Source: Thermodesulfobacteriota bacterium
GTDB taxonomy: Bacteria > Desulfobacterota > Desulfobacteria > Desulfobacterales > B30-G6
Assembly: GCA_039714495.1 (NCBI GenBank)
Contig: JBDLJD010000002.1
Span: 268-64,267 of the forward strand
Length of the DNA: 64,000 nucleotides
Direction of reading: 5' to 3'
Position numbers and translations under genes: made by a program. The stretch's first letter is position 1, and each line of letters begins with the position of its first letter. The notes below the pieces were generated by a model, which saw only the letters and a program-made list of their open reading frames with translations, did not search any database and was not told the origin of the DNA. Positions 1 through 64,000 of this stretch are shown one piece after another.

Positions 1-283
1 GCTGCAGAAGAAAGTGATGTGCGTCTGTGAAATACAGAAGGCAGTGGGTACAGCCCAGTCGACAGCAAGCAAACACCTGAAAATTTTGGAGGAGGCCGGC
101 CTGATAACATCTTACAAAGACGGGTTGTGGGTGAATTACACCCTGGCTGATGGGCGTCAGAGCCCCTATGCCGCCAGCCTTATCGGCAATATGACGCACT
201 GGCTCGACGATGATAAGGAGATTTCAGACATTCTCGGCAGGCTCAATCAGATTGATCGGTTTGATATTGTCGGGAAGAGCTAA
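1..283 (+). CDS. ArsR/SmtB-family transcriptional regulator (5' end outside window)
   Basis: The frame is open from nt 2. The sequence CVCEIQKAVGTAQSTASKHLKILEEAGLI is a typical ArsR winged HTH with a CVC metal site. Stop TAA is at 281-283. Confidence 0.85.
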   Translation, partial: LQKKVMCVCEIQKAVGTAQSTASKHLKILEEAGLITSYKDGLWVNYTLADGRQSPYAASLIGNMTHWLDDDKEISDILGRLNQIDRFDIVGKS

Positions 284-343
284 TATATTTATATATAGCG
301 ATATATAAAATTCATAACGCTCACTTTAGGAAGGAATAAGTAG

Positions 344-1747
344 GTGGAATCAGCGGTTACAACTATGGACAGCACAATCGAAGGCGCAAACAGGACCGGT
401 CAGGCCCGCAATACGATCGCAGCGGAATCTGCAGCACAACCCAGCCTAGTGGATTGGAAAAGCATCGCCAAGCCCTTGAGTGCTGTTGCCGGGTTGTTCC
501 TGCTCTTTTTTTTCCTGCCTATGGACAGCACCCGGTTCACCGGGGCGGTGATCGAATCCCTGGCCCTGGCCAAATGGTATGCCCGGGAGCATGTACTTCT
601 CTGCCTGGTGCCCGCCTTTTTTATTGCCGGCGCCATGTCGGTATTCATTTCCCAGGCAGCGGTGATGAAGTACCTGGGGGCCGGCGCCATGAAGATCCTT
701 TCCTACGGTGTTGCTTCTGTTTCAGGATCCATACTGGCGGTCTGCTCATGCACGGTGCTGCCCTTGTTTGCCGGAATCTGGCAGCGCGGGGCCGGTCTCG
801 GACCGGCCATGGCCTTCCTCTACTCCGGCCCGGCGGTGAATGTGCTGGCCGTTATCCTGACGGCCCGTATACTGGGCCCTGAAATCGGTGCTGCCCGGGC
901 AATAGGAGCGGTGATATTCAGCATCGTGATCGGGATGATCATGTCTTGGATCTACCGCAAGGAGGAGCAATCCAAAGCAGCCGGCGCTATTTATATGCCC
1001 GACCCTGAAGTGGAAAGACCTCTGTGGCAGAACGTCCTGTACTTTTCCACCATGATTCTGATTCTGGTGTCCGCCACCTGGAGTGGATCTGCGGAAAGCG
1101 GTTTCTGGCACATGATCCATGGGGTCAAGTGGTATCTGTGCGGCCTGTTCAGCCTGATGCTGGGAGCCATGCTGGTTTTCTGGATGAAGGTAAAGGCGTA
1201 CAAGGTGGTGGTCAGCGGGGTCGTCATCCTTGTATTGGCGTTGGCCCTGCCCGGAAAGCCGTTGATTGCCTTTTCCGCCGGAATCATAGCCCTTTCCGTG
1301 CTTTTGACCTCTACCAGGGGTGAAGCCGAATCCTGGTTCCTGGCCACATGGGATTTTTCCAAACAGATTCTGCCTCTGCTGTTGGCCGGGGTTCTGGTGG
1401 CCGGCCTTCTACTGGGCCGGCCGGGGTCTGAAGGGCTGATTCCCTCGGAATGGGTGGCCCGCCTGGTGGGCGGCAATTCCCTGTGGGCTAATTTTTTTGC
1501 TTCCCTGGTGGGTGCGTTCATGTACTTTGCGACCCTCACCGAGGTCCCCATTCTCCAGGGGCTGATTGGCGCCGGTATGGGCAAGGGACCGGCCCTGGCC
1601 CTGCTGCTGGCCGGACCTGCCTTGAGCCTGCCCAACATGCTGGTGATCCGGAATGTGATTGGAACCCGTAAAACAATCGTTTTTGTAGGCCTGGTGGTGG
1701 TCATGTCAACAGCCAGTGGTTTGATTTTTGGTTTTTTATTCAACTAA
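344..1747 (+). CDS. Polytopic membrane permease (UPF0718/ArsP-like family)
   Basis: 467-aa highly hydrophobic ORF. A GTG start lies about 8 nt after AGGAAGGA. The AVCSCTVLPLFAG motif is typical of this permease family. The gene sits directly downstream of arsR. Confidence 0.75.
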   Translation: MESAVTTMDSTIEGANRTGQARNTIAAESAAQPSLVDWKSIAKPLSAVAGLFLLFFFLPMDSTRFTGAVIESLALAKWYAREHVLLCLVPAFFIAGAMSVFISQAAVMKYLGAGAMKILSYGVASVSGSILAVCSCTVLPLFAGIWQRGAGLGPAMAFLYSGPAVNVLAVILTARILGPEIGAARAIGAVIFSIVIGMIMSWIYRKEEQSKAAGAIYMPDPEVERPLWQNVLYFSTMILILVSATWSGSAESGFWHMIHGVKWYLCGLFSLMLGAMLVFWMKVKAYKVVVSGVVILVLALALPGKPLIAFSAGIIALSVLLTSTRGEAESWFLATWDFSKQILPLLLAGVLVAGLLLGRPGSEGLIPSEWVARLVGGNSLWANFFASLVGAFMYFATLTEVPILQGLIGAGMGKGPALALLLAGPALSLPNMLVIRNVIGTRKTIVFVGLVVVMSTASGLIFGFLFN

Positions 1748-1796
1748 CCATTTTGAAAATTATGTAACGGGCACCTTAGATCAAAAGGAGTTATCG

Positions 1797-2036
1797 ATGG
1801 ACATCAAAGTTCTGGGGCCTGGTTGCCCCAAATGTGAGCAGACCGAAAAAAATGTACGGCAGGCCGTTGCAGAAGCAGGTGTGGATGCATCGGTCGAAAA
1901 AATAACCGATACGATGGAGATCGCGGGCTACGGGGTATTTGGTACGCCGGCCGTGGTGGTGGATGGTGAAGTGAAAAGCGTCGGCAAGATACCGCAGCCC
2001 GAAGAGATCCAGCAGTGGATCCAATCAGCAATGTAA
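1797..2036 (+). CDS. Small thioredoxin-fold redox-active disulfide protein (CPKC motif)
   Basis: ATG at 1797 is preceded by AAAAGGAG. The 79-aa product MDIKVLGPGCPKCEQ...GTPAVVVDGE matches the thioredoxin_3-type family usually found beside arsR and this permease. Confidence 0.85.
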   Translation: MDIKVLGPGCPKCEQTEKNVRQAVAEAGVDASVEKITDTMEIAGYGVFGTPAVVVDGEVKSVGKIPQPEEIQQWIQSAM

Positions 2037-2216
2037 CCCTATGCAAGGCAATCAGGATACCGGATAAAATTTGTTATCAATGATAATTTGATGAACATCA
2101 TGCAAACCAGTGATTGGTGTGGATTCAGGCAATTTTCTAACTTGTGTAATGTCAATCCAGCGGGTTATAAGGATAATAGTTCTCTGTGACACATCAAAAT
2201 TCATGCAGGATTAGGT

Positions 2217-3131
2217 ATGAAAAAAACAAAGAAGATTATTGTATTGGTGGTGTTGTCCCTGGCATGTTTTGCCGCCGCCTTTGGAATGTTGGACAAAAGC
2301 ATCGGCTTTTTCGGCATGCAGCACGTGGGGGATGCCAATGATGCCTATCTGCAGGATGCGTTCGACCGCAGTCTGGCCGGTTTTCTAGTCCTTTCCGGGA
2401 TCAAGAGCGGCCTGGCCGTAATCGAAGGGTCAGAGGTGGGCATCGGGTTCAATCTGGAAATCGGCGACATCGTGCAATCGGTTTACGACTATGTGGACAT
2501 CGCCTGGAAGACCGCCCTGGCAGGCGGAACGATCCTCCTCATTACCCGGCTCTCCCTGGAAGCAATCACCACCATCGACCACTGGGCCCTTACGGCGATG
2601 TTCCTGGTGATGGTGGTTTTTCTTGTTTTAGAATGGTTTTTCACCGCCTATACCCGGCTGGCCAATGTGTTTCGGGAAGCCGTGCTTTTTCTGCTGGTGA
2701 TGACCCTGACGCTTTACTATATCCTGCCGCTGGGCATCACCGCTGCATCGTTTGTGTCCAAGAAAATCACCGCTCCCCTGATTCAGTCCTCCCAGGAGGG
2801 ATTTGAGAAGATCAACCAGGAATTTTCACCGGCGCACATCAATAATCAGCTTTTTGCGGAGGACGCCGATGCAGATGATTCCATTTTTTCAGCATTGGAT
2901 TTTACAGCCAAGTATGAAATGACCCGCGAACGGATCCGGCAGATCGGCAAATACTTCAAAGATAAAACAACCCTCATGGCCACCCTGACCATCCAACTGG
3001 TGGCAGGTTACCTGTTCGACTGCATCATCTTTCCGTTGACCTTTTTTGTGATATTGTATGTGCTGACCAAAAGCCTGGTGGCTTTTTTGATCAGATCCGT
3101 TAATTACCCCCCCACCGTTACAAAAGTCTGA
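2217..3131 (+). CDS. Hypothetical membrane protein
   Basis: 304-aa ORF with an N-terminal signal/anchor and several hydrophobic helices. No family was recognised. Confidence 0.6.
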   Translation: MKKTKKIIVLVVLSLACFAAAFGMLDKSIGFFGMQHVGDANDAYLQDAFDRSLAGFLVLSGIKSGLAVIEGSEVGIGFNLEIGDIVQSVYDYVDIAWKTALAGGTILLITRLSLEAITTIDHWALTAMFLVMVVFLVLEWFFTAYTRLANVFREAVLFLLVMTLTLYYILPLGITAASFVSKKITAPLIQSSQEGFEKINQEFSPAHINNQLFAEDADADDSIFSALDFTAKYEMTRERIRQIGKYFKDKTTLMATLTIQLVAGYLFDCIIFPLTFFVILYVLTKSLVAFLIRSVNYPPTVTKV

Positions 3132-3213
3132 GGGCTTCAGAGTCAAAGCGTCAAGGGTGAAGTCGTAGTGGTTTACTTCGAGCCCTTGAGAACACAGAAT
3201 CTGAAGTCCTCAG
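3128..3213. repeat. Nested hairpin element, copy 1 (conserved core inside a 14-bp outer stem)
   Basis: The outer stem pairs CTGAGGGCTTCAGA (3128-3141) with TCTGAAGTCCTCAG (3200-3213). The core AAGGGTGAAGTCGTAGTGGTTTACTTCGAGCCCTT (3151-3189) is nearly identical to 44610-44650. Confidence 0.8.
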
Positions 3214-3336
3214 GCTTTCCCGAGGGGGAAACAACATGACAAAATAGACATTGTCTTTGGAATACACCTGTGGAATTATCCAGGAATTACGCTTTCGCTA
3301 TGACATTTGATATTAGTACGAAATTTTACCTAATCT

Positions 3337-3357
3337 TTACCATGTTGTTTATGTAAC
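3337..3357 (+). promoter_or_regulatory. Dispersed motif B copy 1 (TTACCATGTTGTTTATGTAAC)
   Basis: This 21-mer recurs at 16488-16508 and 42184-42204 with 19-20/21 identity between copies. This copy lies 28 nt upstream of the 3385 start codon. Confidence 0.6.
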
Positions 3358-3384
3358 ACGGGGGTATGAGAGGAGGCCCACAGT

Positions 3385-4173
3385 ATGAGAAGCCATGAAG
3401 TCGATTATGAAATCATCGGGGACGACATCCAGATCGTGGAAATCGAACTCGACCCGGGCGAGACGGTCATTGCCGAGGCCGGGGCCATGAACTACATGGA
3501 AGACGGCATTGCATTTGAAGCCAAAATGGGTGACGGTTCCCAGCCGGAATCCGGCTTTTTCGGCAAGCTTATGAACGCCGGCCAGCGGGCTTTGACCGGC
3601 GAATCCATATTTTTAACCCACTTTACCAATCAGGGCGCCGGGAAGAAGCGGGTCGCCTTTGCCGCTCCTTACCCCGGCAAGATCATCCCCATCGATATGA
3701 CCAAAGTCAACGGGGAACTGATGTGCCAGAAGGATGCTTTTTTGTGCGCGGCATTGGGCACAGAGATAGGGATTGCGTTCAACAAACGCCTGGGAACAGG
3801 GTTCTTTGGCGGGGAAGGTTTTATTATGCAACGCCTGCAAGGGGACGGCAGAGCGTTTGTCCATGCCGGCGGTACGGTGATCAAAAAAAAGCTCAGCAAC
3901 GAAACCCTGCGGGTGGACACTGGCTGCCTGGTGGCTTTCACTGCAGGCATCGATTATGACATCCAGCGTGCAGGCAGCCTTAAATCGATGTTTTTTGGTG
4001 GGGAGGGGCTGTTTCTGGCCACCCTAAGGGGCACTGGCATCGTCCTGCTCCAGAGTCTGCCGTTTTCGCGCATGGCCGACCGCATCCTGCAGCATGCACC
4101 CCGGGCAGGGGGTAGTCAGAAAGGTGAGGGTTCTGTGCTGGGAGGAATCGGAAGGCTGCTCGATGGGAACTAA
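3385..4173 (+). CDS. AIM24/DUF124 (TIGR00266) family protein
   Basis: 262 aa. The sequence [35 protein letters not shown] is characteristic of the family. RBS GAGGAGG is present. Confidence 0.8.
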
Positions 4174-4332
4174 AGCAGCGAACCACAAAGGCACAAAGGG
4201 CACAAAGATTATGATTGTAAATATTTTTTCGTGTTTTCATTTTTTCGTGCTTTCGCGATAATCTTTATGATAATTTCGTAAAGCGACGCTTTGACTATTT
4301 CAAAGATCGGGGAGTTTTAACATAAAACAGGT

Positions 4333-4407
4333 GTCATTCCTGCGCAGGCAGGAATCCAGAAATCGTCGGGCCGAAAGCCTTGGGTGCCCGCCTGCGTGGG
4401 CATGACG
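4333..4407. repeat. REP-like hairpin cluster (GTCATTCCTGCGCAGGCAGGAATCCAG and others)
   Basis: Two GC-rich stem-loops are present. An inverted near-identical copy (20/21) lies at 5260-5280 on the other side of the racemase gene. Confidence 0.7.
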
Positions 4408-4467
4408 TAAAATACACTCCGATGCCTGAACTATTGTGAAATCAAGTTTATAGGGAAGGAAGTTATT

Positions 4468-5163
4468 GTGAAAACCATCGGCATGATCGGCGGCATGAGC
4501 TGGGAATCGACGCTTGAATACTACCGCATCGTCAACCAGGAGGTGAAGGCCAGGCTGGGCGGCCTGCACTCGGCCAAGTGCCTGCTCTACTCGGTTGACT
4601 TCGAGGAAATCGAAAAGTTGCAACATGAAAGCCGTTGGGAAGAGGCAGGAGAGGTGTTGAGCCGTGTTGCGCAAGACCTGGAAAGGGGAGGAGCGGACTT
4701 CATCCTCATCTGCACCAATACCATGCACAAGGTCGCCGCGGAGGTCGAAGAGAGCGTTGCCATTCCTTTGCTGAATATTGCCGATGCCACGGCCGAGAAG
4801 ATCAAAGCCGCCGGCGTGCAGAAAATTGCCCTCTTGGGCACGCGCTTTACCATGGAAGAGAATTTCTACAAGGGGCGGCTTGTGGACATTTTCGGGCTGG
4901 ATGTGCTGGTCCCGAGTGAACCGGAAATGGAAGTCATTCACCGGGTGATCTACGAAGAACTCTGCCTGGGTAAGATTGACAGCAATTCGCGAAGAAAATA
5001 TATCGATGTCATCGATCGTTTGGTTGGTGAGGGAGCGGAAGGCGTCATACTGGGTTGCACGGAGATCGGCCTCCTGGTGAAACAGGAGGATACCGATGTC
5101 CCCCTTTTCGACACTACTGAAATTCATGCCCGGGCGGCGGTTGAGTATGCGCTCACGCCTTAG
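4468..5163 (+). CDS. Aspartate/glutamate racemase family protein
   Basis: 231 aa with a GTG start. IGMIGGMSWEST, ICTNTMH and GCTEIGLL are the conserved Asp/Glu racemase motifs with the two catalytic Cys. Confidence 0.85.
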   Translation: MKTIGMIGGMSWESTLEYYRIVNQEVKARLGGLHSAKCLLYSVDFEEIEKLQHESRWEEAGEVLSRVAQDLERGGADFILICTNTMHKVAAEVEESVAIPLLNIADATAEKIKAAGVQKIALLGTRFTMEENFYKGRLVDIFGLDVLVPSEPEMEVIHRVIYEELCLGKIDSNSRRKYIDVIDRLVGEGAEGVILGCTEIGLLVKQEDTDVPLFDTTEIHARAAVEYALTP

Positions 5164-5195
5164 TTGCATGTCCTACAAATAAGCTAAAAGCTCTC

Positions 5196-5280
5196 GTCAC
5201 TCCCGTGAAGACGGGAGTCCAGGATAATCTCCTGGATAGCGCAAAAGCTTCACTTCGTGTCCTGCCTTCGCAGGAATGAC
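5196..5280. repeat. REP-like hairpin cluster (GTCACTCCCGTGAAGACGGGAGTCCAGG; TCCTGCCTTCGCAGGAATGAC)
   Basis: Same hairpin family as 4333-4407, with the second unit in inverted orientation. Confidence 0.7.
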
Positions 5281-5341
5281 AGATGACTAGCAACCCGTAA
5301 TTTAGTCCCCATAATTAATGGTAGAACTACGATACGAACCT

Positions 5342-5593
5342 CTATTGTTGCGTGCCCACGATTTCCCCGCCACAATGTTCACACCGCTTTATCTTTTCGC
5401 TTTGAACCATCCCGCAACGGGTGCACACGGTTCCCTGGATGGGCAGCCGCACGTCATTGGTATCCACAAAGATGCGCTGCAACCCTTCATCATATAAAAA
5501 TCCAATGCGACACTCCGGGCATTTTTGCCTCCCGGGCCTGGGTTCCACCAGGCCGCTGCAAAACGGGCATTCTATGAATTCTTTCTGAGGCAT
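5342..5593 (-). CDS. Small zinc-ribbon protein (hypothetical)
   Basis: 83 aa with four CxxC pairs (CPFC, CPEC, CTRC, CEHC). No family was recognised. Confidence 0.5.
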   Translation of the reverse strand: MPQKEFIECPFCSGLVEPRPGRQKCPECRIGFLYDEGLQRIFVDTNDVRLPIQGTVCTRCGMVQSEKIKRCEHCGGEIVGTQQ

Positions 5594-5771
5594 GGTGTAT
5601 CTTTATACCGGTTGTCATCCATTTACACAAACAGTCTTTACATCTCCTATAAATCATTCTATAAATTTCCACCTCCGGCACTGGTAAAAAAACGCCTGTG
5701 ACGAGGTGGCGGTGCATGTTTGCCGCTTCATTATGGTGGATATATAAACCTATGAAATATGTTGAGTTCAT

Positions 5772-5797
5772 ACCATTCTTAAAATTTGAAACGCTCA
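5772..5797 (+). promoter_or_regulatory. Dispersed motif A copy 1 (ACCATTCTTAAAATTTGAAACGCTCA)
   Basis: This 26-mer recurs at 11079-11104 and 29711-29736 with 24-25/26 identity between copies (23 positions invariant). All copies have the same orientation as the downstream gene. A partial copy lies at 5654-5670. Confidence 0.65.
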
Positions 5798-5827
5798 GTT
5801 TAAGATAATTTCTCAAGTGAGGGTAAT

Positions 5828-7792
5828 ATGAAAAACAAAGGATACATGGGCAAGGTACTGCATGTTGATTTGACGGCCAATGAATTAACGGAAGAGACCC
5901 TGCCCGACAGTGTGTATGAAAAATACCTGGGCGGGATGGGACTGGGCGCCTATGTAATGCACGAGAAAATCCCGGCCGGTGCCGACCCCCTGGGACCTGA
6001 CAATATCCTAGGGTTTCTCCCGGGGCTTTTGACCGGGACCGGCAGTTTTTTTACCGGCCGCTGGACCGTGGTGGGTAAATCCCCGTTGACGGGCGGATGG
6101 GGGGACGCCAACTGCGGCGGGACCTTTTCGCCGGCCATTAAACGCTGTGGGTATGACGGGATATTTATCAGCGGCATCAGCGAAAAACCGGTCTACCTCT
6201 ATGTGGACGATAACGTCAGAGAGTTGCGGGATGCATCCGATGTATGGGGCATGGATGCCGTGGAGACCGAAGAATATCTCGGAAAAAAAGACGGGAAAAA
6301 GGGCAAGCAACCCAAGGTGGCCTGCATCGGGCCGGCTGGTGAATCCATCTCCCTGATATCTGGAATTTCCACAGACAAGGGCCGCATGGCCGCCCGTTCG
6401 GGACTCGGGGCGGTGATGGGGGCCAAACGGTTGAAGGCGGTGGTTTTGGCCGGGACCAAGCGCATTGTACCCCATGACCGGGAGGAGATCAAAAAGCTCA
6501 GCCAGGCCTGCAACAAGTGGGTTCAGTTTCAGCCGCCGTTTGTCTCCGGTCCCATGACCGCCTTTGTGGGGGCCCTCCTGCGGCTTCTGCCCACGGTCAC
6601 GGCCATGGACGGCATGCTCTATAAAATCATGCTGAAAAAGTGGGGCACGGTGGCCATGAACCAGATGTCGCCCGAGATGGGCGATTCACCCCTTAAAAAC
6701 TGGAAGGGCAGCATCAAGGACTGGGGGATCCGTAAAAGCTACTCGTCCAACCCGGATGTGTTCACCGACTGTGAAAAGGTCAAGTATCACTGCTATTCAT
6801 GTCCTTTGGGGTGCGGCGGCATCTGCACCACCGAGGGGAAATACAGTGAAACCCACAAACCGGAATATGAAACGGTTCTTTCCCTGGGCGGGTTCTGCAT
6901 GAATGAAGATGTGGATGCCATCTTTTACCTGAACGAAGTGCTGAACCGGGCAGGTATGGATACCATTTCAGCCGGCCATGCCATCGCTTTTGCCATGGAG
7001 TGCTATGAGGAGGGGGTGATCACCAAAGAAGACACCGACGGCCTCGACCTGACCTGGGGCAATTCCGAAGCCATCGTGGAACTCGTGGAGAAAATGGTCA
7101 AGCGCGAAGGCTTTGGTCACGTGCTGGCTGATGGCGTAAAGCAGGCGGTTGAAAGAATCGGGAAGAAAGCCGAGCCGTATGCGGTGCTTGCCGGTGGCCA
7201 GGAGCCGGCCATGCATGACTCCAGAAACGACCCGGGATTTGCCCTGCATTACAGTGTGGAGCCGACACCCGGCCGGCATACCCTTGGTTCGCTCCTTTAC
7301 TATGAAATGTTCCAGCTGTGGAAAGTGGTCAAGGGCATTCCCAAGGCCCCAACCATGTACTGGAAAGGCAGCAAATACAACGACCCGGATAAACTGGCTG
7401 AATTCGGTGCGGTCACCAGCAAGTACATGACCATTGTCAATTCAGTGGGGGGGTGCTTGTTCGGGGCTTTTCTCGGCGCCAAGCGCATCCGGTTTTTCGA
7501 TTGGATGAATGCCGCCACCGGCTGGGATTTCACAGCCAATCAATACATGGATAAAGCTGCGGACATTCACACCCTGAAACAGGCGTTCAATGTCAAGCAC
7601 GGTCTTGAACCCAAGAACATCAAGATCAGTGAACGCGCCCTGGGCCGCCCGGTTCAGAAGGAAGGCGCCAATAAAGGGCGCTCCGTTGAAATCGAAGCCA
7701 TGATGAGCCGCTACTGGGAGCAGTTCGGTTGGGATGGCGATACGGGCAAGCCGTCTGCTGAGCACGTGGAGCGCATTGCGGCAGGGGCCTAA
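5828..7792 (+). CDS. aor: Aldehyde:ferredoxin oxidoreductase (tungsten/molybdopterin AOR family)
   Basis: 654 aa with an AOR N-terminal domain (GKVLHVDLT, GGMGLG, GRxTVVGKSPLTGG) and the Cys-containing AOR C-terminal domains. Confidence 0.9.
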   Translation: MKNKGYMGKVLHVDLTANELTEETLPDSVYEKYLGGMGLGAYVMHEKIPAGADPLGPDNILGFLPGLLTGTGSFFTGRWTVVGKSPLTGGWGDANCGGTFSPAIKRCGYDGIFISGISEKPVYLYVDDNVRELRDASDVWGMDAVETEEYLGKKDGKKGKQPKVACIGPAGESISLISGISTDKGRMAARSGLGAVMGAKRLKAVVLAGTKRIVPHDREEIKKLSQACNKWVQFQPPFVSGPMTAFVGALLRLLPTVTAMDGMLYKIMLKKWGTVAMNQMSPEMGDSPLKNWKGSIKDWGIRKSYSSNPDVFTDCEKVKYHCYSCPLGCGGICTTEGKYSETHKPEYETVLSLGGFCMNEDVDAIFYLNEVLNRAGMDTISAGHAIAFAMECYEEGVITKEDTDGLDLTWGNSEAIVELVEKMVKREGFGHVLADGVKQAVERIGKKAEPYAVLAGGQEPAMHDSRNDPGFALHYSVEPTPGRHTLGSLLYYEMFQLWKVVKGIPKAPTMYWKGSKYNDPDKLAEFGAVTSKYMTIVNSVGGCLFGAFLGAKRIRFFDWMNAATGWDFTANQYMDKAADIHTLKQAFNVKHGLEPKNIKISERALGRPVQKEGANKGRSVEIEAMMSRYWEQFGWDGDTGKPSAEHVERIAAGA

Positions 7793-7795
7793 GGG

Positions 7796-7870
7796 CCGGT
7801 AGGCAGTAGGGAGTAAGGAGTAGGGAGTAGGGAGTAGAGGGTCAGGACTCCAGAGGCAAGGACTTCTTAG
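7796..7870 (+). repeat. Purine-rich short-period repeat (GGAGTAGGGAGTAAGG type) between aor and adh
   Basis: GGTAGGCAGTAGGGAGTAAGGAGTAGGGAGTAGGGAGTAGAGGGTCAGGACTCCAGAGGCAAGGAC. Related words occur at 25400-25430 and 29500-29527. Confidence 0.75.
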
Positions 7871-7895
7871 GTATCGTAGGAGGAAGGGAATAAGC

Positions 7896-9578
7896 ATGGC
7901 CTATTTTATAACGGAAAAATGTACCGGGTGCACGGCCTGTGCGCGTATCTGCCCGACAGGCGCGGTATTAGGGGAAAAAGAGGAACGCCACAAGATCGAT
8001 GAGCAAACTTGTATCGAGTGTGATGCCTGCGGAAAAGTGTGCCCGGACAGTGCGGTTCAGGATGCCTCAGGAAACGAGGTGCAGAGGGTAAAACGCAGCG
8101 AGTGGCAGAAACCGTATTTTGATAAGAAAAAATGCAATGGGTGTGCCATCTGCCTGGATGTCTGCCCTACAGACTGTATTTCCCTAGGGGTCCCGGGAGT
8201 CAATGACCCGCATGCCTACCCCGAAGTTGCCAACCCCAAAGCCTGTATCGGCTGCGGATTTTGTGCCCAGGAGTGCCCGGTAGATGCCATCGAGATGGCT
8301 GTCCAGCTTGTAATAGATGATAAAATTGAAGCGCAGAAGGCCAAAGAGGAAAAAAGTGTCAAGTGGTTGCTGAAAAAATTCTTTTTTCGGGCAATTCAAA
8401 AAGTAATGAAAGTTGCAGCCATGGTGTTGCCGTTTCGGGTACCCGTCATTTTGACCGGCCCGGGAAGTGTCAAAACACTGGTGGATAACATCAAGGCCAG
8501 GGGCCTTAACAATATCCTGGTGGTCACTGATAAGGTCCTGATGAATTTGAACCTTCTGGACGGACTGCAGGCAGCGCTGAAAGAGAACGATATTCAATAT
8601 GTCATTTTCGACGATGTCCAGCCCAACCCGACCATTGAAAATGTCGAAGCCGGCCGGGAAATATATAAACAAAACAAATGCAGAGGATTCATTGCTTTCG
8701 GGGGCGGGTCACCCATCGACTGCGCTAAAGCTATCGGTGCGAGAGTCAGAAACCCGTATCTTCCCGTACGCTACATGGGGGGACTCTTCAGGGTTTTGAT
8801 ACCGATCCCGCCTTTTTTCTGCATACCCACCACTGCCGGAACCGGGTCGGAAACAACCATAGCCGCAATTGTGACCAATGCGGAAACCCACGAAAAATTT
8901 GCGATCATGGATCCAAAGCTGATTCCGAAGATCGCTGTGCTGGATCCGGAACTGATGGTCGGCCTTCCACCCTTTATAACCGCCACCACGGGTATGGATG
9001 CCTTGACCCATGCCGTGGAAGCCTACATAAATCAAAATGGCACGGCCTACACCGATGAAAATGCCGAATTGGCGACAAAGCTTATTTTCGAAAACCTGGA
9101 GAAAGCCTATGACGACGGTTCCGACATGGAAGCGCGTAACAATATGGCCCTGGCGTCCTTTTATGCCGGGATTGCCTTCACGAGAGCCTATGTGGGTTAT
9201 GTACATGCCATAGCCCATCGTTTGGGCGGGCTTTATGGCGTGCCCCACGGGCTGGCAAATGCTGTTGTTTTGCCGTATGTCCTGGAGTACAGCCGCAAAG
9301 AAGCGGAGAAAAAGCTTGCCAAGCTGGCCATTGCCGGGGGTATTGGTTCCGAAGGCGAATCAAACGAGGAACTGTCTCATCGATTCATCGAGAAAGTAAA
9401 AGCCATGAATGCGAAGATGCATATCCCGGCCTATATCGAAAAACTCAAGGAAAGTGATATTCCGTTGATCGTCAATCGTGCATTCAATGAGGCGCATCCC
9501 CTCTACCCGGTGCCCAGGATCATGACACCCCAGGATTGTGCAGATCTTGTCAGGAAACTTCTGCCCAAAAAACCTTAA
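7896..9578 (+). CDS. Poly-ferredoxin (4x CxxCxxCxxxCP) fused to iron-containing alcohol dehydrogenase
   Basis: The first 130 aa carry four [4Fe-4S] motifs. The rest is a Fe-ADH fold (GGGSPIDCAKA, HAxxHxLGG with His ligands). Confidence 0.9.
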   Translation: MAYFITEKCTGCTACARICPTGAVLGEKEERHKIDEQTCIECDACGKVCPDSAVQDASGNEVQRVKRSEWQKPYFDKKKCNGCAICLDVCPTDCISLGVPGVNDPHAYPEVANPKACIGCGFCAQECPVDAIEMAVQLVIDDKIEAQKAKEEKSVKWLLKKFFFRAIQKVMKVAAMVLPFRVPVILTGPGSVKTLVDNIKARGLNNILVVTDKVLMNLNLLDGLQAALKENDIQYVIFDDVQPNPTIENVEAGREIYKQNKCRGFIAFGGGSPIDCAKAIGARVRNPYLPVRYMGGLFRVLIPIPPFFCIPTTAGTGSETTIAAIVTNAETHEKFAIMDPKLIPKIAVLDPELMVGLPPFITATTGMDALTHAVEAYINQNGTAYTDENAELATKLIFENLEKAYDDGSDMEARNNMALASFYAGIAFTRAYVGYVHAIAHRLGGLYGVPHGLANAVVLPYVLEYSRKEAEKKLAKLAIAGGIGSEGESNEELSHRFIEKVKAMNAKMHIPAYIEKLKESDIPLIVNRAFNEAHPLYPVPRIMTPQDCADLVRKLLPKKP

Positions 9579-9769
9579 AACTTGAATTTCAGTGTGGCAG
9601 TGGCACCCAATTTCAGCGTTTGCTCCACATAACTCCTGGCTGGATCACCGTAGAAGGCAAGGTCGATGTTGAACCGCTCGAGAACCCAACCCAACCCCAG
9701 ACTTGCCCCGGTGCCAGGCCATGGAATGTCTTCCTTGTATTCGTCCTTAAAAGAAAACCCGAAATCCAT
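9575..9769 (-). pseudogene. Possible C-terminal remnant of an outer-membrane beta-barrel protein
   Basis: 64-aa ORF with alternating hydrophobic residues ending in ...ATLKFKF (C-terminal Phe). There is no signal peptide or N-terminal part. Confidence 0.3.
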
Positions 9770-9771
9770 TT

Positions 9772-10170
9772 TTACTTGTTTGACGATGGCGCCAGCAGGA
9801 AGCCAAAACCGATAAAAATGGATCCGCTTGTACGGTTGACCGCCTTGATCCGATGCATCCCAGTTAGCCAGTTCTTGGCGCTATGAGCCAGCAGGGCATA
9901 GCCCATCAGGAAAAAGAAAGAAAAAGACATCAGGGTAGCAATCAGGATAGTGAACTGGGGAACCAGTGCATGGCCGATACTAATAAACTGCGGAAAGAGA
10001 GCGGTGAGAAAAACGATAGCCTTAGGATTGCTCACAGCTACACCTAAAGCCTGGAGAAAGATCTTTCGGCCCGAGGTATCTGGGACATCAGCCTGGCCGA
10101 CGAATTTTGAAAAATACAACCCTTCTTGGAATATCATTCTCAGGCCTTGGTACACTGTCCAATGGGACAC
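9772..10170 (-). pseudogene. LysE/RhtB-family exporter lacking about 70 N-terminal residues
   Basis: FLQALGVAVSNPKAIVFLTALFPQFI is the LysE signature. The ORF covers only the C-terminal two-thirds, and the upstream DNA is AT-rich and non-coding. Confidence 0.55.
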
Positions 10171-10400
10171 ATATGTATCATTTATTTAAATATGATACAT
10201 GCGCATAGCTTTAAATATTAAATATATCAATTAGTTATGAATGTGCCAGCGTGGCATGCTTCTTGCTCTGTTACTAAGCTATAATAATGGAGTGACATAT
10301 GCGACCGTACCTAAATATAATTTTTCTTTTTGTTGCTATATGTAAAGTGGATTAGGATAAAATCCCAATTCGATCGGTAAATTAATATGAAGAGGGAGAT

Positions 10401-10628
10401 ATGATGAAAAACATAATTTTAATTGGGGCACTGGCATTGCTCCTAATTGGGTGTAGTCATGCTGAAAAGGAATCAGGGTTTTTGGAGCATAAGACTCTAT
10501 ACAAAAATTGGGATCATGCAAAATATAGTTTGTGGGGTTATCGCAACCCAACCCCTGAAGATTTAAAAAAATCTCAGGAACAGGGATGGTGGGGCTCTGA
10601 GGTGTCCATTGAGCCAGCGGAAGATTAG
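10401..10628 (+). CDS. Small lipoprotein (hypothetical)
   Basis: 75 aa with a lipobox (LLLIGC). AGAGGGAG precedes the start. A hairpin at 10664-10690 follows. Confidence 0.5.
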   Translation: MMKNIILIGALALLLIGCSHAEKESGFLEHKTLYKNWDHAKYSLWGYRNPTPEDLKKSQEQGWWGSEVSIEPAED

Positions 10629-10694
10629 TTAAATTGTGAGAATGGCTACAACCAAATTCAAAAGGCAGAGCCACTACGAGACTCTGCCTTAAAC

Positions 10695-10910
10695 TTGATT
10701 CTGAAGGGAGGCACCTTAAAGGACGTACAGGAATTTTTGGGCCACAAGTCCATGGCCATGACGTTGAGATATGCGCACCTTACCCAGGAACACAAACGCA
10801 ACGCCGTAAACCTGCTTAACGATCTTCCCGCCCCGAAACAGTCTGAGAAATCCACCTGTCACAAATCTGTCACAAAAACAAAGCCGAGACAAGTTTCCTC
10901 GGCTAAGTGA
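10695..10910 (+). pseudogene. C-terminal fragment of a tyrosine recombinase/phage integrase
   Basis: LGHKSMAMTLRYAHL carries the catalytic-Tyr box. Only about 70 codons remain, and a stop lies immediately upstream in frame. The fragment is 10 nt from the 3' end of tRNA-Ala. Confidence 0.7.
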
Positions 10911-10919
10911 TTGATTTTA

Positions 10920-10995
10920 TGGTGGAGCTGAGGGGGATCGAACCCCTGACCTCATGACTGCCAGTCATGCGCTCTCCCAGCTGAGCTACAGCCCC
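10920..10995 (-). tRNA. tRNA-Ala (anticodon GGC)
   Basis: The reverse complement GGGGCTGTAGCTCAGCTGGGAGAGCGCATGACTGGCAGTCATGAGGTCAGGGGTTCGATCCCCCTCAGCTCCACCA folds as a cloverleaf. It has the G3:U70 Ala identity pair, anticodon loop CTGGCAG, and an encoded CCA. Confidence 0.93.
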
Positions 10996-11078
10996 ATTGA
11001 GGAGGCGAACGTAGCAAAATCAGGCTGGGGTGTCAATCATTATTTCACATCTGGAGCATTGAAAATAATCATATTCTA

Positions 11079-11104
11079 ACCATTCTATAAATTTGAAACG
11101 TTCA
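11079..11104 (+). promoter_or_regulatory. Dispersed motif A copy 2 (ACCATTCTATAAATTTGAAACGTTCA)
   Basis: See 5772-5797. It is followed by a small hairpin, TTCAC-N6-GTGAA. It lies 177 nt upstream of ppiD. Confidence 0.65.
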
Positions 11105-11280
11105 CTTTTGGTGTGAATAATCGAGGGGGTATTTCTAATGAAGAGTTGACAAAAACAAATCTAAAAAATAGATTCAAACACTTTAAAATCTTGATCTTGT
11201 ACAAGTCAGAGGTTTCACCATAAAACTCGGGGCAAGATTGAGACAAAATATGGGCTAAAAATTAATTGAGGTGAAATCCA

Positions 11281-13167
11281 ATGCTGAGTTTGATGCGTAA
11301 ACATGCAACGAGTTGGTTGATCAAGATTCTGCTGGGCGCCATTGTCGTTGTTTTTGTATTCTGGGGTGTGGGGAGCTTCCGCAGTCGTAAGGCCAGTTCC
11401 GTTGCAAGCGTGAACGGTGTTATTATTACCGCCGAGGAATACAACCAGACCTATAATGCGCTGCTGGAGCAGATGCGGCAGCGCTTTGGCAACAACCTGA
11501 ATGAAGAGATGGTCAAAATGTTGCGCATTGACCAACAGGCCATGGATCAGTTGGTAGATCAGGCCCTTATACTTCAAGAGGCCGCCAAACTGAAACTGAG
11601 GGTCACCGATGAGGAAGTCGTGGATTCCATTACGGGCATTGCCGCCTTTCAGAGCAATGGCCAATTCGACCGCCGCCTGTACCAACGGATACTGGAATTC
11701 AACCGCCTGACGCCCGAGGGGTTTGAAAAAATGCAGAGAGACACGCTGCTCACAGGCAAACTGCGCTCATATGTGGGGAGCAATGTCCAGGTCTCAGTTG
11801 ACGAAGCCAACACATACTATCAATGGCAAAACACAGTTGTGGGTATCGAATATGCGGTATTCAAGCCGGATACCTACAAGGAGATCAGCTTGTCGGAAGA
11901 GGAGATTCAGGCCTACTTTGATGAGAACAAGACAAGCTATAAAACCGATCCTGTGGTCAATGTCCAATATATCAGGTTCAGCTCGGAAGCGTACAAAGAC
12001 AAGGCTGTGGTGACAGAAGAAGAAATACAGGAATATTATACCAGCAACACCCCGGAATTCGACCAGCCCAAGACCGTGGAGGCACGTCACATCCTCATTA
12101 AGGTGGCTCAGGACGCTGCCGAGGAGGAGGTGGCGCTGGCCCGGGCCAGAGCCGTGGAAGTCCTGGACAAGTACAAGGCGGGAACCCCCTTTGCCGAGTT
12201 GGCCCAACAGTACTCGGAGGGCCCATCCAAGAACAACGGCGGGCATCTGGGAACCTTTAAAAAGGAAGACATGGTGGCGCCTTTTGCGGAAAAGGCTTTT
12301 TCCATGGCCGCAGGAGACGTCAGCGAACCGGTAAAGACGCGGTTTGGGTGGCACCTGATTCTGGTGGAAAAAGTAAATGAGGCCTCCACTAAGTCACTGG
12401 AAGAGGCTAGTAGCGATATTAAAAACAAACTGGTCGATGTAAAAGCCGACAACTTTGCCTATGATGCGGCAGAGACCTTTTACGATCAGACCCTGGAAGG
12501 GGATGACCTGGCCGAAACTACCATGGGTACGGGCCTTACAGTGATAAAAACAGGTCAGTTCAACCGGCAGGGAATATCATTGCAGGGGGTTGCGGATCGC
12601 ACCAAATTTATTGCCGCAGCATTTGGCCTGGAGTTGAACCAAATTAGTGAAATTCAAGATTTATCAGATGGTTATTATCTGATGCAGGTGATCGAAACCC
12701 TGCCGGGAAAAATTCCTGAACTCGAAACGGTGAAAAAAGAGGTCAGCGAGGACCTGAAAAAGGTAAAACAAAAGGAGATGGCGCAAAAGGATGCCGATGC
12801 ACTGCTGGAGGCTTTGAGGAACGATCCTGAAGGGGACATGGCAACCAAAGCCGTTTTTTCGGCAACCGGGGATTTTAAACGCAACGCATCCATACCCGAA
12901 ATAGGATATGAGAACGAAATATCGAGCGCCGCGTTCATGCTCACCAAGGAAAAACCGCTTCCTGAAAAGACCTTCAACGCTACCCAGGGGACCTATGTTA
13001 TCCGTCTTAAAAATAGAAAGTTGCCTGATGCCGAAGGATTTGATAAAGAAAAAGATCAGATCAAAGAAACCCTCCTGGTGCGCAAGCAGTCACAGACATT
13101 CAATGCATGGCTGCAACAGATAAAAGACAACAGTGAGATCACGATCAAGGACGGCGTTGTTGAATAA
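11281..13167 (+). CDS. ppiD: Periplasmic chaperone / peptidyl-prolyl isomerase PpiD
   Basis: 628 aa with an N-terminal membrane anchor (SWLIKILLGAIVVVFVFWG), a SurA-N-like domain and a central parvulin domain (ARHILIK...GGHLGTF...GWHLI). Confidence 0.85.
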   Translation: MLSLMRKHATSWLIKILLGAIVVVFVFWGVGSFRSRKASSVASVNGVIITAEEYNQTYNALLEQMRQRFGNNLNEEMVKMLRIDQQAMDQLVDQALILQEAAKLKLRVTDEEVVDSITGIAAFQSNGQFDRRLYQRILEFNRLTPEGFEKMQRDTLLTGKLRSYVGSNVQVSVDEANTYYQWQNTVVGIEYAVFKPDTYKEISLSEEEIQAYFDENKTSYKTDPVVNVQYIRFSSEAYKDKAVVTEEEIQEYYTSNTPEFDQPKTVEARHILIKVAQDAAEEEVALARARAVEVLDKYKAGTPFAELAQQYSEGPSKNNGGHLGTFKKEDMVAPFAEKAFSMAAGDVSEPVKTRFGWHLILVEKVNEASTKSLEEASSDIKNKLVDVKADNFAYDAAETFYDQTLEGDDLAETTMGTGLTVIKTGQFNRQGISLQGVADRTKFIAAAFGLELNQISEIQDLSDGYYLMQVIETLPGKIPELETVKKEVSEDLKKVKQKEMAQKDADALLEALRNDPEGDMATKAVFSATGDFKRNASIPEIGYENEISSAAFMLTKEKPLPEKTFNATQGTYVIRLKNRKLPDAEGFDKEKDQIKETLLVRKQSQTFNAWLQQIKDNSEITIKDGVVE

Positions 13168-13249
13168 CTACCTGGATCTTGCAAATTAAGGGAACGGCAA
13201 CCGTACTGCGTTGCATAAGACCTCATGACGCATCTGAAAAGGCAGGCAC

Positions 13250-13486
13250 ATGAAAACAACAGATGATCTTATCGTTAAAAAGGCACCCCAGGTCAGCAAG
13301 AAATGCCCCAATTGTTATGAGCATATCCCCCTGGATGTAGAAAAATGTCCGTCATGTAAAAAAACAGTTGGGATGGTTGATAAGCACGGAATGGCCACCC
13401 GCAGGGTGGATTGGATGAGCTACCTCATCTGTTTTCTATCATGGCTGGCGTTGGGGTTGTATCTCAAGTTTGCATTTTTTAGCTGA
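13250..13486 (+). CDS. Small zinc-ribbon membrane protein (hypothetical)
   Basis: 78 aa with a CPNC...CPSC ribbon followed by one TM helix. Confidence 0.45.
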   Translation: MKTTDDLIVKKAPQVSKKCPNCYEHIPLDVEKCPSCKKTVGMVDKHGMATRRVDWMSYLICFLSWLALGLYLKFAFFS

Positions 13487-13542
13487 ATCGAGCGTTACAA
13501 ATTTTAAGGATATTGAATTTGTTCTAGTTCAGGTAGAAACCC

Positions 13543-14106
13543 ATGTCCGAACTGACCGCTTCAGATCAGGCCTTCCTTTTAAGCCTGGCCCGCCACGAAA
13601 TTATTGCCATGCTGCAAAGCAAGGCGGATCTTCAAAGGCCTGAATCACTTTCATCCGCAGTATTTGAAAATCGGGGCTGCTTTGTAACCCTGCATCAGAA
13701 CCGGGAACTCAGGGGGTGCATCGGCACCATCGAACCTGAGCGAGCCCTGATCGACAATGTTTCGGAAAATGCGGCCAATGCCGCCTTCCGGGACCCCAGG
13801 TTTTCACCGGTCTCCCTCAAGGAACTCGACTCCATCGATATTGAAATCAGCGTGTTAACGCCGCCAAAGGCGTTGACCTTCGAAGATGGGGAAGACCTCA
13901 AGCGGCAGCTCGAGCCGGGCATACACGGTGTTATCCTTTCAAGGGACTGGCACAGGTCCACCTTTCTCCCCCAGGTCTGGGAGCAGCTGCCCGACAAGGA
14001 GATTTTTCTGGGGCATCTCTGCATGAAGGGGGGCATGGGGGAGGAGTGCTGGAAAAGCACGGATACCAAGGTGGAAGTCTACACGGCCTCCTACTTCTCC
14101 GAGTAA
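13543..14106 (+). CDS. AMMECR1-domain protein
   Basis: 187 aa containing RGCIGTIEP, DPRF and STFLPQVW, the AMMECR1 signatures. Confidence 0.85.
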   Translation: MSELTASDQAFLLSLARHEIIAMLQSKADLQRPESLSSAVFENRGCFVTLHQNRELRGCIGTIEPERALIDNVSENAANAAFRDPRFSPVSLKELDSIDIEISVLTPPKALTFEDGEDLKRQLEPGIHGVILSRDWHRSTFLPQVWEQLPDKEIFLGHLCMKGGMGEECWKSTDTKVEVYTASYFSE

Positions 14107-14167
14107 TTTATTTTGTGTATTCAGGTTGATTATTCAAATAGTCAACCTGAATACACAAAATAAATTA
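14104..14167. repeat. Perfect 26-bp inverted repeat (AT-rich) with a 12-nt loop
   Basis: TAATTTATTTTGTGTATTCAGGTTGA (14104-14129) pairs with TCAACCTGAATACACAAAATAAATTA (14142-14167). It starts at the stop codon of the AMMECR1 gene. Confidence 0.9.
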
Positions 14168-14324
14168 CGTGACGGCCTGCGGCCTATATTACCAATAAGC
14201 TTCAACCCTCATTTTTTCAGTTGTCTATTCAGTTTCTTCATTCGTGATCGAATAGGCGAGACTGGAAAGATGATATTTGAAGACACATATTCAGGGGTTA
14301 TTCATAGCGGCGAAGCCGCGTATA

Positions 14325-14385
14325 CTAACAAATTGGAGCCGATAGCGTACACAATCTGTGTACGCTATCGGCTCCAATTTGTTAG
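14325..14385. repeat. Perfect 29-bp inverted repeat with a 3-nt loop
   Basis: CTAACAAATTGGAGCCGATAGCGTACACA (14325-14353), loop atc, then TGTGTACGCTATCGGCTCCAATTTGTTAG (14357-14385). It overlaps the helicase stop codon at 14382-14384. Confidence 0.9.
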
Positions 14386-16304
14386 AAAGTGTAACGCACT
14401 TCGAGAGCGTCTTCGGCCAGGTGCTCGAGAAACCTCGAAGGCCTATTCAAAATCATGCCCGTGGCACGATCATAGGCCTGGCCGGGACAGATAAAATAGA
14501 GGTTGTCCTCCGCCCGGGTGGCTGCCACGTACATCAGCCGCAATTCCTCTTCGATTTCATCTTCCTTGTTAAGGGACCTGAGCGCCGGAAACCTGCCGTC
14601 GAGAGACCAGATAATGAATATTGTATGCCATTCAAGTCCTTTGGCCGAGTGAATGGTGGAAAGGGTCAGTCGGCTTTCATCAGACGGCTGTGCGGCGGAG
14701 AACGCGCCTTCGATGGTGTTGCTGGGGGGCTCGATGGCCATGTCGGTGAGAAACGCCTCGAGGTCGCTGTAGCGTTCCATGATAGTAAGGAGTTGTTCCA
14801 AATCCCGTTCCCGCTTTGGATAATTGTCGAACCTGTGCCTCAATATGGGCTGATAGTACTGGACGATATGCTCACCCAGGCCGGCGATGGTCATGTTCTC
14901 CGGGTCGAGAGCCGCAAAAAGGGACTTCAGTTTTTCTACGGATTTGGTTATCGTCGGTTTCAGCTTCAGGTGCTCCAGCCCCCTGTATCCGGCGCGCGTG
15001 TCCCTCAGGTCACTGAAAAGCCGGGCAGCTCCCTTGGGCCCTACTTTTTCCAGCAACAGCAGGATGCGGTTCCAACTGACACTGTCGTCGGGGTTGTGGA
15101 TAACCTTCAAATAGGCCAGCACATCCTTGATATGGGCGGAATCCATGAATTTGAACCCGCCCACTTTGACAAAGGGAATACCCTCTCTGCCCAGCTCGAT
15201 TTCGAGATCAAATGAGTGAAAACCGGCCCTGAACAGCACCGCAATCCGGTTGAGGCGGACGCCCTTGAGGGAAAGGTCCCTGATATGGTCGATGATAAAG
15301 CGGGACTGGCTGTTTTCGTCGGGGGTCATAACAAGTCGTGGACAGGAGCCTCCCTTTTTCCTGGAAAAGAGGGTTTTGGTGTATTTGTAGGCGGCCTGGT
15401 CGATGATCTGATTGGTCAGATGGAGGATCGGTTGTACGCTCCGGTAGTTTTCTTCCAGCCGGATCACGGTGGTTCCGGGAAAATGATCAGGAAAGGAGAG
15501 GATGTTTTTGATCTCAGCCCCCCGGAAGGCATAAATGCTCTGGGAATCGTCGCCGACCACCATGACATTATTGCGATCGCCTGCGAGCAGGTAAATAATG
15601 TCCGCCTGAATCTGATTGGTGTCCTGGTATTCATCCACCATGATGTATTCAAATGCGGATGAAATGTGCTGCCGGATGTCGGGGAACTCCTTTAGCAGAC
15701 GGTGGAAAATAATCAGAAGATCATCATAATCCATGAGATTGTGCGTGTTTTTGTGCTGGGTGTAGGCGGCATACAGCTGGCCCAGTGCCTCCATGTGGGC
15801 CGAAAAATGGGGATAATCATCGTAGATGACGTCCTCCAGAGGCATGACTTTGTTGACGCTCCGGCTGAACAGGCTGGCCATGGTGCCTTTTTTAGGAAAC
15901 GAGCGGTCCTTCTCCCCCAGGCCCATCTCCTTTTTGAGCATGACAATCAGGTTTTCCATGTCCACACGATCGATGATCGTAAAACTGCGGTCATACCCCA
16001 GATGGGTCGCGTAGCGCCGCAGCATGGAGTTGGCGAATGAATGGAAGGTGCCGCCGGAAACATTTTCACACCGGTCGTCCAAAAGACGGGATGCCCTTTG
16101 CAGCATTTCCTGGGAGGCCTTGCGGGTGAAGGTCAACAACAGGATGGCGTACGGGGGTATACCAGCTTCTACGAGCCGCGCCACCCTGTAGGTAAGGGTT
16201 CGGGTCTTTCCGCTTCCGGCCCCGGCGATGACCAATAGCGGCCCCTGGTCGAAATTGACGGCTTCGAACTGTGCCTCGTTCAGGTGTTTTTTATAATCGA
16301 TCAT
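14382..16304 (-). CDS. uvrD: UvrD/PcrA/Rep-family ATP-dependent DNA helicase
   Basis: 640 aa containing LNEAQFEAV, AGAGSGKTRTL (Walker A), DEYQDTN and later helicase motifs. Confidence 0.9.
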   Translation of the reverse strand: MIDYKKHLNEAQFEAVNFDQGPLLVIAGAGSGKTRTLTYRVARLVEAGIPPYAILLLTFTRKASQEMLQRASRLLDDRCENVSGGTFHSFANSMLRRYATHLGYDRSFTIIDRVDMENLIVMLKKEMGLGEKDRSFPKKGTMASLFSRSVNKVMPLEDVIYDDYPHFSAHMEALGQLYAAYTQHKNTHNLMDYDDLLIIFHRLLKEFPDIRQHISSAFEYIMVDEYQDTNQIQADIIYLLAGDRNNVMVVGDDSQSIYAFRGAEIKNILSFPDHFPGTTVIRLEENYRSVQPILHLTNQIIDQAAYKYTKTLFSRKKGGSCPRLVMTPDENSQSRFIIDHIRDLSLKGVRLNRIAVLFRAGFHSFDLEIELGREGIPFVKVGGFKFMDSAHIKDVLAYLKVIHNPDDSVSWNRILLLLEKVGPKGAARLFSDLRDTRAGYRGLEHLKLKPTITKSVEKLKSLFAALDPENMTIAGLGEHIVQYYQPILRHRFDNYPKRERDLEQLLTIMERYSDLEAFLTDMAIEPPSNTIEGAFSAAQPSDESRLTLSTIHSAKGLEWHTIFIIWSLDGRFPALRSLNKEDEIEEELRLMYVAATRAEDNLYFICPGQAYDRATGMILNRPSRFLEHLAEDALEVRYTF

Positions 16305-16487
16305 GTATTGTATCGTGTTTGGTGTTATGGTGTTGCTTGTTTTGTGTTGAATGCCTTTAACGCTTAATCCTGAAGGGTAAGCAACATGGTAAAAAAGTTA
16401 TCATCCTTAAAAGACACCAGGGATGATATCCAGTGCATTACCCTATTGTTGTTGTATTAATAGTAATAACAAATCGTTAGCTAATAG

Positions 16488-16508
16488 TTACCATGTTGTT
16501 TATGCAAC
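16488..16508 (+). promoter_or_regulatory. Dispersed motif B copy 2 (TTACCATGTTGTTTATGCAAC)
   Basis: See 3337-3357. It is preceded by CTAAT-N3, as in copy 1. TATAAT lies 16 nt after the internal TTGTTT. It is 98 nt upstream of the M16 peptidase start. Confidence 0.6.
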
Positions 16509-16605
16509 CTTGAGGTTTATAATCGCGGGGGGTGCCCAAAGTCAATCAATAAGGTTTGAAAAAAGCGTGAAGTGCAGGTAAATAAGGAGTTAAGGAGAGG
16601 ATCGA

Positions 16606-19539
16606 ATGATTATAAGGAGATGTGTTCTAAAAAAGAGAAGGCGAACGAGTTTCATAGGATGTCTGCTGCTGTTGGGGGCTGTCCTGACCCTTTTTTCATG
16701 CAGCGCCTACCGGAATCACGACAACGGCAGTTTAAAAGAGACCACCGCCCTTTCGTCCGATCAGGCCACACCCGCGCTGCCTGCCTGGCCCCATGAAAAG
16801 AGCGACCTTGAACCGGACCCCGCCCTGTATTTCGGTCGGCTGGAAAACGGTTTCAGATATGTTTTAATGCAGAATCGCAATCCTGAAAACAGGGTGAGCA
16901 TGCACTTGAATGTCCAGGCCGGGTCGATGCAGGAGCAGGACGGACAGGAAGGTCTGGCCCACTACCTGGAACACATGCTGTTCAATGGCTCCGAACATTT
17001 TGCCCCTGGAGAACTGGTCAAGTATTTTCAGAGCATCGGTATGCAGTTCGGCGCGGACGCCAACGCCCACACGGGCTTTTTTGAAACTGTTTACGACATT
17101 TTTTTGCCGGCAGGGGACCGGGAAAACCTGGAAAAGGGCCTTCTGGTGATGCGTGACTATGCCGGGGGCGCACTGCTGCTGCAGGAGGAAGTCGAGCGGG
17201 AGCGAAAAATCATACTGGCAGAAAAAAGAAGCCGGGATTCTGCAGCGTACCGGACCTTTGTGGCCACCCTCGACTTTGAATTGCCCGAAGCCAGAATAAC
17301 CCGCCGCCTGCCCATCGGCACTGATGAGGTGTTGAACAAGGCCGGGCGGGATGATTTGAAGGATTACTATGATACCTGGTATCGGCCGGACAACATTATC
17401 CTGGTGGCGGTGGGCGATTTTGATATCGTCCTGGCATCCGAGCTGGTGGACGGGGCATTCGGCGGACTTCAGGAACGGGCGCCGGCCAGGCCGCCGGTGG
17501 CATTTGGCTCTATCCGCCATAACGGTATCAAAACCTTCCACCACCATGAAAAAGAGGCCGGGAGCACCACCGTTACCATCGAGGTTCTTGACAAAACCGA
17601 TCCAATGCATGACAGCCGCTCGTTTCAGCTGGAAAGGTTGATGGAGGAGGCGGCCGACCGGATGGTCCAGAACCGACTGGACGCGGATGTCGGGCGTCCG
17701 GACATTCCAGGGACGGATGCCGCCGTTGGGTCCGGCCAGTTCCTGAACCACATCAGTTACGCCATGCTCACCATGGAAGGCAAGCCCGGGGAGTGGGAGG
17801 AGATCCTGGCCTTCCTGGAACAGACACTCAGGGCGGCCCTTGAATACGGATTCACCGAAAATGAGCTGGGGAGGGTAAAAAAGGAACTGACAGCAGAGCT
17901 GGATGTGGCGGTCCGTAAAAAGGACACCCGTGAGAGCAAGGTTTTGGCCCGGCAACTGATCCGTACCCTGAACGCCGACCGTGTATTCCGTTCGCCTGAG
18001 CAGGAACAGGAGATGCTGACCGCTTTTATCCAGGACCTGACCCTCGAAGAGGTACACGCAGCCTTCAAACGGCTGTGGGTACAGGAGCACAGGCTTGTCA
18101 CGGTGACCGGCAACGCCGATCTCTCAGGGATGCCGGGGGGTGCCGAAGCAGCCATCGCAGAGGTTTTCGACCACAGCCGCAACCTGGCCGTCAAACCGCC
18201 GCAGGATAAAACGATTACGACATTTCCCTATCTTTTTCCGCCAGCGGCAGCCGGCCGGATCAATAAGCATACGAAGATGGAAGATCTGGGTATCGTCCAG
18301 GTGGTCTTTGAGAACGGTTTCCGCCTGAATTTGAAAAAAACCGATTTTAAAGATGATGAGGTCGTGGCCAGCCTGGCTTTCGGCATTGGACGGTCGAGTG
18401 AACCCGAGAACCTTGCGGGACTTTCGGAATTGAGTACGGCGGTGGTCAATGAAAGCGCCCTGGGGCGCATCGACAGGGAGGATCTCGAGGCTGCAATGGC
18501 CGGCAGGCACACAGACGTGGTTTTCAACATCGATGCCTCCAGCTTCAGTTTTCAGGGCCAAACAATTTCAAGTGAACTGGAGCTGCTGTTCGGACTGCTG
18601 TATGCTCACCTGATGGACCCGGGGTTCAAACAAGACGCATTCGAGCTATCGCAGAAACGCTTCGAACAGCAGTACAAGGAGTTGTCTCACACTGTAGACG
18701 GCGCCTTGACCCTGTCCGGGTGGCGGTTTCTGGCCGGCGGGGACAGCCGCTTCGGCCTCCCCCCTTACGAAGCATTCTCGCGACTGACCCTGGACCAGGT
18801 GCGTTCCTGGGTTACAAAGGCACTGCATGAGGATCCTCTGGAACTGTCAATGGTGGGTGATTTCGAAGTGGATTCAGCCATCGCGCTGGCCGGCCGGTAC
18901 TTTGGTTCGCTCCCTCCGCGCAATCCACGGCCTGGAAGCGACCTGATGCACGGTCCTGCGGTTCCCAGTGGGAAAAAACGGGCCATCGAAGTGGAGACTG
19001 CAAATCCCAGTGCAATGGTTATGGTGGCGTTTCCCACGGATGACATGTGGGATATTTCCCAGACCAGGCGTTTGGCCGTACTGGCGGACCTCTTTTCGGA
19101 AAGGCTGCGTGTCCAGGTTCGGGAAAAGCTGGGGGAGTCGTACTCGCCCTTTGCCTTCAACCGGGGGAGCCGCGTGTACGAAGGGTATGGCTACCTGGCA
19201 GCCATGGTCGAGACCGACCCCTCCAAAGCGGAGGTGGTCATACAGGAGGTTAAAAATATTGCCGCTGATCTTGCTGAAAACGGGGTGACGGAAGATGAGG
19301 TGCACCGGGTGCTGGAACCGACGCTCAACCGCATAACAGATATGCGCAAAAGGAACGGCTACTGGCTGCAGACCGTTCTGACAGGCTCGACGAAATATCC
19401 CCGCCAGATAGCGTGGAGCCGGACCATCGAAGGGGATTACGCCCGTATCGACGCAAGAGATGCCGCTGACCTGGCAAAGCGCTATCTGGACCACGCCAAA
19501 GCCGCTGTAATCGTGGTGACACCGGTTTTGAAAAACTGA
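16606..19539 (+). CDS. M16 (pitrilysin/insulinase) family zinc peptidase, double-unit, lipoprotein
   Basis: 977 aa with a lipobox (LTLFSC) and the HYLEHMLFNGS (HxxEH) active site. The second half is an inactive M16 repeat. Confidence 0.9.
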   Translation: MIIRRCVLKKRRRTSFIGCLLLLGAVLTLFSCSAYRNHDNGSLKETTALSSDQATPALPAWPHEKSDLEPDPALYFGRLENGFRYVLMQNRNPENRVSMHLNVQAGSMQEQDGQEGLAHYLEHMLFNGSEHFAPGELVKYFQSIGMQFGADANAHTGFFETVYDIFLPAGDRENLEKGLLVMRDYAGGALLLQEEVERERKIILAEKRSRDSAAYRTFVATLDFELPEARITRRLPIGTDEVLNKAGRDDLKDYYDTWYRPDNIILVAVGDFDIVLASELVDGAFGGLQERAPARPPVAFGSIRHNGIKTFHHHEKEAGSTTVTIEVLDKTDPMHDSRSFQLERLMEEAADRMVQNRLDADVGRPDIPGTDAAVGSGQFLNHISYAMLTMEGKPGEWEEILAFLEQTLRAALEYGFTENELGRVKKELTAELDVAVRKKDTRESKVLARQLIRTLNADRVFRSPEQEQEMLTAFIQDLTLEEVHAAFKRLWVQEHRLVTVTGNADLSGMPGGAEAAIAEVFDHSRNLAVKPPQDKTITTFPYLFPPAAAGRINKHTKMEDLGIVQVVFENGFRLNLKKTDFKDDEVVASLAFGIGRSSEPENLAGLSELSTAVVNESALGRIDREDLEAAMAGRHTDVVFNIDASSFSFQGQTISSELELLFGLLYAHLMDPGFKQDAFELSQKRFEQQYKELSHTVDGALTLSGWRFLAGGDSRFGLPPYEAFSRLTLDQVRSWVTKALHEDPLELSMVGDFEVDSAIALAGRYFGSLPPRNPRPGSDLMHGPAVPSGKKRAIEVETANPSAMVMVAFPTDDMWDISQTRRLAVLADLFSERLRVQVREKLGESYSPFAFNRGSRVYEGYGYLAAMVETDPSKAEVVIQEVKNIAADLAENGVTEDEVHRVLEPTLNRITDMRKRNGYWLQTVLTGSTKYPRQIAWSRTIEGDYARIDARDAADLAKRYLDHAKAAVIVVTPVLKN

Positions 19540-19723
19540 TTTTTCCTTGACAAAAAATCGATCTATAGGTAAAAGTCGCAGGTAATTTTCACCCGTTATA
19601 CCACGCATCAGAAACAGTCCGTCGCAACAACCGACAGGATTCAAGCCCGACAGCGGAGGGTAGGGATTCATCTATTGCGGTGGCTGCTCTAATGTAAACG
19701 AACCACAGCTTGACGGAGTATTC

Positions 19724-20386
19724 ATGAGCAAACAAGACGATCAGACACATGCGGTTTCCGAACAGGAGGCCGAGGGTCCCGCCGCACCAATCATCCTCTT
19801 TTTCATCATCGGCTTCGCAGCAAGTCTCGTCCTGGGATGGGGCATTTTCCCCAAACTTTTGTATTCCCAAAAACACCAGCCCATAGATTTCAATCATGCC
19901 ATGCACGTCGAAGAGGTTGATGACGGGTGTGAGAGCTGCCATTTCTTCCGGGAAGATGGGAGTTTTTCAGGCATACCGAAGCTGGAGAACTGCATGGAGT
20001 GCCATGAAGATGTTATCGGCGCCAGCGAAGAAGAGGAAAAATTCGTGGCCGAGTATGTGGTGCCCGAGCGGGAAGTGCCCTGGCTGGTCTATTCACGCCA
20101 GCCGGATTGTGTTTATTTCTCCCATGCACCCCATGTGATTACCGGCAAAATGGAGTGTGTCGAATGCCACGGACACATCGGTGAATCCGAACATTCGCGG
20201 GTTTACGAAGAGAACCGTATTACCGGTTACAGCCGCGATATCTGGGGGAAAAGCATTGCCGGCTTGGCCAAGCACCCCTGGGAGCGGATGAAGATGGACG
20301 ACTGTTCGAAGTGTCACGTCAGGGAGAACGTCAACCAGGGAAGTGTCCAAACCCAGAAGGGCGGCTGTTTCGTATGCCACAAATAA
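19724..20386 (+). CDS. qrcA: Membrane-anchored multihaem cytochrome c (five CxxCH), QrcA-like
   Basis: 220 aa with an N-terminal TM helix and the motifs CESCH, CMECH, CVECH, CSKCH and CFVCH. It is the first gene of a four-gene Qrc-type cluster. Confidence 0.75.
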   Translation: MSKQDDQTHAVSEQEAEGPAAPIILFFIIGFAASLVLGWGIFPKLLYSQKHQPIDFNHAMHVEEVDDGCESCHFFREDGSFSGIPKLENCMECHEDVIGASEEEEKFVAEYVVPEREVPWLVYSRQPDCVYFSHAPHVITGKMECVECHGHIGESEHSRVYEENRITGYSRDIWGKSIAGLAKHPWERMKMDDCSKCHVRENVNQGSVQTQKGGCFVCHK

Positions 20387-20443
20387 CATCTTTTGCGATC
20401 CACAAGAGCTAACAAACTCCTTTTTTAGGTTAGGGGAAAATTT

Positions 20444-22669
20444 ATGAAGATAGACAGACGAAGTTTCTTGGCGCTTACAATTGGCGGTGCTGCCGGTACG
20501 GCGCTTACGCCACTGCCGTGGAAATTGACCGATGACAGTTCCATCTGGTCACAGAACTGGCCGTGGACACCGGTCCCGGCCAAGGGTGAAAACAGTTACG
20601 CCTTCACTTCATGCAATCTGTGCCCCGGCGGATGCGGGCTGATGGTCCGCATGGTGGGTGACAGGGCCGTGAAGATCGAAGGGCTGGAGGGGCATCCCGT
20701 CAACGACGGGGGCGTCTGTGTGCTCGGATTGTCAGGCTTGCAGCTGCTTTATGGCGCCACTAGAGTAAAGAGCCCGATGAAACGGGTCGGTAAAAGGGGT
20801 GCGGGACACTGGAAAAAGATTTCCTGGAAAGCTGCACTCGCCGAGGTCGCTGAAAAACTAGGCAAGCTGAGGGATGACAACCAGTCTCACACGGTAGCCT
20901 GTGTAACGGGGAGCAAGTATGGGACTGTCCCCGCGCTGTTCAAGCGCTTCATGACCGTTTACGGGTCACCCAACGTGATGACCACGCCATCGGTCAGCGA
21001 CACCCTCGAAATGGCGCTGCAGGTGATGCATGGCGTGGAGGCGCAGGTCGGCTACGATGTAGAGAATGCGGATTATATCCTCAGCTTCGGAAGCGGCCTC
21101 ATCGAAGGGTGGGGATCTCCGGTGCGCATGTTCCGGGCCAACAGCGCCTGGCGGGAAAGCGGGGCCAAGGTTGTCCAGGTCGAACCGCGCCTGTCCAATA
21201 CAGCGGCAAAATCCGATCAATGGATTCCCATCAATCCGGGGACGGAAGCTGCCCTGGCCATGGGTATCGCGCACGTCTTGATCAAGGAAGCCCTCTATGA
21301 CGATGATTTTATCCGGAATTACACCGAGGGATTTGCCGGATGGATGCTAATGGTGCTCGAAGAGTACACACCCGAAAAGGTGGCTTCCATCACGGGCATC
21401 GATAAGATGGTAATCGTAAAAGTGGCCCGGGAATTTGCCGGAGCTGGCAAACCACTGGCCCTCTGCGGACGCGCCAATGGAGAAACCCCGGGCAGTCTGG
21501 CAGAAGCCATGGCCGTGCACACCGTGAACGCCCTTGTGGGCAACATCAACCAGGAAGGCGGTGTGGTTGCGGTGCCGGTGCCTGAGTATGCTGCCTGGCC
21601 GGAAATCGGGCTGGACAGCACAGCTCAAAACGGTATGGCCAAAGACAGGGTCGACGGGGCCGGCAGCGATGCCTTTTCCCTGGCTGAATCCCTGCTCAAC
21701 CGGTTTGCCGAGGGCGCGATGAGCGCCAAGGCGTATCCGGTGAATGCGCTGCTGGTTTCGGACGCTAACCCGGTATATACGACGCCGGGTGCAAAGGATT
21801 TTAAAAAGGCCGTGGAAAAGATACCCTTTGTGGTCAGTTTTTCCGCTTACCTGGACGAAACCGCCCAGCAGGCCGATCTTGTTCTTCCCAACCATGTTTA
21901 CCTGGAACGCTACGAAGACATGCCGGTCATGACCGGATTACAGAAACCTATGGTCGGGCTGATACAGCCGGTTGTCTATCCCCTGCACGACACCAAAAAT
22001 GTGGGTGACACGATTATCGAACTGGCCAAGACAATGGGCGGCAGCATCGGCGACGCTTTTCCGTGGGGGAGCTACGAAGCATGCCTCGAGGAGGCCCTCG
22101 GCGACAAGTGGGAGATGCTCAATGAAGACGGACTGTGGCAGGACGAAGCATTTCAACCCGCCGCTTGGGGCGAAGCCTTTGCAACCGCGTCGGGAAAATT
22201 TGAATTTATGAATCCGGCCATGAACCTGATGCCCAGTTATGTCCCCCTGAATCTGGAAGGAAATGCCTCGACATTTCCATTGCTGCTGATGCCTTTTGAC
22301 AGCATGCGGCTGGCAAGCGGGTTCATCAGCAATCCTCCTTTTGTTATCAAGTCGGTGGAAGACACGATGTTGAAGAAAAAGGATGTATGCGTGGAGGTCA
22401 ATCCGGCAACAGCAAAGCCGCTGGGGCTGGCTGACGGCAAGTTGGCCACATTGAGCACGCCCAAGGGCGAGGCCAGGGTGCGCATCTATCACTACGATGG
22501 CATCATGCCCGGGGTGGTTGCCATTCCCAGAGGCCTGGGCCACACGGCAGATGATAAATACATGGCCGGCAAAGGCGTAAACGTCAACGAACTCATCGGA
22601 TCGGTGGAGGATCGTGCGTCCGGTCTGGATACGGCCTGGGGTGTCAGGGCAAAGCTTGCAAAAGCCTAA
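20444..22669 (+). CDS. qrcB: Molybdopterin-oxidoreductase-family subunit with Tat signal, QrcB-like
   Basis: 741 aa with a twin-arginine leader (DRRSFLALTIGGAAG), an N-terminal CxxCxxxC and MopB-family domains. Confidence 0.8.
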   Translation: MKIDRRSFLALTIGGAAGTALTPLPWKLTDDSSIWSQNWPWTPVPAKGENSYAFTSCNLCPGGCGLMVRMVGDRAVKIEGLEGHPVNDGGVCVLGLSGLQLLYGATRVKSPMKRVGKRGAGHWKKISWKAALAEVAEKLGKLRDDNQSHTVACVTGSKYGTVPALFKRFMTVYGSPNVMTTPSVSDTLEMALQVMHGVEAQVGYDVENADYILSFGSGLIEGWGSPVRMFRANSAWRESGAKVVQVEPRLSNTAAKSDQWIPINPGTEAALAMGIAHVLIKEALYDDDFIRNYTEGFAGWMLMVLEEYTPEKVASITGIDKMVIVKVAREFAGAGKPLALCGRANGETPGSLAEAMAVHTVNALVGNINQEGGVVAVPVPEYAAWPEIGLDSTAQNGMAKDRVDGAGSDAFSLAESLLNRFAEGAMSAKAYPVNALLVSDANPVYTTPGAKDFKKAVEKIPFVVSFSAYLDETAQQADLVLPNHVYLERYEDMPVMTGLQKPMVGLIQPVVYPLHDTKNVGDTIIELAKTMGGSIGDAFPWGSYEACLEEALGDKWEMLNEDGLWQDEAFQPAAWGEAFATASGKFEFMNPAMNLMPSYVPLNLEGNASTFPLLLMPFDSMRLASGFISNPPFVIKSVEDTMLKKKDVCVEVNPATAKPLGLADGKLATLSTPKGEARVRIYHYDGIMPGVVAIPRGLGHTADDKYMAGKGVNVNELIGSVEDRASGLDTAWGVRAKLAKA

Positions 22670-22688
22670 TACTTTAAATGAGGTTCGA

Positions 22689-23507
22689 ATGAAAGAAGCA
22701 CAGGGGCACAAAAAAAATAAGAAATTCGGCATGGTGATAGACCTGGACAAGTGTACGGGCTGTGGCGCCTGCATGGTGGCCTGTATGGCGGAAAACAATG
22801 TTCCTTTTCAGGAAGATGAATCCGACAAGCTGCTGGGCACGGCGTGGATGCGGGTGTACAAAATGACCAATGGCAAGCCGTTTCCCGAAACCGATGTCTG
22901 CTATATTCCAAGACCGTGCATGCACTGTGAAGGCCATGCCGGGCATTCTCCCTGCGTGTCGGTTTGTCCGGCAACGGCCACCGATTACGACAACCATACC
23001 GGTGTGGTGAGCCAGATTTACACGCGCTGCTTCGGGTGCCGGTACTGCATGGCCGCCTGCCCTTATCACGCCCGTGTTTTTAACTGGTGGGATCCGGTCT
23101 GGCCGGCTGATATGGAAAAAATGCTCAATCCGGATGTGTCTGTGCGTATGCGGGGTGTGGTGGAAAAATGCAGCTTTTGTTACCACCGTTACCAGCAGGC
23201 CATGGAGAAAGCATATTACGAAGAGCGGCAGGATATCGAGGAAGATGAGTATCAGACGTCGTGCACCCAGGCGTGCCCGGCCGGTGCCATTACCTTCGGG
23301 GACTTGAACAATCCGGACCATGCCGTTCACCAATTGGCCAAACCGGACAACAAGCATGGCGGTCGGCCTAAAAACCCGCATGCCTTCAGGCTGCTGGAGC
23401 GGTTGGGGACCAATCCGAAAGTGTATTACCTTTCCAGTCGCGAATGGGTTATCAGAGCCGGTGACAATTATGTAAAAAACGAAAAAACGGGATCGGGTGG
23501 GCACTAA
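22689..23507 (+). CDS. qrcC: 4Fe-4S ferredoxin subunit, QrcC-like
   Basis: ATG at 22689 follows GAGG. The product has multiple CxxCxxCxxxC motifs (CTGCGACMVAC, CFGCRYCMAACP) and resembles HybA/DmsB. Confidence 0.8.
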   Translation: MKEAQGHKKNKKFGMVIDLDKCTGCGACMVACMAENNVPFQEDESDKLLGTAWMRVYKMTNGKPFPETDVCYIPRPCMHCEGHAGHSPCVSVCPATATDYDNHTGVVSQIYTRCFGCRYCMAACPYHARVFNWWDPVWPADMEKMLNPDVSVRMRGVVEKCSFCYHRYQQAMEKAYYEERQDIEEDEYQTSCTQACPAGAITFGDLNNPDHAVHQLAKPDNKHGGRPKNPHAFRLLERLGTNPKVYYLSSREWVIRAGDNYVKNEKTGSGGH

Positions 23508-23612
23508 ATCGAAATATTGATTCATAGGGAGCAAGAAATTCCGCTCCATAATCAACCGGTCATCCGAAAAAACACACAAGTTCGGCTTACATTATTGAGG
23601 AGCATTTAACGT

Positions 23613-24947
23613 ATGGATTCTGCATTAATACCCAAAGGAGTTAAACGCTGTCCATTGCCGCAGTTCGGGGCTGCGCTAATGATCGTAGGTGCAGTGCTGC
23701 TGTGGGGCGTGTTTGCCTTACTGCTGGTTTGGTTTAAAGGACTCAATCAGACCAACATGAACAATGCCTATGGTTTTGCGCTGTGGATCTGGGCAGATCT
23801 AGGGGTTATAGCCCTGGGCGGTGGTGCATTTTTTACCGGTTTCCTGAAATATATCGTGGGTAAGGATGAACTGAAAAATATCATCAATTTCGCGGTTCTG
23901 ATCGGTTTTATCTGCTACAGTTCCGCCCTGCTCATCCTGGCCATCGACGTCGGTCAACCGCTAAGGAGCTGGTTCATCTTCTGGCATGCCAACGTGCACT
24001 CCATGCTGACCGAAGTGGCTTTCTGTCTCTCCTGCTACTTCGGCGTGCTCACTATCGAATACATACCGCTGATTCTGGAAAACCGGCAGGTCGACAAGGT
24101 CCCCTTCTTTCACAATCTCAGCCATAATATGCACGAAGTCATGGCTATATTTGCTGCAACCGGCGCCTTCCTCTCCTTTTTTCACCAGGGCTCGCTGGGC
24201 GGCGTGGCCGGCGTCATGTTCGGGCGGCCGTTCGGGTTCAGGGAGCACATCCTGATCTGGCCCTATTCATTTTTTCTATTCACCTGGTCGGCCGCAGCAT
24301 GCGGACCGTGCTTTACCATTTTTGTGACCAAGCTGACGGAAAAGATCGCCGGGAAAAAGCTGGTCAAAGACAATGTGATAGAGCTTCTGGCAAAAATTTC
24401 AGGTTGGATGCTGTTCACCTACATCATCGCCAAGAGCATCGACACCATCTACTGGGCCAATGTTACCGTGCCTTCCATGGGCCACACCCTGATGGATTTC
24501 TACTCCAACAACCCGGGCTCGGTCTACGGTATATGGATGCTGATCGCCGAGATCGGGGTCTGCGGCCTGCTGCCGGCCGTTATTCTCATTACCGAAAAGG
24601 GTCGGAAAACGCCGGCATTGCTGTGGACCGCCGTTATTTTGGCCTCCATCGGTGTGCTGCTCAACAGATGGGTCATGGTCCTGCAGGTAATGGCGGTTCC
24701 CGTGCTGCCTTTTGAGACCTGGAATAGGTATTTTCCCAGTTGGCAGGAGATCGCAACAACCATACTTCCCGTGGCTTACGGCGTTATCCTGTTGATGATA
24801 TCATATAGATATTTGCCGATTTTTCCCCAAGAGGCCGAGCTCAATCCCATCGAAGAGCCTGATCCGGCGCCGGCGATGGAAGCAGAGGGGGATGCGGAAG
24901 CCGTTGAAATAGCACAGGACGCCGAACTTGCTCCGGCAAAAGGATAG
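23613..24947 (+). CDS. qrcD: NrfD/PsrC-family integral membrane quinone-interacting subunit, QrcD-like
   Basis: 444 aa with about 10 predicted TM helices. It occupies the NrfD-like position after the FeS subunit. Confidence 0.8.
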   Translation: MDSALIPKGVKRCPLPQFGAALMIVGAVLLWGVFALLLVWFKGLNQTNMNNAYGFALWIWADLGVIALGGGAFFTGFLKYIVGKDELKNIINFAVLIGFICYSSALLILAIDVGQPLRSWFIFWHANVHSMLTEVAFCLSCYFGVLTIEYIPLILENRQVDKVPFFHNLSHNMHEVMAIFAATGAFLSFFHQGSLGGVAGVMFGRPFGFREHILIWPYSFFLFTWSAAACGPCFTIFVTKLTEKIAGKKLVKDNVIELLAKISGWMLFTYIIAKSIDTIYWANVTVPSMGHTLMDFYSNNPGSVYGIWMLIAEIGVCGLLPAVILITEKGRKTPALLWTAVILASIGVLLNRWVMVLQVMAVPVLPFETWNRYFPSWQEIATTILPVAYGVILLMISYRYLPIFPQEAELNPIEEPDPAPAMEAEGDAEAVEIAQDAELAPAKG

Positions 24948-24956
24948 GAGGATAAG

Positions 24957-25112
24957 ATGTTACCTTTTAGTTTCGAATGGGTGTGGGACACGGTCCATCT
25001 GGTTTTTCACGGCGGCCTGTGGTATGCGCTGTCCGTCCTCGGCATGGGTATGACCTATTGCATTATCAAAGCAGCTGTCGACACCTATCAGGGAAAGGGC
25101 GGCCATCACTGA
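24957..25112 (+). CDS. Unlisted 51-aa single-TM ORF immediately after qrcD
   Basis: ATG at 24957 lies 6 nt after AGGAGG and 10 nt after the qrcD stop. The product is MLPFSFEWVWDTVHLVFHGGLWYALSVLGMGMTYCIIKAAVDTYQGKGGHH, with stop TGA at 25110-25112. It falls below the ORF-track length cutoff. Confidence 0.45.
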   Translation: MLPFSFEWVWDTVHLVFHGGLWYALSVLGMGMTYCIIKAAVDTYQGKGGHH

Positions 25113-25230
25113 TCCCTGCCCGACAAATTTTCATGCTTGACTGCGCACAACCAAACATGAAACATGATTGAACATTTTACGTCACAGCGAGCCTCTAACT
25201 CTTAGAACAGGAAGATTTGATAAACCCTGA

Positions 25231-25275
25231 AAAGCGCCTGTCCTGAACAATAACAGCGGGGAGGCGCTTTCTTAT
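25231..25275 (+). terminator. Putative terminator of the qrc operon
   Basis: The stem AAAGCGCCT / AGGCGCTTT is followed by CTTATT. The loop is large (about 22 nt), so confidence is moderate. Confidence 0.45.
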
Positions 25276-25288
25276 TGCATGGAATGCT

Positions 25289-25650
25289 GGAGTATTGGAA
25301 TGGTGGAATAACGGGGGAGGACAAGACAGATTGCCAGGGGCCAGGGGCAGAGCCACAGAAACCAGAGCTACAGAGGTCAGAAGTCGGAAGCCGGACGCAA
25401 GGAGTAGGGAGTAAGTAGTAGGGAGAGAAGACGGAAGTCGGGATAAAAAATGAATCACGAAAACACGAAATCCAAAAAGCACGAAATTTTCAGAATTATT
25501 TTTCGTGGTTTCATTCTTTCGTGATTTCGTGATGAAAAAGAAAACATCGAACATCCAACGTCCAACATCGAATTTCGAACTTTTTGCTGACCACCAGAGG
25601 TTAACCTGACACCCGAAACCCAATATTCCGTTACTCCAGTACTCCATTTG
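25289..25650. repeat. Composite repeat-rich intergenic block
   Basis: It contains GGGCAGAGCCACAGAA (25345-25360, identical to 32136-32151). It contains GTAAGTAGTAGGGAGAGAA (25411-25429, identical to 29509-29527). It contains an imperfect 33-bp inverted repeat of CACGAAA units (25454-25486 / 25501-25533). GGAGTA-type words occur in inverted orientation at both ends. Confidence 0.8.
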
Positions 25651-25752
25651 TGAATTTTTATTACTGGTTAACGCTTTTTTGGGATAGCGCTGAATAAATT
25701 TCAAAACAAAGAGAGCAAATTTCCAATAAAAAAAACCGGAGGCTTTTAAATT

Positions 25753-27006
25753 TTGGACAAAATCGTGGTCAGAGGCGGTAAACGCCTCGAGGGTGAAGTC
25801 ACGGTGAGCGGTGCGAAAAATGCCGCATTGCCCATCCTGGTGTCATCGCTGCTGGCGGACGGGTGGAACACCTATCACAATGTGCCCCGGCTCATGGATA
25901 TCGAGAGCACCAAGGCCCTTTTGTCCAACCTCGGGGCCGACATCGAGTCCGATGGTCATGAGGTACGTATCAACGCCCAGGGGTTCAACAACCACGAGGC
26001 CCCGTATGACCTGGTCCGCAAGATGCGGGCCTCCATATTGGTGCTGGGGCCCATCCTGGCAAGACTGAAGAAAGCCCGGGTATCCCTTCCGGGGGGGTGC
26101 GCCATCGGCGCCAGGCCCATCAATCTCCACCTCAAAGGGCTGGCCAGACTGGGGGCCAAGATCGACCTGAAGCATGGCTATGTAGAAGCCGAGGCATCGC
26201 GGTTGAAGGGCAACGAGATCTATCTGGATGTCGCCACCGTGACCGGAACGGAAAACCTGATGATGGCGGCCGTTCTGGCCGAGGGGACCACCGTGCTCCG
26301 CAATGCCGCCTGTGAACCGGAGGTGAAAGCCCTGGCAGACGTACTGGTGCAGATGGGGGCTGATATCAGCGGCGCCGGTACGTCCATTATGGTTATAAAA
26401 GGGGTGCCCGAACTCAAGCCCGTGTCTATCAGTATTCTGCCTGACCGCATCGAAACCGGAACCTTGATGGTTGCCGCGGCCCTGACGCAAGGTGACGTTA
26501 CCCTCCATGGCTGCGAGCCCGGCCATCTGGAAGCGGTCATCCATAAACTGCGGCTGGCAGGTGTTGACGTGGTTACCCATGGTTCGCGCATAAGGGTTCG
26601 CGGTCCATCCGAGATAGCCAGCGTGGATGTCAAAACCCTTGCGTATCCGGGGTTTCCCACTGATATGCAGGCCCAGTTCATGGTGCTGATGTCCGTGGCC
26701 AAAGGTCTCAGCATGATTTCGGAAACCATTTTCGAAAACCGGTTCATTCATGTGAGTGAGCTGAAGCGCATAGGGGCCGACATCAACATATCCGGGAACA
26801 CGGCGCTCATCAAGGGCGTCCCCCAACTCAGCGGGGCACCGGTCATGGCCACTGATCTAAGGGCTAGTGCCTCCCTGGTGCTGGCGGGACTGGCAGCCAG
26901 GGGAACAACCGAAGTTCGCAGGGTTTACCATCTGGACCGCGGCTATGAATTTCTCGAAAAAAAGCTTGCCCTTCTGGGTGCCGACATTCATCGCGAAGAG
27001 GAGTGA
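25753..27006 (+). CDS. murA: UDP-N-acetylglucosamine 1-carboxyvinyltransferase
   Basis: 417 aa with a TTG start after [34 protein letters not shown] and the rest match MurA end to end. Confidence 0.95.
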
Positions 27007-29491
27007 CCAGGGATCGTATTACCGTCCATTCATTGCTCTTAGCGCTGCATTTTTACCTGGTGTGGCGGCGGGGGCTGCTTTTCCGGGTTACCTTTACTGT
27101 GCCGGTGTATTTCTGCTGGCAAGTGCCATCCTGGTTGCCGTATTCCTGAAACAGAACAGACCTGCTACCTGGCTGCCGTTGGCGCTTTTTTTCATCCTTG
27201 GATATCTTTCCATACAGCCCTGGGCCAACCCCCATTTTCCTGACAATCACATTACCCGCTATGCCGGCAAAACCGTTTACACCCTGACCGGCGTCGTTGC
27301 TGAAATGCCCAGGGTGTCCGGAAAAAGAACCCGGTTCATCCTCAGGGCCGACACGATCGAGACCAACGGGCCGGTCACTTCCGTTACCGGAAAAATTCGG
27401 ATATCCTGTTATGGTGCTCCCGAACAGCTGCGCAAAGGCGATGCTGTTATCCTGAAAACCCGCATCCGGTCCATTCGCAATTTCAACAACCCGGGCGGGT
27501 TCGATTACGAGCGCTATATGGCCTATCAAAAGGTCTGGGTGTCCGGGTATGCCCGCGGCCATGGGGTCCGGCTGGAAGGGGAGACCCCGGTTCATCGGGA
27601 AGTGCCTCTCCTTTTGCGTTTACGCAAGTACGTCTCCGGCTTGATTGATGGGATGCCTTTTGCGGTTTCCGAGGGTGGCATGCCGGTCAGGCCGGTAATG
27701 AAGGCGCTGCTCGTGGGTGATAAAACCGGATTGACGCCTTCCTTGCGAGATGTTTTCAGCCGCTCCGGCACCAGCCATCTGCTGGCCATTTCAGGCCTCC
27801 ACGTGGGCATTGTTGCCAGCCTCTCCTTTTTTATCTGCAGGTGGATGCTCTCTTTTGCCACACCGCTATTATGGTCAGGTAAGGTGAAAGCCGCTGCCGC
27901 TGTTATGTCCGTTTTTCCGGTGGTGGCATACGGGCTCGTGGCCGGTATGTCACCATCGACCCAACGGGCGGTCATCATGGTAGCCATATTTTTGATGACA
28001 TTTCTAGCCGGGAGGGACCACGACCTGATCAACACCCTGGCCGTGGCAGCTCTGGCCATTGTTGTGGTCGATCCGCCGACCCTGTTTTCCATTTCCTTTC
28101 AGCTGTCGTTTGCAGCGGTGTTTTTCATTGTCTACGGCGTTGCCAAACTGATGCCGTCCCGGACCGGGCAAGGAAACCTGTTAGCAAGGATCGCCACACT
28201 CTTTATGGTTTCAGTATTCGCGACCCTCGGAACCCTGCCCATCGTCATGCACTATTTTAACCAGGTTTCCCTGGTGGGCGTTTTTGTCAATGTCATTGCC
28301 GTGCCAATGGTGGGCTTTGTTGTGGTACCCCTTGGCCTTGTATCGGTGCTGGCGGCGCTTGTCTTTCCAGCGGCCGGCGTCTGGGGCTTTGCAATATGTG
28401 CCCATGTGCTGTCATTTGCCATGCAGATTATCGGTTTTTTTTCCGGGTTGCCGTGGGCTGCAGTAAAAACGGTGACACCAGGGGCATTGGAAATCGGGTG
28501 CTATTATGTCATACTGTGGGGACTTTTTACCCTGGTGCCAGAGGGCAGCGCCTCTCTTAAAAGCAGTAGCGCCCGCAGATGGGTTCTGGCCGGGGTCCTG
28601 ATCACGACGGTCGTGCTGGCGGGTGATGTTCTGTATTGGATTCATGCCCGGTTTCTGTCAAAGGACCTGCGGGTGACTGTGTTCGACGTGGGCCAGGGAA
28701 GTTCCGCCCTCCTGGAACTGCCCCGGGGATACAACATACTGGTGGATGGCGGCGGTTTTTCGGACAACAGCGCCTTCGACGTGGGGGCCCGCATCGTGGC
28801 GCCCTATTTATGGAACCGCAAGATACGAACCATCCACAGCATTGTTTTGTCACATCCCAACAGTGATCATCTGAATGGGTTGACCTATATCGCCGAACAT
28901 TTTAATGTGAAAAACGCCTGGACCAATGGCGAAACATCCCCCAGCAAAGGGTACGGCGAATTTTCCAAGACCTTGGAACGAAATAATGTGTTCCACCCCC
29001 GGTATGCGGCTCTGGAACGCAAGCGCTCCATCCAAGGGGTTTCCCTGGAATTTCTTTACCCGGAAAATGATTTTCTGGAGCGCCGGGATAAGGAGCCATG
29101 GCGCAACTCCAACAACAACTCCCTGGTTTTAAAGGTGAGCTACGGGAAGCATGCCTTTCTTTTTCCAGGGGACCTCATGGCCGAGGGTGAGGCGGATATC
29201 GGGCGACTTGCACCGGATGCACTTGAAAGTTCGGTCCTCATTGCACCTCACCACGGCAGCAGATCGTCAAGTACGGAAGGGTTCATTGACCATGTGAACC
29301 CGGAAATCGTGGTTGCCTCAGCCGGGTGGATGAATCGTTTCAGGTTCCCCCATGCCGAGGTCCTGGAAAGGTATGCCCGCCGGGGAAGCAGCATTTTTCG
29401 CACCGACTTTGACGGCGCGATCCGCTTGATATGTGATGGGGAAACCCTCAAAGTGATGCCGACCATTTTGCGGAACACGGAAGACCAGTAA
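26945..29491 (+). CDS. comEC: DNA internalization competence protein ComEC/Rec2 (with metallo-beta-lactamase domain)
   Basis: The product has polytopic competence domains ([12 protein letters not shown]) and a C-terminal MBL domain ([25 protein letters not shown]). The start is uncertain: ATG 26945 overlaps murA by 62 nt, and an in-frame GTG at 27062 is the alternative. Confidence 0.85.
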
Positions 29492-29710
29492 GGCGTTTGG
29501 AGTAAGCAGTAAGTAGTAGGGAGAGAATCAGAGGACGGAGTGCCAGAGGTCAGAAGCATGCAGGGCTGAAGCCCTGGCCTACATGCCCATTTATCGAATC
29601 AACCATGTAGCGCAGGGATTTATCCCTGCTGGGGCTGAATGCAATAAGCTGATAAACCCCATTCGACATTGGGTGTTGGGCGTTGAATGTTCGATGTTCA
29701 TTTTTAAATC
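29492..29710. repeat. Mosaic hairpin/short-period repeat block
   Basis: It contains the 19-mer shared with 25411-25429. It contains GCGCAGGGATTTATCCCTGC (29610-29629, identical to 39984-40003). It contains the CAGGGCTGAAGCCCTG hairpin and CGATGTTC-type words related to 25541-25580 (inverted). Confidence 0.8.
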
Positions 29711-29736
29711 ACCATTCTCAAAATTTGAAACGCTCA
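29711..29736 (+). promoter_or_regulatory. Dispersed motif A copy 3 (ACCATTCTCAAAATTTGAAACGCTCA)
   Basis: See 5772-5797. It is followed by the hairpin TCAAC-TTAG-GTTGA. It lies 39 nt upstream of the 29775 start. Confidence 0.65.
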
Positions 29737-29774
29737 ACTTAGGTTGAAGTGATATCTACCATAGAAAGGTCGCC

Positions 29775-31208
29775 ATGAACAACATTGCCGAGACGGTCCG
29801 CCAGATCGAGGCGCTTTTCCATCCCGAATCCGTTGCCATCGTAGGCGTCCCCAGAGGGTTGAAGACAGGCCGGCTATTTCTGATGGCACTTCAAGACCAG
29901 AAATTTCCCGGCCGGATTTATCCGATCAACCCGAACATCGAGGAGATTGACGGGCTCAAGGTCTATCCGGATATCACGTCTATCCCCTGCAAGGTGGACC
30001 TTGCCATCGTTCTGGTCCCAAGCCGTCACACGCTTTCCGTTGTCGAGGCCTGTGCCCAGAAGGGGGTGAAGGGCGCGGTGCTTTTCACTTCGGGATATGG
30101 TGAACTCGGGGAAGAGGGCCTTCAACTGCAGCAGGAGATTGTCCGGGTTGCCCGGTCCGGCGGTGTGCGTCTCATCGGGCCCAACGGCATGGGGCTGTAT
30201 GCTCCGGCATCGGGCTTGTCGTTTTTTCCGGAGTTGTCCCGGCAGGCAGGCAATGTGGGCCTTGTTTCCCATAGTGGATCCCTGGCCAATATACTGGGGC
30301 GCATGGCGTCCGGGAAAGGGCTTTACTTCAGCAAGGCGGTAAGCATTGGTAACGAATGCGACCTGTCCTGTCCGGACTTCTTCAACTACTTTGCCCAGGA
30401 TCCAACCGTCGGGGTAATCGGTGCCTACATCGAAGGGGTCAAGAACGGCCAGGCATTTTTAGAGGCCATCCGTAATGCGTCCCTTTCCAAACCGGTCATC
30501 ATCTGGAAAATGGGACTCACCAGGGAAGGGGCCCGGGCCGCTGCCTCCCATACGGGTGCGTTGGCGGGTTCTGCCGAGATATGGGATGCCGTGGCCCGGC
30601 AGACAGGGGTTGTGGGGGTCAACGGGTTCGAAGCATTTCTCGACGCGCTGATGGCGTTTTCACTGATAAGCGAACCGGTCGGACGGCGCATGGCCATCAT
30701 CTCCGGTCCGGGCGGCCTGGCTGTTGCGGCGGCTGAAGCATGCAGCGCGGCCGGCCTTTTAATGGCCAATCTGGCCCCTGAAACAAAGGCTGAACTTGCG
30801 GAACTGATGCCGCCCACGGGAACGAGTACGGCCAACCCCGTCGATGTGGGCCTGACCGCGTCTCTGGACATCGATATCTATATCGAAACCGCCCGCAGAA
30901 CCGCCATGGACCCCGGGGTGGATGCTGTGGTGGTCATCGGCATCGGGCTGGATGACGAAACCAATGAAAAATATGTTAGCGGCATATTGGAGGTACAGAA
31001 AACCTCCCGGAAGCCGTTCATTATGGTGGGTATTCCCGGCTTTGGTGCGGACAATATCAGCCGCTTCTGCAACGCAGGGGTTCCCTTTTTCGATTCAGCG
31101 GAAAGGGCCATGCAGACCTATGCCCAGGTGTGCCGCTACCAGGACTGGCAATGCAGAATGGGGGCATACGCAGAATCCGATGCCGATCATTCCAGAGTGG
31201 TGCAATGA
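29775..31208 (+). CDS. CoA-binding protein resembling the alpha part of ADP-forming acetyl-CoA synthetase / succinyl-CoA ligase
   Basis: 477 aa with an N-terminal CoA-binding Rossmann domain (SVAIVGVPRG), a ligase-CoA domain (SHSGSLA, ASHTGALAG) and no ATP-grasp beta part. Confidence 0.75.
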   Translation: MNNIAETVRQIEALFHPESVAIVGVPRGLKTGRLFLMALQDQKFPGRIYPINPNIEEIDGLKVYPDITSIPCKVDLAIVLVPSRHTLSVVEACAQKGVKGAVLFTSGYGELGEEGLQLQQEIVRVARSGGVRLIGPNGMGLYAPASGLSFFPELSRQAGNVGLVSHSGSLANILGRMASGKGLYFSKAVSIGNECDLSCPDFFNYFAQDPTVGVIGAYIEGVKNGQAFLEAIRNASLSKPVIIWKMGLTREGARAAASHTGALAGSAEIWDAVARQTGVVGVNGFEAFLDALMAFSLISEPVGRRMAIISGPGGLAVAAAEACSAAGLLMANLAPETKAELAELMPPTGTSTANPVDVGLTASLDIDIYIETARRTAMDPGVDAVVVIGIGLDDETNEKYVSGILEVQKTSRKPFIMVGIPGFGADNISRFCNAGVPFFDSAERAMQTYAQVCRYQDWQCRMGAYAESDADHSRVVQ

Positions 31209-32107
31209 AAGAAATCTGGGCCATAGGTGGCGGTAAAGGCGGTATCGGAAAGAGCTTTATCATCAGTTCCGTGGGGAACTACCTCGCCAGGCAGGGCAAA
31301 AAGGTCATTCTGGTGGATGCCGACCTGGGTGCGGCCAACCTGCACACTTTTCTGGGCATGGGGAAACCCGAAAAGTCGCTTACGGATTTTTTTGAAAGCA
31401 GGGCGCCGCTGGCATCCCTCCTGGTCGAAACCGAAATAGACAATCTGACGCTTCTGGCAGGCGCCATTCACTCCATGGTTCCCGAAGACATCAAATATAC
31501 CCAGAAGCTTAAATTTTTTCGGCACATCAAAAAACTGGAGGCGGATTTCGTTCTCATAGATCTGGGAGCAGGCGTTCATTTCAACACCATCGACACCTTT
31601 TTGCTGGCCGACAGAAAGATTGTCGTTATTGTGCCGGAGATAACAGCCATTGAAAACATGTACGGGTTTATTAAAATCGTTTTTTTCAGACATATTATGA
31701 ACACCCTGAGCCGCAACGGTTTCAAGGACGAGTTCAAGGAGGCCTGGGGGCAGCGGCAGACGCATGGCTTTACAACGCTGAAGCAGTTCGTGGATTATCT
31801 GAAGAGCCAATCAGAATCTGTGGGCCGCATCATTGACAGGGAACTGGCCGGATTCCGGGTGGACATTGTCCTCAATCAGATCAAGCGCAAACGCGAGAAA
31901 CGTATCGGTAATTCCGTCAAGAGCATATGCCTCAAGTATTTCGGGCTGGATGCACGTTTTGCAGGGTTCATAGAGACCGACGATTTTATCACCCGCACCC
32001 TGAACAACCGCCAGCCCTATATACAGACCTATCCGGAATCCAAATGCGCCCGTGAGGTAGCGGCCATCGTGCATAGTCTCATCAGCAATGGGCAGGTGAG
32101 ACTATAG
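31205..32107 (+). CDS. MinD/ParA/FlhG-type P-loop ATPase
   Basis: It has the deviant Walker A GGGKGGIGKS and the VDADLGAANL motif. Its ATG overlaps the upstream stop (ATGA at 31205-31208). Confidence 0.8.
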   Translation: MKEIWAIGGGKGGIGKSFIISSVGNYLARQGKKVILVDADLGAANLHTFLGMGKPEKSLTDFFESRAPLASLLVETEIDNLTLLAGAIHSMVPEDIKYTQKLKFFRHIKKLEADFVLIDLGAGVHFNTIDTFLLADRKIVVIVPEITAIENMYGFIKIVFFRHIMNTLSRNGFKDEFKEAWGQRQTHGFTTLKQFVDYLKSQSESVGRIIDRELAGFRVDIVLNQIKRKREKRIGNSVKSICLKYFGLDARFAGFIETDDFITRTLNNRQPYIQTYPESKCAREVAAIVHSLISNGQVRL

Positions 32108-32235
32108 GTTTCAGGGGGCGGGGCAGAACTACAGTGGGCAGAGCCACAGAAGACGGATGCCAGAGACCAGAACTACAGAGCACCAGAACCTTGGAAATTG
32201 GCTATTCGCTATTGGCTATTGGATATTTGCCTTTT
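32108..32235 (+). repeat. Short-period repeat block (CAGAA/CCAGA words; ATTGGCTATT units)
   Basis: It shares GGGCAGAGCCACAGAA with 25345-25360. ATTGGCTATTCGCTATTGGCTATTGGATATT is related to 40055-40078. Confidence 0.75.
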
Positions 32236-32269
32236 TTCACAATGCTTTGGGAGACGCAGTGACGTAATT

Positions 32270-32866
32270 ATGAACGACGACCTGTACACAAAATGTTGCG
32301 AGACACTTGAAGTATCCCCGGATGCCTCCATGGGGGAAATCAAGCGCTCCTATCTCTATTTAAAGGAATTCTACTCGGTGGATTCCATCGCGTCCATGGC
32401 GCTCGATGATGAATTTTCCGCATCCGACAAGAAGGAAATTCTGGGGGAGATTGAGCAGGCGTATCACACCTTGACGGCCCTGGTTAAACAAGAGCGGGAT
32501 TTGCCCGACAGTGATGGAGGGGAACCCTGTGATGACAACGCTGTGGCGGCAGCTATCTCCGGAATCGATCTGTTCGACGGGCCGGCCCTCAAACAAATCA
32601 GAAAAAAAATGGGTGTGGCTCTGGACGACATTGCCATGGCCACCAGAATTCAGGTCCAGCATCTGACGTGCCTGGAAGATGAAAATTTTGATGGGCTCCC
32701 CGCGGAAGTATACACGCGCGGGTTTATTTCCAGCTATGCCGAGTTCCTCTCCCTGGATGTGCAAAAGGTGGTGGCGGATTACATGACGCGCTACCGTAAA
32801 TGGAAATCGGACAACCACCCGGGCGGAACCCTCGCCACCCTTTTTTCCATATTCAAGCACAGGTAA
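32270..32866 (+). CDS. Degenerate J-like domain plus RodZ-type HTH domain protein
   Basis: The N-terminus resembles a DnaJ J-domain (LEVSPDASMGEIKRSYLYLKEFY...EIEQAYHTL) but lacks HPD. The C-terminal part, LKQIRKKMGVALDDIAMATRIQVQHLTCLEDENF...YTRGFISSYAEFL, is a RodZ/HTH_25-type domain. Confidence 0.6.
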   Translation: MNDDLYTKCCETLEVSPDASMGEIKRSYLYLKEFYSVDSIASMALDDEFSASDKKEILGEIEQAYHTLTALVKQERDLPDSDGGEPCDDNAVAAAISGIDLFDGPALKQIRKKMGVALDDIAMATRIQVQHLTCLEDENFDGLPAEVYTRGFISSYAEFLSLDVQKVVADYMTRYRKWKSDNHPGGTLATLFSIFKHR

Positions 32867-33125
32867 TGGACTGCTCTCCAATTATGAAACCATATGTATG
32901 CCAGATCGGGCCAAAAGGCGGCGGCCCGTGCAGAAGCACAAAAACTCCTCAAACTTGTGTCCAATTTTTCTGTTGAGGTCTGGGGCCAGAGAAACCCGAG
33001 TACCAATCAGGAACAGATTGAAAAGGGTATGGCCGCGTTAGGGAGCGCTGGGTTGATTTGATCAGCCGGGGTTGCTTTGGGATGGTTCAAGGGGAAAACA
33101 CCTGAGCCCGCGGCCAGGTGTCGTT

Positions 33126-33431
33126 TCAGGCGACATCCGGGGGATCGGGTATGGTGGGGTTATTTTCTCCCGGCCGGCATTCTTTTTCTTCCAGATCATT
33201 TTTCAGATAATCATAAAGGCTGCCGGTATAAGCACACTGGATCACTTCCCGGATTTTCTCGAGCAGGTAATCGCGGATGGCGACTTCCCCATCCACCCTT
33301 AGCCTGAAGGCAATCAGGCGCTGCAGATTGACGTCACTTTTGTCCTTTTCCGGCACCATGCGCATGACACGCTTTAGAATGTCCAGAAGGGGGCCTTCCT
33401 TTTTTTCGATGTGGATGATATCGCCGGGCAT
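33126..33431 (-). CDS. Hypothetical protein
   Basis: A 101-aa version starting at ATG 33431 is preceded by AAGGAG. No family was recognised. Confidence 0.45.
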   Translation of the reverse strand: MPGDIIHIEKKEGPLLDILKRVMRMVPEKDKSDVNLQRLIAFRLRVDGEVAIRDYLLEKIREVIQCAYTGSLYDYLKNDLEEKECRPGENNPTIPDPPDVA

Positions 33432-33665
33432 GGTGCTCCTTTCATTAGAAACAGTCATTCACATTAAAGAATAGCATTTCAGTTCCCCAAAAAGGGATAT
33501 GAAACCCAATGCGTTCTGATGCATGTTTCTAATGTGTAATATCATAAGGATGTTCCAGGTGAAAATCAACAGACGGTTTTTTTTAAAGTTCTTCTTGGCG
33601 GTCTTTGCGTCTTGCGGTTATAGGTCTTTGTCTTGACCTTGAACTGCTTGCCTCCGTCTTTTGCA

Positions 33666-33713
33666 AACATAGAAAGAACCCGGGCGCAGCCTGCACGTTG
33701 CAAACTGCGCCCG
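33666..33713 (-). terminator. Putative hsp20 terminator
   Basis: The stem CGGGCGCAG / CTGCGCCCG is followed on the minus strand by GGTTCTTTCTATGTTT. Confidence 0.5.
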
Positions 33714-33738
33714 TTATTATGGGGTGTAATGGTGTAGT

Positions 33739-34179
33739 TTAATGAACGGTAATCTGCTTTGGTTTGATTTCTTCCGGTCTGGGGATGCCCACCTTCAGGA
33801 TACCATCCTTGTAATCGGCAGTGATTTTCTCGGGATCCACGTTGTCGGGAAGATTGAAACGCCTTTCAAAACTGCCGAAGGTGCGTTCACGGCGATAATA
33901 GTTCTCTTCCTCAACTTCGCTGTCGGATGATCGTTCGCCTTTGAGGGTCAAAACCCCGTCCTTAAAATCCACGACAATGTTGTCTTTTTCAACACCCGGG
34001 AGTTCTGCCTTCAAAACGATGGCATTTTCTTCTTCGTAAATGTCCACCCGGGGGTTCCAGCCCCACTCTTTGGATGGGTGCCCTTCACGTGAAGGATAGA
34101 AAAAATCATTGAAAAATCGATCGGCCCGGCTGTTAAGGCTGAGCATATCTCGCATGGGATTCCAATTTACAAGCTGCAT
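33739..34179 (-). CDS. Hsp20/alpha-crystallin small heat-shock protein
   Basis: 146 aa with an alpha-crystallin domain (VDIYEEENAIVLKAELPGVEKDNIVVDFKDGVLTLKGER...FERRFNLP). Confidence 0.9.
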   Translation of the reverse strand: MQLVNWNPMRDMLSLNSRADRFFNDFFYPSREGHPSKEWGWNPRVDIYEEENAIVLKAELPGVEKDNIVVDFKDGVLTLKGERSSDSEVEEENYYRRERTFGSFERRFNLPDNVDPEKITADYKDGILKVGIPRPEEIKPKQITVH

Positions 34180-34530
34180 TTCAGTTCCTCCTTTGGTTTG
34201 AAATTTATTCTTGCCATCAAGTTAATTACCAATAAGAATATGTCAATATATATTACATTACTTTTTCAGATAAAATTATTTAAGTAATAATACACTGCTG
34301 CTGATGGGCATAATATCCTGGATTAATTATTATTTGTAATTAGGATGAGGTGAGATCTTGACATGCCCTGCAAAGCAGGATACCCATAAATCTTCATGGT
34401 CGCATCACCTGAAGGCAAATAAAATCATGAATTTTTTGATAACCCCTGCTGAATGACAAATATGGGTGCATGAAGATTTATTGATAAAATTTCATGAGTT
34501 AAAACGGATAATAAATTTAGGAATAATGCA

Positions 34531-36141
34531 ATGACAGAATTTCAATATCAGGAAATGTTTCCACTGGAAGGCGATACAACCGCATACAGACTGCTCAGCG
34601 ATGATTTTATCCAAACCACATCGTTTGACGGGCATGACATCGTAAAGATAGATCCGCAGGCGTTGACCCTCTTGGCGGAGGAGGCTTTCCGGGATGTCTC
34701 TCATCTGCTGCGACCTGCCCACCTTGAGAAAGTCGCCGCCATATTGAACGATCCCGAGGCATCGGAAAACGATCGCCTGGTGGCGCTGGAGATGCTGAAA
34801 AATGCCGCCATTGCCGCGGAAGGCGAGTTTCCTATGTGCCAGGATACCGGAACGGCCATTATTGTCGGTAAAAAAGGGCAGCAGGTCTGGACCGGGGATG
34901 AGGATGAAGCAGCCCTGTCCAAAGGGGTTTACCAGGCATATCAGCACAACAATCTGCGCTACTCCCAGAACGCCCCTTTGAGTATGTACGAGGAAAAAAA
35001 CACCGGCAGCAACCTTCCTGCGCAGATCGAACTCTACGCTACCAAAGGCGATGCCTATCATTTCCTGTTCATCGCCAAGGGCGGAGGGTCGGCCAATAAG
35101 TCCTATCTGTTTCAGGAGACCAAGGCGCTGTTGAATCCCGACACCCTGATTGCCTTCATTCGTGATAAAATGAAGATGCTGGGGACCGCTGCCTGCCCGC
35201 CGTACCATCTGGCCTTTGTCATCGGTGGTACATCAGCGGAATTCAACCTCAAAACCGTCAAGCTGGCGTCGGCCGGTTACCTCGATGGCTTGCCGGTCAA
35301 GGGCAGCCCTGGCGGGCACGCCTTCCGGGATGTCGAGCTGGAGGAAAAGATACTGGCGATATCGCGGGGATTGGGCATCGGCGCTCAGTTCGGGGGCAAA
35401 TATTTTGCGCTGGATGTGCGCATCATCCGTTTGCCGCGTCATGGGGCGTCCTGCCCGGTGGGGATGGGCGTGAGCTGCAGTGCGGACCGCAATATCAAGG
35501 CCAAAATTACCAGGGAGGGGATTTTTTTGGAAAGGCTGGAGACAGATCCCGGGCGATTCATCCCCACTGTCCAGGCTTCCAACGAGAAAGCAGTGGCCGT
35601 GGACCTGGACCGGCCCATGGACGAGATCCGGGCAACCCTGACCCAATTCCAGATCAAAACACCGCTGCTTTTGACCGGTAAAATTGTCGTGGCCCGGGAC
35701 ATTGCCCATGCCAAGCTGAAAGAGCGCATGGATCGCGGCCAGGGGCTTCCTGATTATTTTAAAAATCACATCATATATTACGCGGGCCCGGCTAAAACCC
35801 CTGAAGGGTATCCTTCTGGATCTTTTGGCCCGACCACGGCTGCCCGGATGGACTCCTATGTTCCTCTTTTTCAAGAGCAGGGGGGCTCTCTGGTGATGCT
35901 GGCCAAAGGCAACCGGTCGCGCATGGTCACCGATGCATGTAAAAAATTCGGCGGTTTCTATCTGGGGTCCATTGGCGGACCGGCAGCCCGCTTAGGGAAA
36001 GAATGCATTACCCATGTCGAGGTGCTGGAATATGCCGAACTGGGCATGGAGGCTATTTTTGCCATCACGGTAAAGGACTTTCCCGCTTTCATTCTTGTGG
36101 ATGACAAGGGCAATGATTTTTTCGCGACCCTCCTCAACTAA
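34531..36141 (+). CDS. Class I (Fe-S) fumarate hydratase, fused alpha/beta type
   Basis: 536 aa containing [17 protein letters not shown] and a C-terminal beta domain ([18 protein letters not shown]...GPTTAARMD). Confidence 0.9.
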
Positions 36142-36162
36142 TTGTTGTTGCACAACAATTAG
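36138..36162 (+). terminator. Perfect 11-bp hairpin overlapping the fumarase stop codon
   Basis: CTAATTGTTGT-TGC-ACAACAATTAG. There is no clear T-tract, so a terminator role is tentative. Confidence 0.35.
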
Positions 36163-36300
36163 ATAACGCGACTTCGTCGCTATAAGAGCTTTACAAATAG
36201 AAAAGGCTCATATAAACTACTCCTTTTGAGCTGTACTAAAGTATAAATTAAGGTTTATGAATAAATAAAACTAATCATTAGAAACAGTTATTCGTACTGA

Positions 36301-39921
<3,621 letters not shown>

Positions 39922-39924
39922 GGT

Positions 39925-40080
39925 TTTAAGTTTCAGCAGGGCTGAATCCCTGAGCTACATGGCATAAAGCAGACCGCTTTGCAGCGCAGGGATTTATCCC
40001 TGCCAACGCATGTACCAAATTCCGAATGCTTTATGCTGATTTGGACATTGATCGTTCGTTATTGGATATTGGTTATTCGT
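39925..40080. repeat. Mosaic hairpin repeat block downstream of por
   Basis: CAGGGCTGAATCCCTG and GCGCAGGGATTTATCCCTGC (39984-40003) are shared with 29561-29629. TATTGGATATTGGTTATTCG units are shared with 32198-32230. Confidence 0.8.
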
Positions 40081-40085
40081 TTTTG

Positions 40086-40122
40086 AAAAAGCCCCGTATG
40101 GGAAACCATGCGGGGCTTTATT
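40086..40122. terminator. Rho-independent (bidirectional-looking) terminator
   Basis: AAAAA-GCCCCGTATGG-GAAA-CCATGCGGGGC-TTTATT: an 11-bp stem, a GAAA tetraloop and flanking A/T runs. Confidence 0.75.
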
Positions 40123-40252
40123 GTGGTAAAAATGAATACGACTTTACATTTGTCACGCCGGATGATTTGAAAAAGAAAGAAAGAGTTCCTTTGTGCCCTT
40201 TGTGGTTTTGTTTTATCGAGACCAGGACAATCCAAGATATGAGGAGATCAAG

Positions 40253-40918
40253 TTGACAACCAAGACGGCTCATAATATCTGCATCCGTTGCGGGGCCTGC
40301 TGCGAAAAAGGGGGGCCAGCATTTCATATAGAGGATCGCAGCCTTATCGATAAGGGGTTTATCCACACCCGGCACCTCTACACCATTCGCAAAGGGGAAA
40401 TGGTGCATGACAACGTGCGCGGCCTGGTAATGCCCGGCACCCATGAAATGATCAAGATCAAAGGTGTGGAGGAATCGTGGCAGTGCACGTTCTATCAGGT
40501 GGAGGAGAAAGCATGCAGCATCTATAAGCACCGTCCGCAAGAGTGCCGGATCCTGAAGTGCTGGGACCCGGTAGAGTTGTCGGCCATGTACGATAAAAAC
40601 AGGCTAACGCGCAGGGAACTACTGGCCAACATTGCCGGCCTCTGGGATTTGGTGGAGGCGCACGAACAGCAGTGCAGCTATGCCGGGTTGAAGCAGTGCC
40701 TGGAGGATCTGGGCAGCAGCTCTGAGCGGGCTGCCATCCAGGCCGCTATAACCATGGTTCGTTACGACCAGGAGGTAAGACGCCTGGTGGTCTCCCGTGG
40801 GGGAATGGCGCCTGATATGACGGATTTCCTTTTCGGCCGTCCCCTGGAAAAAACCATGGAGATGTTCGGCTACAAGGTCAGAGACAGAGAAGGGAAATTT
40901 TCGCTGGTCCGCATATGA
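40253..40918 (+). CDS. YkgJ-family (CxxCxxCC) zinc/iron-chelating domain protein
   Basis: TTG at 40253 lies 6 nt after GAGGAG. It contains CIRCGACCEKGGP and a later ...C...CxxxKHRPxxCRxLKC pattern typical of UPF0153/YkgJ. Confidence 0.7.
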   Translation: MTTKTAHNICIRCGACCEKGGPAFHIEDRSLIDKGFIHTRHLYTIRKGEMVHDNVRGLVMPGTHEMIKIKGVEESWQCTFYQVEEKACSIYKHRPQECRILKCWDPVELSAMYDKNRLTRRELLANIAGLWDLVEAHEQQCSYAGLKQCLEDLGSSSERAAIQAAITMVRYDQEVRRLVVSRGGMAPDMTDFLFGRPLEKTMEMFGYKVRDREGKFSLVRI

Positions 40919-41192
40919 AGAACAGAGGCCAAGTCTATGTTGCGAGTTACGGGTTATGTGTTGCGATTTGCATGATCACAGACTATACGTCTCTTCACCG
41001 ACTTACCCTTTTTTGTGTTAAAGGGTCTGAGACCTCCAGCTTCCGATGCTGGTTGCAGGATGCTTGAAACCAAATGCTTGAAGCGAATCACGCGAACCCG
41101 GAACTTGCAGCCCGTAACCTGTGACCCTAAACAATTTTCGCTATTTTTTCCTAACGGCTCGGGATATTATCTCAATAATGAGGCGGCCATGG

Positions 41193-42089
41193 CTATTTGT
41201 CCAGCAGTCCGGCTGTTTTCAGAATCTGTTTCATTCCCTCACGGGCCGTTTCATCAAGGGGCAGGAGGGGGGGGCGCGGCTCTCCGCCGTCGTAACCCAG
41301 CATGTCCATAGCGGCCTTGAGCCCGGCGATGCCGAAGGTGGCGGTCACGGCCCGGTTTACAGGCAGCATTTTGAGCTGCAGGTCCCTGGCTCTTTCTATA
41401 TCGCCTTCATTCAAAAGTGTCATTATCTGGACACATTCTCTGGGAGCCACGTTGGCCAGCGCCAGGATGCCTCCCGGACACCCCAGGGTCAGCGCGGCCA
41501 GCAAAGCGCCGGCGGTTCCCACCAGCACCTGAAAACCGTCGTCCACACGGGAAAGGAGCTCACCCATCTGGGCCACGTTGCCTGAGCTGTCCTTGATGCC
41601 GGCAATGTTGGGGTGGCCAGAGAGTTTCAGGATGGTGGCAAGATCGATGTTGATGTTGGTGAACTTGGGGACATTGTACAGCAGAATTGGAATGTCGGCA
41701 TGGTCGGCCACCTGCACGAAGTGGTCTTCCAAGGCGGCCGGGGTCATTTTGCCGCCGTAATAGCAGGGGGTGACCACCAGAGCCGCGTGGGCGCCCATCG
41801 CGGCGCAGTCATTGGTAAGGTGGATGGTTTCCCGGGTTGATTCGCAGCCGGACCCCACCATCACGACCATGTCGTCAGGCGTTGCCGCCACCACTGTTTT
41901 TACGGCCTCTCTTTTTTCAGCTTCGGAAAGATAAGGGTATTCCCCATTGGACCCGAGCACGAGCACCCCTCTGATACCGGTTTGCGACAACCGGGCAACA
42001 TTGCGGGCCAGCGCCCCATGGTCGATATTCCCCTTTTCATCAAATGGTGTGGCAATGGGCGGTATGATGCCGGTCAGATCTATTTTCAT
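41193..42089 (-). CDS. Dihydrodipicolinate synthase/N-acetylneuraminate lyase family protein
   Basis: 298 aa with the DapA-family pattern (IATPF, GVLVLGSNGEYPYLS, VMVGSG, active-site Lys in GIKDSSG). Confidence 0.8.
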   Translation of the reverse strand: MKIDLTGIIPPIATPFDEKGNIDHGALARNVARLSQTGIRGVLVLGSNGEYPYLSEAEKREAVKTVVAATPDDMVVMVGSGCESTRETIHLTNDCAAMGAHAALVVTPCYYGGKMTPAALEDHFVQVADHADIPILLYNVPKFTNINIDLATILKLSGHPNIAGIKDSSGNVAQMGELLSRVDDGFQVLVGTAGALLAALTLGCPGGILALANVAPRECVQIMTLLNEGDIERARDLQLKMLPVNRAVTATFGIAGLKAAMDMLGYDGGEPRPPLLPLDETAREGMKQILKTAGLLDK

Positions 42090-42183
42090 GATTTAGTATC
42101 CGTATATTCCAATAAGAAGTTGAAAGAATCATTGCTGGTTGGAATAAAAACAATATTTTATTCTTGTGCAATATATCAATCTC

Positions 42184-42204
42184 TTGCCATGTTGTTTATG
42201 CAAC
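42184..42204 (+). promoter_or_regulatory. Dispersed motif B copy 3 (TTGCCATGTTGTTTATGCAAC)
   Basis: See 3337-3357. It lies in the AT-rich region between the dapA-like gene and the DUF86 remnant. Confidence 0.55.
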
Positions 42205-42380
42205 TTTCGGGTTCAATAACGTGTTGATGCACAAATATCTTTTTGACATATTTATTTATGGAAAAGCAAGATTCCTATCTTCTCTTGATAATTAAGTCAA
42301 GAAATTAGTATATTGTATAAAATATTAAGTGGTTATCTACTGATAGTTTTGATGGTGCCAAGGCAATCGAACGAACTCAT

Positions 42381-42545
42381 TTGGAAAGATTAAAAATCCT
42401 GTCGGCTTCACTACCCTCATTTGAAGGATACCAGGCATCGGTTGATTCAAAAGATATAGCAGAAAGAAATATTCAGGTGGCAATCGAAACATGCCTGGAT
42501 ATCGGTAAAATAATTATTTCAAGTGAAAGACTTAACGAGCGGCGC
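42381..42545 (+). pseudogene. Remnant of a DUF86 (HepT-like toxin) gene
   Basis: Only about 55 codons look like DUF86 (DIAERNIQVAIETCLDIGKIIIS). The rest of the 112-aa ORF is read-through antisense to the nitrilase gene. No cognate nucleotidyltransferase gene is present. Confidence 0.4.
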
Positions 42546-42578
42546 AGCCGCGTCACACATAAATCTGCGTCAGCAGAT

Positions 42579-43385
42579 TTATGTATAGAGCTCGGGCCGC
42601 CTGTTAGGCAGAAAGAAGTGCATCCGGTTGTCGCGCACCCGCTGAAATTCATCGGCTTTCAGATCGAAGGTGTGCAGGGCCTCCTCACCGGTGGTCCACT
42701 CTTCCAGGATGTGCCCTGAGGGGCCGATGACCACGGCGTTTCCGGGAAAACACAACCCCTTTTCATTATCGCCCGTCTGATTGCAGGCAATGACAAACAG
42801 ACTGTTGTCGTAGGCCCTGGCCGGCAGATGGCGCATCCATGAGCGGTGTTTGTCGATGGCCCTGCCCCGGGGGGAGGCATGGGGCACGAATATCACTTCC
42901 GCACCCTGCATGGCCATGCGGGTGGAGAGTTCCGGGAAATGAGCGTCGTAGCACAACTGAATGCCGAACGTCATCCCCTGAAATTCAAACACGGGAATAT
43001 CTGCACCAGCGGTGTACATGGCCTGTTCCGTGGGGGCGATGTGGAGTTTGCGGTATATGCCCAGCAGCCCGTCGGGTGAAATGGCGACATGGGCGGCATG
43101 GACGCACCCGTTTTTCCCCTTTTCGGCAAGGCCGGCCAGGATAAGCATATTTTCATTTTTCGAGAGGGCCGCGAGTTCGTTGACCGAAGGGCCGGGGATG
43201 GGTTCTGCCGCATGGGCGATATCCGGATGGTTGCTGTAGCCGGTAATGTTCATTTCCGGAAAGCAGATCACTTCAGCCCCTGCGGCAGCGGCATTTTTCA
43301 CGCAACCAGAGGCTTTGTCCAGGTTACCGCGGGTGTTGCCGACGCTGGCATTGAAAACGGCTATGGCTATTGTTATATCTCGCAT
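42579..43385 (-). CDS. Carbon-nitrogen hydrolase (nitrilase superfamily)
   Basis: It has the Glu-Lys-Cys triad context (CFPEMNITGY, YRKLHI, GIQLCYDAHFPE). ATG 43385 is preferred over TTG 43415, which lies inside a repeat. A 12-bp hairpin overlaps the stop. Confidence 0.8.
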   Translation of the reverse strand: MRDITIAIAVFNASVGNTRGNLDKASGCVKNAAAAGAEVICFPEMNITGYSNHPDIAHAAEPIPGPSVNELAALSKNENMLILAGLAEKGKNGCVHAAHVAISPDGLLGIYRKLHIAPTEQAMYTAGADIPVFEFQGMTFGIQLCYDAHFPELSTRMAMQGAEVIFVPHASPRGRAIDKHRSWMRHLPARAYDNSLFVIACNQTGDNEKGLCFPGNAVVIGPSGHILEEWTTGEEALHTFDLKADEFQRVRDNRMHFFLPNRRPELYT

Positions 43386-43394
43386 TTTAAAAGG

Positions 43395-43545
43395 GGTCCA
43401 GGAGTCGAGGGTCAAGGGGCCAAGGGTTATAAAGGCAGGTCATAGCTGTTAGCTCGTAGCTCATAGCCGGCTATCAGCTACAAGCTATGAGCTAATTGCC
43501 CACTTGACCCTTGGAACCCTTGACTCCTTGAATCCTCATGGATTA
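43395..43545. repeat. Hairpin-forming short-period repeat block
   Basis: GGAGTCGAGGGTCAAGGGGCCAAGGGTT and its imperfect inverse CTTGACCCTTGGAACCCTTGACTCC flank AGCTxxxAGCT units (CATAGCTGTTAGCTCGTAGCTCATAGCCGGCTATCAGCTACAAGCTATGAGCT). Confidence 0.75.
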
Positions 43546-43591
43546 CGCTTTATATAAAAGAAATTTATTATTTAGTTTTTTCCCATATCAA

Positions 43592-44041
43592 CTAAAGTGT
43601 AAATTGTGCTTTTATTTTATACACCCGGGTTGCCGGCAGATTTAGGATTCTTGCAACACCGGTCTGGCGTGAGATGTCCTTCAGGTTTTCTTCGATAATG
43701 CTGCGCGAGGGCGCGATAAAGGTGAACCATACGTTGAAATGGTTTTCTCGCCGGTAGTTGTGGGTCACGCCGGTGTAGCTGTTGACCACCTTCTTGAACA
43801 GTGCGAGTTTGTCGTCAGGCACGCTGGCGGCGCACAAGGTGCTGACATACCCCAGTTTTTCCGGAACGAAATTGCCGCCGATTCTGCGGATGATCCCGGC
43901 TTTTCTCAATCGGGCAACCCGTTGGAGCACGTCTTCCTCTTCAAGGCCCAGGTCCCGGGCGATGGTATGGTAGGGCCTTGCCGTGATGGGGAAGTCGGAC
44001 TGAATCCGGTTGATTATGCGTTTGTCAATGTTGTCGATCAT
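43592..44041 (-). CDS. AsnC/Lrp-like protein of the siroheme decarboxylase (AhbA/AhbB, NirDLGH) type
   Basis: 149 aa. IDKRIINRIQSDFPITARPYHTIARDLGLEEEDVLQRVARLRKAGIIRRIG...THNYRR matches the alternative haem biosynthesis decarboxylase subunits rather than classical Lrp. Confidence 0.65.
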   Translation of the reverse strand: MIDNIDKRIINRIQSDFPITARPYHTIARDLGLEEEDVLQRVARLRKAGIIRRIGGNFVPEKLGYVSTLCAASVPDDKLALFKKVVNSYTGVTHNYRRENHFNVWFTFIAPSRSIIEENLKDISRQTGVARILNLPATRVYKIKAQFTL

Positions 44042-44071
44042 CGGTAATATTGTGTTTCATTGAAAGGCTAA

Positions 44072-44461
44072 TTAACTCAGGATTGTCACATTGACTTTCC
44101 TGGTCCGGGGCCCGTCGAACTCACAGAAAAACACCCCCTGCCAGGTTCCCAGAACAAGGCGCCCCTTTTCAACGGCAATCAGTTCCGACGCCCCCACCAG
44201 GGTGGATTTTATATGGGCCGGCGAGTTGCCCTCCATATGCCGGTACCCGGCTTCCCACGGGACGACCTGGTTGATCACTTTCAGCATGTCCGACTTGACG
44301 CTGGGGTCGGCGCTTTCATTGATGGTCACCGCGGCGGTTGTGTGGGGAATAAACACAAAGCAGAGCCCCTCTTCCAGGCCGCTTTTTTGGATCGCATCCT
44401 GAACGGAGGCGGTAATGTCAATCATTTCAGTCTGTGATCGGGTTTTTACGGTGAGCTGCAT
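44072..44461 (-). CDS. YjbQ/UPF0047 family protein
   Basis: 129 aa. The sequences ...IDITASVQ..., FIPHTTAAVTINE and MEGNSPAHIKS are family signatures. Confidence 0.85.
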   Translation of the reverse strand: MQLTVKTRSQTEMIDITASVQDAIQKSGLEEGLCFVFIPHTTAAVTINESADPSVKSDMLKVINQVVPWEAGYRHMEGNSPAHIKSTLVGASELIAVEKGRLVLGTWQGVFFCEFDGPRTRKVNVTILS

Positions 44462-44585
44462 GGTTTCTCCATTAAGGCATTCTATCTTTTGTGAAGTCGG
44501 GCGAATATCCCTGAATCTTGCACGCGTTGGAGGCTTTCATCAAATTCCATGCATGATTCAAATATTACCTGGATCTTGCGCGGGT

Positions 44586-44674
44586 CGGAGGCTTCCATAG
44601 GCAAGGCATCTAAGGGTGAAGTCGTAGTGTGGTTTACTTCGAACCCTTAGTAACGCTGCATATGGGAGCCTCCG
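44586..44674. repeat. Nested hairpin element, copy 2
   Basis: The outer stem pairs CGGAGGCTTCCATA (44586-44599) with TATGGGAGCCTCCG (44661-44674). The core at 44610-44650 is nearly identical to 3151-3189. The outer stems differ in sequence but keep their pairing. Confidence 0.8.
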
Positions 44675-44764
44675 GCTCGCCCGAAGGGTGGAATTGGATG
44701 GTCAAATAGACTAACATCAACACTGAGCTTTAATAAAAGACCATCAAATTCCATGCATGATTCA

Positions 44765-44796
44765 GAAAAAAAGGCCCTGCTGAATAGCAGGGCCTT
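44765..44796 (-). terminator. Rho-independent terminator of dsrC
   Basis: On the minus strand the stem AGGCCCTGC-TATTCA-GCAGGGCCT is followed by TTTTTTT. It lies 41 nt after the dsrC stop. Confidence 0.8.
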
Positions 44797-44836
44797 TATC
44801 GTCTTTAGATCCAGTAACTGAACACTGTTGTGCGGA

Positions 44837-45154
44837 TTACACACATCCGGTCGGTTTCGGAAGACCGGCCATCTTACAGGCTCCCTTGCCCGGGCCTGAG
44901 GGGAACAGCTCATAGATGTGTTTCAGTTTGAAACCGGTAACCTTGGAAAGAACGCGAACCATAGGTGCGATACCATTCTTTTCGTAGTACTCTCTCAGAA
45001 CGGTAATAACTTTCTGATGCTCGTCGTTCAATTCTTCAATACCTTCTTCCTTTTTGACCAACTGAACCCATTCTTGGCTCCAGTTTTCATAGGAATCGAT
45101 AAATCCATCTTCATCAACACTGAAAGTTTTTCCCTGAAATTCTACTTCTGGCAT
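44837..45154 (-). CDS. dsrC: DsrC (dissimilatory sulfite reductase-associated protein; TusE/DsrC family with both C-terminal Cys)
   Basis: 105 aa ending ...GKGACKMAGLPKPTGCV, with the penultimate Cys and the Cys 11 residues upstream. Strong RBS AAAGGAGGG. Confidence 0.9.
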   Translation of the reverse strand: MPEVEFQGKTFSVDEDGFIDSYENWSQEWVQLVKKEEGIEELNDEHQKVITVLREYYEKNGIAPMVRVLSKVTGFKLKHIYELFPSGPGKGACKMAGLPKPTGCV

Positions 45155-45427
45155 TTAATAACCCTCCTTTAATATGATTATTCCTTCTGTGGCCTTTTGA
45201 GCCTTGACTTCGATTGTAAAAATATAACTAATAGTTGATATGATACCTATTGTCAACACGAAAAAATGTGTCCCCTATGCCGGGCTTTACTATAAAATAT
45301 TGTAATAATATTAGTATGTTAAAATAAGACTCTCTTTATTTGCCTTAAAATATAAGCACGAAAACACCAAACGTCAAAATCATAATTACTTAAATGGGTT
45401 CAGCTCAGTTTCCTGCTGTCGGGCAGC

Positions 45428-46282
45428 CTAATATTCCTTGGGTGTCTTATTGATCTGGTCCAGGGTGAAAACAGGGCCGTCTTTACACACCAGCTCTTTG
45501 CCGATACCGCAGCGGCCGCACATGCCGAACCCGCACTTCATTCTGTTTTCCAGGGACATGATGATGTGGTCATGGGCATATCCCAGTTTTTCCAGAACCG
45601 GAAGGGTGAATTTGATCATGATCGGCGGACCGCAGACAATGGCATAGGTATCGTCGTCACCCTGGGGCGCCTTCTGCTCGGTGATCGGGGGGGTGAACCC
45701 CACGTTGTATTCCCACCCTTCGGACGGGGCGTCGATGGTCAGGTGCATGTTGATGTCATCCCGTTTTTCCCATGCGACCAGTTCATCCTTGTACAGCAGC
45801 ATACCCGGTGTCCGGGCACCGTACACCACATCGATATCCCCGAACCTGGAACGATTTTCCGGATCGAGCATGTAAACGATGGAGGAGCGCAGGGTGGTAA
45901 AGGCAAATCCGCCGCCGACGATGAGGATGTTCTTGCCCTCGAGAAGGTCCCAGGGATACCAGTTGCCCATGGGGCCCCGGATGCCCATGATATCGCCCTC
46001 TTGCATGTTGTGAAGGTGGGAGGTGACGACACCTGCCTTGAAAACGGTGAATTTGACAAAGCCTTTTTCCACGGGCGAAGAGGCAATGCCGATGGGGATT
46101 TCGCCGATGCCGGGAACAGAGAGTTCGGCGAACTGACCGGCCTCATAAGCAAACTTCTCTTCGTCACCATCGTTCAGGAAGACAAATTTAAATGTTTTAA
46201 GACTTTTATCCTCTGTTGCCACCTCGATGTCATCGATGCGAACCGGATAAGGTACATAGGGGTTTAACACGTGATCCTCCAT
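45428..46282 (-). CDS. FAD/NAD(P)-binding, [2Fe-2S] oxidoreductase subunit (AsrB / PyrK / sulfhydrogenase-gamma-like)
   Basis: 284 aa with a ferredoxin-reductase-type FAD and NAD fold (ILIVGGGFAFT) and a C-terminal CGFGMCGRCGIGKELVCKDGP cluster motif. Confidence 0.8.
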   Translation of the reverse strand: MEDHVLNPYVPYPVRIDDIEVATEDKSLKTFKFVFLNDGDEEKFAYEAGQFAELSVPGIGEIPIGIASSPVEKGFVKFTVFKAGVVTSHLHNMQEGDIMGIRGPMGNWYPWDLLEGKNILIVGGGFAFTTLRSSIVYMLDPENRSRFGDIDVVYGARTPGMLLYKDELVAWEKRDDINMHLTIDAPSEGWEYNVGFTPPITEQKAPQGDDDTYAIVCGPPIMIKFTLPVLEKLGYAHDHIIMSLENRMKCGFGMCGRCGIGKELVCKDGPVFTLDQINKTPKEY

Positions 46283-46286
46283 CTAC

Positions 46287-47351
46287 TTATTCATTTACCG
46301 CGCAGGTCGCCTCTGCGGCATTGTAACTGTTCATCAGGTTGCAGACCCTGCGAATGTCGATGTTGACCGGGCATTGACTGACGCAGCGGCCGCACCCGAC
46401 ACACATGATGCCTTTATCGTATTTGTCCACAAAATATTTCAATTTATGCATGAAGCGTTGCCGCACCCGCTGGGTCTTGGTGCCTCTGGGATTGTGTCCG
46501 GTGGTGTGCACAGTGAACAAGGGGAACATGCAGCTGTCCCAGTTTTTCATTCTTTTGCCCGCTTTGCCGTGCACTTCGTCCTGAAGGTCGAAGCACCAGC
46601 AGGTGGGGCAGGTGTAGGTGCATGTACCGCAGTTGAGACAGGCAAAGGCAACATCTTCCCAAAAGGAGGCGCCGTGCAGCTCCATCAGGTCCTGGTTTTT
46701 CAGGTTGTCCATTTCAACGGTGGAGGTGATCTTGGCCTCGGCTGCCTCTTTTCTGGTTTCAATCTCTGCAGCGTCCCCGGCGGGGGTGTCCCAGCCGGCA
46801 GCTTCGGTTAAAGCCTTTCCTTTGTCAGTCAGCACCTTGGCCAGATAGTGGTCGCCGCCCTCTATCAGGAGTACGTCCAGCCCCTCTTCGTTGTAGGGTC
46901 CGCATCCCGTGGAGGTGCAAAAACAGGTGTTTCTGGGTTCGTCGCAGGCCAGTCCGACAAATGTCGTGGCTTCCAGGGCCTTAACCCAGTACGGGTCCTG
47001 GTATTCAGACGTATCGAAGTTCAGGTTCACCAAGGTGACTGCTTTGGCATCACAAGGCCGTATCCCCAGAACCGCCCGGGGAGAGCTGTCCTTCTCAACG
47101 GGTTTCATGATGTGGTGGTCTTCATCATTCTCATCCAGGCTGTATTCGATGATGGTGTCGGATTGCGGGAAAAGAATCGCTTTGGGGGAAAGCCGGGAGT
47201 TGGCAAAACCGAGCTCCGGTTGCTCCCCGGCATCCAGGGATGTAAAGCTGTAGTAATCCTTCTCCTTTGCCGGCCCGAACAGATGGTAGGCTTTCTGGAG
47301 TGCCTCCAGCCCTTTGTCCCACTGCTTTTTGTCGATTTTTACTAACGTCAT
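46287..47351 (-). CDS. 4Fe-4S dicluster subunit (AsrA / sulfhydrogenase-beta-like)
   Basis: 354 aa containing CLNCGTCTYTCPTCWCFD and CVGCGRCVSQCP. It lies 4 nt upstream of the AsrB-like gene. Confidence 0.75.
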   Translation of the reverse strand: MTLVKIDKKQWDKGLEALQKAYHLFGPAKEKDYYSFTSLDAGEQPELGFANSRLSPKAILFPQSDTIIEYSLDENDEDHHIMKPVEKDSSPRAVLGIRPCDAKAVTLVNLNFDTSEYQDPYWVKALEATTFVGLACDEPRNTCFCTSTGCGPYNEEGLDVLLIEGGDHYLAKVLTDKGKALTEAAGWDTPAGDAAEIETRKEAAEAKITSTVEMDNLKNQDLMELHGASFWEDVAFACLNCGTCTYTCPTCWCFDLQDEVHGKAGKRMKNWDSCMFPLFTVHTTGHNPRGTKTQRVRQRFMHKLKYFVDKYDKGIMCVGCGRCVSQCPVNIDIRRVCNLMNSYNAAEATCAVNE

Positions 47352-47370
47352 AATAAGTATGCCTTTTTAA

Positions 47371-48318
47371 TTAACGTATAAAATCATCCGGATCGTCTGG
47401 ACGGTATGTATCCAGAGGCGGCCTTACATCCAGGGTCAGGCCGGCTTCCCAACCGAACTGTTCAAAACTGTCTTTCTCAAGTTTTTGGGTGAACACCCGC
47501 ATGTTGATGCCCACCGGGCAGGCGCGCTCGCATGCGCCGCAGTCCGTGCACCGTCCTGCACAGTGAAAGGCCCTTAGAAAATGGAAGGTTCTGACATCGG
47601 TCGGGTCCTGCCCTTTGCCGACCCACTGGGGTTTGGATTCGTCCACAAAGCAGGTAGGGCAGTAGCAGAGGGGACAGGCATTCTTGCAGGCATAGCAGCG
47701 GATGCACGGAGAAAGGAGTTCCTCGAAGAAGTTCCACTTATCTTCAGGGTTCAGGGCCTCGATTTTCCGGACATCCTCGTAGCGGTCCACGTCCTTTTGT
47801 TCCTCCACCGGGTCGGTCACCATTTCGTCGAAAATGACCGGGTTGCGGTGGATGCAAACCGCACAGTTTTTCTGCAGGACATCGGCTTTGTCAAGTTCGT
47901 TCGCTTTACCGTCGACAGTTACCGTAATTTTCTGACCGCTTTCGGCCACATCCTGAATCTCACCGTCGAACATGGCATTGATCTTGTGCTTGTCGATCAT
48001 GCCCTGGCAGGGAACACCGATAATGTAAAGCTGTTCCCGGCTGATTTTGTTCTCGATGATATGGGTGACGATGTTGCGCGTATCGCACCCCTTGGCGATG
48101 ATGCCGATCTTTTCCGCGCGGTTGGTCAGGTAATTGGCCAGGTTGATACCGCAGTTGCTGTCCCAGACGAGCTGCGCTGTATCTTCCGCATTGTTGATGA
48201 AGCAGGGTTCGTTCATCATGGGCATGCTCCCCTTGCGGAACCCGATGACCATGTCCACCTGGCACTCCTTGAGCAGCCGGGCGGATATCTCTTTAATCTT
48301 ATCGTTGTATTCTGACAT
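47371..48318 (-). CDS. FrhB/FdhB-like iron-sulfur flavoprotein-type subunit
   Basis: 315 aa with an N-terminal FrhB-like region and C-terminal CIRCYACKNACPLCYCPTC plus CTDCGACERACP. Confidence 0.65.
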   Translation of the reverse strand: MSEYNDKIKEISARLLKECQVDMVIGFRKGSMPMMNEPCFINNAEDTAQLVWDSNCGINLANYLTNRAEKIGIIAKGCDTRNIVTHIIENKISREQLYIIGVPCQGMIDKHKINAMFDGEIQDVAESGQKITVTVDGKANELDKADVLQKNCAVCIHRNPVIFDEMVTDPVEEQKDVDRYEDVRKIEALNPEDKWNFFEELLSPCIRCYACKNACPLCYCPTCFVDESKPQWVGKGQDPTDVRTFHFLRAFHCAGRCTDCGACERACPVGINMRVFTQKLEKDSFEQFGWEAGLTLDVRPPLDTYRPDDPDDFIR

Positions 48319-48319
48319 G

Positions 48320-48751
48320 TTATGCTACCTTGGCCTCGTGCTTGGCAAAATGCGTGTTCGGTCCCAGGGCTCTAACCTTTTCCGTAACTTCCTTGACCAC
48401 CTCCACAAATTTAGTGGATTCGGCCGAAGAGATCCACGAGTAGTGAATCCGGTCCGGTTCGATGCCCATGTGTTCCATGAGGTTTTTAAACAGCGAGAAT
48501 TTCCGACGAGCGTAGTAATTACCTTCCAGGTAATGGCATTCGCCGGGATGTCACCCGGACACCCAGACGCCGTCGGCGCCTTCCCTGAGAGCGGCCATGG
48601 CGAACTTGGGGCTCATGCGGCCGCTGCAGGGGATCCGGATGACCCGGATGTTGGAGGGGTACTCCATCCGGCTGACGCCTGCCAGGTCGGCAGCGCCGTA
48701 GCTGCACCAGTTACAAAGGAAACTGACGATTTTCGGTTCCCATTCTGACAT
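48320..48751 (-). CDS. mvhD: MvhD-type (methyl-viologen-reducing hydrogenase delta / FlpD) protein with in-frame UGA (selenocysteine)
   Basis: [25 protein letters not shown]...[12 protein letters not shown](48551-48553)[18 protein letters not shown]...HEAKVA. The reading frame and family similarity continue for 76 codons after the TGA, which replaces the first Cys of the GGCHxGDCHY motif. The start at 48751 follows AAGGAG; 48775 is an alternative. Confidence 0.8.
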
Positions 48752-48913
48752 TGTTGTAATCTCCTTCTCTGACATTTGATCTGTTTCCGCTGCCGTCCAG
48801 CCGATTGGATCAAACCATTTTATTTACAAAGTCCGAGGATTCTATGATTAGAGTGTTGGTAGCCGATGCGTTTTACTTGAAACCTTGGCCCCGCGACCCC
48901 TTGAATCCTGTAA

Positions 48914-51900
48914 TTAGACCGCTTCGTTCATGGCAAAAATCTGTGCAAAAATCTGGTCGTTGTCAAATCCCTTCAGCTTGATGGCGCCGGAGCGGCAGGA
49001 AGCCACGCAAAGGCCGCAGCCTTTGCACAGGACCGGGTTGATCTTAGCCTTGCCTGTGAATGGACCTTCCTCGATAAATGCCGGTGCCGAATAGGGGCAG
49101 ATGGAAACACACACCGCACATGAGCTGCAGTTCATGGGCACGGTTTCGGCAATGGTTCCGCTGGTGTGGATCGTTTCACGCGCCAGCAGCGTGACCGCTC
49201 TGGATGCCGCCGCTCTTCCCTGGACCACGGACTCGTCTATGGGTTTGGGGTAGTGGGCCAGGCCGCACAGGAACACACCATCGGTGGCAAATTCCGAAGG
49301 ACCGAGCTTGGCGTGCTTTTCCACGAAAAAGCCGTCATCATTCAGTGACACCTTGAAAAAGTTGGCCAGAGCCTCGTCCTTGTTGGGCACCACGGCCGAG
49401 GCCAGGGTAACAAGGTCGGTTGCGATTTCCAACGGCCGCCCCAGCACATGGTCGGTCACCGTAATTTTAATCTCACCGTTGTCCAGGTCAAGCACCGGTT
49501 TATTGTCGACGGCGTAGCGGACAAAAATGATGCCTTTTTCACGGGCTTCCCGGTAGATATACTCGCGTTCACCGTAGGTGCGGATGTCCCGGTATAGAAT
49601 GTAAACGCTCATTTCCGGGTTGGTTTTTTTCAGTTCCAGGGCGTTGTCAATGGAATGCGTGCAGCAGACCTTGGAGCAGTATGGCCGTTCCGGTTCCCTT
49701 GATCCCACGCACTGGATAAAGACTGCCGACTTTAGCTCTTTCAGGGCAGGATCCTTGTCCATGAATTTGCGATCAAGTTCCAGGCTGGTCAGGATACGCG
49801 GGTCGTCTCCATAGTGATACTCCCGGGGCTTGAGAGCTGAGGCACCGGTGGCCACGACAGCCACGCCGTGTTCCAGTTCCGTTTCCTTACCGTCAGCAGC
49901 CAGCGTAGCCTTGAAGCTGCCCACAAAGCCTTCAACGTTTTTAAGCTCAGTACTCAGGTGCACATGGATATTTTCATTCTGGTCGACATCGGCGATGAGA
50001 TGGGACAGTTTTTCCTGAACATCGTCGCCCGAAATCGTTCTGAACAGGTTGAGGGCCTGACCACCCAGTGCATCGCTTTTTTCCACGATGTGGGTTTCAT
50101 ACCCATGTTGGGCCAGGGTCGAGGCCGCACTCATGCCGGCGATGCCGCCGCCGATGATCATGGCGGTTTGGTTGACTTGCAGTTCCGCTTCCTCCAAGGG
50201 CTGCATGAGCGCCACCTTGGAGACGGCCATACGTACCAGGTCTTTGGCTTTTTCCGTGGCCATGTCTGGGTTGTTTTTGTGGACCCAGGAGTCTTGGTTA
50301 CGGATGTTGCACATCTCGAAAAGGTATTTGTTGAGCCCTGCATTGATCAAGGTTTCCTGAAACAAAGGTTCGTGGGTTTTCGGTGTACAAGCCGCCACCA
50401 CCACCCGGTTCAGGTTTTTCTGCTTGATGATCTGGGTCATGGTCTCCTGGGTGTCCTGGGCACAGGAGTATAGATTGTCCGAAAAATATTCCACATAGGG
50501 CAGGGTTGCTGCATAATCACGGACGGCCGGTACATCCACCACACCGGCGATGTTGATGCCGCAGCGGCAGACGAACACGCCGATACGGGGGCGTTCGCCG
50601 AAAACGTTGGTTTCCGGAACAACTTCGGGGGTCAGGGTTCGGGTGTTGCGGGCCGCGCTCAGCACTGCGCCTGCGCTGCCGGCTGCTGCACTGGCGTCGA
50701 TGACCGATTGGGGGATATCCTTGGGGCCCTGAAAGGCGCCGCAAACATAGATACCCTTTTGGGATGTTTCCACCGGCTCGAAGGTCTCTGTTTTACAGAA
50801 ATTGCCCTCGGTCAGCTCAATGTCCAGCTTTTTGGCCAGGGCTACGGTTTCAGGGTTGGTCTGCAGGCCGATGGAGAGGACGACCTGGTCGAATGTTTCG
50901 TTTTGCAGTTCGCCCGACTCCGTGACATAGCGTACCGACAGGTCATCGGATCCGGCTACCGGGTCAATGGTGTGCACCCGGCTGCGCACGAAGCGCACGC
51001 CCTTTTCCTGGGCATTGTTGTAGAAGCGTTCAAAATCTTTGCCATGGGTGCGCATGTCCATGTAAAATATGGTACACTCCAGATCATCGCCGGCATGTTC
51101 CTTGGCGATGACGGATTCCTTAATGGCATACATGCAGCAGACCGAAGAACAATAGGAATTGTCGCACCGGTTGAGATCCCGGGAGCCCACGCATTGAAAC
51201 CAGGCGATCTTTTTGGGTTCCTTGTGATCGGATGGGCGCACCAGATGACCCCCTGTAGGGCCTGATGCCGACAGGATCCGCTCCATCTCCATGGAGGTGA
51301 TCACGTTCGGGTGGTTGGCATAGTTGTAGGAATCGAATTTGGACGGGTCAAAGGGCTCAAATCCGGGGGCCAGAATGATGGATCCCACTTCGAGCTCCAC
51401 AATCTCGTCTTCCATGGTGTGGTCAATGGCGTCAACCCCGCAGAATTCCGTACAGACCTTGCAGCCGCCTGTTTTGAAATGCACACAGACATCCCGGTCA
51501 ATGGCCGGGGTGTTGGGCACGGCCTGGGCATAGGGCACATAAACCGGCTTTCTGCCATTGAGGCCCATGTCGTATTCGCTGGGAATCGGCTGGACATCCT
51601 TGTGGCGGGTGATTATTTCGTTGATCTTTTCAAGGGTGATGTGACCGGTGGGGCAGACCGAGGCGCAGGCGCCGCAGGCCATGCAGACATCGCTCTGGAG
51701 GTGATAAGGCGTGTCCACCTTCATCTCCACCCCCCTGCCGGTGAGGCTGATGGCGCTGTTGCCCATGCGTTCGCACATGCGTACGCACAGTCCACAAAGA
51801 ATGCAGTCGTCGCCCTCGGTTTTGAAGCGCGGTTTTTCTATGCCGTACTCTTTAGCAAGCTTTTTCAGCATGGGGACGTCGGGGCACCTCGCCAGGAGCA

Positions 51901-52171
51901 GTTCCACGATCAGCTTGCGCCCCTGGTGAACCGCTTCGGAATCGGTGGTGATCTCCATACCCTCCCAGATGGGGTAGTTGCAGGCGGTTACGAACCGGCT
52001 CCTGCGGCCGTCAAAAAGCTCTACCGTGCAGAGGCGGCACATACCGGCCGGCTCCAGTGCCTTGTGGTGGCACATGGTCGGGATATCGACACCGTATTTT
52101 TCAGCGACCTGAAGGATGTATTGCCCTTCTTCGCCTTGAACTGTTTTGCCGTTGAGCTTAAACGTGATCAT
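48914..52171 (-). CDS. 1085-aa fusion of three parts: a NuoG/FdhA-type N-terminus ([2Fe-2S] + 2x[4Fe-4S]), the C-terminal part of an HdrA FAD domain, and a complete second HdrA-like unit
   Basis: Residues 1-190 are MITFKLNGK...CHHKALEPAGMCRLC...CILCGLCVRMC...CMACGACASVCP. Then come the HdrA-like GSIILAPGF...WFQCVGSRD...YCSSVCCMYAIKE...CGAFQGPKDI. The second unit is IGVFVCRCGINIAG...IIGGGIAGMSAA...FIQCVGSRE...CSKVCCTHS...CSSCAVCVSICP...CKGCGLCVASC. Confidence 0.85.
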   Translation of the reverse strand: MITFKLNGKTVQGEEGQYILQVAEKYGVDIPTMCHHKALEPAGMCRLCTVELFDGRRSRFVTACNYPIWEGMEITTDSEAVHQGRKLIVELLLARCPDVPMLKKLAKEYGIEKPRFKTEGDDCILCGLCVRMCERMGNSAISLTGRGVEMKVDTPYHLQSDVCMACGACASVCPTGHITLEKINEIITRHKDVQPIPSEYDMGLNGRKPVYVPYAQAVPNTPAIDRDVCVHFKTGGCKVCTEFCGVDAIDHTMEDEIVELEVGSIILAPGFEPFDPSKFDSYNYANHPNVITSMEMERILSASGPTGGHLVRPSDHKEPKKIAWFQCVGSRDLNRCDNSYCSSVCCMYAIKESVIAKEHAGDDLECTIFYMDMRTHGKDFERFYNNAQEKGVRFVRSRVHTIDPVAGSDDLSVRYVTESGELQNETFDQVVLSIGLQTNPETVALAKKLDIELTEGNFCKTETFEPVETSQKGIYVCGAFQGPKDIPQSVIDASAAAGSAGAVLSAARNTRTLTPEVVPETNVFGERPRIGVFVCRCGINIAGVVDVPAVRDYAATLPYVEYFSDNLYSCAQDTQETMTQIIKQKNLNRVVVAACTPKTHEPLFQETLINAGLNKYLFEMCNIRNQDSWVHKNNPDMATEKAKDLVRMAVSKVALMQPLEEAELQVNQTAMIIGGGIAGMSAASTLAQHGYETHIVEKSDALGGQALNLFRTISGDDVQEKLSHLIADVDQNENIHVHLSTELKNVEGFVGSFKATLAADGKETELEHGVAVVATGASALKPREYHYGDDPRILTSLELDRKFMDKDPALKELKSAVFIQCVGSREPERPYCSKVCCTHSIDNALELKKTNPEMSVYILYRDIRTYGEREYIYREAREKGIIFVRYAVDNKPVLDLDNGEIKITVTDHVLGRPLEIATDLVTLASAVVPNKDEALANFFKVSLNDDGFFVEKHAKLGPSEFATDGVFLCGLAHYPKPIDESVVQGRAAASRAVTLLARETIHTSGTIAETVPMNCSSCAVCVSICPYSAPAFIEEGPFTGKAKINPVLCKGCGLCVASCRSGAIKLKGFDNDQIFAQIFAMNEAV

Positions 52172-52192
52172 TTTTTATTCCTTCATGAAAAT

Positions 52193-54124
52193 TTAGCAAA
52201 TAGCAATTGCATTGAATTTACACGCGTCGTAGCAGATGCTGCACTTGATGCAGAGTTCCTGGTCCAGGGTGTGCGGCTTTTTCTTGTCGCCGCTGATGGC
52301 GTCCTGCGGGCATTTGCGGGCACAGACGTGACAGCCGTTACAGGCTTCGGCATCGATTTCATAATGGAAAAGGGCCTTGCAGACGCCTGCCGGACATTTT
52401 TTGTCCCTGATGTGCGCTTCATACTCGTCCCGAAAATAAAGAATCGTTGTCAGGACCGGATTCGGAGCTGAGGTTCCCAGACCGCACAGGGAGAACTTCT
52501 GAATCATACTGCCCAACTCTTCCAGAAGTTCGATGTCCCCTTCCTTACCGTTGCCGGCGCAGATATCGGTCAGGATATCCAGAACCTGCTTTATGCCTTC
52601 ACGGCAGGGGTTGCACTGCCCGCAGGACTCCTCCTTGAGGAAATCCATGAAGTAGCGGGCCACATCCACCATGCAAGTATCCTGGTCCATGGCAATCATG
52701 CCACCGGAGCCCATGATGGAACCTACTTCGGCCAGTTTCTGATAGTCCACCGGCAGGTCCATGAAGCGTTCGGGGATGCACCCGCCCGACGGGCCGCCGG
52801 TCTGAATCGCCTTGAATCGTTTCTTTTTGGGAATACCTCCGCCGATGGTGAATGCGATTTCCTTCAGGGAAATGCCCATGGGTACTTCCACCAAGCCGGT
52901 GTTCTTGATCTTGCCCACCAGGCTGAAGACCTTGGTGCCCTTGCTGTGGTCCGTGCCCATGCCGGCATACCACTCGGCGCCTTGGAGCACGATGGCGGGA
53001 ACGTTGGCATAGGTTTCCACATTGTTGAGGTTCGTGGGGCCTTCGCGGAACCCTTTTTCCACAGTGTGCACGTACTTGGCTCTGGGGCGGCCGACATTGC
53101 CTTCCAGGGAGGCCATCAAAGCGGTGGATTCACCGCAGACAAAAGCTCCGGCCCCGGTGGAAATCTTGATGTTGAAACTGTAGTCCGTACCGGCGATGTT
53201 GTCTCCCAAAAGGCCGCAGGCTTCGGCCTGCTTTATGGCGGTTACCAGCCGTTTGACCGCCAGGGGATACTCGTTGCGCACATAAATGTAACCCTGGCGG
53301 GAACCGATGGCATAGCCGGCGATCAGCATGCCCTCCAGCACGCTGTGCGGGTCTCCTTCCAGGATGCTCCTGTCCATGTAGGCGCCCGGGTCCCCTTCAT
53401 CCGCGTTGCAGATGATGTACCGGTCGCCGTCGTGTTTGGCACAGGTAGCCCACTTGATGCCGGTGGGGAACCCGCCGCCGCCCCGGCCCCTCAAGCCCGA
53501 TGCCTTGATGGTTTCCAGGATTTTTCCCGGTTCCGAGTGCTCGAGCATCTGTAGCAACGCCCGGTAGCCCTTTTTGGCAATGTATTCTTCGATGCAGTCC
53601 GGGTCGATATACCCGCAGTTGCGCAAGGCGATTTTTACCTGACCTTTATAAAAAGGTATGTCTTCCAAGAATGGGATGGCTTCAAAGGGTTCGACCTTGC
53701 CCATAGGATTGTCAATCTCCGCTTCCAGAATGGACCGGGGATCGCGCATTTGGCCGAGGATCCATTTTTTCTTGGAGAGGCCGTTTTGGTAGTCGTCAAC
53801 CGCGTCCAGAATTTTGTCCGGAGTAATGTTTTTATACATCACCCTGGGGCGGCCGTTGGTCAGGATTTCGACCAGGGGCTCCATTTCGCAGTATCCGATG
53901 CATCCCGTCTGGCTGACCTGGATCGCCCTGTCCGCTGCGAAAGCTTCAGCAGCGGTTTTGAATGCCGCTTCGGCGCCGGCGGCAATACCACAGGAGGCCA
54001 TGCCGATGTTCACTTTTATGGAATCCGGGTAGTAAAGGCTGGTGCTGTATTCCCGGGTAATCTTTTCTAAGTCTTTTACAGACTGGATTTTCATGATTTT
54101 AGCCTCTTCAACGTCTTTATTCAT
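52193..54124 (-). CDS. NuoF/HydB/HndC-like NAD(P)H-binding FMN iron-sulfur flavoprotein
   Basis: 643 aa. It has an N-terminal thioredoxin-like [2Fe-2S] region, the NuoF core (GRGGGGFPTGIKW, NADEGDPGA, ESCGQCNPCREG) and a C-terminal 2x[4Fe-4S]. Confidence 0.9.
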   Translation of the reverse strand: MNKDVEEAKIMKIQSVKDLEKITREYSTSLYYPDSIKVNIGMASCGIAAGAEAAFKTAAEAFAADRAIQVSQTGCIGYCEMEPLVEILTNGRPRVMYKNITPDKILDAVDDYQNGLSKKKWILGQMRDPRSILEAEIDNPMGKVEPFEAIPFLEDIPFYKGQVKIALRNCGYIDPDCIEEYIAKKGYRALLQMLEHSEPGKILETIKASGLRGRGGGGFPTGIKWATCAKHDGDRYIICNADEGDPGAYMDRSILEGDPHSVLEGMLIAGYAIGSRQGYIYVRNEYPLAVKRLVTAIKQAEACGLLGDNIAGTDYSFNIKISTGAGAFVCGESTALMASLEGNVGRPRAKYVHTVEKGFREGPTNLNNVETYANVPAIVLQGAEWYAGMGTDHSKGTKVFSLVGKIKNTGLVEVPMGISLKEIAFTIGGGIPKKKRFKAIQTGGPSGGCIPERFMDLPVDYQKLAEVGSIMGSGGMIAMDQDTCMVDVARYFMDFLKEESCGQCNPCREGIKQVLDILTDICAGNGKEGDIELLEELGSMIQKFSLCGLGTSAPNPVLTTILYFRDEYEAHIRDKKCPAGVCKALFHYEIDAEACNGCHVCARKCPQDAISGDKKKPHTLDQELCIKCSICYDACKFNAIAIC

Positions 54125-54620
54125 ATTGGTCTAAAATGCGGTCTATTTCGTCGGATGCGATGCGGCCGTGCATGTCTTCGTTGATTTTCACGACCGGCCC
54201 CAGGCTGCAGCAGCCGATACAGCGCACGGATTCCAGGGTGAAGCGCTGGTCTTCCGTGGTCTGGCCATCGTTGATCTCCAGGTTTTCCTGGATGCGTTCC
54301 CGTACCCTCTCGCCGCCGCGCACGTGGCAGGCGGTGCCGAGGCAGATGGAAATGATGTTGCGCCCCCTGGGTTCCAGGCTGAAGGTGCTGTAGAAGGTGG
54401 CCACACCGTATATTTTGCTGTAGGGAATGCCGATTTTGGCGGAAAGATAGTTCAGCGCCGGTTGGGGTAGATAATTGTACTTGCGCTGTATGGCCTGAAG
54501 GATCATGATCAGATTTTCTTTGTTGTTGCCGAATTCATCCTCGATAATGGTGTCGAGTTCCATAAAATCGACTTCTGTTTCAATATGTTGATCGCTTTCC
54601 AGCGGAATAGCTTGGTTCAT
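54117..54620 (-). CDS. NuoE/HndA-like thioredoxin-fold [2Fe-2S] subunit
   Basis: 167 aa containing ICLGTACHVRGG and VRCIGCCSLGPVV. It overlaps the NuoF-like start by 8 nt. Confidence 0.9.
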   Translation of the reverse strand: MNQAIPLESDQHIETEVDFMELDTIIEDEFGNNKENLIMILQAIQRKYNYLPQPALNYLSAKIGIPYSKIYGVATFYSTFSLEPRGRNIISICLGTACHVRGGERVRERIQENLEINDGQTTEDQRFTLESVRCIGCCSLGPVVKINEDMHGRIASDEIDRILDQYE

Positions 54621-54676
54621 GGGACCATCTCCGAATCAAATCATGTGAATTTTGGTTGTATGTCTTAAAAGGCTGC

Positions 54677-55063
54677 TCAGCAATTTGCGGGCAATTGCAC
54701 CACAGGGCAGTTCTCCACGCAGGCGCCGCATCCGGTGCAGAGATCCATGTTGATGCTTCGGGCGCGCTTTTTAACTTTTACTTTAAAATTGCCTGATTCG
54801 CCTTCGACAGATTCAAGATCTGCATATGTGATAAGCTCGATGTTCAGATGCCGGCCGACCTCGACCAGTACAGGGGAAATAATTCACATCGCGCAGTCAT
54901 TGGTGGGAAAGGTCTTGTCCAGTTGCGACATGACGCCACCTATGGAGGGGGATTTCTCAAGAAGGTAAACATAGTACCCGGAATTTGCCAGGTCGAGCGC
55001 GGACTGCATTCCGGCGATACCACCACCGACAACCAGTACCGAACCGATTACATCCTTTGCCAT
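54677..55063 (-). CDS. 128-aa stand-alone HdrA N-terminal fragment with in-frame UGA (selenocysteine)
   Basis: ATG at 55063 follows AGGAGA. The product is [62 protein letters not shown](54884-54886)[68 protein letters not shown]. Stop TGA is at 54677-54679. I translated the 68 post-UGA codons by hand and found no other stop. Confidence 0.75.
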
Positions 55064-55147
55064 TGTGTTTCTCCTGATAAAAATTATGTAAAAACAAATA
55101 GATAAATTGATTTCCATTTGCAGGCCCTGTCGAAGGACCAAGGAATG

Positions 55148-55176
55148 TATGTATATGGTGAAAAAATACTTGTCAA
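55148..55176 (-). promoter_or_regulatory. Possible sigma70-type promoter for the hdrA'-nuoEF operon
   Basis: The minus strand reads TTGACA (55176-55171), a 17-nt spacer, then TACATA (55153-55148). It lies between the upstream terminator and the 55063 start. Confidence 0.35.
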
Positions 55177-55225
55177 TAGAATTTGGCGAGAAATGAATGC
55201 GAATTCATTTGTTTTTTCTTATGGA

Positions 55226-55269
55226 AAAACTAGAACAGCCTGACCGGTTGGTCAGGCTGTTCTAGTTTT
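55226..55269 (-). terminator. Strong rho-independent terminator after the double-receiver gene
   Basis: Perfect 20-bp stem AAAACTAGAACAGCCTGACC-GGTT-GGTCAGGCTGTTCTAGTTTT with T-runs on both strands. Confidence 0.8.
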
Positions 55270-55290
55270 CACCCATTGCGAAAAAGGGAA

Positions 55291-56955
55291 TTAAGCAGCT
55301 AAGTGGAGCGCCTTCTCCGTGGCATTGCGAATTTCATCCGGCGTAAACGGCTTGGGCAGGTAATCGACGGCGCCCATGCGCGTGGCCTCCACAGCAGTCT
55401 CGATACTGGCGTAGCCGGTGATCATGATGACCTTGGCTTCGGGATTGTTGTCCCGGATGGCCTGGAGGAGTTCAAGCCCTTGCACCCCCGGTATCTTGAG
55501 ATCCAGCAGGATCAGCTTGTAGGGATGGGCCGCGATTCTTTCGAGGGCTTCTTCCTTGGTCACGGCCTGGTCCACCTGATAGTCATTTTTAACCAGAATT
55601 TTACGGATATTGTTGTTGACCGCCACCTCGTCATCGATGACCAGAATGTTTTTGTGCACTGATTCCTTGGGGAATTCGTAAACATGGGCAGTGGGGGCGT
55701 CCTGCTCGGCCATCATGCGGGCGACATTCTGCTTCAGGGTTTCATAAGGGACCTGCACGATACCGTCATAAACCAGGTTTTCCACATAGGCAGTGCCGGT
55801 CACGGCCATAACTTCTTCGTAATTAAAGGGTTGGTCGATACCGATCAGCTTTTTGACATCATGGGTTTTTTGGGCCTTGGCCGCACGCTTTTTCTTAGCC
55901 AGTTGGGGGCACTTCTGGGTCTTGGTTCCAGCCTTGCAGGTGGCGCCCAGTTTTTTGAAGATGTCGCATACCATACTGCCCATCTCGCAGAAGCCTTCCA
56001 ACTGTTCCGATGCAGTGATTTCGATTACGGGCATGTCGGAGGACCCCAGGCTCTTGGCGTATTCTTCTCCGGTTACCTCGGCCACTTCATCACGGTCAAA
56101 GGGGATGTCCACGTCAATGGGTTTGCTTTCCAGAAAGCCGGCCACATTCTTTTTCAATTCCTCGTAGGGTATGTAGGACACGCCTTCATTCTGCATGGCG
56201 TAAACGTACTCGGGGCCGGTCACGGCCGCAACTTCCTCGTAATCAAAGGGCTGGTCAATGCCCACCAGCTTCTTGACGTCCGGCGTCTTCTTGGCCTTGG
56301 CAGCTCTTTTTTTCTTGGCCAGTTGGGGGCACTTCTGGGTCTTGTTGCCGGCCTTGCAGGTGGCGCCCAGCTTTTTGAAGATGTCGCACACCATGCTGCC
56401 CATTTCGCAGAAGCCTTCCAGGGGTTCCAAGGCCTTGACCTCGATGATGGGCATGCCGGAGGGCCCCAGGCTTTTGGCGTATTCCTCGCCGGTTACTTCG
56501 GCCACTTCGTCGGCATCAAAGGGCAGGTCAATGTCGATGGCGTTGATAGCTTCCCGCTCCTCTTTGCTAGTGGGGGCCTCATTGAGCTCGCCGTCCAGCG
56601 CCTTTTCTACCGTGTTGCGCAACTCATCCGGGGTAAACGGTTTTGGGATATAATCCAGGGCGCCCATCTTGATTGCCTTGACGGCCGTGTCCGTGGAGGC
56701 ATAGGCGGTCATCATCACAGCTTTGGTCAGGGGCCACTGCTCTTTGACCAGTTTGAGAAGTTCGAGCCCGTTTTTCCCGGGCATGACAATGTCTGAGATC
56801 AGCAGGGAAAAGGAATCCAAGGCCATTTTTTCCAGGGCCTCGTCTGCGCTCTCCGCGTGTACCACCTCATAGTTGCCTTTCTTGAGGATTTTTTCCACGT
56901 TGCTGCAGATGCTCTTTTCATCATCGACCACGATAATTTTCTGGGCTGCTTCCAT
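55291..56955 (-). CDS. Double receiver-domain protein with a central tandem 140-aa Cys4/Lys-rich repeat
   Basis: 554 aa. REC domains lie at both ends (IIVVDDE...ISDIVMPG...MMTAY...KPF and ILVIDDE...LLDLKIPG...MITGY...KPF). Between them are two about 85%-identical copies of IDxDxPFDxDEVAEVTGEEYAKSLG...EGFCEMGSMVCDIFKKLGATCKAGxKTQKCPQLAKKKRAAKAxKT...IDQPFxYEEVxAVTG. The DNA period is 420 nt (for example 55901 versus 56321). Confidence 0.85.
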   Translation of the reverse strand: MEAAQKIIVVDDEKSICSNVEKILKKGNYEVVHAESADEALEKMALDSFSLLISDIVMPGKNGLELLKLVKEQWPLTKAVMMTAYASTDTAVKAIKMGALDYIPKPFTPDELRNTVEKALDGELNEAPTSKEEREAINAIDIDLPFDADEVAEVTGEEYAKSLGPSGMPIIEVKALEPLEGFCEMGSMVCDIFKKLGATCKAGNKTQKCPQLAKKKRAAKAKKTPDVKKLVGIDQPFDYEEVAAVTGPEYVYAMQNEGVSYIPYEELKKNVAGFLESKPIDVDIPFDRDEVAEVTGEEYAKSLGSSDMPVIEITASEQLEGFCEMGSMVCDIFKKLGATCKAGTKTQKCPQLAKKKRAAKAQKTHDVKKLIGIDQPFNYEEVMAVTGTAYVENLVYDGIVQVPYETLKQNVARMMAEQDAPTAHVYEFPKESVHKNILVIDDEVAVNNNIRKILVKNDYQVDQAVTKEEALERIAAHPYKLILLDLKIPGVQGLELLQAIRDNNPEAKVIMITGYASIETAVEATRMGAVDYLPKPFTPDEIRNATEKALHLAA

Positions 56956-57015
56956 AATTTACCTCCGTTGTGCAAGAAAGGGATTTACAATTTCAAATGT
57001 TGTATTTGTAAGAAC

Positions 57016-57031
57016 TGCACGAGTTGTGCCA
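57016..57031 (-). promoter_or_regulatory. Sigma54 (-24/-12) promoter upstream of the double-receiver gene
   Basis: The minus strand reads TGGCACAACTCGTGCA, with GG and GC at the canonical spacing of TGGCACG-N4-TTGCW. It lies 61-76 nt upstream of the ATG at 56955, which has a GGAGGT RBS. Confidence 0.7.
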
Positions 57032-57106
57032 AGAAAAGATAAATTATATAACATGTTGATTTATAAACTGAAAAAGAAATTTAATCGCTTGTGTTAAGGC
57101 TTGTGG

Positions 57107-57125
57107 TGTATAATTAAATAATACA
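57107..57125. promoter_or_regulatory. Palindromic candidate enhancer-binding site TGTAT-N9-ATACA (proximal)
   Basis: TGTATAATTAAATAATACA lies about 80-95 nt upstream of the sigma54 promoter. It has the same half-sites and spacing as 57270-57288. Confidence 0.5.
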
Positions 57126-57269
57126 TTTTTTGGGGGTGGATTGTTATCACAATATCAGTCTGGTTGGTCTGTTGACAGCTCCGATGAGAAACTTATGGAA
57201 AACAACTAATTGGAATTAAAAGAAAAAAATTCAAAGAGGTGATCAGGGCAGGTGGCTTGACCGGGATTA

Positions 57270-57288
57270 TGTATAAAATAAATATACA
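57270..57288. promoter_or_regulatory. Palindromic candidate enhancer-binding site TGTAT-N9-ATACA (distal)
   Basis: TGTATAAAATAAATATACA lies about 240 nt upstream of the sigma54 promoter, just downstream of the activator gene. Confidence 0.5.
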
Positions 57289-57331
57289 TGTATCAAGTGA
57301 AAAATCGCAGTGGTTTGCCGCGGTGATATTT

Positions 57332-58759
57332 TCATTTGTTGGGCAGGCGGATGCCGTGCTTTTTCATGAGGCTTTGAAAATTGGTACGCTGCAGGCCTGT
57401 CTTTTCGGCGGCGTGGGTCACGTTCCAATCGTTTTTGATCAGGGCATTGAGCAGAAAGTTCTTTTCCACCTTCTGAACGGCTTTCCGGCGAATATCCTTT
57501 TTAACCTGTTTGAGCTCTGCATTGGTCGCGGGCGTTGCCTCCACAAGGTTATCCAGATCGCCAATTTCTCCCAGCAGGGGGAGGTCCTGGGTGTCGATGG
57601 TGTCCTGATCGCAAAGAATGACAGCGCGTTCGATGACATTACGCAGTTGCCTGACGTTTCCCGGCCAGTCAAAGGAAAGCAGGCGTCCGGCAGCACTGTC
57701 CACTATGCCGGTTATCGATTTGTCCATGTCGCGGCTGAACTGCTTGATAAAATGGTAGGCAATGGGCAGAATATCCATTCTACGTTCACGCAGGGGTGGC
57801 AGCATGATGGGATAGACAAAGATGCGGTAATAGAAATCCTGACGGAAGGAGCCTTCGTTGACCATGGTTTCCAGATTGGTATTGGTGGCGAAGATCAGGC
57901 GCAGGTCCACCTTTTTAGGGGACGTGCCGCCCAGAGGCAGAAACTCACGCGTCTCCAGGAATCTGAGAAGTTTGCCCTGGACCGCCAGGCTGATATTGCT
58001 GATTTCGTCTAAAAACACCGTACCGCTGTCGGCCAGGGACAATATGCCTTCCTTGCTTTTATGTGCACTGGTAAACGCGCCTTTAACATGGCCGAACAGT
58101 TCGCTTTCCAACCGGTTTCCTGCGAGTGTGCCGCAATCAACGGCAAAAAAGACATTCGTGTTGCGCCGACTGTTGGCATGCACGGCTCTGGCGATGAGTT
58201 CCTTGCCGGTGCCGCTTTCACCGTACACCAGAACGGTGGAGTCGGTGGGGGCCACTTTTCCCACCATGGAGATGACTTTCTGAATCTTGGGGCTGCTTCC
58301 GATGAGCTGATGCGATGTCGTTCTTTTTGGGGTGGGACGGGACATCAGCTCCTGGTTCTGCCGCTGCATCTCTTTTTCGCTTAGCGCCTGGAAAACCACG
58401 GCGCGCAATTCATGGGGAGTAAAGGGTTTGGGCAGGTAGTCAAAGGCGCCCATCTTCATTACTTCCACGGCCGAGGCGACACTGGCATAACCGGTAATAA
58501 CCACTACGCGCGTGTCAGGGTAGGTGTCTTTTACCCGGCTCAAAAGTTCCATGCCGCCCAGGCGGCTCATCTTGAGGTCGGTGACAATGACGTCGGACGG
58601 ATCATCCTCCATCAGCTTCAGGGCATCGTACCCATTGAGGGCGTAACGGACGTCGTAATCTTGTTTGGAAAGAATCTTGACGCAACTCTGGCAGATGTTG
58701 TGCTCATCGTCCACAACGAGGACTTTAGGTACACGCTTTACATTGGGCTCAGGCGTCAT
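57332..58759 (-). CDS. NtrC-family sigma54-dependent response regulator (REC + AAA+ + Fis-type HTH)
   Basis: The start is taken at ATG 58759 (MTPEPNVKRVPKVLVVDDE). The product has GESGTGKE, the GAFTSA (GAFTGA-like) sigma54 contact loop, and a C-terminal HTH (WNVTHAAEKTGLQRTNFQSLMKKHGI). The longer ORF back to 59050 runs inside the kinase gene. Confidence 0.9.
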   Translation of the reverse strand: MTPEPNVKRVPKVLVVDDEHNICQSCVKILSKQDYDVRYALNGYDALKLMEDDPSDVIVTDLKMSRLGGMELLSRVKDTYPDTRVVVITGYASVASAVEVMKMGAFDYLPKPFTPHELRAVVFQALSEKEMQRQNQELMSRPTPKRTTSHQLIGSSPKIQKVISMVGKVAPTDSTVLVYGESGTGKELIARAVHANSRRNTNVFFAVDCGTLAGNRLESELFGHVKGAFTSAHKSKEGILSLADSGTVFLDEISNISLAVQGKLLRFLETREFLPLGGTSPKKVDLRLIFATNTNLETMVNEGSFRQDFYYRIFVYPIMLPPLRERRMDILPIAYHFIKQFSRDMDKSITGIVDSAAGRLLSFDWPGNVRQLRNVIERAVILCDQDTIDTQDLPLLGEIGDLDNLVEATPATNAELKQVKKDIRRKAVQKVEKNFLLNALIKNDWNVTHAAEKTGLQRTNFQSLMKKHGIRLPNK

Positions 58760-60188
58760 TTGTTTTAGCCGTTTCCAATGGTATCTTGATAATGAAGGAC
58801 GTTCCCTGGTGTTCCCTTCTTGTTGCCTTGATGGTCCCGCCGTGCTGCTCGATGATGCCGTGGGTGATGGCAAGGCCCAGCCCGGTACCCTCTTCCTTGG
58901 TGGTAAAGAAAGGGTCGAATATCTTGTCAAAGATTTCTTCTGGAACGCCTTCTCCGTTGTCACTGACGGAAATTTCCACCGCGCGGCGGCGGGCGCCCAA
59001 GGATGTACGCAGGACGATGCTGCCCCCGGCCTGGGTGGATTCGATGGCATTGAGGATGAGATTGATCAGGACCTGCTGTATCTGGCCTTTGTCCAGGTGC
59101 AGCGGCGGCAGGTTTGAGGTCAGGTCCTTGCGGACGTCTATATCCTTGAAGGCTGCCTGCTTCTGGGTCAGAAGGACGCTTGCGATGATGATGGCGTTGA
59201 TGTCATTGGCCTTTTTATTGGGCCTGGTCTGCCGGGCGAAATCCAGAAGGCTGGTGACGATTTTCCTGCAGCGCAGGGTTTCCTTGGCAATGGTTTCCAG
59301 CTCCGCATGCATAGGGTCATCCGGATCGATGTCTTCCTGCAGAAGCATGGAGGTTGTCAGGATTGTGGTGAGGGGGTTGTTGATTTCATGGGCCACCCCG
59401 GCGGAAAGCCGGCCTACGGAAGCCAGCTTTTCCTGCTGCATCATTGTCTTCTGGATATTGATTTCATCGGAGATGTCCCGGGATATTTCCACGACGCCGA
59501 CAATGTCACCCCCTTCGATCAGGGGATAGGTGGAAATGGAATAGTAAATCTCATTATCGTCCTGGTCCAGATGAACATGGGTTGTCTGGGACGGTTGGAT
59601 GGTCTCCAGGGTCTTTATGAGAGGGCAGGGATGTTTTTCACCGGTGCAGGGAAAAGACTGGCGGTGGGTTATTTCGTAGCAATACCGGCCGACCACTTCC
59701 TCCTTTTTTAGGCCCAGATTGTTCAACACAGTGTTGTTGACATCGATGATGCGATAGTCGTGGCCGATGACCAGCACTTCTTCCTGAATGAGCTCGTTGA
59801 TCATGGTTTTGTAAAGTGCCTTGGCTTCCTGGAGCTCCTGGCTGGTCTTCTTCTGCTTGGTGGACACCCGGGCGAATTCCCAGAACAACTGGGCGGTCTT
59901 GGTGGATATGGCCCTTACGCTGGGCTTCTTTTTCTTAAGGATGTCGTTGTAGACGTCCATACTGCTGGTGAGTTCGATGATCAAGTCGATGCCGGCCATG
60001 GAGAAGAAATCATTGTAATTGGGGGTGGTGAAAATGCCCTTTTCCTTGGCCATCACAAAACCGGGCGCCTTTTTATTGATATCTGCGACCGCAACGATCT
60101 TCGGATGGATTTCCTTAAACGTGTGCTGCGGGATAAGGAGCAGCAGTTGGGTACAGCGGGTGCCCCCACCGACGACAGCGATATTCAT
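58749..60188 (-). CDS. Cytoplasmic sensor histidine kinase: Rossmann-like N-domain + Cys-rich PAS + HisKA/HATPase
   Basis: 479 aa with no TM segments. The N-terminus is MNIAVVGGGTRCTQLL...KIVAVADIN. The PAS region has CYEITHRQSFPCTGEKHPCP. The H-box is SAGVAHEINNP, and the N and G boxes are LNAIEST and GTGLGL. It overlaps the regulator start by 11 nt. Confidence 0.85.
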   Translation of the reverse strand: MNIAVVGGGTRCTQLLLLIPQHTFKEIHPKIVAVADINKKAPGFVMAKEKGIFTTPNYNDFFSMAGIDLIIELTSSMDVYNDILKKKKPSVRAISTKTAQLFWEFARVSTKQKKTSQELQEAKALYKTMINELIQEEVLVIGHDYRIIDVNNTVLNNLGLKKEEVVGRYCYEITHRQSFPCTGEKHPCPLIKTLETIQPSQTTHVHLDQDDNEIYYSISTYPLIEGGDIVGVVEISRDISDEINIQKTMMQQEKLASVGRLSAGVAHEINNPLTTILTTSMLLQEDIDPDDPMHAELETIAKETLRCRKIVTSLLDFARQTRPNKKANDINAIIIASVLLTQKQAAFKDIDVRKDLTSNLPPLHLDKGQIQQVLINLILNAIESTQAGGSIVLRTSLGARRRAVEISVSDNGEGVPEEIFDKIFDPFFTTKEEGTGLGLAITHGIIEQHGGTIKATRREHQGTSFIIKIPLETAKTNDA

Positions 60189-60368
60189 GCTAAATTCTCC
60201 CTGGATGGTATTGGCGAAGCAAAAATGAACGTATGAACCATAATAGGCCTGTTCGGCGCATTAAATTTTATGTATACTATTAATCTGAACAAATTCCAAA
60301 TGGTATATTGTCAGCCAACATCGACTAATATGGATGAACCGGGTTGAAAAACGGATAATATATTATTG

Positions 60369-61313
60369 ATGAACAGCATTCAGAACATCGACCTCCCGCC
60401 GGCAGTTGTCATCTGCGGCCCCACGGGCATCGGCAAGACATCTTTTGCCATCGATCTGGCCCGGCGCTTCGAAGGTAAAATCATCGGTGCGGATTCGATG
60501 CAGCTTTACCGGCACATGGACATCGGCACGGCCAAACCCACACCCGAAGAGCAGGCGGCCGTTACGCATTACATGGTGAATATCGTTGATCCGGACAAAC
60601 ATTTCGATGCGGAGATGTATGCCGACATGGCCTATGCAAAAGTGTTGGCGCTTACCGAAAAAAGGATCCTGCCCTTTATCGTAGGGGGGACCGGGCTTTA
60701 CATAAAGGCGCTGATCCACGGTCTTTTCGAAAGCGTCAAAGTAGATGCAGGCGTCAGGAAAAGGCTGAAAAAAGAGGCTGAAGAACTGGGGGGACCGTAC
60801 CTGCACGCCAGGCTGAAAGCGGTCGATCCCGCTGCAGCGGGGCGTATCCATACCAACGACACCTACCGCATTGTGCGGGCCCTGGAGATTTTTGAAACCA
60901 CGGGCCGGCCCATATCCGACACCCAGGAGCAGCACCGCTTTGAACCGCAGCGTTTGCAGACCGTCAAAATCGGTCTGCACATGGACCGTGAAGCCCTCTA
61001 CCAACGCATCGACCAGCGGGTTGACATCATGCTGGACCAGGGGCTTCTGGCCGAGGTGAAAGGGCTTCTTGAAAAAGAGTATTCACCGGATTTGAAGTCC
61101 ATGAAATCATTGGGTTACCGTCACATGGCCGCCTTTTTGAAAAATGAAGTCGACTGGGAGGAGACCGTCAGGACCCTGAAGCGGGACACCCGCCGCTACG
61201 CCAAGCGGCAGATGACCTGGTTCAAGGCAGACCCCGAGATCGTCTGGATGGGGCCGGACGAATTGGAGGGGGCAGCGGCCATGATAGCGGCCTTTAAGGC
61301 CCGATGCGGGTGA
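60369..61313 (+). CDS. miaA: tRNA dimethylallyltransferase
   Basis: VVICGPTGIGKTS, and GADSMQLYRHMDIGTAKPT match MiaA throughout. Confidence 0.9.
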   Translation: MNSIQNIDLPPAVVICGPTGIGKTSFAIDLARRFEGKIIGADSMQLYRHMDIGTAKPTPEEQAAVTHYMVNIVDPDKHFDAEMYADMAYAKVLALTEKRILPFIVGGTGLYIKALIHGLFESVKVDAGVRKRLKKEAEELGGPYLHARLKAVDPAAAGRIHTNDTYRIVRALEIFETTGRPISDTQEQHRFEPQRLQTVKIGLHMDREALYQRIDQRVDIMLDQGLLAEVKGLLEKEYSPDLKSMKSLGYRHMAAFLKNEVDWEETVRTLKRDTRRYAKRQMTWFKADPEIVWMGPDELEGAAAMIAAFKARCG

Positions 61314-61396
61314 GGGACCAGTTACCGGGTATTTTGTGGGGTTAAACTTGCTGACGCCTTGTTTATCGCAGGTAAGAAGACAGTTTGTCTAAATCC

Positions 61397-61630
61397 TTAT
61401 TCGACAATTTCAAGTATTGTACGCGATTTTCCGGCTGTTGCCGATGCCGCTGTTAAAATTGTGCGAATAGCGTTTACGTTGCGTCCGCGTTTCCCGATCA
61501 CCTTTCCGAGATCTTCTTTTGCCACTTTTAGTTCAAATACGGTGGTATTGCCGCCCTTTATTTCATTAACCTCAACCTGTTCCGTATTGTCAACCAAAGC
61601 CTTCACGATATGTAGAACCAGCTCTTTCAT
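61397..61630 (-). CDS. KH-domain RNA-binding protein (UPF0109/YlqC family)
   Basis: ATG at 61630 follows GGAGGTG. The 77-aa product MKELVLHIVKALVDNTEQVEV...LGKVIGKRGRNVNAIRTIL carries the GxxG KH motif. Confidence 0.85.
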   Translation of the reverse strand: MKELVLHIVKALVDNTEQVEVNEIKGGNTTVFELKVAKEDLGKVIGKRGRNVNAIRTILTAASATAGKSRTILEIVE

Positions 61631-62128
61631 AGGGGCACCTCCGCTCTGCAGAAAAGGGTTTTGCGAGATAGACCAGTGGGAGTGCTGATATTGAATTTTA
61701 CAACAGTTCCTCACTTTTTGGCAACACTTAAATTGCACAGGGAAAAATCATTGTTTTGGTTGAACCTGTACCCCCGAGCGTATAAGCTTTATAGCGTTTG
61801 GTAAAATACCGTTCCGAAATTAAATCTGCCGTAGGTCATATTTTACATTTAATGACTTCAAAGGCATTCAACCCCAAACGCTATTCAAATTGCGTTTAGA
61901 TTTGAGTTACTTGGCTATGATGAAAACATGTAGATTTAACTACCTATTATTTCATTAAATAGGGATATATTGGATTCAGTTTTGAGGTTTTCCGTGGAAA
62001 ATCTGTTGAATAGCGGTTGTCATCTTCCTGGATAATTTGACTGCTTAGACAAACTATTTCTGATGTGCAACGTAGTTTGTATCGGAACATATTTATGACA
62101 ACCGGTATAGTGAAAGGAATGAATACCC

Positions 62129-62944
62129 ATGCATGACGATTTTCTGTATAAGGAGGTGCCCGCCCTTGGGCGGCGCGTATTCAGACTCGGTCTTGCAACC
62201 AACTACGGTGTAGATGCCGGGGATGTGGAGTGGGCCCTGGACCAGGGGGTCAACTATTTTTTCTGGACCTCCAAGGCACAAAAGGTGGTGCCGGCGCTTA
62301 AAAAGGCCATGAACCGTGACCGTGAATCGCTCATCATCGCCACCGGCCCGACAACGGGGTTCTACGGCGGCGGGATTAAACGCGGCTGTGACCGGCTGTT
62401 GAAAAAGCTCGGCACGGACTACATCGACATCCTGCAGATTTTCTGGCTCGGCCGAACCGCGGCCTGGACACCGTCGACCATCGATGCCCTGGTGTCCCTT
62501 AAGGAATCGGGCAAGGTCCGGGCCATCGGCATCAGCATTCACGACAGGAAACGGGCCGGCCGGCTTGCTGCGGATTCCCCGCTGGATATGCTCATGGTGC
62601 GCTACAATGCCGCCCACATAGGCGCTGAAAAGGATATTTTTCCCAGCCTGGCCAAACGCCAGCCCGCCATCGTGGCCTATACGGCCACGCGGTGGCGCGG
62701 TCTCCTCAAACGCCCCAAGGGTTGGGAAGGCCCGGTCATGACCGCAGCTGACTGCTATCGGTTTTGCCTGTCCAACCCCCATGTGGATCTGGTGCTCACC
62801 GGCCCCAAGAACCGACAGGAGCTGGAAGAAAATGTAAACGAACTGCGCGATAAAGGTCCATTATCAGAGGAAGAAACCAAATGGATCAGGAAATACGGTA
62901 AAATTGTTCACCAGAACAGTTCACGATTTACTTTCGGGTTTTAA
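62129..62944 (+). CDS. Aldo/keto reductase family oxidoreductase
   Basis: 271 aa with an AKR-like pattern (LGLATNYG, DYIDILQIFWLG, AIGISIHD). Confidence 0.7.
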   Translation: MHDDFLYKEVPALGRRVFRLGLATNYGVDAGDVEWALDQGVNYFFWTSKAQKVVPALKKAMNRDRESLIIATGPTTGFYGGGIKRGCDRLLKKLGTDYIDILQIFWLGRTAAWTPSTIDALVSLKESGKVRAIGISIHDRKRAGRLAADSPLDMLMVRYNAAHIGAEKDIFPSLAKRQPAIVAYTATRWRGLLKRPKGWEGPVMTAADCYRFCLSNPHVDLVLTGPKNRQELEENVNELRDKGPLSEEETKWIRKYGKIVHQNSSRFTFGF

Positions 62945-62971
62945 TCAAAGATTTCTGTCTAAGGAAAGAAA

Positions 62972-63352
62972 ATGAACAGTCTTAAAATTTCCATTAAAGC
63001 ATCGGATATGTCTGTTGCTGCAGTGCTTTTGCAAACACCTACAGCCCATGCAATCTACGAAGCCCTGCCCCTTGACGGAACGGCCAATGTGTGGGGGGAT
63101 GAAATCTATTTTGACATTCCGCTGCAGCTCGAATTGGAAGAAGACGCCCGCGAGGAGGTGGCGGTCGGCGATCTGGCATACTGGCCCTCGGGTCCGGCCT
63201 TTTGCATTTTTTTCGGGCCGACGCCGGTGAGCCGCGATGAGACACCCAGAGCATACAGCCCGGTCAACGTGTTCGGCCGCGTGCAAGGCGATGCCACGGT
63301 TTTCAATACTGTGGCAGACGGCGCTACCATCCGGGTCGAGAAAACCGGGTAG
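62972..63352 (+). CDS. Cyclophilin-like fold (TM1367-type) protein
   Basis: 126 aa. The pattern ...A.L...P.A..I...LP......WGDEIYF.....L........V..GDLAYWP.G.AFCIFFG matches the Cyclophil_like family. Confidence 0.65.
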   Translation: MNSLKISIKASDMSVAAVLLQTPTAHAIYEALPLDGTANVWGDEIYFDIPLQLELEEDAREEVAVGDLAYWPSGPAFCIFFGPTPVSRDETPRAYSPVNVFGRVQGDATVFNTVADGATIRVEKTG

Positions 63353-63398
63353 TATGTTTTCTAAAATACCGATCTGAATGCCCTAAGCGGCGGATGCT

Positions 63399-64000
63399 TT
63401 ATTTCTCCGGCGTCCTGGGTATTTTGACAGTGAAGGTAGAGCCATGGCCCGGTTTAGAGGCAACGTGAATCGTGCCGCCGTGTTCCGAGATGATCTTGTT
63501 GGCAATAAACAAGCCCAAACCGGTGCCTTTGCGTCCCTTGGAAGAGTAGAACAGGGAGAAGAGTTTTTTGCGGACCTTCTCGTCCATCCCGATGCCATTG
63601 TCCTCGATGGTAAACACGACATGCCGCCGGTCGGTCTGCATGCCAAAGCTTATCCGTTTGTCAGTTTCTCCGGTCTTCTTCACACAGGCATCGATGGCGT
63701 TGTCCAGGATATTGATCAGCGCGGTGTTGACATACTCCGCATCCATCTCGCATGTGCCGGCATGGGCATCGAATGCGCGAATGAGGGCGATGCCCTGCTT
63801 TTCCACTTTTAGGGACATCATTTGCGCGAGCTCGTCCACAAAGGGCAACAAGTCGATGGATTTTTTTTCCAGTTTTCTCTGTTTGGTTTGCAAAAGGATG
63901 TCCCCCGCCATGGTACGGATGCGGTCGATCATGATCTGCATGACCTCCCACCCCTCCCGTACCCTTTCCATATCCTTTTTCTCGATGCCGGCATTGACCA
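63399..64000 (-). CDS. Sensor histidine kinase, C-terminal part (5' end outside window)
   Basis: HATPase_c N and G boxes (INILDNAIDAC, GTGLGLFIA, HGGTI) are present. The frame stays open upstream of Met 63971 to the window edge. Confidence 0.85.
   Translation of the reverse strand, partial: VNAGIEKKDMERVREGWEVMQIMIDRIRTMAGDILLQTKQRKLEKKSIDLLPFVDELAQMMSLKVEKQGIALIRAFDAHAGTCEMDAEYVNTALINILDNAIDACVKKTGETDKRISFGMQTDRRHVVFTIEDNGIGMDEKVRKKLFSLFYSSKGRKGTGLGLFIANKIISEHGGTIHVASKPGHGSTFTVKIPRTPEK

What the first reader, a model, noticed from the sequence alone, without database searches (positions are those of the whole stretch)
55291..56955. Double-receiver protein with a recently duplicated 140-aa Cys4 / lysine-rich / PFD-EVA-VTG-EY module: possible redox- or metal-sensing phospho-relay component
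Seen: the protein has REC domains at both termini and no DNA-binding or enzymatic output domain. Between them are two copies (DNA period 420 nt, long identical stretches) of a module with four parts. These are a PFDxDEVAEVTGEEY motif, a C-x6-C-x9-C-x8-C segment (FCEMGSMVCDIFKKLGATCKAGxKTQKCP), a poly-Lys/Ala tract (KKKRAAKAKK), and a second PFxYEEVxAVTGxxY motif. I do not recognise this module as a named domain. The gene lies between the HK/NtrC pair and the Hdr-like operon and is itself driven by a sigma54 promoter. Inference: it could be a Cys-based (Fe-S, Zn or thiol/disulfide) sensor or phosphate sink that tunes the adjacent redox operon.
Basis: partly seen in the sequence, partly recalled or inferred. 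Interest (0 to 1): 0.7.

Follow-up and report, generated by a model that had tools for sequence, protein, structure and literature searches.

The report
Two-receiver regulator with novel four-cysteine module
This is a real, conserved but uncharacterised signalling protein of sulfate-reducing Desulfobacterales: two phospho-receiver domains flank two copies of an unnamed module with four invariant cysteines, and it appears to be the main local product switched on by the neighbouring sensor kinase/sigma-54 activator pair, next to NADH/ferredoxin redox enzyme genes.

Summary
The gene is on the minus strand (55291-56955, 554 aa). It has two intact receiver (REC) domains and no named output domain. 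Between them lie two 140-aa copies of a module: acidic "PFD" unit, C-x6-C-x9-C-x8-CP, Lys-rich tract, second PFD unit. The module matches nothing in Pfam, NCBIfam or the PDB, by sequence or by fold.

The duplication is not recent. The copies share 75% nucleotide identity, with 37 synonymous differences, and the longest identical run is 27 nt. The two-copy form is shared by dozens of species.

The family is narrow: 71 clusters among 1.84 billion proteins, in about 170 Desulfobacterales-type genomes. All eight cysteines and both phospho-acceptor aspartates are invariant. A PAS kinase and a sigma-54 activator lie directly upstream in 49/54 loci. NuoE/NuoF/HdrA-like genes lie downstream in 49/60, and Rnf in three.

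A sigma-54 promoter (76/78 loci) and a TGTAT-N9-ATACA palindrome (50/76) precede this gene but not the redox operon. This gene is therefore the activator's conserved local target.

The Lys-rich/PFD unit also tags GcvH-like proteins in paralogous kinase/activator/Hdr clusters. Metal or Fe-S binding and the phospho-relay role remain inferences.

The parts
55291..56955 (-). Complete gene for the dual-receiver protein (554 aa plus stop)
   Evidence: ORF list and translation. 542 homologues.
56590..56940 (-). REC1 (aa 6-122). D11/D12, acceptor D55, T83 and K105 are present.
   Evidence: Pfam PF00072. Residues conserved: D55 in 44/44, K105 in 61/61. The alpha1 helix resembles that of the neighbouring activator's REC.
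56542..56589 (-). Conserved acidic linker (aa 123-138, ELNEAPTSKEEREAIN)
   Evidence: G122, L124, E126, E133 and I137 are invariant or at least 90% conserved in alignment A1.
56122..56541 (-). Module copy 1 (aa 139-278)
   Evidence: 420-nt repeat, 140-aa offset, HMM domain 139-278.
55702..56121 (-). Module copy 2 (aa 279-418)
   Evidence: Same as copy 1. 74% amino-acid and 75% nucleotide identity to copy 1.
56413..56541 (-). PFD-A unit of copy 1 (aa 139-181), net charge -9
   Evidence: Motif and charge. pLDDT 70-88, strand-helix-helix-strand.
56326..56409 (-). Cys4 segment of copy 1 (aa 183-210; C183, C190, C200, C209-P210)
   Evidence: Cysteines invariant in 95/95 modules and 63/63 proteins. 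Low AF2 confidence.
56263..56325 (-). Lys-rich tract of copy 1 (aa 211-231), net charge +8
   Evidence: Charge calculation.
56122..56262 (-). PFD-B unit of copy 1 (aa 232-278), net charge -6
   Evidence: Together with the Lys-rich tract, it also occurs at the N-terminus of GcvH-like proteins.
55993..56121 (-). PFD-A unit of copy 2 (aa 279-321)
55906..55989 (-). Cys4 segment of copy 2 (aa 323-350; C323, C330, C340, C349-P350)
   Evidence: Cysteines present in 56-57 of 57-58 sequences that cover the site.
55843..55905 (-). Lys-rich tract of copy 2 (aa 351-371), net charge +7
55702..55842 (-). PFD-B unit of copy 2 (aa 372-418)
   Evidence: pLDDT 61-76 in the full-length model.
55306..55653 (-). 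REC2 (aa 435-550). D441/D442, acceptor D485, T513 and K535 are present.
   Evidence: Pfam best stretch 437-546. D485 conserved in 49/49.
57016..57031 (-). Sigma-54 type -24/-12 promoter, TGGCACAACTCGTGCA
   Evidence: An equivalent element lies 61-113 nt upstream of the ATG in 76/78 family loci, against 0/78 control regions.
57270..57288 (-). Palindrome TGTATATTTATTTTATACA, a candidate activator-binding site (UAS)
   Evidence: TGTAT-N9-ATACA is found upstream of this gene's promoter in 50/76 loci, always with a 9-nt spacer. It is found in 2/76 random controls and 2/54 regions in front of nuoE.
57107..57125 (-). Second copy of the palindrome, TGTATTATTTAATTATACA
55225..55270 (-). Perfect 21-bp hairpin followed by UUUUU, directly after the stop codon (intrinsic terminator)
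   Evidence: MFE -41 kcal/mol, z = -9.5. Stable hairpins are conserved after the stop in the family: median -28 against -12.6 kcal/mol for shuffles. A U-tract is present in 35/77.
57332..58762 (-). Neighbouring REC-AAA+(sigma-54)-lid activator (EBP), the probable activator of this gene
   Evidence: Pfam. Directly upstream together with the kinase in 49/54 loci.
58749..60188 (-). Neighbouring PAS-HisKA-HATPase kinase with an invariant Cys triad in the PAS domain
   Evidence: Pfam. C170, C181 and C188 conserved in 59/59 orthologues and in paralogues.

Best explanation
The protein is an output-less, dual-receiver two-component protein.

Expression (shown by conserved sequence signals). Its gene is the conserved local sigma-54 target of the adjacent PAS-kinase/activator pair. 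It is transcribed from its own -24/-12 promoter with upstream TGTAT-N9-ATACA sites. A strong hairpin separates it from the NuoEF/HdrA-like operon.

Mechanism (inferred).
- Once made, its two intact receiver domains take phosphoryl groups from the same kinase. REC1, whose alpha1 helix resembles that of the activator's REC, is the likelier direct substrate.
- It thereby feeds back on the kinase/activator circuit.
- The central modules act as a protein-protein interaction and sensing platform. Each carries one Cys4 site, most likely a metal centre (probably Fe-S) held in a strongly basic segment. Each also carries acidic PFD units that dock onto a partner.
- Phosphorylation state and the state of the Cys4 centres together set the protein's conformation or partner binding. 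This couples cellular redox state (NADH/ferredoxin/thiol) to control of the neighbouring electron-transfer enzymes.

I consider the receiver architecture, the expression logic and the redox-operon association established. The metal site, the phosphate flow and the docking partner are inferences.
For: Architecture and conservation:
- Two REC domains with all catalytic residues.
- No output domain, and no Pfam, NCBIfam or PDB match for the middle region. No fold match either.
- All eight Cys are invariant, ending in a 'CP' as in ferredoxin-type ligands. A distant 380-412-aa subfamily keeps C-x6-C-x8/9-C-x2-5-C(P).
- The Cys4 plus Lys-rich segment has net charge +10/+11, and the PFD units -5 to -10.
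- AF2 gives confident REC domains and moderately confident PFD units, but a poorly defined Cys4 segment. This fits a cofactor-dependent fold.

Context:
- Kinase and activator directly upstream in 49/54 loci.
- NuoE/F/HdrA downstream in 49/60. Rnf downstream in L047, L057 and L065.
- Sigma-54 promoter in 76/78 loci, and UAS palindrome in 50/76, only in front of this gene. Terminator after the stop.
- REC1 alpha1 (SICSNVEKIL) resembles the activator's alpha1 (NICQSCVKIL), whereas REC2 differs (VAVNNNIRKIL).
- The Lys-rich/PFD-B unit is portable. It also heads GcvH-like proteins encoded after paralogous kinase/activator pairs in Hdr clusters.

Precedent: a Cys-ligated [4Fe-4S] redox sensor exists in a sigma-54 system of a sulfate reducer (OrpR, PMC8359166).
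Against: - There is no homology to any known metal-binding domain. The Cys spacing (6/9/8) is not a known Fe-S or Zn signature.
- AF2 does not produce a compact site.
- The kinase PAS domain has its own invariant Cys triad. It could be the only redox sensor, leaving the Cys4 sites structural.
- The phosphate-sink or feedback role rests only on alpha1 similarity and gene order.
- The partner of the PFD units is unknown. A test for specific coupling to REC-bearing HdrA was negative (4/12 against 1/5).
- Some loci have no redox operon downstream (L063 and L076 have hybrid kinases).
- How the redox operon itself is transcribed (own promoter or read-through) is unresolved.
Confidence: 0.42

Rival explanations
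1. Regulatory subunit or adaptor acting directly on the enzyme. The PFD/Lys-rich units tether the protein to the Hdr-like/NuoEF (or Rnf) electron-transfer complex, or to its carrier proteins. The phosphorylation state of the two REC domains then switches enzyme activity post-translationally. The Cys4 centres may even exchange electrons with acidic ferredoxin.
For: - The same Lys-rich/PFD-B unit heads GcvH-like (lipoyl-carrier type) proteins in Hdr clusters: 44/49 full-length members, with 2-3 tagged genes per locus.
- In those clusters HdrA can carry an inserted REC domain 44-46% identical to this protein's REC domains. This shows that receivers of this type can be physically part of the enzyme.
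- The redox operon lacks the sigma-54 and UAS signals, so the kinase/activator pair reaches it only through this protein or through read-through.
- The Cys4 segments are basic.
Against: - REC-bearing HdrA is not specifically coupled to PFD-tagged proteins.
- Several loci have Rnf or signalling genes instead of Hdr/NuoEF downstream.
- No interaction data or multimer modelling was possible.
Confidence: 0.2
2. Purely structural cysteines. The Cys4 sites bind zinc (or nothing) and only stabilise a scaffold. Redox sensing is done by the kinase PAS domain. The protein is a plain phosphate sink or connector.
For: - Invariant Cys triad in the kinase PAS domain, in orthologues and paralogues.
- OrpR precedent for a PAS Fe-S sensor.
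- Family members and small derivatives exist that lack the Cys segment but keep both PFD units (P0179; 107-129-aa proteins).
Against: - No CxxC knuckles typical of Zn ribbons.
- No recurrent zinc-finger Pfam hits in 42 modules.
- Strict invariance of four Cys plus 'CP' and of neighbouring residues (G186, T199, K201, G203, K205) across the family suggests more than a simple staple.
Confidence: 0.22
3. Atypical nucleic-acid-binding regulator. The Lys-rich tracts, together with the two-helix PFD units, bind DNA (or RNA). The protein would then be the transcription factor for the downstream redox operon.
For: - Two Lys-rich tracts of net charge +7/+8.
- PFD units are predicted as helix-turn-helix-like pairs with an A-x3-G spacing.
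- The downstream operon lacks sigma-54 signals and needs some other control.
Against: - PFD units are strongly acidic, net -5 to -10.
- No HTH family matches, and no fold match.
- The same unit sits on GcvH-like carrier proteins, where DNA binding is implausible.
- No conserved operator was found in front of nuoE. The palindrome AAATGAAT-N4-ATTCATTT is present only in the window and its closest relative.
Confidence: 0.08
4. Thiol-based switch. The four cysteines form reversible disulfides, persulfides or polysulfides that report the state of the DsrC/heterodisulfide pool, rather than binding a metal.
For: - Context of HdrA-like, FlpD and DsrC-like genes in the same operon.
- C183 and C190 are seven residues apart on a predicted helix, so on the same face.
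Against: - The terminal 'CP' and the four-ligand count are more typical of a metal site.
- There is no homology to known thiol switches.
- Not testable in silico.
Confidence: 0.08

Closest known systems
FrzZ-type dual-receiver proteins (Myxococcus xanthus FrzZ; literature found, e.g. PMC3441718)
   Same: Two CheY-like receiver domains in one polypeptide with no enzymatic or DNA-binding output. They act by protein-protein contacts.
   Different: FrzZ has a short linker and belongs to a chemosensory pathway (my recollection). Here about 300 aa of Cys4/PFD modules separate the receivers, and the gene is sigma-54-dependent and tied to redox operons. No orthology was tested or expected.
Single-domain response regulators acting as phosphate sinks or connectors (e.g. 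Sinorhizobium CheY1, Caulobacter DivK/CpdR; from my own knowledge)
   Same: Receiver-only proteins that modulate a pathway by competing for phosphoryl groups or by binding partners.
   Different: Those have one REC and no cofactor-type insert. The sink behaviour of this protein is untested.
OrpR of Desulfovibrio vulgaris (PMC8359166) and NreB-type PAS Fe-S sensors
   Same: Cys-ligated [4Fe-4S] used for redox sensing in sigma-54 or two-component regulation in anaerobes. The kinase next to this gene has an analogous invariant Cys triad in its PAS domain.
   Different: In OrpR the cluster sits in a PAS domain of the activator itself (C52/C61/C65). The Cys4 segment here is not a PAS domain and has no detectable homology to it.
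NtrC-family sigma-54 activators (best NCBIfam partial hits: NtrC, AtoC, ZraR)
   Same: The REC domains are of the NtrC-like type and are 44-47% identical to the REC of the neighbouring activator.
   Different: There is no AAA+ sigma-54 interaction domain and no HTH, so the protein cannot activate sigma-54 itself.
PFD-tagged Cys-rich GcvH-like proteins of Desulfobacterales (uncharacterised)
   Same: They share the Lys-rich leader plus PFD-B unit (up to 69% identity over about 50 aa). They also share the genomic logic: directly after a paralogous PAS kinase and sigma-54 activator, next to Hdr-like genes.
   Different: The rest of the protein is a different Cys-rich region plus a GcvH (PF01597) domain, with no REC domains.

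Membership tests
Response regulator receiver domain (PF00072) | Profile match above the curated cut-off | tested here: met
   197.5 bits against a cut-off of 30.2, with two stretches.
Response regulator receiver domain (PF00072) | Acidic pair, phospho-acceptor Asp, Thr/Ser and Lys of the active site, in both domains | tested here: met
   D11/D12/D55/T83/K105 and D441/D442/D485/T513/K535. Conserved in all or nearly all homologues that cover the sites.
Response regulator receiver domain (PF00072) | Actual phosphorylation by a histidine kinase | not testable with these tools
   Needs in vitro phosphotransfer.
NtrC-family sigma-54 enhancer-binding protein | AAA+ sigma-54 interaction domain (PF00158) and C-terminal HTH | tested here: not met
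   Neither domain is found. NCBIfam NtrC-type models match only the REC parts and score far below their cut-offs.
DNA-binding response regulators (OmpR/NarL/LytTR types) | Recognisable DNA-binding output domain | tested here: not met
   No such Pfam or NCBIfam domain. The database names 'OmpR family' given by sources are generic.
FrzZ-like dual receiver proteins | REC-REC architecture without an output domain | tested here: met
FrzZ-like dual receiver proteins | Short linker and association with a Che-type pathway | tested here: not met
   The insert is 300 aa. The neighbours are a PAS kinase, a sigma-54 activator and redox enzymes.
Fe-S cluster redox sensors (FNR, NreB, OrpR, ...) | Conserved set of 3-4 Cys ligands | tested here: met
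   Four invariant Cys per module, also in the distant subfamily.
Fe-S cluster redox sensors (FNR, NreB, OrpR, ...) | Sequence or fold homology to a known cluster-binding domain | tested here: not met
   No hit in Pfam, NCBIfam, PDB sequences or PDB folds.
Fe-S cluster redox sensors (FNR, NreB, OrpR, ...) | Bound Fe-S cluster with redox-dependent behaviour | not testable with these tools
   Needs anaerobic purification, UV-vis, EPR and metal analysis.
Zinc ribbon / zinc finger | Paired CxxC (or CxxH) knuckles, or a match to a zf profile | tested here: not met
   Spacing is 6/9/8. Only single, non-significant zf-CCCH hits in 1 of 42 modules.
OAM_dimer (PF16554), the weak hit seen on the full protein | Score above the gathering threshold and recurrence in homologues | tested here: not met
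   18.9 bits against a cut-off of 25. Only 1 of 42 modules matches, at E = 0.15.

The most novel reading that the evidence does not exclude
The Lys-rich/PFD unit is a portable docking tag of Desulfobacterales. It recruits different proteins (this dual-receiver/Cys4 protein, GcvH-like carrier proteins) to a common partner in Hdr-type electron-bifurcating machinery, or to receiver domains built into it. This protein would then be a phosphorylation- and redox-gated regulatory subunit. Through it, a two-component system would control an energy-conserving enzyme complex directly at the protein level rather than through transcription.
Probability: 0.15. Interest if true: 0.8.

Novelty: new variant of a known kind. 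Interest (0 to 1): 0.6.

Why it matters
Desulfobacterales are major carbon and sulfur cyclers in marine sediments. How they regulate their many Hdr/NuoEF/Rnf-type NADH-ferredoxin modules is essentially unknown.

This family is conserved in about 170 species. It defines a three-gene regulatory cassette: a Cys-bearing PAS kinase, a sigma-54 activator, and a dual-receiver Cys4 protein. The only conserved sigma-54 target of the cassette is the dual-receiver protein itself.

Three outcomes would follow:
- If the Cys4 sites bind Fe-S, this would be a new cofactor-bearing class of response regulator.
- If the PFD unit is a docking tag shared with GcvH-like proteins, it would point to direct post-translational control of electron-bifurcating enzymes.
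- Either way, the module deserves a domain-family entry, and the proteins deserve better names than 'OmpR family regulator/flavodoxin'.

Tried and rejected
1. Naming the module by homology. Pfam and NCBIfam on the protein, Pfam on 42 modules individually, and PDB sequence search with a single sequence and a profile gave nothing significant. The OAM_dimer hint is rejected.

2. Structure.
   - The full-length AF2 model has confident REC domains and a poor middle region.
   - The module-only AF2 model, from a broadened alignment, has mean pLDDT 71 and pTM 0.31, with no compact fold.
   - Foldseek against the PDB found no match with E < 6.

3. Idea that the PFD motif derives from, or mimics, REC beta5-alpha5 (PFTPDEL). 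hhalign finds exactly that local match, but with probability 9.5% and P 0.003. Kept only as a lead.

4. Idea that 'stand-alone' module proteins prove an autonomous domain.
   - The Cys-containing 160-190-aa forms look like frameshifted or decayed REC-module-REC genes.
   - The 107-129-aa PFD-linker-PFD proteins are consistent in length but sit in unrelated contexts. They were uninformative.

5. Idea that PFD units dock specifically on REC-bearing HdrA. The contrast test across 79 metagenome loci gave 4/12 against 1/5, so the idea is not supported.

6. Recent duplication or gene conversion: rejected. TRF finds no tandem array at its thresholds.

7. Sigma-54 promoter or UAS in front of the redox operon: absent in most loci. 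The sigma-70 scan was not above chance.

8. A palindrome in front of the operon (55191-55210) is not conserved.

9. Literature searches found no description of this protein family.
Full report
**What is there.**
- The finding's coordinates hold one ORF on the minus strand, 55291-56955, encoding 554 aa.
- Pfam detects two receiver (REC) stretches (E 6e-59, best stretch 437-546) and nothing else above threshold. NCBIfam models of NtrC, AtoC, FixJ and similar proteins match only the REC parts, far below their cut-offs.
- Between the receivers (aa 139-418) is a direct repeat with a 420-nt period, which is a 140-aa offset with 104 identical residues.
- Each copy has four parts:
  - an acidic PFD-A unit (IDxDxPFDxDEVAEVTGEEYAKSLG...);
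  - FCEMGSMVCDIFKKLGATCKAGxKTQKCP, which is C-x6-C-x9-C-x8-CP;
  - a Lys-rich tract (QLAKKKRAAKAxK...);
  - a PFD-B unit (IDQPFxYEEVxAVTGxxY...PYExLKxNVA).
- Net charges are -9/-10 for PFD-A, +3 for the Cys4 segment, +8/+7 for the Lys-rich tract and -6/-5 for PFD-B.

**The duplication is old, not recent.**
- Over the full 420 nt the copies are 75% identical. 37 of the 103 codons that keep the same amino acid differ synonymously. The longest identical run is 27 nt.
- Tandem Repeats Finder reports nothing at its thresholds.
- In 46 homologues with two complete modules, module 1 is always closest to module 1 of another species. For the window this is 89%, against 74% to its own module 2.
- The two-copy state therefore predates the radiation of this clade, and the similarity reflects purifying selection.
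- Three 414-aa single-module relatives (P0074, P0091, P0099) are 69-84% identical to both window modules. They may be secondary recombinational deletions.

**The family.**
- A search with the inter-REC region alone found 542 homologues, named at best 'response regulator', 'CheY-like' or 'OmpR family regulator/flavodoxin'.
- An exhaustive profile search of 1.84 billion representative proteins found only 71 clusters.
- A scan of one genome per species found relatives in 170 genomes. The 80 best loci returned are almost all from Desulfobacterales-type organisms: Desulfosarcina, Desulfatitalea, Desulfococcus, Desulfonema, Desulfatibacillum, Desulfatirhabdium and Desulfobacterium sp. N47.
- The closest locus is a Desulfobacterales MAG (L004, 88% identity).
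- All four Cys are invariant in 95 modules. Across full proteins all eight are conserved (63/63 for copy 1; 56-57 of 57-58 for copy 2). Both phospho-acceptor sites are conserved as well (D55 in 44/44, D485 in 49/49).
- A distant subfamily of 380-412 aa keeps the plan REC - IDVDMPFxxxEVxxxTSxxYVxxLxRSDIP - C-x6-C-x8/9-C-x2-5-C(P) - basic helix - second IDVDMPF unit - REC.
- The ancestral module is therefore PFD - Cys4 - basic - PFD. The two PFD units are themselves repeats.

**No known domain or fold.**
- There is no significant hit in Pfam, NCBIfam, PDB sequences (single sequence or profile) or, for 42 modules scanned individually, any recurrent Pfam family.
- The 18.9-bit OAM_dimer hint is below threshold and is not reproduced.
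- AlphaFold2 models the REC domains at pLDDT above 90. The middle region is poor in the full-length model (below 50 around the Cys4 and basic segments).
- A module-only run with a broadened alignment gives mean pLDDT 71 and pTM 0.31. The PFD units reach 70-89 (strand, two short helices, strand; PFD-B is followed by a long helix). The Cys4 segment reaches only 49-61.
- Foldseek against the PDB finds nothing (best E 6.9).
- This pattern fits small, locally structured acidic units plus a segment that needs a cofactor or partner to fold.

**Genomic logic.**
- In the window the order on the minus strand is as follows:
  - PAS-HisKA-HATPase kinase (58749-60188);
  - REC-AAA+ sigma-54 activator (57332-58762);
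  - this gene;
  - a small HdrA-N-terminal ORF with an in-frame TGA;
  - NuoE- and NuoF-like genes;
  - a 1085-aa NuoG-N/HdrA-like fusion;
  - an FlpD/MvhD-like gene with an in-frame TGA;
  - three Fe-S/flavin subunits;
  - a DsrC-like gene.
- Across 80 family loci, the kinase and activator are directly upstream in 49/54 testable cases, with two more separated by an insertion.
- NuoE follows within 2 kb in 49/60.
- Among the exceptions, three carry a complete Rnf operon instead and two carry hybrid kinases.
- The cassette is thus tied to NADH/ferredoxin electron-transfer modules.

**Expression signals.**
- The element TGGCACaactcGTGCA (57016-57031, minus) matches the sigma-54 consensus with one mismatch.
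- An equivalent element, with invariant GG/GC and at most 2 mismatches, lies 61-113 nt upstream of the start codon in 76/78 loci. It occurs in 0/78 control regions, and in only 3/54 of the regions between this gene and nuoE.
- A 19-bp palindrome, TGTAT-N9-ATACA, always has a 9-nt spacer. It lies upstream of that promoter in 50/76 loci, with two copies in the window at 57270-57288 and 57107-57125. It occurs in 2/76 random controls and 2/54 regions in front of the redox operon.
- This is the expected arrangement for an enhancer-binding activator.
- Directly after the stop codon is a perfect 21-bp hairpin plus U-tract (-41 kcal/mol, z -9.5). Stable hairpins are conserved there (median -28 against -12.6 kcal/mol), with a U-tract in 35/77.
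- The conserved local sigma-54 target of the neighbouring activator is therefore this gene itself.
- How the redox operon is transcribed (own promoter or read-through) remains open.

**Where redox might be sensed.**
- The kinase's PAS domain has an invariant C170-x10-C181-x6-C188-P triad. It is present in 59/59 orthologues and in the paralogous kinases.
- OrpR of Desulfovibrio vulgaris uses three conserved PAS cysteines to hold a redox-sensitive [4Fe-4S] cluster in a sigma-54 system (PMC8359166).
- The system therefore has two candidate Cys-based sites: the kinase PAS domain and the Cys4 modules.
- The three REC domains of the locus are 44-47% identical. REC1's alpha1 helix resembles that of the activator, whereas REC2's does not. 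This is a hint, no more, that REC1 shares the kinase with the activator.

**A portable unit.**
- Profile hits to only the second half of the module led to a family of about 360 aa: Lys-rich leader (median 24 aa, net +6), PFD-B unit, a different Cys-rich region, and a GcvH domain (PF01597). 44 of 49 full-length members carry the tag.
- In L090 and L091 these genes lie directly after a paralogous PAS kinase (32-34% identity) and sigma-54 activator (38-39%). One or two further GcvH paralogues there are also PFD-tagged.
- They lie next to an HdrA-HdrC-HdrB-FrhB-FlpD cluster. Its HdrA contains an inserted REC domain 44-46% identical to the REC domains studied here.
- This suggested that PFD units might dock on such receivers.
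- A contrast test on 79 metagenome loci did not support a specific coupling. REC-bearing HdrA occurs in 4/12 tagged against 1/5 untagged loci, and the kinase/activator pair accompanies both forms.
- The Lys-rich/PFD-B unit is therefore a separable element shared by two protein families in paralogous regulatory/redox clusters. Its partner is unknown.
- The resemblance of the PFD motif to REC beta5-alpha5 (PFTPDEL) is weak (hhalign probability 9.5%).

**Interpretation.**
- Established:
  - a conserved, intact dual-receiver protein without an output domain;
  - a new module with four invariant cysteines;
  - sigma-54/UAS-driven expression next to its kinase and activator;
  - a tight association with NuoEF/HdrA-like or Rnf operons.
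- Inferred (confidence about 0.4):
  - the Cys4 sites are metal, probably Fe-S, centres;
  - the receivers draw phosphate from the neighbouring kinase and feed back on the circuit;
  - the PFD units dock the protein on a partner, so that phosphorylation and redox state jointly control the neighbouring electron-transfer system.
- Rivals:
  - a direct regulatory subunit of the enzyme complex (0.2);
  - structural Zn with all sensing in the kinase (0.22);
  - atypical nucleic-acid binding (0.08);
  - a thiol/persulfide switch (0.08).

**Novelty.**
- No paper in the searchable library describes this family.
- It is a new variant of a known kind: a response regulator carrying a new, probably cofactor-binding module and a portable docking-type unit.
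- It is of moderate-to-high interest for anaerobe bioenergetics and two-component signalling.

Noticed in passing
window 54677-55063 (-): A small ORF lies between this gene and nuoE. It encodes an HdrA-like N-terminal FAD-binding piece with an in-frame TGA at 54884-54886, in the motif [13 protein letters not shown]. Read through, it gives 128 aa ending in a Fer4 motif, so selenocysteine is likely. The same 59-61-aa truncated call appears in L001 and L002.
   Followed up: partly
window 48320-48775 (-): An FlpD/MvhD-like gene (151 codons) has an in-frame TGA at 48551-48553 (VSG-U-HPGECHY), so selenocysteine is likely. It is not listed as one ORF by the ORF finder, and homologues in L001 and L002 are split in the same way.
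   Followed up: partly
window 59625-59681 (-), kinase aa 170-188: The PAS domain of the neighbouring kinase has an invariant C-x10-C-x6-CP triad (CYEITHRQSFPCTGEKHPCP). It is conserved in 59/59 orthologues and in paralogous kinases (L090, L091). This recalls the [4Fe-4S]-binding PAS domain of OrpR.
   Followed up: partly
window 59799-60188 (-), kinase aa 1-130: The N-terminal roughly 130 aa of the kinase (MNIAVVGGGTRC...) look like a Rossmann-type dinucleotide-binding start but match no Pfam family. The motif (AIVGGGxxC) is conserved in the paralogous kinases.
   Followed up: partly
L090 14073-17522 (-); also L091 1-3093, L093, L103, L106, L107, L169: An HdrA-like protein of about 1150 aa has a receiver (REC) domain inserted at about aa 184-300. 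That REC is 44-46% identical to the REC domains of the protein studied here. This is a redox enzyme with a built-in two-component receiver.
   Followed up: partly
L090 9001-10889; L091 8616-11794; L092-L126: Tandem GcvH-like genes (2-3 per locus) each carry the Lys-rich/PFD-B N-terminal tag. The first also has a two-part Cys-rich region (CxWMxAGxINFRxCDxxYDCxxCPFD; PCIHFxSGRIxxPxxCxxNYxCxxC). A Peptidase_M54 gene sits between the activator and these genes.
   Followed up: partly
L065 11656-17548; L057; L047: In three species the kinase/activator/dual-receiver cassette is followed by a complete rnfCDGEAB operon instead of NuoEF/HdrA.
   Followed up: yes
proteins P0198-P0230 (e.g. L088 7001-7369): About 35 clusters of 107-129-aa proteins consist of two IDVDMPF-type PFD units joined by a short basic linker. 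They have no Cys segment and no REC, and sit in unrelated genomic contexts. 160-190-aa relatives keep the Cys4 segment plus a decayed REC start.
   Followed up: partly
proteins P0074, P0091, P0099 (414 aa): These are natural single-module versions of the protein, 69-84% identical to both window modules. They are possibly products of recombination between the two copies.
   Followed up: no
window 55191-55210 (-): A perfect palindrome, AAATGAAT-tcgc-ATTCATTT, lies between the terminator and the small HdrA-N ORF. It is present only in the window and its closest relative (L004), so it is not a family feature.
   Followed up: yes
window 44837-45154 (-): A DsrC-like protein with the C-terminal ...CKMAGLPKPTGCV lies at the end of the gene cluster. 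This suggests a DsrC-type thiol/trisulfide carrier as substrate of the NuoEF/HdrA-like complex.
   Followed up: no
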